From Scyliorhinus canicula (Eukaryota), in contig NC_052162.1 of NCBI RefSeq assembly GCF_902713615.1, positions 123,962,653-124,026,652 of the forward strand: a stretch of DNA of 64,000 bases. The letters are read 5' to 3'. The position numbers were made by a program, and so were the translations under genes. Below the pieces are notes generated by a model, which saw only the letters and a program-made list of their open reading frames with translations, ran no database searches and had not been told where the DNA came from. Position 1 is the first letter of the stretch. Each line of letters starts with the position of its first letter. Below, piece after piece: positions 1-64,000 of this stretch.

Positions 1-82
1 GGTTCAGTTCTGGATGTGATTACCAACAGCAATAACAGCAGACATCACAACCCCTGTCATCACTTGTGAACTCGCTGGTGCC

Positions 83-1489
83 TCAGCAGATGGAATGACC
101 GAGTGAATCCCTTCCCACACACGAAACAGGTGACTGGCTCTCCCCGGTATGAACTCTCTGGTGTCTCCTCAGTGTGGATGACGTTTTAAACCTCTTTGTG
201 CAGTGAGAGCAGCTGAACGGTCTCTCCTCAGTGTGAATGCGCTGGTGGATCATCAGTACCTTCGAGCTTTTGAAATCCATCCCACAGTCAGAGCATTTAA
301 AGGGTCTCTCATTGGTGTGAGTGACATTGTGGCTCAGCAGGGTCGATAAGTCACCGAATCCTTTCCCACAGACGGTACAGGTGAATGGTCTCTCCCCAGT
401 GTGAACCCGCTGGTGTCTCCGCAATGTGGATGACATTTTAAACCTCTTTGCGCAGTGAGAGCAGCTGAACGGTCTCTCCTCAGTGTGAATGCGCTGATGG
501 GACAACAGATCCTCAGAACCTTTGAAGCCACTCCCACAGTCAGAGCATTTAAAGGGTCTCTCATTGGTGTGAGTGAATTTGTGTCTCAGCAGGGTCGATG
601 AATAACCGAATCCCTTCCCACAGTCGGTGCAGGTGAATGGTCTCTCCCCAGTGTGAACTCGCTGGTGTCTCCGCAGTGTGGATGACCTTCTAAACCTCTT
701 TGTGCAGTGAGAGCAGCTGAATGGTCTCTCCTCAGTGTGAATGTGCTGGTGAACCATTAGTACCTTAGAGCTTTTGAAATCCATCCCACAGTCAGAGCAT
801 TTAAAGGGTCTCTCATTGGTGTGAGTGACATTGTGTCTCACCAGGCTGGATGATTGAATGAATCCCTTCCCACACACAGAGCAGATGAAAGGCCTCTCCC
901 CCGTGTGAATTCGACAGTGTCTATGCAGGGCGGGTAAGTGTGCGAATCCCCTCCCACAGACAGAACACACGAATGGCCTCTCTCCGGTGTGAATTCGCTG
1001 GTGTGTCTGGAGGGTAGCTAAGTGAGTGAATCCATTCCCACACACAGAGCAGATGAATGGCCTCTCTCCGGTGTGAACCCGCTGGTGTGCCTGCAGGTTG
1101 GATGACTGAATGAAACTCTTCCCACATACAGAGCATCTGAATGGCTTCTCACCTGTGTGAATTCGCTTATGTGACAGCAGGTGGGCTAGCTGACCGAATT
1201 CCTTCCCACACTGAGAGCAGGGGAACGGCCTCTCCCCTGTGTGAAATCGCTGGTGTGTCTGCAGACTATGTAACTGAGTAAATCCTTTCCCACACTCAGT
1301 GCAGGTGAATGGTTTCTCCCCAGTGTGAACTCGCTGGTGTCGCCGCAGGCTGGACGAATCACTGAATCCCTTTCTGCACTTCAAGCAGCTGAATGGCCTC
1401 TTCCCAGCGTGACTGCGTAGATGAGTTTTCAACTGCGATGAGTACCTAAATCCCTTCCCACAGTCCCCACAAGTCCACCGTTTCTCCAT
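83..1489 (-). CDS. C2H2 (Kruppel-type) zinc-finger protein with 16 intact fingers and no KRAB/SCAN/BTB domain (ZNF-A)
   Basis: ORF 83..1519 has repeated CxxC-x12-HxxxH with TGERP/TNERP/TEERP linkers. The likely start is the Kozak ACCATGG at 1489 (MEKRW). A 17th finger is frameshifted near 140: another frame reads [23 protein letters not shown]. Confidence 0.9.
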
Positions 1490-1824
1490 GGTGCGGGTGC
1501 CCTTTTGTCTCCAGATCAATCAGCTGACGTCTTACACGTGTACGGTCTCTCCCCGCTGTGAATGGTGCAATGTTTTTTCAGGCTGTGTAACTGGTTAGAG
1601 CTCTTTTCACAGTCAGTGGAACACTCTCACTCGGGTGTGTGTGTATCTCGGTGCTTTTCCAGTCACACTGATGGTTGAAGCCTTCTGAAGCAGACAGAAC
1701 ACTTGTCCTTCTAGGTTAAAAAAAACAAGAATATTCTGCACCCTAGTGCCTGAGTAACGCAGTCAGATTTGGATGTGAATTTGGGTTTGAGATTTCTGTC
1801 TGTAAATCCTCGCCTTCTGATATC

Positions 1825-2215
1825 CTGTAAAAGGATATTACAAAAAGACATCACTGTCAGCACAGGTTGGAAATTAAGAACAGACAATTCAAGTTTGTAT
1901 TCAACAACTGTTACTCTCTTTTCCCAAAAGCTCTAAATCTCCATCCCACACACTCTCCCTCCATTCTCACTCTGCTGTATCTAATATTCACCCTCCCAGT
2001 TCTCCTGAGGGTGCTGATTCAGGCTGATTGACAGATCCATGCTCACTGCTTCTGGTCCGCAACACAGAGACCTGAAAATCTTCATGCAGGCTGCCAGACA
2101 GACGTATGTCTATATTACTGGACTAAAAATGTGTGTAATATACAGGCAGGATTGCTGCAAGTCACCAATGACCCTCCAGAATGAGAAAAGTAATAGAAAG
2201 GGGAAAACATTGATT
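1825..2215 (-). other. Intron-like segment upstream of ZNF-A (acceptor ccttttacAG at 1826-1825)
   Basis: Its reverse complement aligns with both ends of the ZNF-B intron (3090-3145 and 3725-4037). Confidence 0.6.
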
Positions 2216-2227
2216 TCCTCCCAGAAG

Positions 2228-2567
2228 GGGTGGCACGGTAGCACAGTGGTTAGCACTGTTGCTTCCCAGCGGCAGGATCCCTGGTTTGATTCCGGGCTTG
2301 GCGAGTCTCTGTGGAATTTGCACATTGTTCCAGTGTTGCATGGGCTTTCTCCGGGTGCTCTGGTTTCCTCCCACAGTCTAAAGATATGCAGGTTAAGTGG
2401 ACTGGCCATTCTAAATTGCCCTTGATGTCCAAAAATATTTGGTGGGATTACTGGGTTACGGGGATAGGGTGGAGGTGTGGGCTGAAGTGGAGTGCTCCTT
2501 CCAAGGGCCGGTGCAGACTCGATGGGCTGAATGGCCCCCTTCTGCACTGTAAATTCTCGGATTCGAT
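2228..2567 (+). mobile_element. tRNA-derived SINE (HE1/V-SINE-like) with CR1-type 3' tail
   Basis: A/B-box-like head GGTAGCACAGTGGTTAGCACTG...GGTTTGATTCC, body TTTGCACATT...GGTTTCCTCCCACAGTC, tail GATGGGCTGAATGGCC. Confidence 0.85.
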
Positions 2568-2599
2568 GTTGTACAGAGGAGAAAGTTTCAATCTAGAGC

Positions 2600-2860
2600 T
2601 AATTGGGTAACGTCACTATGGAGCCCTGCCTGATTCAGCCAATAGCAATCACTCTACTCCGCGGTGACGTCTCCGAGTTCTCGTCCCCGGCACCCATCCG
2701 CTCACCCCCACCCGATTCCCCCCGCACCTCCTCTAGACAAGGTTTCCAGGCAACCGGCTGACGGTTCCGGCCAGAGCGAGAAGCCGCTCAGTCTCTCTCC
2801 CTCCTCGGCCCGGAATTGCGCATGTCCAAGGAGAGGAAAGCTGCGCATGTGCAGGGGAGC
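2600..2860. promoter_or_regulatory. Putative bidirectional CpG-rich promoter between ZNF-A and ZNF-B
   Basis: CCAAT box (AGCCAATAG ~2637), CRE-like GTGACGTC (2664) and two NRF1-like TGCGCATGT (2817, 2842). The set is conserved in the inverted copy at 29560-29810. Confidence 0.6.
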
Positions 2861-3071
2861 TCACGCCCCGTTGACCTTACTGCTGAGGTGTTGCCCAATG
2901 AGAAGATTGGAGGACCGGAAGGACTCTGCTCCTCCGCCAATCAGAGCTCCCCCATTGTCTCAATGCAGAAGCTGGACATGGAGGTTTGTGCCGAGCAAAG
3001 CTGTTGTTCCCTCAACCCTGAGTGAGCTTGAGCTGCACACAGACTGAACCTTCCTCCCGTCTCCAACATCT

Positions 3072-4037
3072 GTGAGTAAAACACTTTCTTTTCTCCCTTT
3101 TTCCATTCATTGTCTCATTCTGACCTTCAATTGGTGACTTGCAGCAACTGAAGGGAAAATAAGTGAATCCAGGGAGGGTGCAGACTCTGGAAAGGTTAGC
3201 CCAGGTCTCTCTCTCTCCCTTAAAGATATTAACATCCTTTGCTCGGTCAGAGATATGTCTAGTGTTGTTATATGGTATGTATTATAGATATTATTGATGG
3301 TTCTGTAACAAAATACATGTATTATAATTTCTAGTTTTGTAATATAGTACTGTACCTACATTACATATTTCCCCTCATTGCAACACTGACAGATTCCATT
3401 TGGGAACTCAAGTCAATGCTGACTGTCTGTACAGTCAGTCCTATTCCCCCTCTATATCCCTGTTCCCCTGAAAGTCTATTTTCTTCAATTTCATTTTCAA
3501 TTATTGGTCATCTTGACTTCCACTACCCATGTGGGCAGCGAGTACCCGCTGATGACCACTCCATGACTGAATAAAATTCTCCCACAGAATCTCCCCATGC
3601 CTAATCAGTAAATGTACTTAGATGGAGAGACTTTACCCTTGTACAGGTTGTAGAGAGTTTAGATTTGTTGATCAGCATCAATCAGTAACTTCATGAGAAT
3701 TGGGAGGGAAAGGAAGTGAATACAGTCTGTATATTACATACATTTTTGTCCAGTAATATAAACATATGTCTGGCAGTCTGCATGAAGATTTTCAGGTTTC
3801 CGTGTCCAGGACAGGAAGCAGTGAGCATGGATCTGTCAATCAGCCTGAATAAGCACCGTCAGGAGATTTAGGATGGTGAATATTAGATACAGCAGAGTGA
3901 GAATACAGGGAGAGTGTGTGGGATGGAGATTTAGAGTATTTGGGGGAAAGAGAGAGGAAAGAATGTTTGATAGAATTATCTGTTCTGAATTTCTATCCTG
4001 CACTGACAGTGATGACTTTTGTAAATTTCTTTTGCAG
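3072..4037 (+). other. 5'UTR intron of ZNF-B
   Basis: Donor GTGAGT at 3072 and acceptor ttcttttgcAG at 4037; both are conserved in ZNF-C. Confidence 0.7.
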
Positions 4038-4322
4038 GATGTTCGATCGGAAGGAGCTTGAGGCCGATATCTCAAACTAAACATCAAGTCAAGAACTGAC
4101 TGAGTCACTTAATTCTTAGGAAATGAATATCATCGGCCATTGAATCTGGAACAAAAAATGTTTGCTTATTTTGTATGCTGCAAGAGATTTTAAACATCAC
4201 TTCCAATCCACTGACCGTGGAAAGAACTTTAACCTGTTACACAGCCTGAAAAAATACTATGCTATTCACAGCAGGTGTACACATGTTCTGTGTATGGACA
4301 AGGCTTCAACTGATTGTCAAAC

Positions 4323-5192
4323 ATGGAGAGACAGAAGATCACCCAGACCATGGACAAACCATGGAAATGTGGGGACTGTGGAAAGGGATTCACAGCCCCG
4401 TACGAACTGGAAAGGCATCAATGCAGTCACACTGGAGTGAGGCCATTCCTCTGCTCTGAATGTGGGAAAGGATTCACTCGGTTAGCCCACCTGCAGACAC
4501 ACCAGCAAATTCATACTGGGGAAAGGCTATTTACCTGCACTGTGTGTGGGAAGGGATTCAGTCAGTTACCCAACCTGCTTAGCCACAATGTCACTCACAC
4601 CAATGAGAGACCCTTTAAATGCTCTGACTGTGGAAGTAGTTTCAAAAGCTCTCAGGTACTGATGATCCACCAGCGCATTCACACTGAGGAGAAGCCATTC
4701 AGCTGCTCTCACTGCATGAAGAGGTTTAGAACGTCATCCGACCTGATGAAACACCAGCGGGTTCACACCGGGGAGAGGCCATTCGCTTGCTCCGATTGTG
4801 GAAAAAGATTCGCTCGGTCATCCCACTTGCTGAAACACAACATCACTCACACCAACGAGAGACCCTTTAAATGCTCTGACTGTGGGAGTGGGTTTAAAAG
4901 CTCTCAGGTATTGATGGAACATCAGCGCATTCACACTGAGGAGAGACCGTTCAGCTGCTCTCACTGCACAAAGAGGTTTCAAACATCATCCACATTACGG
5001 AGACACCAGCGGGTTCACACCGGGGAGAGTCGATTCACTTGCACTGATTGTGGGAAGAGATTCCGTGATTCATCCGCCCTGTTGACACATCTTCGAGTCC
5101 ACACTGGAAAGAAGCCATTCACCTGCTCTCACTGCGGGAAGGGATTCACTCAGTCATCCAACATGCTGAGACACCAAAGGGTTCACAAGTGA
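4323..5192 (+). CDS. C2H2 zinc-finger protein with 10 fingers (ZNF-B)
   Basis: ORF 4314..5192; ATG at 4323 or Kozak ACCATGG at 4350 (MDKPWKCGDC); ends HQRVHK followed by TGATGA. Confidence 0.9.
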   Translation: MERQKITQTMDKPWKCGDCGKGFTAPYELERHQCSHTGVRPFLCSECGKGFTRLAHLQTHQQIHTGERLFTCTVCGKGFSQLPNLLSHNVTHTNERPFKCSDCGSSFKSSQVLMIHQRIHTEEKPFSCSHCMKRFRTSSDLMKHQRVHTGERPFACSDCGKRFARSSHLLKHNITHTNERPFKCSDCGSGFKSSQVLMEHQRIHTEERPFSCSHCTKRFQTSSTLRRHQRVHTGESRFTCTDCGKRFRDSSALLTHLRVHTGKKPFTCSHCGKGFTQSSNMLRHQRVHK

Positions 5193-5247
5193 TGACGGGT
5201 TAGATTCTGCTGTTATTCCTGCTGTTAATCACATCCAGGACTGAACC

Positions 5248-7240
5248 TGGAGTGGGTGGAGGGAATTGCTTCCTCGTCAACTCCTCCTGGTGCTCGGACA
5301 TGGCGACCCTGGCGAACTGCTCCCTGGACCTGGAATACCCGACTGTGAAGTACCGTTCATTCTACCTTCCACGGAGTTCACTTCTGCCATCATCAGAGCA
5401 GTCTACATCCCACCCCAGGCGGAAGTGAAGAAGACGCTTGATGAATTGTAACCGCTATAAATAACAATGAAGCAGAATACCCGGAGGCCTTGTTCATTGT
5501 GGCCGGGGACTTTAACCAGGCCAACCTCAAGAGTTTACTGCCAAAATTCCACCAACAGATCTCGTGTCCCAACAGGGGCCCCAACATCCTTGACCACTGC
5601 TACACAAATATCAAGGGTGCCTGATGATCCATCCCCAGACCACACTTTGGAAAATCGGACCACAAGATGGCGCTCCTTCTCCCGGCATATAAGCAGAAAC
5701 TTAAATAGAGAATCCAGTTAAGAAGGTTGTGCAATGCTGGTCTGAGGCTACAGAAGAGCTCCTACGCGACTGCTTGGAGTCAGTGAACTGGTCCATATTC
5801 AACAACTCAGCAGCCAACCTAAATGAGTTTGCCAGCACCATCACAGACTTCATCAGCAAGTGTGTAGAAGATTGTGTGTCAAAGAAGGTAGTATGTCCGT
5901 TACCCAACCAGAATCCATGGTTTAACCAGGAGATTCACTCTCTACTGAAGGCCACGTCTGAAGCGTTCAAGACAGGCAACCCTGACCTATACAGGAAATC
6001 TCGGTATAACTTTATCTTCAAACCCAACAGGGATGCCAAGAGACAATACCAGACTAAACTATAATCACAGTCTAATGACATGGACTCCTACATCAGACTC
6101 CTATTCACTGACTACAGCTCTGCCTTCAAAACCATAATCCCAGCCAAGCTCATGTCAAAGCTCCAAAACCTAGGACTTGGCTCCTCCCTCTGCAACTGGA
6201 TCATTGACTTCCTGACACATAGACTGCAATCAGTAAGGATAAACAACAACGTCTCCTCCATGATAGTCCTCAATTTCCGGAGCCCCACGAGGCTGCGTAC
6301 TTAGCCCCCTACTATATTCCCCATACACACATGACTGTGTAACAAAATGTGGCTCCACCTCCATCTATGAGTTTGCTGATGACATGACTGTAGTGGGTCG
6401 GATCTCAAACAACGACGAGTCAGAGTCCAGAAGGGCGATAAAGAACCTAGTAGCATGGTGTGACGACATCAATCTCTCCCTCAATGTCAACAAAACTAAG
6501 TAGCTTGTCATTTACTTCAGGAAACAAAATATCGTACACACCCCTGTCTGCATTAATGGTGCTGAGGTGGAGATGGTTGACAGCTTCAAATTCCTAGGTG
6601 TGATATCACCAACAAGCTGTCCTGGTCCACCAATGTCGACACTACGGCCAAGAAAGCACAACAGCACCTATAATTCCTCAGGAAACTAAGGAAATTCAGC
6701 ATGTCCACATTGACTCTTACCAATTTTTCTAGAAGGACCATTGCATCCTATCTGACTGCATCACATCCTGGTATGGCAACTGCTCGGCCCACGACCATTA
6801 GAAATTACAGAGTCGTGAACACAACCCAGTCCATCACATGAATCTGCCTCCCATCCATTGACTCTGTCTACACCTCCCACTGCCTTGGTAAAGCAGGCAG
6901 CATAATCAAAGACCCGTCCCACCCGGGTTATTCTCTCTTCTATCGGACAGGCAATACAAAAGTCTGAAAACACATACTAACAGATTCAAAAACAGCTTCT
7001 TCCTCGCTGTTACCAGACCCCTGAATGACCCTCTTATTGACTGAACTGATCTCTCCACGCCTCTTCTCCCCTGAGTAGCACAACACTCCGTATGCTTCAT
7101 CCGATGTCTACGTATTTAAATTGTGTATATATTGTATGTCCTATGTTTTTTCATGTATAGAATTATCTGTCTGGACTGCATACACATCAAGACTTTTCAC
7201 TGTACCTCGGAGCACGTGACAATAAATCATAATCAAATCA
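5248..7240 (+). mobile_element. 5'-truncated, decayed Rex1/Babar-like LINE in the ZNF-B 3'UTR
   Basis: Endonuclease motifs AVYIPPQA and AGDFNQAN; RT motifs DYSSAF(K)TI and FADD; AATAAA plus (aaatc)n tail; AACC on both sides (5244, 7241); internal deletion at ~6085. Confidence 0.85.
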
Positions 7241-7479
7241 AACCATGTTAATTCTGACAATTGGTTAAGTGGGAGGGTCGGAGGGTTTCTTTCTGCTGGA
7301 CCGGCCGGTCTCACGACTTTGCTTCCAGTGGGCTGATGCTCTTTGAGCCTGGGAGAGCACATTTCCACTGAAATGATCCACAGAGGCTGATGAAGGACAT
7401 TTATTTTATCCTGGTTAGTAAATAGTATTTTTCCCCCACGACAGGTAGATCTCAAATAAATACATTTGTCCCTGTTCCA

Positions 7480-7790
7480 TTGAGTCTACAGCACAGGGCC
7501 AGGCCAGTCGGCTCAATTGGTCTCTGTCAGTATTTATGCTCCACATGAGGCTCCACCCACCCCTCTTCATCTCCCCCCCCATCAGCATCTCCTTCTATCC
7601 CTTTCTCCCTCATGTATGTCTCCACTTTTCCCTTCAATGTATTCATGCTGTTCACCTTAACCACTCGCTGTGGGAGTGAGTTCCACATTCCCACCACTCG
7701 CTGGGTAAAGAGGTTACTCATCAAATCCCTGTTGGATTATTGAACCCCTTCATAATCTTAAAGATTTCCATGAGGTCACCCTTCAGTCTT
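7480..7790 (-). mobile_element. Decayed CR1 3' fragment
   Basis: FTQRVVGMWNSLP CR1 C-terminal motif. Confidence 0.7.
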
Positions 7791-8643
7791 CTCTTTTTTT
7801 TATTTGTTCATTACGGGATGTGGGCATTGCTGACTAGACCAGTATTTATTGCCCATCCCAAATGGATCTTGGGGAGGTGGTGTGAGCCGCAGCCTTGAGC
7901 ATGTGTGTTGTAGGTGCACCCACAGTGCTGTTAGACAGGGAGTTAGACAATAGGAGATATGAGGAGAATTAGGCTATTCAGCTCATTGAGTCTGCTCCGC
8001 CATTCGATCCTGGCTGATCTGTTCCTCATCCCTATTCTCCTGCCTTTTCCCTGATCCCTTTATTAATCGCGAACACCAGATTTGTGCATGAGGTGCTGTT
8101 ACCAACAGGGCTACAGACCAAGAGCTGGATGGTGGAATTAGACAGAATAATTCTTTCTAAGAACATAAGAACTCGGAGCAGGAGTAGGCAATTTAGTCTC
8201 TCGAGCATGTTCTACCGTTCAACACGATCATGACTGATCTCTTCATGGCCTCAACTCCACCATCCTGCCCGTTCTCCACAACCCTTCAACACATTACTGA
8301 TTAAAAATCTGTCTAACTCCTCCTTAAATTTACTCACTGTCCCAGCATTCTCTGCAGTCTGGAATAGCGAATTAAACAGATTCACGACCCTTTGGGAGAA
8401 GTAGTTTCTCCTCATCTCTGTTTGAAATTTGCTGCTCCTTATCCTGAGACTGTGACCTCGCGTTCTAGAATGTCCCACCAGAGGAAGCATCAGCTCCACG
8501 TCTACTTTATCCAAACCCTTTAGTATCTTGTATACCACAATTTGGTCTCCCCTCATTCTTCTAAACTCTAGAGAGTATCGGCCTAAACTGCTCAATCTCA
8601 CTTCATAAGACAAACTCTTCATCTCTGGCGTCAATCTAGTGAA

Positions 8644-9160
8644 TGGATGTGGTGGCATTGGAGGCAGTTCAGAGGTGGTTCACCAGATTGATTCCGCGGA
8701 TGAAAGGGGTGACGTATGAGGAGAGATTAAACAGTTTGGGCTTATACTCGCTGGAGGTTAGAAGGATGAGAGGGGATCTGATCCAGGTGTATAAAATACT
8801 AAAAGGGATTGATAAAGTAAACATAGACCAAATGTTCCCCCTTGTGGGGCAATCTAGAACGAGAGGTCACAGATATAGGTTGAGAGTCGGTAGATTTGGA
8901 ACTGAGATGAGGAGGAACTACTTCTCGCAGAGGATGGTGAATTTGTGGAACCCGCTGCCCCATAGTGCAGTGGGAACTGAATCAATAAATGGTTTCAAGA
9001 AGCAGATAGATATATTTCAGATTTTAAAAACAGGTTAAAGGGATATGGGGAACAGGTAGGGAAGTGGATTTGAGACCAGGAAGAGATCGGCCATGATATG
9101 ATTGAATGGCGGAGCAGGCTCGAGGGGCTGAATTGCTTACTCCTAATTTCTATGTTCCTA
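8644..9160 (+). mobile_element. CR1 3' fragment inserted antisense into the older CR1
   Basis: ORF 8643..9038 (LEAVQRWFTRLIP...FSQRMVNLWN) plus a CR1 tail. Confidence 0.85.
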
Positions 9161-9884
9161 GGAACATTCTCTGAGCTGTCTCCAATGCCACCACATCTTT
9201 ATTCAAATAAGGGTACCAAAACTGTCCACTGTCCTCAGGGTGCGGTCTCACCAATGCCTTGTATAGTTACAACACTTCTTTACCTTTATGCTCGGTGCCT
9301 TTAGCTATAAATGCCAACATTCCATTGGCTTTCTATACTACCTGCTGTACCTACATACTAGGTTTCTGTGACTGATGCACAAGGACACCCAGATCCCTCT
9401 GCACAGGAGCACCCCAAAGTCTCTCCATTTAGATAATAAGTTGTGTTTCCATTTTTCCGACCAAAATGGATGACCTCACACTTATCCACATTAAACGCCA
9501 TCTGCCACATTTTCACCCACTTACCTGACCTATCTATATCCATTTGTAAGGTTCTTATTTCCTCATTGTAACTTACTGTCCCACCTATTTTAGCGTAATT
9601 TGTAAATTTGGCTATAGAACCATCTATCCCTGTATCCAAGTCATTAATATAGATTGTAAATAGCTGGGGCCCAAGGACTGAACTCCGTGGCTCTCCAATA
9701 GTTACATCTTGCCATCCAGAAAAAGACACATTCATCCCGATTTTCTGTCTTCTGTCCGTCAGTCAATCTTCTATCCAAGCGAATAAATTACCCCGAATCC
9801 TGTGTGATCGAACCTTGTTCATTAACCTTCTTTACGGCACCTTATCAAATGTCATTCGGAAGTCCAGAGATACTACATCTACAG

Positions 9885-10425
9885 AAGAGAAAATGCTGGA
9901 AAATCTCAGCAGGTCTGGCAGCATCTGTATGGAGATATGCCAGGTGTACAGAGTTGCTCCTGTTGAGCTGGTGCACAATACCCTACCAGTTATTCTATTT
10001 TATTTGTTATTGTACTTTTTTTTATTATTTATTTTTTTCTTTTCTTTGGTATGTTTGGGTGTGCCCTTCTCTTCTATATACGTGTGTTTATATATATATA
10101 TGTTTCTTATCCTGTGTACATAACAGTAAATATACTTTGTTCAAAAACCCAATAAAAAACATTTATTTTAAAAAAAAGAAAAGAGCTAACGTTTCGAGTC
10201 CAATGACTCTTTGTCAAAGCTAACAGACAGAGAAAGTGGGAAATATTTATACTGTGGAGTGAGAATGAAAGATGAGTCATAGCCACAGGAATCCGGAGAA
10301 ACCGGGTGGTGGCCACAGAAACCAAGGGGAAAGAGTGCTAATGGCAGTCCCCAGAGAGAACAAAAGATGTGAAATGTCAAACAGCAGGGAAACTAACATT
10401 TCCAGTTTTTATCCAGTTTGTTACC
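9885..10425. mobile_element. Penelope-like element fragment, itself interrupted by an L1-type 3' tail (~9932-10180)
   Basis: 10-bp flanking duplication ACATCTACAG (9875, 10426); AAATGCTGGAAAATCTCAGCAGGTCTGGCAGCATCTG...AACGTTTCGAG resembles shark Penelope termini. Confidence 0.55.
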
Positions 10426-10565
10426 ACATCTACAGGATCCCCATTCTACACTTGGCTTCTTACATCTTCGGAGACCTCTACCAAATTAGTCAAACATGAA
10501 TTACCTTTTATAAAACTATGCCGACAGGGCTTCCTGTGTGCACCATGGAGTAAGTGGTCACACAC

Positions 10566-10768
10566 ATAGAACATAGAACAGTACAGCACAGAACAGGCCC
10601 TTCGGCCCTCGATGTTGTGCCGAGCAATGATCACCCTACTCAAACCCACGTATCCACCCTATACCCGTAACCCAGACTCCACACAGACAGTGACCCAGCC
10701 GGGAATCGAACCTGGGACCCTGGAGCTGTGAAGCATTTATGCTAACCACCATGCTACCGTGCTGCCCA
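10566..10768 (-). mobile_element. HE1-like SINE (internally deleted) in the L1 5'UTR
   Basis: tRNA-like head and (CATAGAA)n tail; nearly identical to 27342-27691. Confidence 0.85.
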
Positions 10769-11614
10769 CAAGGCAGCTCCTGCCCAAGGTTACAGAAAAG
10801 AGGTGTTTTTTAATCAATATGGGGTAGAGTTTTGATGAAAAGGTGTAGGTGAATGTTGGAGAAGTACTTTCCCCCAGGAATGGTATGTTTCTTGGTTACC
10901 AGACCCGCAGAAACAGTGAAAGATTTGGCTGAAGCTGCAGCAGAGACAAAGCCTCTTCCAGCATGCAGGCGGGGGAAGGGTGAACTTAAAGGCCTCAAGC
11001 TAACTTGAGGGCCTTTCTGAAAGCTGAATTCTAGCAGCAGAAGGAACAACTGTGACAAGATCTCACCAAGGCCATTGAAGGAGCTGTGACGGCTGACTTC
11101 CGGTGACGGCGGGCGGGAGGCAGCCGCGCGTTGGAGGGCTCCCATTCGGGAATGGCATTGTCTGGGATTGACGCCCGGTCCTAGGGGCAGCGAAGGCCGT
11201 GAAGGCCAGGAGAAAGCACAGGGAGGGGATATGTCGAGGTCCAGTAAGAAAGCAGCTGTGAAAACAGCTGAATATTCGTCGGGTTGTAGAAAGGTCACCA
11301 CGGGGTCACCAAGGAAAATGGAGGCTGGAGCATCAGGGGAGGCCACATTGCTTACGGCTGAAGAAATAACAAAGGTAATGGCAGTGTAATTCGAAAGGCA
11401 GTTTACAAAATACATGTAGACAATGAGGAAGGAGATGAGGGAGGTTTTGAGTGTGCTGGTGGAGGAGGCGATTTCCCCAGTGACGACGGTGGTGGGGAGT
11501 GCACTGGCGGAGGTGCGGGAGCAAGGGGAGGCGAAAGTTGCGGAGACATTATTGCACCATGGTGATCAACTTACGTCGATGGGGAAGGAGATGTGGAAGG
11601 TGATGGAGATTCAT

Positions 11615-12392
11615 TTTTTTTTCTTCTGACAATATTTATTTATAAATGACAATCTCTGTAACTAAACCCAAATGTGACTCCTTTACACAAAAGAAAGATT
11701 TTCAGCATCTGACTCACTCACACAAACAAACACACACACACACTATTCTTTTCACAGTTTCTTTACTCCCGATAACTTTCCCAGCTTCTTCTCGTGTCCT
11801 TGGTTTGCTCCGGCCACTCCATGGCCCCGCCCACCAAACACACCTCTGCCAGCACCCCCACCAGCTCCTCGCCCTTTCTGTTGTTGCTGCTGCTTCTGTT
11901 GCTGGAGGCCATGACCTCTGCCCTTTGACACCACCTCTTCTTTCACCATATGAAAATGAAAATTGCTTTATTGTCACGAGTAGGCTTCAATGAAGTTACT
12001 GTGAAAAGCCCCTAGTCGCCACATTCCGGCGCCTGTCCGGGGAGGCTTGTATGGGAATCGAACCGTGCTGCTGGCCTGCTTGGTCTGCTTTAAAAGCCAG
12101 CGATTTAGCCTAGTGAGCTAAACCAGCCCCTATCAACCATATCAATGATTTCATCAGCGATGCGCAGATATTTAATGGTGCTGCCACGAATGTAACATTC
12201 CGGCATCTTCCAGAACTTGTCCCCATCCCTGGATGTACAAATGACCTCTCGCAGGTTAATATTCATCCAGTTGTCACAGCTGACCAGGTGACCATTGTAG
12301 GTTTCTCCATTCTTCAACTCCACAAGCATCGGATGATTTTGCGCCGTCTTCAGTAAAGAAAGGGGAAGCATTTTGTCGCTGCCGCGGAACCC
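11615..12392 (-). pseudogene. LSM4: Processed pseudogene of Sm-like protein LSm4, interrupted by a SINE
   Basis: Intronless [40 protein letters not shown]...DEIIDMV (12371-12136) continues as KEEVVSKGRG...RGG-rich tail (11949-11752); AATAAA at 11640-11635; poly(A); 16-bp TSD GGTGATGGAGATTCAT (11599, 12393). Confidence 0.95.
11952..12130 (-). mobile_element. Short tRNA-derived SINE inside the LSM4 retrocopy
   Basis: GGGGCTGGTTTAGCTCAC head and (TTTCA)n tail; ACCATAT duplicated at 11945 and 12136; same family at 18871 and 20779. Confidence 0.85.
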
Positions 12393-13490
12393 GGTGATGG
12401 AGATTCATAAGGATCTGCGAGGAAAAATGGAAGACCTGCAAAACAGATCCAGGCGACAGAATTTGTGGATTGTGGGGCTGCCCGAAGGAGTTAAAGGGCC
12501 GAGGCCGACTGAGTAATTTGCTGCGATGCTGGCGAAACTATTGGGGGAGGGGGAGGATCCCTCCCGATATGAACTGGATCGGGCTCATCGGTCGTGGAGG
12601 CCTGTACCAAAGACGAGTCAGCAGCCAAGGGTAGTGACTCTGTGCTTCCGTAGGTACAGTGTGAAGGAGAAGGTCCTGTGCTGGGCCAAGCAGAAGCGGG
12701 TGGTGCAGTGGGCTGGAGCTGGTATACATATATACCAGGACTTTACGGTGGAGCTGGAAAGGAGGCGGGCTGCTTTCAACCGGGTGAAGAGGGCACTGTA
12801 CATTAGCAAGGTGCAGTGCGGCATTGTATATCCAGCGAAGCTGAGGGTGACGTACAAGCTCAAGGCATTTTATTTTGGAACGGTGGAGGCAGCGGAGGAG
12901 TTTGCGAAGGCAGAAGGACTGTGGCAGAACTGAGAAATTGAGAAATGATTATGTGCCGACATAACTTCATGACTGTATTTTCTTTGTTCTTGTTCGTTTG
13001 TTTCACTGCGTGCGGGTGTATGGGATAAAGGAGCCGATGTATATATTTGGACAAGGGAAGTGATGGGACTTGCACTCGAAGTGAGGGCTCTTTGGGGTGT
13101 AGGTAAATATGCGGGGTTTGTGCGCTAAAAGGGGATTTCTGGGTTTTCCTAGGGCCGGGCAAGGGGGAAAGGGACCCAGGCGGGGGCCTCCACACTGGCC
13201 GGTCTAAGCCGGCCAGCGAACGGGAGTGAGGTGGGTGATGGGGCTGCGGCCATCAGAGCCTGGCAGAACAGGGTCCGAGTGGTCTAGTCGGGGTGGAAAG
13301 TTGGGGGGAAGGAACTGAGGTTGGGGGAAGGAGTTTTACAAAAGGCAGTGGACGGGAGGAGTTGGGGAGGAGTGGGGGGGGGGGGGGGGGAGAGGGGGGG
13401 GGGGAGTGGGGTGGGGGGGGGAGTTTACAACTCTTGGGTATCACGTACGGTACTCTTTCAGAGGTTGGACGGCATTGAGTGTGTGTGTGT

Positions 13491-13521
<31 letters not shown>

Positions 13522-13864
13522 GGGGGGTGGACTCTATGGTGGCCATGGGCAGCCCTGGACTCCTTTTTTCTTTTTTGTTTCCACTGTGGGAGGGTTTGTT
13601 TTATTGGATGCATATATTGACAGGTGGGCCGTTGTTTGGGTGGTAGGAGGATGGGATTGGTGTTATTGTTAAGGGGATTGATTTTGTATTTGATACCATT
13701 TACTGTCTGTGAATGGGGGGTAAATTTTGAAGGAAAATGTGAAAATGGAGAATAAAAACATTGATTAAAAAAATAAAATAAAACTATGCCGACTATGATG
13801 GATTGTGTTTTGACTTTCCCAATATCCTGATATTACTTCCTTAATAATGCTCGAGGATTTTCAC

Positions 13865-15430
13865 CGAGCAACAGTGAAAAACGGCGATTTGCTTCCAAGT
13901 CAGGATGATGTGTGGCTCAGAGGGGAATTTGCGGATGATGGTGTTCCCGTGTGTCTGTAGCTCTTGTCCTTCTCTAGGTGGCAGAGGCTGTGGGTTTGGA
14001 AGTTGCTGGTGATACAGCCATGGTGAATTCCTGCAGTGAATCTTGTCGGTGGTACACACACTGCTGCCTCTGTGTGATTGTGGTGGAGGGAGTGAGTGTT
14101 GAAGGTGTTGGATTGGGTCCCACTCAAGTGGTCTGCTTTGTACTGGATGGTGTCGAGCTTCCTGAATGTTGATGATGCCGCACTCATCCAGACAAGTGAG
14201 AATAATCCATCACATCCCTGACCTGTGCTTTGCAGATGGTGTACAGGCTTTGGGGATTGAGGAGGTTAGTTCCTCTCTACAGAATTCTCAGCCTCTGATC
14301 TATTCTTGTAGCCACAGTGTTGATATGGCTGTTTCAGTTCAGTTTCTGAGTGAATCAAATTGACTGAAGATTGCCGTCTGAGATGTTTGGGACCTCAGGA
14401 GGAGGTCGAGATGGATCATCAACGCGGCACCTCTGGCTGAAGATTATTGTGAATGCTTCAGCTTTGTCTTTTATATTGAAGTGCTGGGCTCCCTCATCAT
14501 TGAGGATGGAGGTATTTGTGCAGCTGCCTCCTCCTGTTAGTTGTTTAATTGTCCATCCCTATTCCCAGTGGGTGTGACAGGACTGCAGAGCTTAGATCTG
14601 ACCCCTTGGTTGTGGGATCTCTTTGCCCTTTCTATAACAGGTTGCTTTTGCTGTTTGCAGGTAAGTAGTCCTGTGTTGTAGCTTCACCAGGTTGACACCT
14701 CATATTCAGGTTTGGCTGGTGCTGTTCCTAGCATTCTCTCCTGCACTCTTCATTGAACTGGGTTGATCCCCTGGCTTGATCTTAATGTTAGAGTGAGGGA
14801 TATACCAGGCCAGGAGGTTGTGATTTACTTCAATTCTGCTGCTGATGGTCCAGAGCGACTCATGAATGCCCAGTTTAGAGTTGCTAAATCTGTTTAAAAT
14901 CTATCCCATGTAGCACAGTGGTAATGCCATACAACACGATGTGGGGAGGGGGGGGGGGGGGGCATTATTCTCCATGTGAAGATCATAGTTTTCTCAAGAA
15001 CTGTGTGGTGATCACTCCTCCCAATACTCTCACAGATGGATCTAGTTGTGATAGGCAGGTTGGTGAGGATGAAGTTCAGGAGGTTTTTCCCTCTTGTTAC
15101 TTCCCTCACCACCTGCTGGAGGCCAAGTCGAGCAGTCTGTCCTTTAGTACTCAGCCAGCTCACTGAGTAGTGAATCTACTGAGCCAGTGATGGACATTGG
15201 AATCCCCCACCCAGAATACATTCTGTGTCCTTGACTCAAAGTGATGTTCAGCATTAAGGAATATTGATTCACCAGCGGGATGGGGCGGTAGGTGATAATC
15301 AGCAGGAGGTTTCCTTGCCCATGTTTTACCCGATGTCACGAGACCTCTTGGGGTCGAGTCAATGTTGAGAACTCTCAGGGTCACTCCCTTCCAACTGTAT
15401 CCCACTGTCCACACAGATCCCACCGTCCAC
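13865..15430 (-). mobile_element. Decayed CR1/L2-group LINE fragments
   Basis: Endonuclease-like QVVREVTRGKNLLNFILTN...IGRSDHHTVL; 3' part similar to 27830-28400 and 41870-42210. Confidence 0.6.
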
Positions 15431-16139
15431 ACAAATTGCTCAACTTGGAGGAAAAAAGCAACATGATGGAATTTCCTCTCAAAGTCCAATTCCTCACAGG
15501 CAGCTCTCAAAATCCAGATGGATCGCCAGCAATTGGCAGTGTGGTTCCTGACCAAGTTAACCTGACCTCAGATATGGAAAACCTTTGAAGCCGTCACAAA
15601 TCCTATCCCAGGGTCCAGACTGTCCACAATCCAATCGGAATTTTATACAGCAACAGGAAGCACAACCTCTTAACAAAGGAAAACTGGGAAGACTGTGTGA
15701 GGTGGGCAAGGAGATCTCTTGGGAAGGTTCAAAGAAAGTGAATCTACCAATAGTAAAATGGACTCTTGTTGACAAGAGCACTGGGACTCTCGAGCAAGCT
15801 GAACTTTCAAACCTCATTGTCACATTGGGTTAGTTTTGTTCAGGGTTAAGCTTATAGTATTGCCAATGTGATATGTTTCATTGTAAAATGGGAAAAAGAG
15901 AAACCATTATCTGAACAGTGAATAATAAAGACATTGTTACAGTGTTTATAATGTTCAAATATGTTGTAGCATGAAAGTATTCTGAAAACATGCTTACTTC
16001 AGAAGTTTTATTCCTTGGGGATGGGAGGGCATGTGATGACCCAGGTACTTTGGGAAAATACCTTTAATAATTTAATAGTACGATTAATAATTATTATTAG
16101 TATTGTTTTATTATTATTTTGGGAAAATACTTTTTTGTG

Positions 16140-16414
16140 CAAACACGTGTTTCCGATGTGAATCTAGGCTTTAATCGACTTACTTCAGAGCCAGCCTGTT
16201 ACCTGTCGATGAACTCGTAGTGAACTCGGCTGACTCTGGACACGGGTATTTATACAGCGGCACTAGGGGGAGGAGTCGTGGGCGGAGCCAAGGGTGGAGC
16301 TCAGTACCAGTTCCTGAGTGCTCCCAGCGCTGCTCCCCCTAGTGGTAGGGTAGCGTACTGTGCTTACAAAGACAGTGTGAATTACATATATACATCTATA
16401 TTACATTCACCACA
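16140..16414 (-). mobile_element. Solo-LTR-like element (Gypsy-type)
   Basis: Starts TGTGGTGAATG on the minus strand, with TATAAATA (~16252) and ATTAAA (~16175); the 3' boundary is uncertain. Confidence 0.45.
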
Positions 16415-18184
16415 CCCTTTAACACCCAAAGTGAACTGGAGATTCTTCTGAAGGAGAGGAATTGATTTCCTGGTTCTGAGGTCTTCAGTTCCAAGAAATG
16501 ACCATGTGACCTGAGGTTGCTCTGGGAACGTAAAGCTGAAGAAGCCAAGACTGAATAGCCAGATAATCGTATATTCAGTTACACTACCGTCCCACTGAAG
16601 CAGGTTCGGTTGCTGGGGGTAAAGGACAGACACAGTAAATAAGGGAACCTGCAGTTCAAAACAGAGCGTGGAGCTTCCAACAGGTCTGGGTGTTGAAGCA
16701 GTGCACTGAGAATACAGCAGGGACTGTGTTACATCGTGTGTTACACAGTTGGAAAGGACAGCTAGCTGAAGGCTAGGAGAGCAGGGGTTGTGGATCGGAA
16801 AACACCACTTGCTTCTATTTCAGTTATGTGAAATCCAACCACACAGTTTAAAGAGGTACAAAAATTGAGTCTCTGGGGACAAAATTTGAAAGAGAGCATT
16901 TACAGACGTGCACTTTGTTGGTGTTCACAATATTCACAGACCTTGGCTAGAATTCGGCTGTTGGTGGAAGTGACTCGAAGGCCAAGTCCATTGGGTGGGA
17001 AGTGAGGGATCCGACATTGCAGAGGGAGATTGGGAAGACTGTGAGATTGTCCATGGTGCAACATTTCTATAGGAAGTAATGTGAGGGCTCAGAACAATGT
17101 GGGATGTATCTTTGTTGTACTGACTATTAAAGTGAAATTTCTCTTGTTCTGTGAAATATCCAGTCCCTGTTAATTCAGGTTTGCGTCGATTTTAGTTGGT
17201 TTGTCACAGTGAAAGTTTGAAAATGTGAAATTTTGTCCATTGGTTTTCTTTCCATTGGAGATTCCTTTCATTTAATAAGTTATCAATCTCTACAGAGATG
17301 GTAACAATAGACAGAGAGGCATTAGGGCAGTGGAGGAGGCCATTCTACCCATCGGGTCCATGCTAACCCTGTGTAAATCATCCATTCAGTCCCTTTCGCT
17401 CCTTCAATCCCCGTACCCCTGTGAATTTATTGCCTTCAAGTTCCCATCCAATTTCCTTTTGCTATCTGGGAAAGGTGGGAGGAACCAAAGGAAATCCAGT
17501 TTAATCTGGCACATCCGCTGTTTATTATTAAGACCTGGAAGATAATAAGGTGTTTAGTTAATAAACAAGTCGAACCTGGATCAGGTCAATAAAATGGGGA
17601 CATTCAATGGGTTTGATCTGTATCTGAGATGCTGAATCTTTATATAAACACATTAAAATCTTTGAGAAAGACAGACCGACAAACATTAGAACTGGTCCCA
17701 GTCCCCATTAAAACACATTTACGGGAAGTTTAGTAAGGGGATCTCCTCTGCCACTCATTCAGCTCCTGGCTCATCTACACCTCGACTCCGTGCTCCTGTC
17801 CTTGCTGCTCTTTGCACAGGGTTGGGTTGATGAGGGACGGAAGCTGGCGAGGTGAGACTGGGGGAGGGGAACCACAGCCAAATGAACACACAGGTGAACC
17901 GTGCAGGAGGCAGGTCCTCCCCGAAAACTGACCCCCCTGCCCCCCTGCACCCCCGAAGGAGGAGAGTATCCTGAAATGTAACAAGAATTCTGTCAGTTAG
18001 TGGCTATCTAGGCAATATGTTGTGATGAGGTTTTAGAAATAGACCCTGGGCAGACTCGTTCACTGGAGCTCCACAGTGAATCTATCCAACAGCCACAGCA
18101 ACCTCTAACGTTGGAAAATGGATGCTGCCGTCAAAGGATGCTTGAAAAGTCGATGCAGACCTTCTTCCCAACAATAATCTTTAT

Positions 18185-18477
18185 TAATGATACATGTAGG
18201 CTCACATTAACACTGCAGAGAATTTACTGTGAAAATCCCCTTGTTGCCACACACCGGTGCCTGTTCAGGTACACTGAGGGAGAATTCAGAATGTCCAATT
18301 TACCTGACAACACATCTTTCAGGACTTGTAAGAGGAAACTGGAGCACCCGGAGGAAACCCACGCAGACACAGGGAGAATGTGCAGACTCCTCACAGACAG
18401 TGACCCAAGCCGGGAATCAATCCTCAGTCTCTGGCAATGTGAAGCAAAAGTGCTAACCACTGTGTTACTGTGCTGCT
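18185..18477 (-). mobile_element. tRNA-derived SINE
   Basis: CACAGTGGTTAGCAC head, GGAGTCTGCACATTCTCCC body, GGGGATTTTCACAGTAA tail. Confidence 0.8.
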
Positions 18478-18870
18478 TGGAGATGCGACACACTGCTGCC
18501 ACTGGGTAACAATGGTGGAGATGGTGAATGGGGTGCTGATCATGTGCCTACTTTGTCTTGTACAAAACAAACTCTCCGATTTGAATAAGACTGATAATTA
18601 AGCATTTCAAAGAATTGATTACAACCTAATAAATTTAAATAATCCAGTCCATTTGAAAAGAAAGAGCTGCTCTTCATAGCTATATATGTACAAATGACAT
18701 GCAATCTTTGTAGTTGAATATCTTCACACGGACACCTGGCTGACAAGAGGCATTGATTGGACAATAGCTGGAAACAATGAGCTGAAATGTTTTTCTGAGA
18801 GTGAAACTGTTTCTCTTTAACCCAGAAACGACTGTGTGAGAGTTAAAGGCAATACCAGGCTAAATTACAT

Positions 18871-19048
18871 TGGGCTGGTTTAGCTCACTGGGCTAAATCA
18901 CTGGCTTTTAAAGCAGACCAAGCAGGCCAGCAGTACGGTTCGATTCCCGTACCAGCCTCCCCGAACAGGTGCCGGAATGTGGCGACTAGGGGCTTTTCAC
19001 AGTAACTTCATTGAAGCCTACTCGTGACAATAAGCGATTTTCATTTCA
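18871..19048 (+). mobile_element. Short tRNA-derived SINE
   Basis: Same family as 11952-12130; B box GGTTCGATTCC. Confidence 0.85.
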
Positions 19049-20778
19049 TACACAGCACAGAAACAGCAAAACCAATCCATGCCAGTGTTTATACTTCACT
19101 TGAGCCTCCTCTCATGCTCCCATCTGACTCGATCAGTGTATCCGTTTGTTAATTTCTCCCTCATGTGTTCATCTAGCTTCCCCATAAATATATCAATGTT
19201 ATTCACCTCCACTAATCCCTGTGGTAGCGAGTTCCACATTCCCACCACTCTCTGGGAAAGATGTTTCTGCTGAATTCCTGATTAGATTATCTCACATTCA
19301 TAACTTCAAGTTTTTGTCTTATTATTACAAGTGAAAACATTCTTCATGTGTATCAAAACTTTTCATAATTTACAGACCTCCATTAGCCCCGAAGCCTTGT
19401 ATTTTGATAAGAGCAGTGGTTGGCCTATTCATCATCTGATAGGTTTAACCTCTCACACGAAAAATCTGAAGACAAAAATGCTTTGTTCACACTTGAGCTC
19501 AGCACAGGGATAAAGTTACAGCAGATTCACTGAGATTGGGTGGGCTGGTCGGATCTGTGTGAATAATCTGGTTAATCAGACTGTCCATGATCAGGGACTT
19601 GGTGTTCTGGGTAGTGGAGGAGCCCAAGTGACAGCCTTCAGTAACAGATTGATTTGCATTTATACAGCACATTTAATGTAATTAAACATCCCAAGGTGTT
19701 TTACAGGGACATTGTAAATCCAGGTTTCACAAATGATTTGATAAAATTGTCCAAGCTCATGATCATGTGACAGAAAACACTTCTTCGTTCTGTCTCTGCC
19801 TCCGCACACTCCCTCCCTATTGATTGTAACACTAATTCATCCCACTATCCTCCTTCTGCTTTTCTCCCAATTCTCCTCCCCTGAAGTTGCTGACTCTCGG
19901 GTTCAGCTTGACACTCAGCTGTTGCCCTCCCCAATATGTCCACCCAGGTGTCTGAAGTTAACAAACTGTTTTCTACGGGAGACGTCAGAATCAAACCCAA
20001 TCAAACCCAATGACATGTACTTTGTGTCCGGAATGGGGTCACTGCCCCCACTCCCACTTTGATCCCAGTCCCAGGGGTTTGGAGACTGGTTTGGAGATGG
20101 TTAATGGCGGCTCAATCTCCCATACTCCCCCTCGCCGGGGAAACCGCTCTATCCACCGGGCGCGGGGCGGCCGCGGAGAGGAAACCATGCGTAGTGGCGG
20201 TTCTTCCTGTTGGGGTCAAAAGGGCTTCCATCACCACGTGACATCCGTTGCCCATTGTTTTCAGTCTGTTATTCAAACCCAGAATCTGCAATGGTGCAGC
20301 AGCCAGCAAGACAGTAATAAAAAGGGACACATGGATCAGACAAGGATTTAGAAAAGATTCTTTACACATGGACCAATTACCAATGGCTCCGCCTGGGGTA
20401 ACATCTCCATTTTTTCTTCTCCTGATGGAACACCGTGAGTTCCAGGTTCCTGGTACATTAAGAAAGATGCTTCAAGGAACAGATTAAGCATGGATGTTAA
20501 AGATTCTCCAGCTCTCTCTTTGTGGACAGTTCTTACTCAGTATTATTTCTCCCAAGCCTTTCCTTGTCCCATTATCACTTTAATTTCACTCCCACTTTGC
20601 CCGTGTCCAGTGTGTTTAATTCTATCCGGATTGTTTTAAAGTCAGTTTCTCTCTGGAGTGTGTGTCAATGTCTTGATGATGTCACAATGGTGTCTCAATC
20701 CCCTGGCCACATTAACCATTTCATCTCCTGCTGTGTCTCCAGTAGCTGTGTGTGTTTGGGACCCGGTCTTCAGGGGCT

Positions 20779-20951
20779 AGGGGCTGTTTAGCTCACAGGG
20801 CTAAATCGCTGGCTTTGAAAGCAGACCAAGGTAAGCCAGCACGGTTCGATTCCCATAACAGGCACCGGAATGTGGCGTCTAGGGGCTTTTCACAGTAACT
20901 TCATTTGAAGCCTACTCGTGACAATAAGTGATTTTCATTTCATTTCATTTC
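20779..20951 (+). mobile_element. Short tRNA-derived SINE
   Basis: Same family; (TTTCA)n tail. Confidence 0.85.
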
Positions 20952-21118
20952 AGTCCATTGCACTTTGAATTTAGGCTTGTTATTTTTCACATGTAACAAA
21001 TCACATCTGCACACCCACACCGGGATCCCAAAATCATGTCACATATTCTTAACTCTCAGATGCTTTGATGAAAAGGTCAAAGTGAGTGTCTGTCTTTCTG
21101 ATCTGCCCTGTTATGGTG

Positions 21119-21390
21119 CTGACGGAAGGAGGTGGAAGGGAGTATGCCCCGGGTGCGTGGGGTCCTTATTTATGCTGGCTGCCTTTCCGAGACAGCAGAA
21201 ATTGTAGGCAGAGTCAATGGATGGGAGGCTGGTTTGCGTGATGGACTGGGCTACATTCACGACCTTTTGTAGTTTCTTGCTGTCTTGGGCAGAGCAGGCT
21301 CCATCCCAAGCTGTGATACAACCAGAAAGAATGCTTTCATTGGCGCATCTATAGAAGTTGGTGAGGGTCGTAGCTGACATGCCAGATTTC
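21119..21390 (-). mobile_element. Rex1/Babar LINE fragment, near-identical to 22217-22486
   Basis: TLTNFYRCANESILSGCITAW motif; direct sequence match. Confidence 0.75.
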
Positions 21391-21460
21391 ATTTCGTGGC
21401 CTGGCTTTCAAATGTGGGTTTCTTTAAAACAAAGTTCATGGGCCAGTGTGTAAATATATC

Positions 21461-21648
21461 TGGGTGGCACAGTGGTTAGCACTGCTATCTCACGGCACCG
21501 AAGACCCGGGTTCAATCCTGGCCCCAGGTCACTGTCTGTGAGGAGTTTGCACATACCCCGTGTCTGCGTGGGTCTCACCCCCACAACCCAAAGATGTGCA
21601 GGGTCCCTTTATTGGAAAAAAAATAATTGGGTACTCTAAACTTTTTTT
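21461..21648 (+). mobile_element. tRNA-derived SINE
   Basis: GGCACAGTGGTTAGCACTG...GGTTCAATCC head. Confidence 0.8.
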
Positions 21649-21959
21649 AAAAGCATGTTAATATTTCCAAGAGAAAGTGATCAACTTATTCATCCCATCC
21701 ACACATTCCATACTTTCACTAGAACGTAGGTGGATACCAGATTGATATATTCCATTCAACCACACCCAAGGTAACCATTCCAATCATTTATTTTCCAGGA
21801 CAATATTCCCAGTATCTTTCAAACAGAAATTAAACATTCCCGTCCAATCCCAGGTATTAACATATTCTGTTTGTTTGTTCAGGTCAGGCTGGGATTGTTC
21901 ACCTTGGAGCAAAGGAGGTCGAGGGGAGATTTGAGAGAGGTGGACAAGATTATGACAGG

Positions 21960-22825
21960 TTTATTTGATTTGATTTATTATTGTCACATGTATTGGTACA
22001 CAGTGAAAAGTACTGTATATTGCATGCTATACAGATAACGCATACCGTTCATAGGGAAGGAGAGACTGCAGAATATAATGTTACAGTATTAGCTAGGGTG
22101 TAGAGAAAAGATCAACTTAATATACGAGGTAGGTCCATTCAAATGTCTGACGGCAGTCGGGAAGAAGCTGTTCGTGAGTCTGTTGGTATGTAACCTCAAA
22201 CTTTTGTATATTTTTCCTGACGGAAGGAGGTGGAAGGGAGTATGTCCTGGGTGCGTGGGGTCCTTAATTATGCTGGCTGCCTTTCCGAGACAGCAGAAAT
22301 TGTAGGCAGGGTCAATGGATGGGAGGCTGGTTTGCGTGATGGACTGGGCTACATTCACGACCTTTTGTAGTTTCTTGCTGTCTTGGGCAGAGCAGGCTCC
22401 ATCCCAAGCTGATACAACCAGAAAGAATGCTTTCATTGGCGCATCTATAGAAGTTGGTGAGGGTCGTAGCTGACATGCCAGATTTCCTTAGTCTTCTGAG
22501 AAAGTAGAGTCGTTGGTCGGCTTTCTTAACTATAGTGTCGGCATGGGGGGGACCAGGACAGGTTGTTGGTGATCTGCACACCTAAAAACTTGAAGTTCCC
22601 GACCCGTTCTACTTCATTCCCATTGATGTAGACAGGGGCATGTTCTCCACTACGCTTCCTGAATTCGATGACAATCTCCTTCATTTTGTTGACATTGAGG
22701 GAGAGATTATTGTCGTCGCACCAGTTCACCAGATTCTCTATCTCATTTCTGTACTCTGTCTCGTCATTGTTTGAGATACGACCCACTACGGTGGTGTCAT
22801 CAGCAAATTTGAAAATCGAATTGAA
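21960..22825 (-). mobile_element. Rex1/Babar-like LINE 3' part
   Basis: FKFADDTTVVGRISNNDETEYR, QRLYFLRRL and TNRLTNSFFP motifs; AATAAA plus (aaatc)n tail. Confidence 0.85.
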
Positions 22826-23009
22826 GGGGCGATGGGGTGGGGGAATATTTTGATGCGGCGAATGATAATGACCTGGAACTCGCCATCTGTGAGGGGGAGG
22901 TGTTGTATGGAAAAGAAGACAATGGAGGATTTCAAATGGAAATTGGATCGGCATTTGAGGGAACTAAATTGCAGGGCTGCAGGGATAGAATGGGGCACTG
23001 GGAACATAT

Positions 23010-35725: not shown

Positions 35726-37585
35726 TTTTTTTTAAATAAACGTTTTATTGAGATATTTCTTTGGCATTTCAACAACAAAATCAACAATATACATAACAAG
35801 AAAAATATAAACATAGTGCAAATTCCACCTTCCTCTCCCACAGGTCTTGCTATTACTTACCCCCCTAACGTACGCGAACCTAACCCCCTCCCTCCTTCCC
35901 TTTCTGCTGACGATTAGTTCTCTGCGAGGAAGTCGATGAATGGTTGCCACCTCCGGGCGAACCCCAGCAGAGACCCTCTCATGGCGAACTTAATTTTCTC
36001 CAGGCAGAGGAAGCCAGCCATGTCCGAAAGCCAGGTCTCCGATTTCGGGGGCTTTGAGTCCCTCTACGCCAACAATATCCGCCTCTGGGCTACCAGGGAA
36101 GAAAAGGCCAGAACATCCGCCTCTCTCTCCTCCTGGATTCCCGGATCCTGCGACAACCCAAAAATCGCCACCTCCGTACTCATTGCCACCCTCATATTTA
36201 ATACTGTGGACATGGCGTCGGCAAACTCCTGCCAAAATCCCCTCAGTTTAGACATGCCTAGAACATATGGACATGATTCGCTGCCCGCCCCCACCCACGC
36301 ATTTCACCTGTCCACCACCCATCCGGGCCACTGTCATGTGAGCCCAGTGAACAACCTTCAATTGGATAAGGCTGAGCCTGGCACATGTTGCAGTAGTATT
36401 GACCCTTCCTAACACGTCTATCCAGAGGCCCTCCTCTGTCTCTCCCTCCAGCTCCTCCTCCCACTTTTGCTTCAGCTCCTCGGTTTGCATCTTCTCTGAA
36501 CCCATAAGCTCTCTATATATGTCCAAGACGCTTCCCTCCCCTATCCATCCTCTAGAGACCACCCTATCCTGAATTCCCCTCAGCAGAGTGGGAAGGTTGG
36601 TATCTGCTTCCGCAAAACGTCCCGTACCTGTAAATATCAGAATTCATTTCCCCCAGCCAATGCTAACTTCTCCTCCAGCGCCCTCTTACTCGGGAAGCTG
36701 CCTTCCAAGAACAAGTCCCCCATCCTGTCAATCCCCGCTCTCCGCCAAATTCGGAACCCCCGTCCATCCTCCCCGGGGCAAACCGATGGTTGTTGCAGAT
36801 TGGGGACCACATCGATGCCTCCTCTGCTTCCACATGTATCCTCCACTTCCCCCAGACTCTCAGGACCGCCACCACCACTGGACTGGTGGAGTACCGCGCC
36901 GGGGGGGACGGCAGGGGCGACGTCACCAATGCCCCTAAACTTGTGCCATTACATGAAGCTGCCTCCATGCGCACCCACGCCGGCTCATCCCACACCAGCC
37001 ACCTCCTAACCATGGCTGTATTAACCGTCCAGTAGTAATTGCTGAAATTCGGCAGCGCCAGCCCACCATCCTCCCGACTCCGCTCGAGCATTGCCCTCTT
37101 CACCCGCGGGGGCTTGCCCTCCCACACAATGCCCACGATAATCTTATTGATCCGCTTAGAAAAGGATCGCGGGATGAAGATGGGGAGGCACTGGAAAACG
37201 AAAAGGAACCTCGGGAGGACCATCATTTTTACCGACCACCCTACCCACCAGAGACAACGGGAGCGTTTCCCATCTCCGGAAATCCTCCTTCATCTGGTCC
37301 ACCAACTGGGCCAGGTTCAATTTGTGTAGCCTGTCCCAATCCCTCGCCACCTGAATACCCAAGTACCTAAATATGTCCCCTACCACTCTAAACGGCAGTT
37401 CCCGCAGTCGCCTCTCCTGACCTCTCGCTTGAACTACAAACAACTCGCTCTTCCCCGTATTAAGCTTGTACCCCGAAAACCGACCACGTTCCCCTAAGAT
37501 TCGCATAATTTCCCACATCCCCTCCATTGGGTCTGAGACATAGATCAGGAGATCATCCGAATACAGCGAGACTCAGTGCTCCACA

Positions 37586-37616
<31 letters not shown>

Positions 37617-37870
37617 GACCAACCCCTTCCAGCCCCTTGAGGCCCTCAGAGAAATTGCCAGCGGCTCTATCGCCAGCGCAAACAGTAGTGGGGAGAGGGG
37701 ACATCCTGGTCTCGTCCCCCGGTGTAGCCTGAAATATTCTGGTACAGCAACCTAACCCAGACAACAAAGCCCCTTCCAAACCCGAACCGCTCCAGCACCT
37801 CCCATAAGTAATCCCACTCGACCCGGTCGAAGGCTTTTTCCGCGTCCATCGCAACCACCACTTTAACTTC
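35726..37870 (-). mobile_element. L1/Tx1-type LINE, ORF2 3' half (RT to 3'UTR and A tail), decayed
   Basis: [58 protein letters not shown] and NHVHMF motifs. Confidence 0.9.
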
Positions 37871-40861
37871 CCTACCTTCCGGGACTTGTGGGAGGAAACG
37901 GGAGCGTCCGTAGGAAACCGACACAGACTCGGGGAGAACATGCAGACTCTGCACAGACAGTGACCCAAGCGGGAATCGAACCCTGTTGGACAGGGATGCT
38001 TTCAGCAGACATTGTGTTCCAGGAGCAGGTAGGGTTTGTACTGCTGGGGTAGAGATTGTGAGGGTTTGATGGGGGTGTCTGGGGCATAACGTTGGGAGTT
38101 GGGGTGATTGCAGAGGGTTAAAGACAGATTGGAGACAGAGATGGGAAGGTGGTGGGGATGTGTGGCGGTGATCATCAAAAAGGGGTCAGTGATTGAGAAA
38201 GGAGGGTCAGTGATCATGTAGGTAGGGGTGGTCATACCATGGGAGCTTCCTGCTAAGGAGGTTCTGTTGCGGCAGGAGCCCAGTCACAAGGTGAGAGAAA
38301 CAGGTTATCTGGGGGTTTGGGAGAAAGCACTCCGGCTCCTCAAGGCCCATGAGGAGTACTGGAAGGGCAAAGCAGTCCTCGCCTACTTTTAGCTGGTGGC
38401 TTTTCAAGGCCCGAGAAACTTATTTGGCCAAGTTTAAATTTTAAATGGAGCCAGAATATGAGTCTGCAGCCTCATTAATAAATTAAAATGAGTAACTCAC
38501 CTTCGAGAACAGATTGGTTAACTTTCACCAAGTTATAGAGTCATAATCGCACAGCAAGAAGTTCTTCAGCCCATCAAATACTTGCTGGGTCTTTGTAGAA
38601 CAATCCAATAAGTCCCAATGTACCTGTTCTATTCCCATAGCCCTGCAAGTTTATTTCCCTTAAATACTGATCCAAAATCCTGTTGAAGTTATTTGTTGTT
38701 TCCACTTCTGCCACATTGCTGAGCAGAGAGTTCCAGGTCATTATGACTCGTTGTGAAAAAAAGTTCTTCCTCACCCCCCCCTCAAACCTGCCTATAGATT
38801 TTGCCTTAAGGGCAGAATTTTGCTGTCCAAAATGGGGTGAGAACAGAGGATGCATCTATTAAAACCAAAATGGGTATATTCGAGGTGGTTTGGTTTGGGT
38901 TTGAGACATCTTAAATTTCTACATCCCACTCAACCCAGACCCATCCGTTTGTTTTTTTTAGATAAAATTTGCCTCAAAAGATTTGATTGCCATTTGTCTG
39001 CTGTGGCTGACCTTAACTTCTTTTTCACAATGGCATTGCTAATAGCACTTTCTGCAATGGTAGTTGTTATTGCAATTAAACATCAAATCAAACACAGGAC
39101 ATAAATAAGTTTAAAACAGTGAGAGTTAACTGACCTGCCCGAAAAGCTTGATAAGCTCTTATTCAATCCATCTTTAGCCTGATACATCAATATCTGCAGC
39201 ACATTGTCCATTTTGCACAATTAGATGGACAATCTTCAACTTTTGTGACCTACTTTGTGAGCACATCATTGAAGATGTATCAATTGGCCAATTCATTGAG
39301 CAATCATAGAAAAGTTGAGGTTGTAATGATTACACAAGACTTGGACATCAGACTCAATGACTGTCTTTTCATTTCTTGACAGACGTACATTAGGGTTTGA
39401 AATACAAACTTTCAAGCTAGGTCAAAATATACAAAATCTGATAAGATCGAGCTTGTTTGTTGACTCCCCCGACTTAAATGCTCTCTTTTCCATGCATTTG
39501 TGAATCTTTGCTGTTGGTGTGTTCATCAGCCTGCATTGGTTCCTCATTGTCGGATCCAATAAGATTATGGGTATCTCCTTGAGTCTGACAAAAAGCATCG
39601 CTGTTGTGATCACAGTTATATACTGTTGCCGCTTCTTGCTTGATAACATTGCTAACAGCTCAAAGTTATGCCAGTAAGACTCAAACTGCTACAAATGTTG
39701 CTGCTGCTGGTTGTAAATCTGAAAATGGCAACACTTTGAGTTTGTCACATCTGAATGCTTGGAGATTTTCAATGGGTTATCATATTTTTTAATGTGGTTT
39801 TAAAAGGCACTTGCGAATGGTTTTTCCGAAAGCATTTATCACAAGGAGGCAAATTCCATTTGCTCTTTCAAATTTTGGTTAACCATGCTGAGCACTGATA
39901 TTTGAGTAGTGTTTCACCGGGTTGTTAATGAGGTCAGGCATTTTAAATAGCCGGGTGTCAAACATTGGAAGGTTTGATGCTCTCGTTGTCCCACGCCTGC
40001 ATAAAACCCATTTACAAGTAACCATGTTTCTCATCGATGATGTTTGGCTGTTGGGTACAAGGGAATGGTTCCGGGGATGACATAGCCTTGGACCTCAAAG
40101 TGCCAGGTCAAGGGATAGCTCTGAAACTGGTGATGCTCTGGCTGATGGAACAATATCTAACTTTCCGGCACATGTTGTGTCGTTCTGGGGTAGGGTAGAG
40201 TTGGGTGGGCTAGATGTGTATTCTCTGGGGAATGCCTACCACAGTAATGCCTAGTTACTGATGTGTAAGGGTTGTCTTCTGGGTGGCCAGAAGGGCAATA
40301 AACAACTACTAATGGCTGTTGACTGTTGAAACCAAACTGTAGAGACTGTGTCATACTGGAGCCCAGGATCCAACAAGCAGCAGTCTAAACACTCACGACT
40401 TTTAGTATAACTCAGACTTCTGACACCAAGAGTTCTATAGAGATATCCTGAAGTAACCGTACGCTTCATTGTATATCAGTTCTGTAAACTACACAAATAT
40501 AGGTAATGGACTCGCGCACCACCCACAAGATCCAGCAGATTGTCTGGCACATAATCTCATGACTTTGGTAAACATTATTTGCACTCTGCAGCTGAGCAAA
40601 GGTGCCAGTCCAGGTTGCTACTTATTCTCTGCCACCACCACCACCTAGTTCTCTCATTTATGTTCCGTGCAAAGCCCAGTGCTCAAACTGACTTTGGGGA
40701 TGGATGTAAATCCGCTGATGATAGAGAAGGAGTGAATGATACAGGGTGCTGTGAGGTGTGATCAGTAATTTGGGGGTTCACTGTAATAGCTTAAAAAGAG
40801 GAACACATGTTTGCATGATAACTGCAACAAAACACTTTCAAACTAATGCTCCACAGCTAAT

Positions 40862-41027
40862 NNNNNNNNNNNNNNNNNNNNNNNNNNNNNNNNNNNNNNN
40901 NNNNNNNNNNNNNNNNNNNNNNNNNNNNNNNNNNNNNNNNNNNNNNNNNNNNNNNNNNNNNNNNNNNNNNNNNNNNNNNNNNNNNNNNNNNNNNNNNNNN
41001 NNNNNNNNNNNNNNNNNNNNNNNNNNN
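40862..41027. other. Assembly gap (N run)
   Basis: Run of n characters. Confidence 1.
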
Positions 41028-41369
41028 TGTGTGTGTGATATGGCAATGGGAGTGTGAAGGTGTGTGTGTGTGTGTACTTGTGTGTCTCTGGTGCACCAGA
41101 AAGGAGGCCATTTGGCCCATTGGGCCGACTCATGTCCGACTGTCCTGATCTTTCCCCACAGTCATTTCTCTCCACCACAAGTATTTATCCCATTCCCCCC
41201 TCCTGAGATTTATTGATAAATCTGCTTCCACCACTCTTTCAACCAATCCATGTCACCTCTGATTTTTTTCCCAAACACCTTCAGACGGGAGAGTGAGTGG
41301 AACAAGGAGAACAGGAATAGGATGATTCTGACCAGCAACGTGGGGAAGACGTTAAGCTTCACCCTGGCC

Positions 41370-41728
41370 GACTGCCTCTATTGTTGTCAGGTGTAAGTCA
41401 AAGGGGAAGTTTGTCAGAATGGGGGAGGGGGCGGGAGACTGAAGGAAGGTGGGGAAACCACAAGAGAAGAGGAGGGAGGTAAAATAAAAGAAGAACACAG
41501 CTGAACCAAAGGGGGGAGGAAGGCCGGAGGGTGGGGGACAACGGGGAAGGGGGAGGAACTATAGACCGATCCAGAGGGCAGCGAAATGTACAAAGATTCA
41601 GTTAAACAAAGGACAAAATAAACCTCTCTGTACAATAAAGTAAATTAGCGCGGGAAAGAAAAATGTGATGTGTATATACAGCTCTTTATGAATATGAGAA
41701 ATGCCAATAAAAAGATTTTTTTTAAAAG
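41370..41728 (+). mobile_element. L1-type 3'UTR fragment
   Basis: G-rich tract followed by GCCAATAAAAAGATTTTTTTAAAA. Confidence 0.5.
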
Positions 41729-42569
41729 AATGGATTCAGACAGGGTTGTTTCCAGGTTTACATTTTTTCATCCTGCAATGCATCATCTTTTGTGGAATCT
41801 GAGTCATAAAGCTGAGGTATTGGATATTTTAGAAGCACAGAAGAATGAGATGCAAAATATCCACCCGACACATCAGCCCGGAGTGCAATGGAATACTCTC
41901 CACTTGCCTGGATGAGTGCTGCTCCAACAACACTCAAAAAGCTTGACACCATCTAGGACAAAGTAGTCCACTTGATTGGCACCTCATTCACCACCTTGAA
42001 TATTCACTCCCTCTACAATCGACATCCAGTGGTAGCAGTGTGTACCAAATACAAGATGCACTGCAGCAACTCGGCCAGGTTTCTTCAACAGCACCTTCCA
42101 AACCCCGAACCTCTGCCACTTGGCAGGAAAAGGGCAGTAAATGCACGGGGGCACCACTGCCTGCAAGTTCCCCTCCAAGACACACACCATCCTGACTTGG
42201 AACTATATCGCAAGACATCCCTCATCACAATGGAGAGCATCTTATTGTCTGATGTTGCATTCCAGGTGTTTTTCACATCCAACAAACTCTTTCTTCCTCA
42301 GCAACCATATGCTACTTTGTCCATTACCTCTTATGGGAGGGTTTCTTACAGTCCCAAAATAGGGAACCCTCCTTGACGATCTTTTTACAAAAACACCTCT
42401 AATTCATCATCAGACAATGAAGGTGCTCCGCATTGTGATGAGGCATGTCTAGTTCTATGCCCACCAAGAGATAGGAAATCCCCTTAAATACTAACTACAG
42501 TCTTTAAAAGCTGTAACAGTCAATTATTTCCTGTACCAGTGATCTCGACTAACAATATGCTGGACATAA

Positions 42570-43025
42570 TTAACATTGGAAGGGATTGGAAGGCCAATGG
42601 TGGGCAGCCTCGGCCACCGCAAAACACCCGCGGGGGGAGCAGAAAATCCCACCCACTGTGTCCATAGCTGGAAAATATAGATAGACACTGACCACTCGGT
42701 CCCGAGTTACTGACCATGATCCGATTATGGCCTCTGCCACCTCCGCCCAGGCCCGGTTGACATCTGTGGGTGACAACCTCCTTCCCACCTCGGGGAACAG
42801 CGTGCCCCATCTCTCCTCCATGGCATCCAGTAAAAGCTCGAGCTCTGTATCTGTGAATCTCGGGGCCTGCTTTGGAATTGCACTAGTGCCACGTGGTGTG
42901 AGTGCTGCCACATTAGCATGTCCTAAATGGCTCCGGCAGTCACGCCCCCATCAGGACCAGGGAACACCTCCCATTCAGTCCTGGTGTCTACATTTAGCCT
43001 CTCAAACAGAGAATTCTGCCCCTTG
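42570..43025 (-). mobile_element. PIF/Harbinger-derived fragment with Myb/SANT-like ORF (second copy ~45437-45890)
   Basis: APRFTDTELELLLDAMEERWGTLFP...RAWAEVAEA. Confidence 0.7.
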
Positions 43026-43196
43026 TTCTTTGCTTCCTGACTTGATTCTCTAAATTGGGGAATTGTGGTCCCTGTGACATCACACTGTCGGGTATGATGC
43101 TATTGTGACAGAATTCCGTGTTGTCACGGTACCCACCATGTTTGTTTACATCATCCCACATCACCCGTTTCCATAGTTACCCAGTTTAACTCGCTG

Positions 43197-43874
43197 TTGA
43201 CAGAATCTTTCCCATTGATTTGGTGGTCTACCTGCCAACTCCTCAGACAGAAAACGATTGCTCAGACTGAACATTATATTCAGGCATTCAGAACAATGAT
43301 CGTGACTACGTGGATTATTTATTGTTGGGCAAATGGTAAAATACACGGAGCAGTTCGTTCAGTTTCTGTCGCAAAGATTGATGAAGTGACTACTGGAGAA
43401 ATTGAAGAAATTATCTCCGGTGGAGATCAGGCACAACGTGTCAGCGGTCAAAATACCTCAGCTGCTGTTGTGTCTGCAGAGGAGATCGAAGTTGGAACCG
43501 AGCAGCCAGAAGAGGAGCTGAACCTCCAGGCCCTCATGTCAGAGATCAAAGGTCAGCTGTTGTGGAGGAGGCTGATCCTGGTACCGAGTGACCAGAATGA
43601 CCAGCAGGATCTGGGAGTTTCCCTGGAGATCAGCCAAGGTGTGAGACACTATCAGATAATCGAGTGGACAAGCAGCTCATCTGAACCAATGGTTATATCT
43701 CTTACCCCAGCTTTTAATCTTGATGACATTGAATGCCACATTGAACTGCAGGAAAATAGCGTCAATGGCAGTAGTGATGTGGAAGACAGATCTGCCGGTG
43801 AGGTCTCTGTTGCCATCGATCATCATCCAGAGGACCAAGCCTCACTGCTCAGCAACACCGAGGGAGCCCTCTGA
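43197..43874 (+). CDS. Unknown acidic protein exon/ORF, copy A
   Basis: 225-codon open frame preceded by acceptor tttccatAG (43176); ATG at 43296; the frame from that ATG is also open in copy B. Confidence 0.4.
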   Translation: MTESFPLIWWSTCQLLRQKTIAQTEHYIQAFRTMIVTTWIIYCWANGKIHGAVRSVSVAKIDEVTTGEIEEIISGGDQAQRVSGQNTSAAVVSAEEIEVGTEQPEEELNLQALMSEIKGQLLWRRLILVPSDQNDQQDLGVSLEISQGVRHYQIIEWTSSSSEPMVISLTPAFNLDDIECHIELQENSVNGSSDVEDRSAGEVSVAIDHHPEDQASLLSNTEGAL

Positions 43875-44279
43875 AATGGCCGAGCCAGCCACTTAGTTGT
43901 ATGCAAGAAGGTGGCTCAGCACCAACTTCTGAAGGGCAAACAGAGATGGGCAATACATATTGACTTTGCCAGTGATATTCATGTTCTGGGAATGAAGGCA
44001 AACAGTGAATTTGCGGGTGCGTTGTTGGTCAAATTGTTGATAGACAAGACAGTCAAAGGTAATGGGGTGGGGGGTGTATGGCAAAGTGGAGTTAAGACCA
44101 CAACTGGATCAGTCATAAGCTCAAAGGGCTGAATGGCCTACTTCTGTTCCTATGATTAGCATTGGTTGATGGAACAGAGAGGCTGAATGGCTGATGTCAA
44201 ATTACTGAGAGGAGGACGAGGAGAAATAATGGAAAAGGTGTCAAGTTTCCTGATTAGATGTTCTTTTTACGACCGTTAG

Positions 44280-44786
44280 GTTGAGTTTATCGATTTAATT
44301 GTGCATCCTCTCTGGGAGACCTGGGCTGAACTGGTTTATCCTGATGCCAAAGAGATGTTGGCCAACCTGGAGGACAACCGCAAATGGTTTCAGAGCATGA
44401 TTCCTCGCAGCCCACCCTCCCTGGATTTGGGGGAGAGCTCTACAATGGGCCACAATAACCTCCTGCTCAACATCACAACGTACAAGGATGGGTTGGTCAC
44501 CCAGAGCACCACTGACAGCTCCGACAAAGAGATGTACAGCTTGAGCAGCTGGGAGACCGCAAACACTGACTTTTCGGAGACCATAGACGCCAGCCAGCCG
44601 ATGCCACTCAAAACGTCCAAAAGTGAGGTGGACAGCTCCTTGGCCGAAGACGACAGCACCAGGGATTCAGAGAGCAGTACACCAGATGGTAGGTATCAGC
44701 CTCTATACCCGTACCCGGGCTCGCCACCGAAGCCCACAGCTGCACAGGGTGAAAGCCAGTCAAACCCCAGAGGACACTTCGGATGA
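44280..44786 (+). pseudogene. PDE4: Orphan terminal exon of a cAMP-specific phosphodiesterase 4-like gene
   Basis: Acceptor AG at 44279, then [45 protein letters not shown], matching PDE4 [40 protein letters not shown]. No upstream catalytic exons were seen. Confidence 0.8.
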
Positions 44787-46158
44787 ATCCAGGCAACTGA
44801 CAGCACAAAGTGCTAGTGGGAGCTGCTGAACGTGCGAATTAGCTCTACATAGCCGCAACCGGAAGTCCCCTATTCACTCCCTCTACAATCGACATACAGT
44901 GGGAGCAGTGTGTGCCACATACAAGATGCACTGCAGCAACTCGGTCAGGTTTCTTCAACAGCACCTTCCAAACCCCCAACCTCTGCCACTTGGCAGGAAA
45001 AGGGCAGTAAATGCATGGGGGCACCACTGCCTGCAAGTTCCCCTCCAAGCCACACACCATCCTGACTTGGAACTATATCGCAAGACATCCCTCATCACAA
45101 TGCAGAGAACCTTATTTTCTGATGTTGCATTCCAGGTGTTTTTCACATCCAACAAACTCTTTCTTCCTCAGCAACCATATGCTGCTTTGTCCATTAGCTC
45201 TTGTGGGAGGGTTTTTACAATCCCAAAATAGGGAAGCCTCCTTGACGATCTTTTTACAAAAACACCTCTAATTCATCATCAGACAATGAAGGTGCTCTGC
45301 ATTGTGATGAGGCATGTCTAGATCTATGCCCACCAAGAGATAGGAAATCCCCTAAAATACTCACTAGTCTTTAAAAGCTGTAACAGTCAATTATTTCCTG
45401 TACCAGTGATCTCGACTAACAGTATGCTGGACATAATTAACATTGGAAGGGATTGGAAGGCCAATGTTGGGCTGCCTCTGCCACCGCAAAACACCCGCGG
45501 GGGGAGCAGAAAATCCCACCCACTGTGTCCATAGCTGGAAAATATAGATAGACACTGACCACTCGGTCCCGAGTTACTGACCATGATCCGATCATGGCCT
45601 CTGCCACCTCCGCCCAGGCCCGGTTGACATCTGTGGGTGAAAACCTCCTTCCCACCCCGGGGAACAGCGTGCCCACCTCTCCTCCATGGCATCCAGTAAA
45701 AGCTCGAGCTCTGTATCCGTGAATCTCGGGGCCTGCTTTGGAATTGCACTAGTGCCACGTGGTGTGAGTGCTGCCACATTAGCATGTCCTAAATGGCTCC
45801 GGCAGTCACGCCCCCATCAGGACTGGGGAACACCTCCAATTCAGTCCTGGTGTCTACACTTAGCCTCTCAAACAGAGAATTCTGCCCCTTGTTCTTTGCT
45901 TCCTGACTTGATTCTCTAAATTGGGGAATTGTGGTCCCTGTGACATCACACTGTCGGGTATGATGCTATTGTGACAGAATTCCGTGTTGTCACGGTACCC
46001 ATGTTTGTTTACATCATCCCACATCACCCGTTTCCATAGTTACCCAGTTTAACTCGCTGTTGACAGAATCTTTACCATTGATTTGGTGTTCTACCTGCCA
46101 ATTGCTCAGACAGTAAACGATTGCTAAGAGTGAACATTATATCCAGGCACTCAGAACA

Positions 46159-47073
46159 ATGATCGTGATTATGTGGATTATATATTGTTGGGCAAATGGT
46201 AAAATACATGGAGCAGTTCGCTCCGTTTCTGTCGCAAAGATTGATGAAGTGAATACTGTAGAAATTGAAGAAATTATCCCCGGTGGAGATCAGGCACAAC
46301 GTGTCAACGGTCAAAATACCTCAGCTGCTGTTGTGTCTGCAGAGGAGATCGAAATTGGAACCCAGCAGCCAGAGGAGGAGCTGAACCTCCAGGCCCTCAT
46401 GTCAGAGATCAAAGGTCAGCTGTTGTGGAGGAGGCTGATCCTGGTACCGAGTGGCCAGAATGACCAGCAGGATCTGGGAGTTTCCCTGGAGATCAGCGAA
46501 GGTGTGAGACACTGTCAGATGGTCGAGTGGACAAGCAGCTCACCTGAACCAATGGTTGAATCTCTTACTCCAGCTGTTAATCTTGATGACATTGAATGCC
46601 ACATTGAACTGCAGGAAAATAGCGTCATTGGCAGTAGTGACGTGGAAGACAGATTTGACGGTGAGGTCTCCTCTGTTGCCATCGATCATCATCCAGAGGA
46701 CCAAGCCTCACTGCTCAGCAACACTGAGGGAGCCACTGTGGACAATACCCCAGCTGGAGCCGTTGCAAATTTCATAGATGATGAAGAAATGGACAGTATT
46801 GATCTGGAATCCTCGTCGGACACTGGGAGCTTCAGGTCCACCGGATTTTTATTCGTGCAATTCCCGAGCAGCAGTGAGAATGACTCACTGCTGAGCAACA
46901 TTGAGGGAGCCGTAATGGACAATACCTGTGTTACTGACTGTATCTATACTGATGTTAAATGTTATTCCAGCTCCCTCACACTGTCACTGAGTAACCCCAC
47001 CCCCCAGCACCCTGTGTTACTGAGTGTATCTATACTGATATTAATGGAGCTCCCTCACACCGTCACTGAGTAA
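46159..47073 (+). CDS. Unknown acidic protein ORF, copy B (runs into a minisatellite)
   Basis: 304-codon ORF, D/E/S-rich, with internal repeat SLLSN(T/I)EGA..DNT. Confidence 0.4.
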   Translation: MIVIMWIIYCWANGKIHGAVRSVSVAKIDEVNTVEIEEIIPGGDQAQRVNGQNTSAAVVSAEEIEIGTQQPEEELNLQALMSEIKGQLLWRRLILVPSGQNDQQDLGVSLEISEGVRHCQMVEWTSSSPEPMVESLTPAVNLDDIECHIELQENSVIGSSDVEDRFDGEVSSVAIDHHPEDQASLLSNTEGATVDNTPAGAVANFIDDEEMDSIDLESSSDTGSFRSTGFLFVQFPSSSENDSLLSNIEGAVMDNTCVTDCIYTDVKCYSSSLTLSLSNPTPQHPVLLSVSILILMELPHTVTE

Positions 47074-47342
47074 CCCCACCCCCCAGCACCCTGTGTTACT
47101 GAGTGTATCTATACTGATATTAATGGAGCTCCCTCACACCGTCACTGAGTAACCCCACCCCCCAGCACCCTGTGTTACTGAGTTTATCTCTGCTGATATT
47201 AATGGAACTCCCTCACACTGTCACTCAGTAACCCCAACCCCCCAGCACCCTGTGTTACTGAGTGTATCTATACTGATATTAATGGAGCTCCCTCACACCG
47301 TCACTCAGTAACTCCTCTCCTGCAGTGTCCTGTGTTACTCAG
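46925..47342. repeat. 79-bp minisatellite, ~5 copies
   Basis: CTCCCTCACAC recurs at 46971, 47050, 47129, 47208 and 47288. Confidence 0.95.
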
Positions 47343-50084
47343 CATGCCTAATTTTAATGGGACTAATTTTCGTCCCATTGCCCCATACTGCTGGATTTGT
47401 TCACTTCCACAAACCAGTTTCTCCAATTAGGGCATCAGCAGTCACAACTTTAAAAAATATATTGAAAGTAAAAGAGTTGAAAAATTGAACAATTCCAATA
47501 ATCTATTCCGATTGAAGCAAATTGGATCTGAATAACGAGTCTAATTCTGTACCTTCAGTGCCTTCTACTGGCCAGTTCCTCAATGTTTCGTCATTCAGTC
47601 ACTGAAGGTTTGGGTTGCCAAAGGTTATGTTGCTGGGATAGTAATTTGGAAAGCACAAATTTATGAGACATGAGTTCACATCCCACCATTGACGGCTCCA
47701 ATTGTGAAAATTACACTCCATTAATTTGTTATAAATTCAGGTATAAAAAGCTTGTATCAGTAATGGTGCAAAGGAAACTCCTGTTTTGTTATACAAACAC
47801 ACCTGGTTCACTCGTGGTCCTCTGAGGAAGGAAATCTACCATCCTTACCTGGTCTGGCCTGCGTGTGACTTCAAAGCAACAGTAAAGTGCTTGACTTTTA
47901 ACTGCCCTCTGAAATGGCCGAGCAAGCCACTTAGTTGTAGGCAAGAAGGTGGCTCAACACCAACTTCTGAAGGGCAAATAGAGATGGGCAATACATATTG
48001 ACTTTGCCAGTGATATTCATGTTCTGGGAATTAAGGCAAACAGTGAATTTGCGGGTGCGTTGTTGGTCAAATTGTTGATAGACAAGGCAGTCAAAGGTAA
48101 TGGGGTGGGGGGTGTATGGCAAAGTGGAGTTAAGACCACAACTGGGTCTTAATCTGGCTGGGTATCATGGTGTGAAACCAAGTGGCAAAAGGTTCAGAAT
48201 TTGTTCGGGCAGCTCGCCTGGTCTGGGGGGAGAGGGAGAAAATAGGGGGAGGTGAGGGGGAATGTGAAAGAACTGTATACTATGGGCACCGCTTGGTGAG
48301 GAATATGCTGTTGTTAAATTAATCAACCCTGGAAGGTAGAGGGCTTCCTTGATTGTACCTTTGTGACTTGCCCCTCTTAAATAAACCCGGGGTTTTCATT
48401 CCCTCAGTCCTATTGCCCATGTGCGCACTCCAACTGGCAAGCAGTATTTTCTCCCCCCTCCTGCCCTGCTCAGCGAGCACGCTCCCCTGGAATTGTGTCC
48501 ATGTCGATGACTAAGGGACTGCCCCAGTTCTGCTGTGGCCACAGGGTTCTTATCTCGTAATCATGGGAATCTATAGGGAAGGGAATGCTGGTGGCCTTCA
48601 TGCTGGAGCCTTTACTCAGTCGGAATTCTGATTGTTCTGATGTTTGACCTTCAGGTGTTAGTGAAGTTCTGACAAAGCAGGCTCACCCCCCCCCCCCCCC
48701 CCCCCCCCCCTCCCCTTCCGCACACACTTTCTCCTCCTCCCACATAAGTCATTGGGGCACGCCTGCCACTTTCCGAGTTCTGACTGTGTTTTATGTTCTG
48801 TTCCTGGTGTCTGGAGATTGATCGTTGTGCTTGGCTAGCTCTGCTGTCTCTGTTCACTCTGCTCTGGGTTCCCTATGCTCTCCTCTTTTGCTCTTTTCCC
48901 CCACACCACACCATCCCCAGAGCAAAATGGGGACTCTATAACACTTTGCACCATTGCAGCAACTTGTGTTATTCTTCTTTAGGTTTTTTTTTCTTGCACA
49001 AATCTCAATCACGTGTTGTAATAACTGATACCTTCAACAACCCTATCCACCCCCACCCCCCATCTCGTTCTGATTCTAATCACTATTTGAATAAATGCTT
49101 TTGGTATATTGATACTATTGAATTTCTTCAGACCTGTCACACAAACGTGGACCTTTCCCTCCAGCTTTCTGCTCCTGATACCATGACTATCTTGGGTGAG
49201 TGGGGGTAGCTGCATGATGATGTTTCAGTTCACAGTTCCCCTGGAGTTCTATGGTTTCCCAAAATTAGAACCATGGACATGAAGAAAGTGCGCAGGTTTT
49301 AATGATGCAGTCCTAGTTGATTTCGTCCCCGATCAAAATAATACCTGCGTCCAAATGTGAATTTGGCAAAATCACTAATTGACTTAATCTTTCCCACTGT
49401 TGTCCCAAATGATGAGCTGACTCTCAGCTGGCAAGCTGAACAGTCGGTTCTGTATGTGGGCTGAGTGGTTTGATCGTTCTCTGTTAACACGGCGGCTGAC
49501 GTGCACAGTAGGGGGAAAAGGTTGACGCTATCCTGAGGGAGGGAAAAAGCCCTGGGTGGAAACGGACAAATTGGTCAGTATCCTAATGCGTTTCTGCATT
49601 TAAAAATGTTGGGTTTTTTTTAGTTACATTCCAAGGATGTGCAATTCCGATTTGTTCTTTTCAGTCTGTTGTCCACTGGAGAACTCGGTAAGCGCTGAAA
49701 TAATAAATTGAAATCACTTTTTGACTGAACAAACATGCAGTTGAACTCTAGGTGACCTCTGATAGTGAGTGTGGAGCGGATTCTGACCTTGTGTCTGTAT
49801 ATCTGGTAGCTGCCTTCCTGCGTTTTTTTACTGACAGTATTCTGTACAGCTTGAGCAGCTGGGAGACCGCAAACACTGACTTTTCGGAGACCATAGACGC
49901 CAGCCAGCCGATGCCACTCAAAACGTCCAAAAGCGAGGTGGACAACTCCTTGGCCGAAGACGACAGCACCAGGGATTCGGAGAGCAGTACACCAGATGGT
50001 AGGTATCAGCCTCTATACCCGTACCCGGGCTCGCCGCCGAAGCCCACAGTTGCACAGGGTGAAACCAGTCAAATCCCAGAGGAC

Positions 50085-53000
50085 GGGAGGTGAGTTGTAA
50101 GTTTAAATTACTTACCTTTGCAGGGGTTGCCGTCAGTTGGATTTCGGCGGGAGCTGGGACACATCAGCTGGTGAGTAGATTTGTAAATTTCATTGCAGGA
50201 GCAGCGGCCAGCCATTGGATACCGGCTATCGGGAGGTGAGTTGTAAGTTTAAATTACTTACCTTTGCAGGAAACAGGAAGTTTGTCCCGCGGACTTCTGG
50301 GAAGGTTTACCCCTCCCTAGTCAATAAATTCTGGTGGAGAGGAAACCAGAGACACTACACGTGTAGTGTCTCCCACCCGCCCTCCTCCTCTAACCTAATA
50401 ATAAGACCCATTGGGGTGAGCAGGTGAGTGCCTTATTACATTATTATTTTTCTTTTTCTTATTTGTTAACCAGAATTAGGTTGGAAAAGACTATAGCAGA
50501 GGTATCCAAGTTTTTTTTTAACTGAAATTTATACAAAGTAATAAAGTAATTAACTAATCAGAGATGGCTGGGCAGGTGATGTGCTGTAGCTGTATGATGT
50601 GGGAGCTGGCTGTTCCCCTTGTGAATGGCAATGACCACATCTGCAGCAAGTGTTGGTTGCTGGAAGAACTCCGGCTCAGAGTTGATGATCTGGAATCTGA
50701 GCTTCAAACACTGCGGCACATCCGGGAGGGGGAGAGTTACCTGGACACTTTGTTTCAGGAGGCAGTCACACCTGGGAGATTAAGTAATTCACATTCAGTA
50801 AGTGATCAGGGACTTCAGAGTGTGACTGTAAGTGAGGCAGGCAGGGGGAACCTGAGTTCAGGAGCCTCAGCCCTTGACCTTGTCCAACAGGTATGAGACT
50901 CTTGCTCCCTGTATGGATGAGGAAAAGGGCTCTGGACAGGATGAGCCAGCTGACCACGGTACCATGGTGCAGAAGGCCATTCAAGAGGGGGGAGTAAAAA
51001 GACAGGTAGTTGTTATAGGGGATTCTATAATTAGGGGGACAGATAGTATCCTATGCAAGCCGGATCGGGAGTCTCGCATGGTGTGTTGCCTGCCCGATGC
51101 CAGGGTGCGGGACATCTCTGACCGGCTTGAAAGGATATTGGAGCGGGAGGGGGAGGATCCAGTTGTTGTGGTTCACGTTGGGACTAACAACATAGGTAAA
51201 GCTAGGGTGGAGGACCTGTTCGGGGACTATCAAGCACTAGGAAGAAAATTGAAATACAGGTCCTCAAGGGTCATAATCTCCGGATTACTGCCCGAGCCAC
51301 GTGCCAATTGGCATAGGGATAAGAAAATTAGGGAAGTAAACACGTGGCTAAGGGATTGGTGTGGGAAAGAGGGATTCCACTTCATGGGACATTGGCATCA
51401 GTTTTTGAACCGGGGGGATCTGTACCGTTGGGACGGTCTCCACCTGAACCGATCTGGAACCAGTGTTCTAGCGAAGAGGATAAGTCAGTAGGACTTTAAA
51501 CTTCTGAGTTGGGGGGAAGGGAAAGTGAAAGCGACAGGGAGCATGGAGTTAAATGGCAAGATACGCAGGAGGATAACATGTAGGCAGGTGGATTTAAGCT
51601 TGAGGCAGACTAGGAATTCAACAAAAAGGAAGGATAACTTTGGACATCTTAGGACTTCCAATATCTGTAATGATAAGAAAGTTAGCATTAAGGCACTTTA
51701 CCTGAATGCTCGTAGCATTTGTAACAAAGTAGACGAACTAATGGCACAGATCATCGTGAATGATTATGATGTGGTAGGCATCACAGAGACATTGCTGCAG
51801 GGGGTTCAGGACTGGCAGTTAACCATACAAGGATATACAACCTATCGAAAAGACAGGGAGGTGGGCCGAGGGGGTGGGGTTGCCTTGTTAGTTAAGAACA
51901 AAATTAAATCTATGGCACTAAACGGCATAGGGTTGGATGATGTGGAGTCTGTGTGGGTAGAATTGAGGAACCACAAAGGCAACAAAACCATAATGGGAGT
52001 TATGTACAGACCTCGTAACAGTGGTCAGCACCAGGGGCGCAACATGTACCGGGAAATAGAAAAGGCATGTCAGAAAGGCAAGGTCACGGTGATCATGGGG
52101 GACTTCAATATGCAGGTGGATTGGGTAAATAACGTAGCCAGTGGATCCAAAGAAAAGGAATTCATGGAATGCTTACAAGATGGCTTTTTGGAACAGCTTG
52201 TCATGGAGCCCACAAGGGAGCAGGCTATTCTGGACCTAGTGCTATGTAATGAACCAGACTTTATAAAAGATCTTAAAGTAAGGGAACACTTAGGAAGCAG
52301 CGATCATAATATGGTTGAGTTCAGTCTGCAGTTTGAAACAGAGAAGGCAAAATCGGATGTAATGGTGTTACAGTTAAATAAAGGTAATTACGAGGGCATG
52401 AGAGATGAACTGGCGAAAATCGACTGGAAGCAGACCCTAGTGGGGAAGACAGTAGAGCAAAAATGGCAGGAGTTTGTATGCATAATTGAGGACACTGTAT
52501 AGAGGTTCATCCCCAAGAAAAGAAAGATTATCCGGGGAGGGATTAGACAGCCATGGCTGACAAAGGAGGTCAGGAAATGTATCAAAGAAAAAGAGAGATC
52601 CTATAAAGTTGCCAAAAGCACTGGGAAATCAGAAGATTGGGAAGGCTACAAAAACAAACAGAGGTGAACAAAGAGACAAATAAGGAAGGAGAGGATCAAA
52701 TATGAAGGCAGGCTAGCCAGTAATACAAGAAATGATAGTAAAAGTTTCTTTCAATACATAAGAAACAAACGACAGGCCAAAGTAGACATTGGGCCAATTC
52801 AAACTGATTCTGGAAGGCTAGTGATGGGAGAAGAGGAAATGGCTGGAGAACTTAATAAGTACTTTGCGTCTGTCTTCACAGTGGAAGACATGAGTAATAT
52901 CCCAAAAATTATAAAGGGTCAGGGGGCTGAGTTGAGTATGGTTGCCATTACAAAAGAGATGGTGCTAAAAAAGCTAAAAGGTCTTAAAATTGACAAATCT

Positions 53001-54570
53001 CCTGGCCCCAATGGGCTACATCCTAGAGTTCTGAGGGAGGTGGCTGAAGAAATAGTGGAAGCGTTGGTTGAGATCTTTCAAAAATCACTGGAGTCAGGGA
53101 AAGTCCCGTACGATTGGAAGATCGCTGTTGTAACCCCCTTGTTCAAGAAAGAATCAAGACAAAAGATGGAAAATTATAGGCCAATTAGCCTCACCTCAGT
53201 TGTTGGTAAAATTCTAGAATCGATCGTTAAGGATGAGATTTCTAAATTCTTGGAAGAGCAGGGTCAGATTAGAACAAGTCAACATGGATTTAGTAAGGGG
53301 AGGTCGTGCCTGACGAACCTGTTAGAATTCTTTGAGGAGGTGACAAGTAGGTTAGACCAGGGAAACCCAGTGGATGTGGTCTATCTGGATTTCCAAAAGG
53401 CCTTTGATAAGGTGCCACACAGGAGGCTGCTGAGTAAGGTGAGGGCCCATGGTGTTCGAGGTGAGCTACTGGCATGGGTTGAGGATTGGCTGTCTGACAG
53501 AAGGCAGAGAGTTGGGATAAAAGGTTATTTTTCGGAATGGCAGCCGGTGACCAGTGGTGTCCCACAGGGTTCAGTGTTGGGGCCGCAGCTGTTCACCATA
53601 TATATTAATGATCTGGATGAAGGGACTGGGGGCATTCTAGCGAAGTTTGCCGATGATACGAAGTTAGGTGGTCAGGCAGGTAGTGCTGAGGAAGTGGGGA
53701 GGCTGCAGAAGGATCTAGACAGTTTGGGAGAGTGGTGCAGGAAATGGCTGATGCAATTCAATGTGAGAAAATTTGAGGTCTTGCACTTTGGAAAAAAGAA
53801 TCCAAGCATAGACTACTTTCTAAACGGTGAGAAAATTCATAATGCCAAAGTACAAAGGGATCTGGGAGTGCTAGTCGAGGATTCCCTAAAGGTAAACATG
53901 CAGGTTGAATCCGTGATTAAGAAAGCAAATGCAATGTTGTCATTTATCTCAAGAGGGTTGGAATATAAAAGCAGCGATGTGCTACTGAGCCTTTATAAGG
54001 CTCTGGTTAGGCCCCATTTGGAGTACTGTGTCCAGTTTTGGGCCCCACATCTCAGGAAGGACATACTGGCACTGGAGCGTGTCCAGCGGAGATTCACACG
54101 GATGATCCCTGGAATGGCGGGTCTAACATATGAGGAACGGCTGAGGATCCTGGGATTGTATTCATTGGAGTTTAGAAGGTTAAGGGAAGATCTAATAGAA
54201 ACTTACAAGATAATACATGGCTTAGAAAGGGTGGACGCAAAGAAACTGTTTCCGTTAGGCGAGGAGACGAGGACCCGTGGGCACAGCCTTAGAATTAGAG
54301 GGGGTAAATTCAGAACAGAAATGCGGAGACATTTCTTCAGCCAGAGAGTGGTGGGCCTGTGGAATTCATTGCCGCGGAGTGCAGTGGAGGCCGGGACGCT
54401 AAATGGCTTCAAGGCAGAGATAGATAAATTCTTGATGTCGCGAGGAATTAAGGGCTACGGGGAGAATGCTGGTAGGTGGAGTTGAAATGCCCATCAGCCA
54501 TGATTGAATGGCGGAGTGGACTCGATGGGCCGAATGGCCTTACTTCCACTCCTATGTCTTATGGTTTTAT
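50085..54570 (+). mobile_element. Near full-length CR1 LINE: 5'UTR, ORF1 (Zn-finger/leucine zipper + SGNH esterase), ORF2 (APE + RT), tail
   Basis: ORF1 has CxSCxM..CSKC, VIGDSII, VHVGTNN and DGLHLN, with a frameshift near 50875. ORF2 has LYLNARS, GITET, MGDFN, SDHN, YLDFQKAFDKV, GVPQGSVLGP and KFADD, with stops at 52500 and ~52665. GGAC flanks both ends; the empty site is at 44772. Confidence 0.95.
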
Positions 54571-55479
54571 GGACACTTTGGACGAATCCAGGCAACTCAC
54601 AGCACAAAGTCTTGTAGAAGATGAAGGAAGCATTTCAAATCTTCCTCTGGGTACCTAACAAAATGGAGGCACTGTGAACTATATAATAAATTAATTATTT
54701 TTCTGGTATCAAAGCACACAAATCAGCTGTTGCTTTCAGGTCAAGCAGCTGGGATCTTCACTATGAGCCGGTTGAGGAGGCAGGAGGAACAGACAACTTG
54801 GCCAGTGGCAGCCGCAACAATAAGCAACTAAAAAGGAAAAACAAAAATGAACAGTGAGGTGATTTTTTTCCCCTCTCTCTGGGCGAGAGGGGGGAATATT
54901 TTTTTTTGGTAAAAAAATAAAGGAGGTCGCTGACGAGCTACGGTGCCAAACAAAACCTGAGGAAGGAATAAGGAAAAGCGGACAGAGTCGGGAAGAAATA
55001 TAAGGAAACCAGCTTCGGAGAGCAAGTTTCTCTTTCTCTTTTTTTAAATAATACCTTGCTGCAAAAATTATCACGGAGAAGAAAAAAAAGGTTTGAAATG
55101 TAGCCAGGGAAGAGAGTGCATGTGGCAAAGGAAGAGAACGTGGTCGCTGGTCTGCTGAGAGCTGTCGCTCGAACTGGAAAGGGTTAAAAAGTTGTATGGT
55201 GGCAATGAGTCGAGCACTGCACTGGACTAGATGGAGGACACAAGAAATCAAACGGCTTTTTAATTGAATTGGAAGCTGTCAGCAGCATGACGGGATTTTT
55301 ATTCGGGTACAAAAACAGTTTAAAGGGTTCGTCGATCCTTTTTCATTTAAAAAGTGATCTGTATTTTTCTTAGACGAATATTTTTAGCAATTATTTTACC
55401 CAATTTGACTTGTGATTGTGTGAGCCTTGGATTTAACCATGTCAACTGCTGCCCTTGATATTTGCGCGTCTGTTATATA

Positions 55480-56760
55480 CATATATGTTGTAAGGGGGTT
55501 TGGGGGGGAACCTGAGCAGGGGGACCCCAGCACCCCAGAGTGGGTGTTTTCACTTGTGGGAGTTTGGGGTACTGTCCATGTGTGTGGGGTTGACATTGCC
55601 CATGAGTGGAGGGTATGGGGGACCCACAGCTGTCTGAGAGATCAGGGCACCCCTTTAAAATGGCAGCCTGATCTCGGAGTTCAGCTCCCCAGTGCTAAAA
55701 ACATTCTGCACAGGATTCTACATCCGCCAGCCAGTCAATGGGGTTTCCCAGTGTGGGCAACCCCACGCCGTCGGAAAATGCCCGGGCGCGAGAGCGCTTC
55801 CGGCGTTACGGAGAATCCTTGCAACGGAGAATCCCACCCCCTAAGGGCAGGACTCTCTGGCTACGTCCGCCTGGCGACTGGAGCATCCCGCCTGAGGACA
55901 ATGGACTTTTCCATTGTACCCGGCCCGACCGTGGCATTCGTGGCCCTCAGTGTGGGCTAAACCGGTGAGAAACTCCCCGGGGCACGAAACAGTGGCGAAG
56001 TGACATTGAATATCAGTGGGGAGCTCGCTGGCAGAGCCGGAGGGAAATTCCCTGAAAAACGTGCCACAAATTAACTTAGGGCATGATATTCCGGCCTCGT
56101 TATGCTCTCGCTCAAGCATAACATGGCCGGAGAATAGCGGGTGAGGCCAAAAAGGGGAACCACGCCAGGCACCAAACAGTTTGTGATGTAACCGGCCGGC
56201 TCCCGTAGGTGGATTTAGAATCTCACCGTAGTGGCAGAAACCAATTATCACCACTTAAGGCCCATTTCCACACAATTAACCAGAGCCACCTGTCATCCAA
56301 CGTCCTCCTGTCATTCACCGGCAAGTGGTCACGCTGGCGCCGATTGGTACTCCTTTTTAAAAATGGGAACCTGATGGAAGGGCTTCCGTGGGGAGCCGAG
56401 GAGGGGAGTAGCAATCTTTGTGTCAAGGCAAAGGGACCGGGGGTGCTTGCTTTGCCACCCCAGTGCTTGGCCGGGGGGGTCGGGGACAACAAGAGACTCA
56501 GTTTTCTTTCCAAGTGGGAGAGCTTAATAAGTGATAATAGTTAAAAGCAGAGCAGCCTTGTCTCGAGACAAGGAAAATGCTGGAACAACCCAGTTGAAGC
56601 AGCCATTTGAAGACATTCAGATAGAGCCTGAAGGGGTTCTCACAAGAGACGCCGGGTGGGAGAATCGCGGGAGGGCCGCTCTAGCACCCCCCGCGATTCT
56701 CCCAACCCCCCCCCCCCCCAAAATGGCGTGTCGTGTTTTGCGACAGGCCGCTCGGAGAAT
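55480..56760. mobile_element. Cluster of GC-rich Harbinger-type MITE fragments
   Basis: Short inverted repeats such as GGGAGAATCGCGGG...CCCGCGATTCTCCC (56658-56703); adjacent to the Myb-like ORF. Confidence 0.45.
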
Positions 56761-56764
56761 CTTC

Positions 56765-57280
56765 AACGGTTCCCCTGTATATATGGCCAACGTGGCCCTG
56801 GTGTCTGGCAGGGCCCGGGGCAAGATGCCCATCCGGAGATGCCGGAATGTTTATTCCCTGACGATGGAGACGTCAGCTCCCATATCCGCCTCTATTTCTA
56901 GGGAATGGCCATTGACCAAGAGTGTTATCTTTAACAGGGAAAACGTAGGGAGGATGATGCAGTTTAGTATTGCTTATTCTGACAGCTTTGACTGGCTCAT
57001 GTTTTTTGGCCACACTTAAAGCAATCTTGCGGCTGACATTTGGCGTCCTCCCAGAAGGTTTGCCCAGTACTTCTAGGGTTTTGTGTCTGTCTTTTGAGAT
57101 GCCAGAATGTCCTTGCTGAATGTTGAGTTGATGGTGAGTGTGGCGCATGAGAGCTTTCATTGGGAATTCTATCCTGGTATTCCCAGGGATCATCCCAACC
57201 GTGTTGAATTGGTAACGCTGCAGGTTTACGGACAGTTTAGGGTCGTAATGTTTCTTTCCTAAATCCACAAGATCGTTGAA
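56765..57280 (-). mobile_element. Ty3/Gypsy gag-protease fragment
   Basis: FNDLVDLGKKHYDPKLSVNLQRYQFN is gag-like; EIEADMGADVSIV is a degenerate DTGA protease motif. Confidence 0.6.
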
Positions 57281-57790
57281 CGTCTGGGCCCTTTCTCGCC
57301 TGTTATGGGCCACCTTCTCCTGTGGGGACAGAGAGGACAATGTGAGCCACATAAAAGCTTCAGTGCGGCGGAAGGGGGCGCTGTTGCGGGTGACAGGCAT
57401 GGGCACCGCTGCTGGTGATGGGTGGGGTGCGCAGGTTGGTGCCAGGGTGTGCTGGGGGTGGGGGTGCTGTGCAAACCACAGGGCCGTGGAGATAAGGGGG
57501 TGCAGCTGCGGTGTCGTGTGAGACTGGAGCGAGGTGGTGGATGCTAACTCACCCCTGCTGCCCGATGGAAGTCGCTGATCTTCTTGCGGCATTGGGTGTC
57601 GGTCCTCCTGGTGACACTCCCCGAGCTGATGGCCGCTGCCACTGCCTCCCAGGCGGCACTGGCTGACCTTTGGCTAACCCTCCAACCACTTGGAGGAACA
57701 ATCTATCCTGTGTGGACTCCACCATGTTCAATAGTCTGGTGAGGTCGGCATCCCTGAATCGCTGTGCAGGTCTCCTTGGCTGCATGCTGT
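57281..57790 (-). mobile_element. PIF/Harbinger Myb/SANT gene fragment with an intron
   Basis: RFRDADLTRLLNMVE...QCRKKISDFHRAA, donor GTGAGT (~57552), acceptor ccccacAG then EKVAHNRRERAQT. Confidence 0.7.
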
Positions 57791-58516
57791 CTGGGGTTTG
57801 CTCTGTGAAATGTGTGAACGTCGTGAGCTTTTGTCCTCTAGAAAATGAGTGAAGAATTGATAATGGAAAATAAGGAGCTGGCTGATGAATTGAACAGAAT
57901 TGTATCATTGTTCATCAGAAAGGATACAAGTAACTTTAGGGGTTGCCCATTTAAGGAAGATTTGAGAAGAGGTATTTTCTCTCAGAGCGGGATGTATCAT
58001 TGGAACACTCTTCCTCAAAAGGCAGCAGAAGCAGTCGTTGAATATATTTACAGCTAACTGGATAGATTCTTGACAAGTAGGAACATGAATGGTTGTTGGG
58101 GGCAGCTGGGAATGTGGTGTTGAGGTTACAATCAGATCAGCCATGATCTTGCTTTTCACCTGATTCTTAAACTGACGTTAGCCACCTTATTTCTGCCTCA
58201 TCTTACACTTCAGTTCCTTTATCATCCTGGGAGCTCAACGAGTTGTCCTGCTTTTCCTTCTTGTCCCAATAAACATTGACGGTCCCTGAAGTATTTAATC
58301 TCTAAAAGGGGAACACTGTTCTCTTACAGTTTTGCTGCCAATCGTTGGTGGCAATTAATCCGGAATAGGCTCGAAATCCCTTGAAATTGGACCCAAGTGT
58401 TTTTATTCTCGATAGTTTCCTGTTCTTTTCCAGAGCTTATCTAATTCTTGCATGTTCTTATTTTCCCTTTTCCCTAAACGTTGCAGAGACCAACAGGAAG
58501 CAGAAAAAGTGCGGCT

Positions 58517-61500
58517 AGAGCAGCGATCGCGAGATCAGCGAGGAGGATAACGGAGCGGTGAGAGCAGCGATCGCTAGATCAGCGAGGAGGATAACGGAGC
58601 GGTGAGAGCAGCGATCGCTAGATCAGCGAGGAGGATAACGGAGCGGTGAGGCAGCTATTGCTAGATCAGCGAGGAGGATAACGGAGCGGTGAGAGCAGCG
58701 ATCGCTAGATCAGAGAGGAGGATAACGGAGCTGTGAGAGCAGCGATCGCTAGATCAGCGAGGAGGATAACGGAGCGATGAGAGCAGCGATCGCTAGATCA
58801 GCGAGGATAACAGAGCGGTGAGAGCAGCGATCGCTAGATCACCGAGGAGGATAACGGAGCGGTGAGACAGCGATCGCTAGATCAGCGAGGAGGATAACGG
58901 AGCGGTGAGACAGCGATCGCTAGATCAGCGAGGAGGATAACGGAGCGGTGAGAGCAGCGATCGCTAGATCAGCGAGGAGGATAACGGAGCGGTGAGACAG
59001 CGATCGCTAGATCAGCGAGGAGGATAACGGAGCGGTGGGAGCAGCGATCGCTAGATCAGCAAGGAGGATAACGGAGCGGTGAGACAGCGATTGCTAGATC
59101 AGTGAGGAGGGTAACGGAGCGGTGAGAGCAGCGATCGCTAGATCAGAGAGGAGGATAACGGAGCTGTGAGAGCAGCGATCGCTAGATCAGCGAGGAGGAT
59201 AACGGAGCGATGAGAGCAGCGATCGCTAGATCAGCGAGGAGGATAACGGAGCTGTGAGAGCAGCGATCGCTAGATCAGCAAGGAGGATAACGGAGCGATG
59301 AGAGCAGCGATCGCTAGATCAGCGAGGAGGATAACGGAGCGGTGAGAGCAGCGATCGCTAGATCAGCGAGGAGGATAACGGAGCGGTGAGAGCAGCGATC
59401 GCTAGATCAGCGAGGAGGATAACGGAGCGGTGAGAGCAGGGATCGCTAGATCAGCGAGGAGGATAACGGAGCTGTGAGAGCAGCGATCGCTAGATCAGCG
59501 AGGAGGATAACGGAGCGGTGAGACAGCGATCGCTAGATCAGCGAGGAGGATAACGGAGCGGTGGGAGCAGCGATCGCTAGATCACCGAGGAGGATAACGG
59601 AGCAGTGAGACAGCGATCGCTAGATCAGAGAGGAGGATAATGGAGCGGTGAGAGCAGCGATCGCTAGATCAGCGAGGAGGATAACGGAGCGGTGAGAGCA
59701 GCGATCGCTAGATCAGCGAGGAGGATAACGGAGCGGTGAGAGCAGCGATCGCTAGATCAGCGAGGAGGATAACGGAGCGGTGAGAGCAGCGATCGCTAGA
59801 TCAGCGAGGAGGATAACGGAGCGGTGAGAGCAGCGATCGCTAGATCAGTGAGGAGGATAACGGAGCAGTGAGAGCAGCGATCGCTAGATCAGCGAGGAGG
59901 ATAACGGAGCGATGAGAGCAGCGATCGCTAGATCAGCGAGGAGGATAACAGAGCGGTGAGAGCAGCGATCGCTAGATCAGCGAGGAGGATAACAGAGCGG
60001 TGAGAGCAGCGATCGCTAGATCACCGAGGAGGATAACGGAGCGGTGAGACAGCGATTGCTAGATCACCGAGGAGGATAACGGAGCGGTGAGACAGCGATT
60101 GCTAGATCACCGAGGAGGATAACGGAGCGATGAGAGCAGCGATCGCTAGATCAGCGAGGAGGATAACGGAGCGGTGAGAGCAGCGATCGCTAGATCAGCG
60201 AGGAGGATAACGGAGCGGTGAGAGCAGCGATCGCTAGATCAGCGAGGAGGATAACGGAGCGGTGAGACAGCGATCGCTAGATCAGCGAGGAGGATAACGG
60301 AGCGATGAGAGCAGCGATCGCTAGATCAGAGAGGAGGATAACGGAGCTGTGAGAGCAGCGATCGCTAGATCAGCGAGGAGGATAACGGAGCGGTGAGAGC
60401 AGCGATCGCTAGATCAGCGAGGAGGATAACAGAGCGGTGAGAGCAGCGATCGCTAGATCAGCGAGGAGGATAACGGAGCAGCGATCGCTAGATCAGCAAG
60501 GAGGATAACGGAGCGATGAGAGCAGCGATCGCTAGATCAGCGAGGAGGATAACGGAGCGATGAGAGCAGCGATCGCTAGATCAGAGAGGAGGATAACGGA
60601 GCTGTGAGACAGCGATCGCTAGATCAGCGAGGAGGATAACGGAGCGGTGAGACAGCGATCGCTAGATCACCGAGGAGGATAACGGAGCGGTGAGAGCAGC
60701 AATCGCTAGATCAGCGAGGAGGATAACGGAGCGGTGAGAGCAGCGATCGCTAGATCAGCGAGGAGGATAACGGAGCGGTGAGACAGCGATCGCTAGATCA
60801 GCGAGGAGGATAACGGAGCGGTGAGACAGCGATCGCTAGATCAGCGAGGAGGATAACGGAGCGGTGAGACAGCGATCGCTAGATCACCGAGGAGGATAAC
60901 GGAGCGGTGAGAGCAGCGATCGCTAGATCAGAGAGGAGGATAACGGAGCGATGAGAGCAGCGATCGCTAGATCAGCGAGGAGGATAACGGAGCGGTGAGA
61001 GCAGCGATCGCTAGATCAGCGAGGAGGATAACGGAGCGATGAGAGCAGCGATCGCTAGATCAGCGAGGAGGATAACGGAGCGGTGAGACAGCGATCGCTA
61101 GATCACCGAGGAGGATAACGGAGCGATGAGAGCAGCGATCGCTAGATCAGCAAGGAGGATAACGGAGCGGTGAGAGCAGCGATCGCTAGATCAGCGAGGA
61201 GGATAACGGAGCGGTGAGACAGCGATTGCTAGATCAGCGAGGAGGATAACGGAGCGGTGAGACAGCGATCGCTAGATCAGCGAGGAGGATAACGGAGCGG
61301 TGAGAGCAGCGATCGCTAGATCAGCGAGGAGGATAACGGAGCGGTGAGACAGCGATCGCTAGATCAGCGAGGAGGATAACGGAGCGGTGAGACAGCGATC
61401 GCTAGATCAGCGAGGAGGATAACAGAGCGGTGAGAGCAGCGATCGCTAGATCAGCGAGGAGGATAACGGAGCGGTGAGACAGCGATTGCTAGATCAGCGA

Positions 61501-61558
61501 GGAGGATAACGGAGAGGTGAGAGCAGCGATCGCTAGATCAGCGAGGAGGATAACGGAG
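58517..61558. repeat. CpG-rich tandem satellite, 44/42-bp unit, ~70 copies
   Basis: Unit AGAGCAGCGATCGCTAGATCAGCGAGGAGGATAACGGAGCGGTG. Confidence 0.99.
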
Positions 61559-61825
61559 GCCAACATACTATTTGCCTTCTTTACTGCCTTCTGTATCTGT
61601 GCGTTTACTTTCAGCGACTGATGCACGAGGACTCCAAGTTCTCGCTGAGTATCCACCTCTCACAACTTACACCCATTCAAATAATAATCTGCTTGACTAT
61701 TTTTGCTGCCAAAGCTGTAAAAGGAGCATGGAGCTGAATCTGGAACTGAAAGGGGATTTGGATATGAAGGGAGGCAGACTGGTACCGAATGAGTATCTGC
61801 CTTTACCACAGAACTTGGTGTCCAA

Positions 61826-62030
61826 GGCATTGCTGCCTCATGGCACCGAGGACCCTGGTTCGATCCCGGCCCCGGGTCACTGTCCGTGTGGAGTTTGCAC
61901 ATTCTCGCAGTGACTGTGTGGGTCCCACCCCCACAACCCAAAAACAGATGTGCAGGGTAGTTGGATTGGCCGTGCTAAATTGTCCCTTAATTATAAAAAA
62001 AAATTGGCTACTCTAAATTTATTTTAAAAA
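61826..62030 (+). mobile_element. tRNA-derived SINE (5'-truncated)
   Basis: GGTTCGATCCC B box; flanked by a direct repeat AGAACTTGGTGTCCAAG (61810, 62030). Confidence 0.8.
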
Positions 62031-62684
62031 GAACTTGGTGTCCAAGCCAGAGTGAAAAAGGAGGGAGTCGAGACACTGATGGGTTAAACGTTGACAGCGA
62101 GGTATTTGATAGGCTGAATTTACTGAAAATCGGTAAGTTACCAGAACCGGATGAGACAGATTTAAGGATACGGAGTTTATATTAACTACAAAGGGGAAGA
62201 ACACAGCAGGAGAACAGCAGAGGTTACAGAGATAGAGAGGGTCACAGGTGCTGAAGGAGGTTTCAGAATTCAGGAGTGTTGTAGGGGTAGACAATGTTAC
62301 AGAGATAGAGAGGGTTGTCGGGGCTAAAATAATTTTTACACAGAGAGGGAAACCTACATGGATAGCAGGATGCCGGGGACAGAGGGAGGGCTGTGGGGGA
62401 TGTAGGGTTATGCATGAAGGTCCCTCCTTCTCAATGTTGCCCCTCACCTGAGGTATGGTGATCCTCAGGTTAAATCACCACAAGTTAGCGCTCCCCCTCT
62501 CAGGGGAAAGCAGCCTATAGTTATCTGCAACTATTGCAACTTACTTACTTTACTGTAGGGGAGGGAACTATTATAGAGATAGGGAAGGTTGTTGGGGCTG
62601 TAGGATGTATGAAAGTTCAGGTGGGGTGTAACATCGATAGGAGGTTTCAAAGATAGGAAGTGTTGTAGGGATGGGAGGAAGCTA

Positions 62685-63242
62685 CAGAGATAGAGTGTGT
62701 TGTAGGGGCTGGAGGATGTTACAGAGATAGAGTGTCTTGTAGGGGCTGGAGGATGTTACAGAGATAGAGAGTGTTGTAGGGGCTGGAGGATGTTACAGAG
62801 ATAGAGAGTGTTGTAAGGGCTGGAGGATGTTACAGAGGTAGAGTGTTGTCGGGGCTGGAGGATGTGACAGAGATAGAGAGTGTTGTAGGAGCTGGAGGAT
62901 GTTACAGAGATAGAGAGTGTTGTAAGGGCTGGAGGACGTTACAGAGGTAGAGTGTTGTCGGGGCTGGAAGATGTTACAGAGATAGAGAGTGTTGTAGGGG
63001 CTGGAGGATGTTACAGAGATAGAGAGTGTTGTAGGGGCTGGAGGATGTTACAGAGATATAGAGTGTTGTAGGGGCTGGAGGATGTTACAGAGATATAGAG
63101 TGTTGTAGGGGCTGGAGGATGTTACAGAGATAGAGAGTATTGTAGGGGCTGGAGGATGTGACAGAGATAGAGAGTGTTGTCGGGGCTGGAGGATGTTACA
63201 GAGATAAAGAGTGTTGTAGGGGCTGGAGGATGTTACAGAGAG
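62685..63242. repeat. 35-37 bp minisatellite with degenerate flanking copies
   Basis: Unit AGAGAGTGTTGTAGGGGCTGGAGGATGTTACAGAGAT, ~15 copies. Confidence 0.95.
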
Positions 63243-64000
63243 AGGGAGAATTGTACAGATGAGAAGGTAACAGGCTTGGGGGATATTAAGAGTCTCAACA
63301 CAGTAACTGGGATGGAGAGAGTTTTATGGCTATTGGGATTGTCAGACAAGGGAGCATTGAGGAGATACAGCAATAGTGGGTATTTTTAGAGGCCGGGGAA
63401 GATTACAGCACTGTGTGCATTGTGGGGGCATCGAGGATTTCACAGAAAGAAGAGGTTGGAGGGGCTTGAAGAGGTTCCAGGGATAAGGGAGGGTTGCAGG
63501 GGCTGGAGGGTTGCAGCATCTGGAGGAGATTGCTGTGATTTGATTTGCTATCTAAGAGTTGAGCTAACGGGTGTTATGGAGGGTGGAAGGGATGCAGGAA
63601 CTGTAGAATATTACAATGATAAACAGGGTTATACCTCTTAATGAGGTTAGAGAAATAGGGATAGTTTTGGGATTGGAGGATGTTACAGAGATAGGAAGGG
63701 TTTTGGGAGCTGGAGGATATCGGATGGAGCCTCTGAATGACAAACTCAGATCGGAAGGGGTGAAGGTTTAGTGGATGGTAAAGAGAACTGGAGGGTTCTA
63801 GTGGGAGGAAAATGTTAGATTGATGGGGAGCGTTGCAGAGATTGGAATTGGTAACAGAGACAGGGAGAGTTAGATGGTCTGGATGTACCAAGAGAGATCA
63901 GGCGTGGGGTTCTGCGGTTCCCCAGCCGTGTGGTTCTCGGCGACGCGCCATTCGCCGGCGGTGGGATTCTTTTTGTTGAAATATTTTATTGGGGGCATTT

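Follow-up and report, generated by a model that had tools for sequence, protein, structure and literature searches.

A 64-kb stretch of DNA from the catshark Scyliorhinus canicula, referred to here as the window, contains a unit of 3,252 bp (10526-13777) that lies between the two copies of a target-site duplication (TSD). The unit consists of a leader, an L1-type ORF1 and a non-coding 3' region, and it is interrupted by two later inserts (Table 1). Once these are removed it measures 2,254 nt, of which 501 nt are leader, 909 nt are ORF1 and 844 nt are 3' region. An earlier note on this DNA had described a 5'UTR, an L1-type ORF1, about 850 bp of G-rich non-coding DNA, AATAAA and an A tail, with a length of about 2.25 kb without the nested inserts, and the measurements bear out both the composition and the size. 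The leader was checked for internal monomers and for repeats of the "stacked 5' end" kind, and none were found. The 3' region includes G-runs at 13354-13421 and 13505-13527 and a (GT)13 repeat at 13479-13505.

Table 1. Features of the unit and of the duplication that brackets it, by position in the window
Feature	Position	Strand	Remarks
TSD, 5' copy (ATAAAACTATGCCGAC)	10510-10525	+	TTTT just before
Leader (5'UTR), first 38 nt	10526-10563	+	lies 5' of the SINE-like insert
Nested tRNA-derived SINE-like insert, about 204 bp	about 10564-10767	-	
Leader (5'UTR), remainder	10768-11230	+	leader total 501 nt, multi-copy
ORF1, N-terminal part (N-terminal region, coiled coil)	11231-11614	+	ATG at 11231; in-frame stops 11387-11389 and 11417-11419
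Nested LSM4 processed pseudogene, 778 bp	11615-12392	-	
ORF1, C-terminal part (RRM, C-terminal domain)	12409-12933	+	in-frame stop 12514-12516; natural TGA 12931-12933
Non-coding 3' region, 844 nt	12934-13777	+	40% G, multi-copy
TSD, 3' copy	13778-13793	+	

The ends of the unit are those of an L1-type insertion. The duplication is a perfect 16-mer that occurs at the two ends and nowhere else in the window. A search allowing up to two mismatches still gives exactly two matches, while the chance expectation is 0.01 and two matches were obtained in none of 100 shuffles. TTTT is found at 10506-10509, directly 5' of the left copy, and the perfect duplication at a TTTT site that the earlier note reported is thus confirmed. 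At the other end, AATAAA at 13751-13756 is followed by an 11-nt A-rich tail, AAAAAAATAAA, at 13767-13777. The sequence flanking the unit is itself repetitive in the genome: contigs from paralogues of this host repeat join 10516/10525 to 13796 without the unit, and they look like the empty-site form. The perfect TSD, the TTTT target, the AATAAA, the A-rich tail and the insert-less paralogues that join both flanks all point to L1-type target-primed insertion, and they support the identification of the unit as a TPRT-type insertion of an ORF1-only L1 derivative.

Both nested inserts arrived after the unit was in place. The SINE-like insert in the leader has a 98% match elsewhere in the window, to 27349-27459 and 27605-27690, and it has a depth in the millions among Logan contigs. 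The insert that splits ORF1 is a processed pseudogene of LSM4, with an LSM domain match at E = 1.4e-18. It has a perfect 16-bp TSD of its own, GGTGATGGAGATTCAT, at 11599-11614 and 12393-12408, and its A-tail reads as T9 at its left end (11615-11623). The pseudogene has in turn been split by a SINE at about 11949-12132, in which ARAGORN detects a tRNA-like head at 12040-12129. Its TSD and A-tail show that in this lineage polyadenylated RNAs are mobilized in trans by a machinery of the L1 type. The earlier note mentions neither the LSM4 identity of this insert nor the three in-frame stops of ORF1.

The profile comparisons identify ORF1 as an L1-type protein by sequence. A profile built from an intact relative (P0002) and 16 further relatives matches human LINE-1 ORF1p (2ykp/2yko) at E = 1e-25, and the match spans the end of the coiled coil, the RRM and the C-terminal domain. 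The assignment to the L1 type is based on this match. When the 138-aa piece encoded by 12517-12930 was compared with PDB, it matched only L1 ORF1p chains, at E about 1e-3. Pfam searches with four pieces of ORF1 and with intact P0002 gave no match, to Transposase_22 or otherwise; P0003, a 59%-identical relative, alone came near it, with 21.9 bits against a cutoff of 22.4. A word-based protein search with the 138-aa piece gave one match, a chimeric S. torazame gene model (P0001), and a search with P0001 gave three Scyliorhinus proteins, after which the next relatives have at most 39% identity (a local BLASTP figure).

This copy of ORF1 is dead, since it has three in-frame stops and is split by the LSM4 pseudogene. 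It has no frameshifts. Once the LSM4 insert is taken out and X is placed at the stops, the reading frame is collinear from the first methionine to the last residue with P0002, a 305-aa "uncharacterized protein" of S. torazame (XP_072362954.1), at 82.8% identity. Two of the three stops, those in the N-terminal part, are sense codons in other copies. There are about 230 places where this copy differs from contigs of its relatives, and the changes expected from CpG decay dominate: the window has A where the reads have G at 50 of them and T where the reads have C at 37.

The unit does not encode an ORF2. Between the ORF1 stop and the end of the A-tail there are only 844 nt, which leaves no room for one. 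The forward frames of this 3' region contain ten open stretches, none with a Pfam match at E <= 1, and neither APE nor RT motifs were seen when the three frames after ORF1 were read, in agreement with what the earlier note had stated. The ORF2 with APE endonuclease and reverse transcriptase that marks an autonomous L1 is therefore absent from 10526-13777.

Relatives of the unit are abundant in catshark genomes. Logan contigs from four public runs (X1, X3, X9 and X12) were laid on 10300-14000 at 80% likeness; the runs represent three related species, with two samples of organism A and one each of organisms B and C. The nested LSM4 pseudogene served as the single-copy yardstick: a single contig covers it, and its depth in X1 is about 13. 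For the leader, ORF1, the stretch just 3' of ORF1 and the tail, the depths in X1 sum to 3,000-29,000, figures that are rough and are not copy numbers. The depths of these parts are higher in organism B, and the parts are also present in organism C. Each listed position in them is covered by tens of different contigs. The sister species differ about 10-fold in the abundance of the family, as judged from ORF1 and the proximal tail in X9 and X1. Within the window there is no second copy: BLASTN with word sizes of 11 and 7 and TBLASTN of the element gave only SINE and G-run matches.

The relatives lack the inserts and share the 5' end of this copy. Contigs that skip the SINE-like insert join 10562 to 10767 (seven in X1, seven in X3 and one in X9, with a longest short side of 39 nt), and the joints over this insert skip 204-214 nt. 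The first 38 nt are thereby shown to be part of the family. The likeness of the relatives ends at about 10524-10526, within 2 nt of the start of the unit at 10526. In other copies 11598 is joined to 12393, and the LSM4 insert is absent. The summed depth of the leader is about that of the last 250 nt, which fits a short element whose copies are mostly full length. Copies of 6-7-kb L1s are usually 5'-truncated.

The stretch just past the ORF1 stop is also repeated. At positions 12948-12950 there are 21-23 contigs in X1, 10-12 in X3, 11 in X9 and 2 in X12, and they all depart from this copy in the same way. Small indels are present in contigs that span 12985-12992 and 13037, and at 13072-13105 the cover is 31-61 contigs in X1, X3 and X9 and 11-24 in X12. 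These positions lie between 15 and 170 nt past the stop. The listed depths across 12948-13037 in X1 amount to about 75 or more times the single-copy depth, as far as such rough figures go, and depths of this size make it very unlikely that the junction is unique to the locus at 10510-13793. The earlier note had allowed for a unique junction produced by a single deletion, and the cover of 12948-13037 by multiple contigs speaks against this. Its proposal of a HAL1-like family in a cartilaginous fish is supported in that all parts of the unit are multi-copy and that insert-free and intact relatives exist. What falls short is continuity across the whole ORF1-to-tail junction: with lengths of 150-430 nt, none of the listed contigs reaches from ORF1 as far as the distal tail.

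The distribution of contig ends allows two readings of this junction. Ends cluster at 12936/12937, just past the ORF1 stop (X3 and X9), and then at 12985/12986, and in each of the four runs contigs tend to begin near 13037. Between 12936/12937 and about 13037 the listed depth is lower than on either side (about 1,000-3,000 in X1). Both the clustering and the dip could result from length variation in the T-rich stretch found there. Alternatively, many relatives, for example ORF2-bearing L1s that share ORF1 and the tail, could branch at those two points. Part of the ORF1 and tail signal would then be theirs, and the ORF1-only form would possibly be a minority. In that case the linker of about 100 nt would be found in the ORF1-only form alone, and this form would have perhaps one or two hundred copies. 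Overall, the unit is probably a dead, full-length copy of an ORF1-only (HAL1-like) non-autonomous L1 derivative that is repeated in catshark genomes, and the copy at 10510-13793 is an ordinary one for its family.

Other histories would leave some of the same traces. If an ordinary full-length L1, or its RNA, had lost ORF2 at this locus only, by internal deletion or template switch, there would be no ORF1-only family. Two branch points to ORF2-bearing relatives would give the contig ends at 12936/12937 and about 13037 and the depth dip between them, and the window has no other copy. A unique junction would be single-copy, however, and the depths listed there are about 75 times that level or more; the stretch of about 100 nt between the branch points is covered by many contigs in all four runs, with consistent differences. 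Such a one-off loss is improbable. Slightly less probable still is an origin from a host gene, in which the mRNA of a domesticated ORF1-derived gene (compare L1TD1) was retro-copied repeatedly and no self-propagating retroposon was involved. The unit does resemble an mRNA, with its leader, single ORF, 3'UTR and A-tail, and NCBI annotates S. torazame relatives (XP_072362954.1 and others) as protein-coding genes. Yet the models P0001 and P0003 are chimeric and merely contain ORF1 pieces, and the summed depth in three species would call for hundreds to thousands of retrocopies from one gene. The gap of about 10-fold in abundance between sister species (X9 and X1) is also typical of transposon bursts.

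The least probable of the alternatives concerns the origin of the tail, which is not significantly similar to the 3' end of the one L1 in the window that has ORF2 sequence. An L1 leader and ORF1 could have been template-switched onto an unrelated G-rich repeat or host 3'UTR and then amplified, and the tail would not be of L1 origin. That L1 is a poor comparison, since it is a single diverged and truncated element, and L1 UTRs have often been replaced in evolution (PMC5753468). If such a chimera was amplified, the outcome would still be an ORF1-only family.

An ORF1-only L1 derivative repeated in catshark genomes, the preferred reading, has close parallels in mammals. HAL1 elements are non-autonomous L1 derivatives that encode only ORF1p, and they have had several independent origins in mammals according to PMC5753468, with reference to Smit 1999 and Bao & Jurka 2010; they are presumed to use the L1 machinery (PMC4161310). 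Like the mammalian elements (HAL1, HAL1b and HAL1M8 in Repbase), the catshark unit encodes only ORF1p and has a leader, a 3'UTR, an A-tail and TSDs, and both are taken to depend on L1 ORF2p supplied in trans. Unlike HAL1, it resides in a cartilaginous fish, its ORF1 is distant from mammalian ORF1p, with a link that is clear by profile only, and its leader and G-rich 844-nt tail are lineage-specific. Because of the distance between the hosts and the lineage-specific UTRs, it is very likely that the catshark family originated independently of mammalian HAL1. A search of the available papers for HAL1 or other ORF1-only L1s in sharks or other fishes found none, and in the catshark genome paper the repeats were annotated by an automatic pipeline only (PMC11979771).

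The unit shares with autonomous vertebrate L1s the coiled coil, RRM and C-terminal domain of ORF1p, the T-rich/A-rich target, the TSD, the poly(A) signal and the A-tail. Autonomous L1s are about 6-7 kb long, whereas the catshark unit totals 2.25 kb and has no ORF2 (APE, RT). L1TD1, a domesticated mammalian L1 ORF1 gene (PMC4161310), likewise descends from L1 ORF1 without ORF2, and relatives of the catshark unit are annotated as genes, as L1TD1 is. L1TD1 is a single host gene, while the catshark unit is a TSD-flanked, multi-copy insertion. A further parallel is HeT-A, which like the catshark unit is a non-LTR element with only the first ORF. HeT-A is a gag-only telomeric element of Drosophila that relies on the reverse transcriptase of another element. 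It differs from the catshark unit in belonging to the Jockey clade, in targeting telomeres and in having an ORF1 of a different fold family.

The view that the unit is the shark counterpart of the mammalian HAL1 parasites of L1 is partly supported. A stronger form of this view, that a living ORF1-only parasite of L1 independent of HAL1 exists in catsharks, with an open ORF1 under selection, a burst of about 10-fold in one sister species, and either competition with its L1 partner for ORF2p or damping of that partner, is tentative and at present rather doubtful. If it is true, "half-L1" elements would have arisen repeatedly in the evolution of L1 throughout the jawed vertebrates, and would not be peculiar to mammals. 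A separate ORF1-only family in sharks would make the loss of ORF2 with retention of ORF1 a repeatable route to parasitism of the parent L1s. It would also offer a second, very distant system for asking what ORF1p in cis contributes to trans-mobilization. Shark repeat libraries that are built automatically probably label such units wrongly, as truncated L1s or as protein-coding genes, and the S. torazame gene models are an example.

The anatomy of the unit suggests how this copy may have been formed. A source copy would have been transcribed from its own leader and polyadenylated after the AATAAA, and the ORF1p that it encoded, acting in cis, probably coated the RNA. The ORF2p of an autonomous L1, with its endonuclease and reverse transcriptase, would then have reverse-transcribed the RNA in trans at a nicked TTTT/A-rich site, leaving the 16-bp TSD and the A-tail. 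Supply of ORF2p in trans by some L1 would be expected from this anatomy and from mammalian HAL1, and the family presumably goes back to a shark L1 that lost its ORF2. After insertion, the copy would have decayed through three stop codons and other differences at about 6% of positions, mostly of the CpG-decay kind. It would also have received the SINE and the LSM4 processed pseudogene, the latter interrupted in its turn by another SINE.

The L1 within the window, the proposed partner, shows no significant likeness to the unit in its short 3'UTR. It is an ORF2 remnant at 35726-37870 on the minus strand, with the start of the RT near 37870 and the A-tail near 35726, and it is 5'-truncated and frame-broken. 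The earlier note had named it as the kind of L1 that would mobilize the unit, but nothing links the two. A comparison of the element tail with the 3' end of the remnant (35.7-36.4 kb) gave a local score of 27, while shuffles gave 22.5 +/- 2.7 with a largest score of 36, so that the two ends are no more alike than shuffled sequences. A likeness by eye in the last 25 nt or so (AATAAAA..TT.ATT.A-run) was discounted as low-complexity poly(A)-signal sequence. The window also contains an N-run at 40862-41027.

The ORF1-only unit, a dead HAL1-like L1 derivative, is inserted within another repeat, which flanks it on both sides. Contigs from two of the public runs, X1 (organism A) and X9 (organism B), join position 10516 or 10525 to position 13796, and these joins look like paralogous empty sites. 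The ORF1 of the unit was itself the landing site of an LSM4 processed pseudogene, which was later split by a SINE. A 399-nt contig in X1 matches the pseudogene at 99% and is missing the SINE; it represents one of three things: an allele without the SINE, a further retrocopy, or a sequence resembling the parent mRNA.

Features of the window (depth is summed over contigs and is not copy number; the single-copy level is that of the LSM4 pseudogene)
Feature	Position	Strand	Details
LSM4 processed pseudogene	11615-12392	minus	LSM domain (E = 1.4e-18), perfect 16-bp TSD, A-tail
Host repeat around the ORF1-only unit	10424-10525, 13794-14000		summed depth ~170-260x single-copy level
8-nt tandem duplication, TGAGAAAT x2	12931-12946		begins at ORF1 stop codon
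tRNA-derived SINE copies	10564-10767, 11949-12132, 18872-19050, 20778-20940, 27349-27690		summed contig depth in millions, four of four runs
L1 ORF2 remnant	35726-37970	minus	5'-truncated, frame-broken
CR1/L2-like LINE, apparently near-intact	50874-54485	plus	domain matches in three ORFs
Long ORFs of C2H2 zinc-finger repeats	83-1519 (minus), 4314-5192 (plus), 24835-25536 (minus)		recurring HTGERPF linkers

The depth of the unit differs unevenly between the two species. In the C-terminal part of ORF1 and the 340 nt with which the tail begins, the summed depth in organism B (run X9) is about 10-15 times that in organism A (run X1); in the leader and the final 250 nt, the excess is only about fourfold. 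This unevenness hints that a subfamily or a truncated form has undergone a burst specific to one species. The contigs of other copies frequently end at 12936/12937, inside the duplication at the ORF1 stop.

The other LINEs of the window include an L1 ORF2 remnant, in which the 3'UTR is about 190 nt, compared with the much longer 844-nt tail of the ORF1-only unit. The RT region of this remnant contains a G-run (37580-37614), and a SINE piece adjoins its 5' end. In the CR1/L2-like LINE, ORF1 has a GDSL/SGNH esterase domain (E = 2e-12); the next ORF is of the APE endonuclease type (E = 8e-14), and the one after it is an RT ORF (E = 9e-32). Among the SINEs, the copy at 27349-27690 has about 145 nt that are missing from the one at 10564-10767. 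The window is located in a zinc-finger gene cluster.
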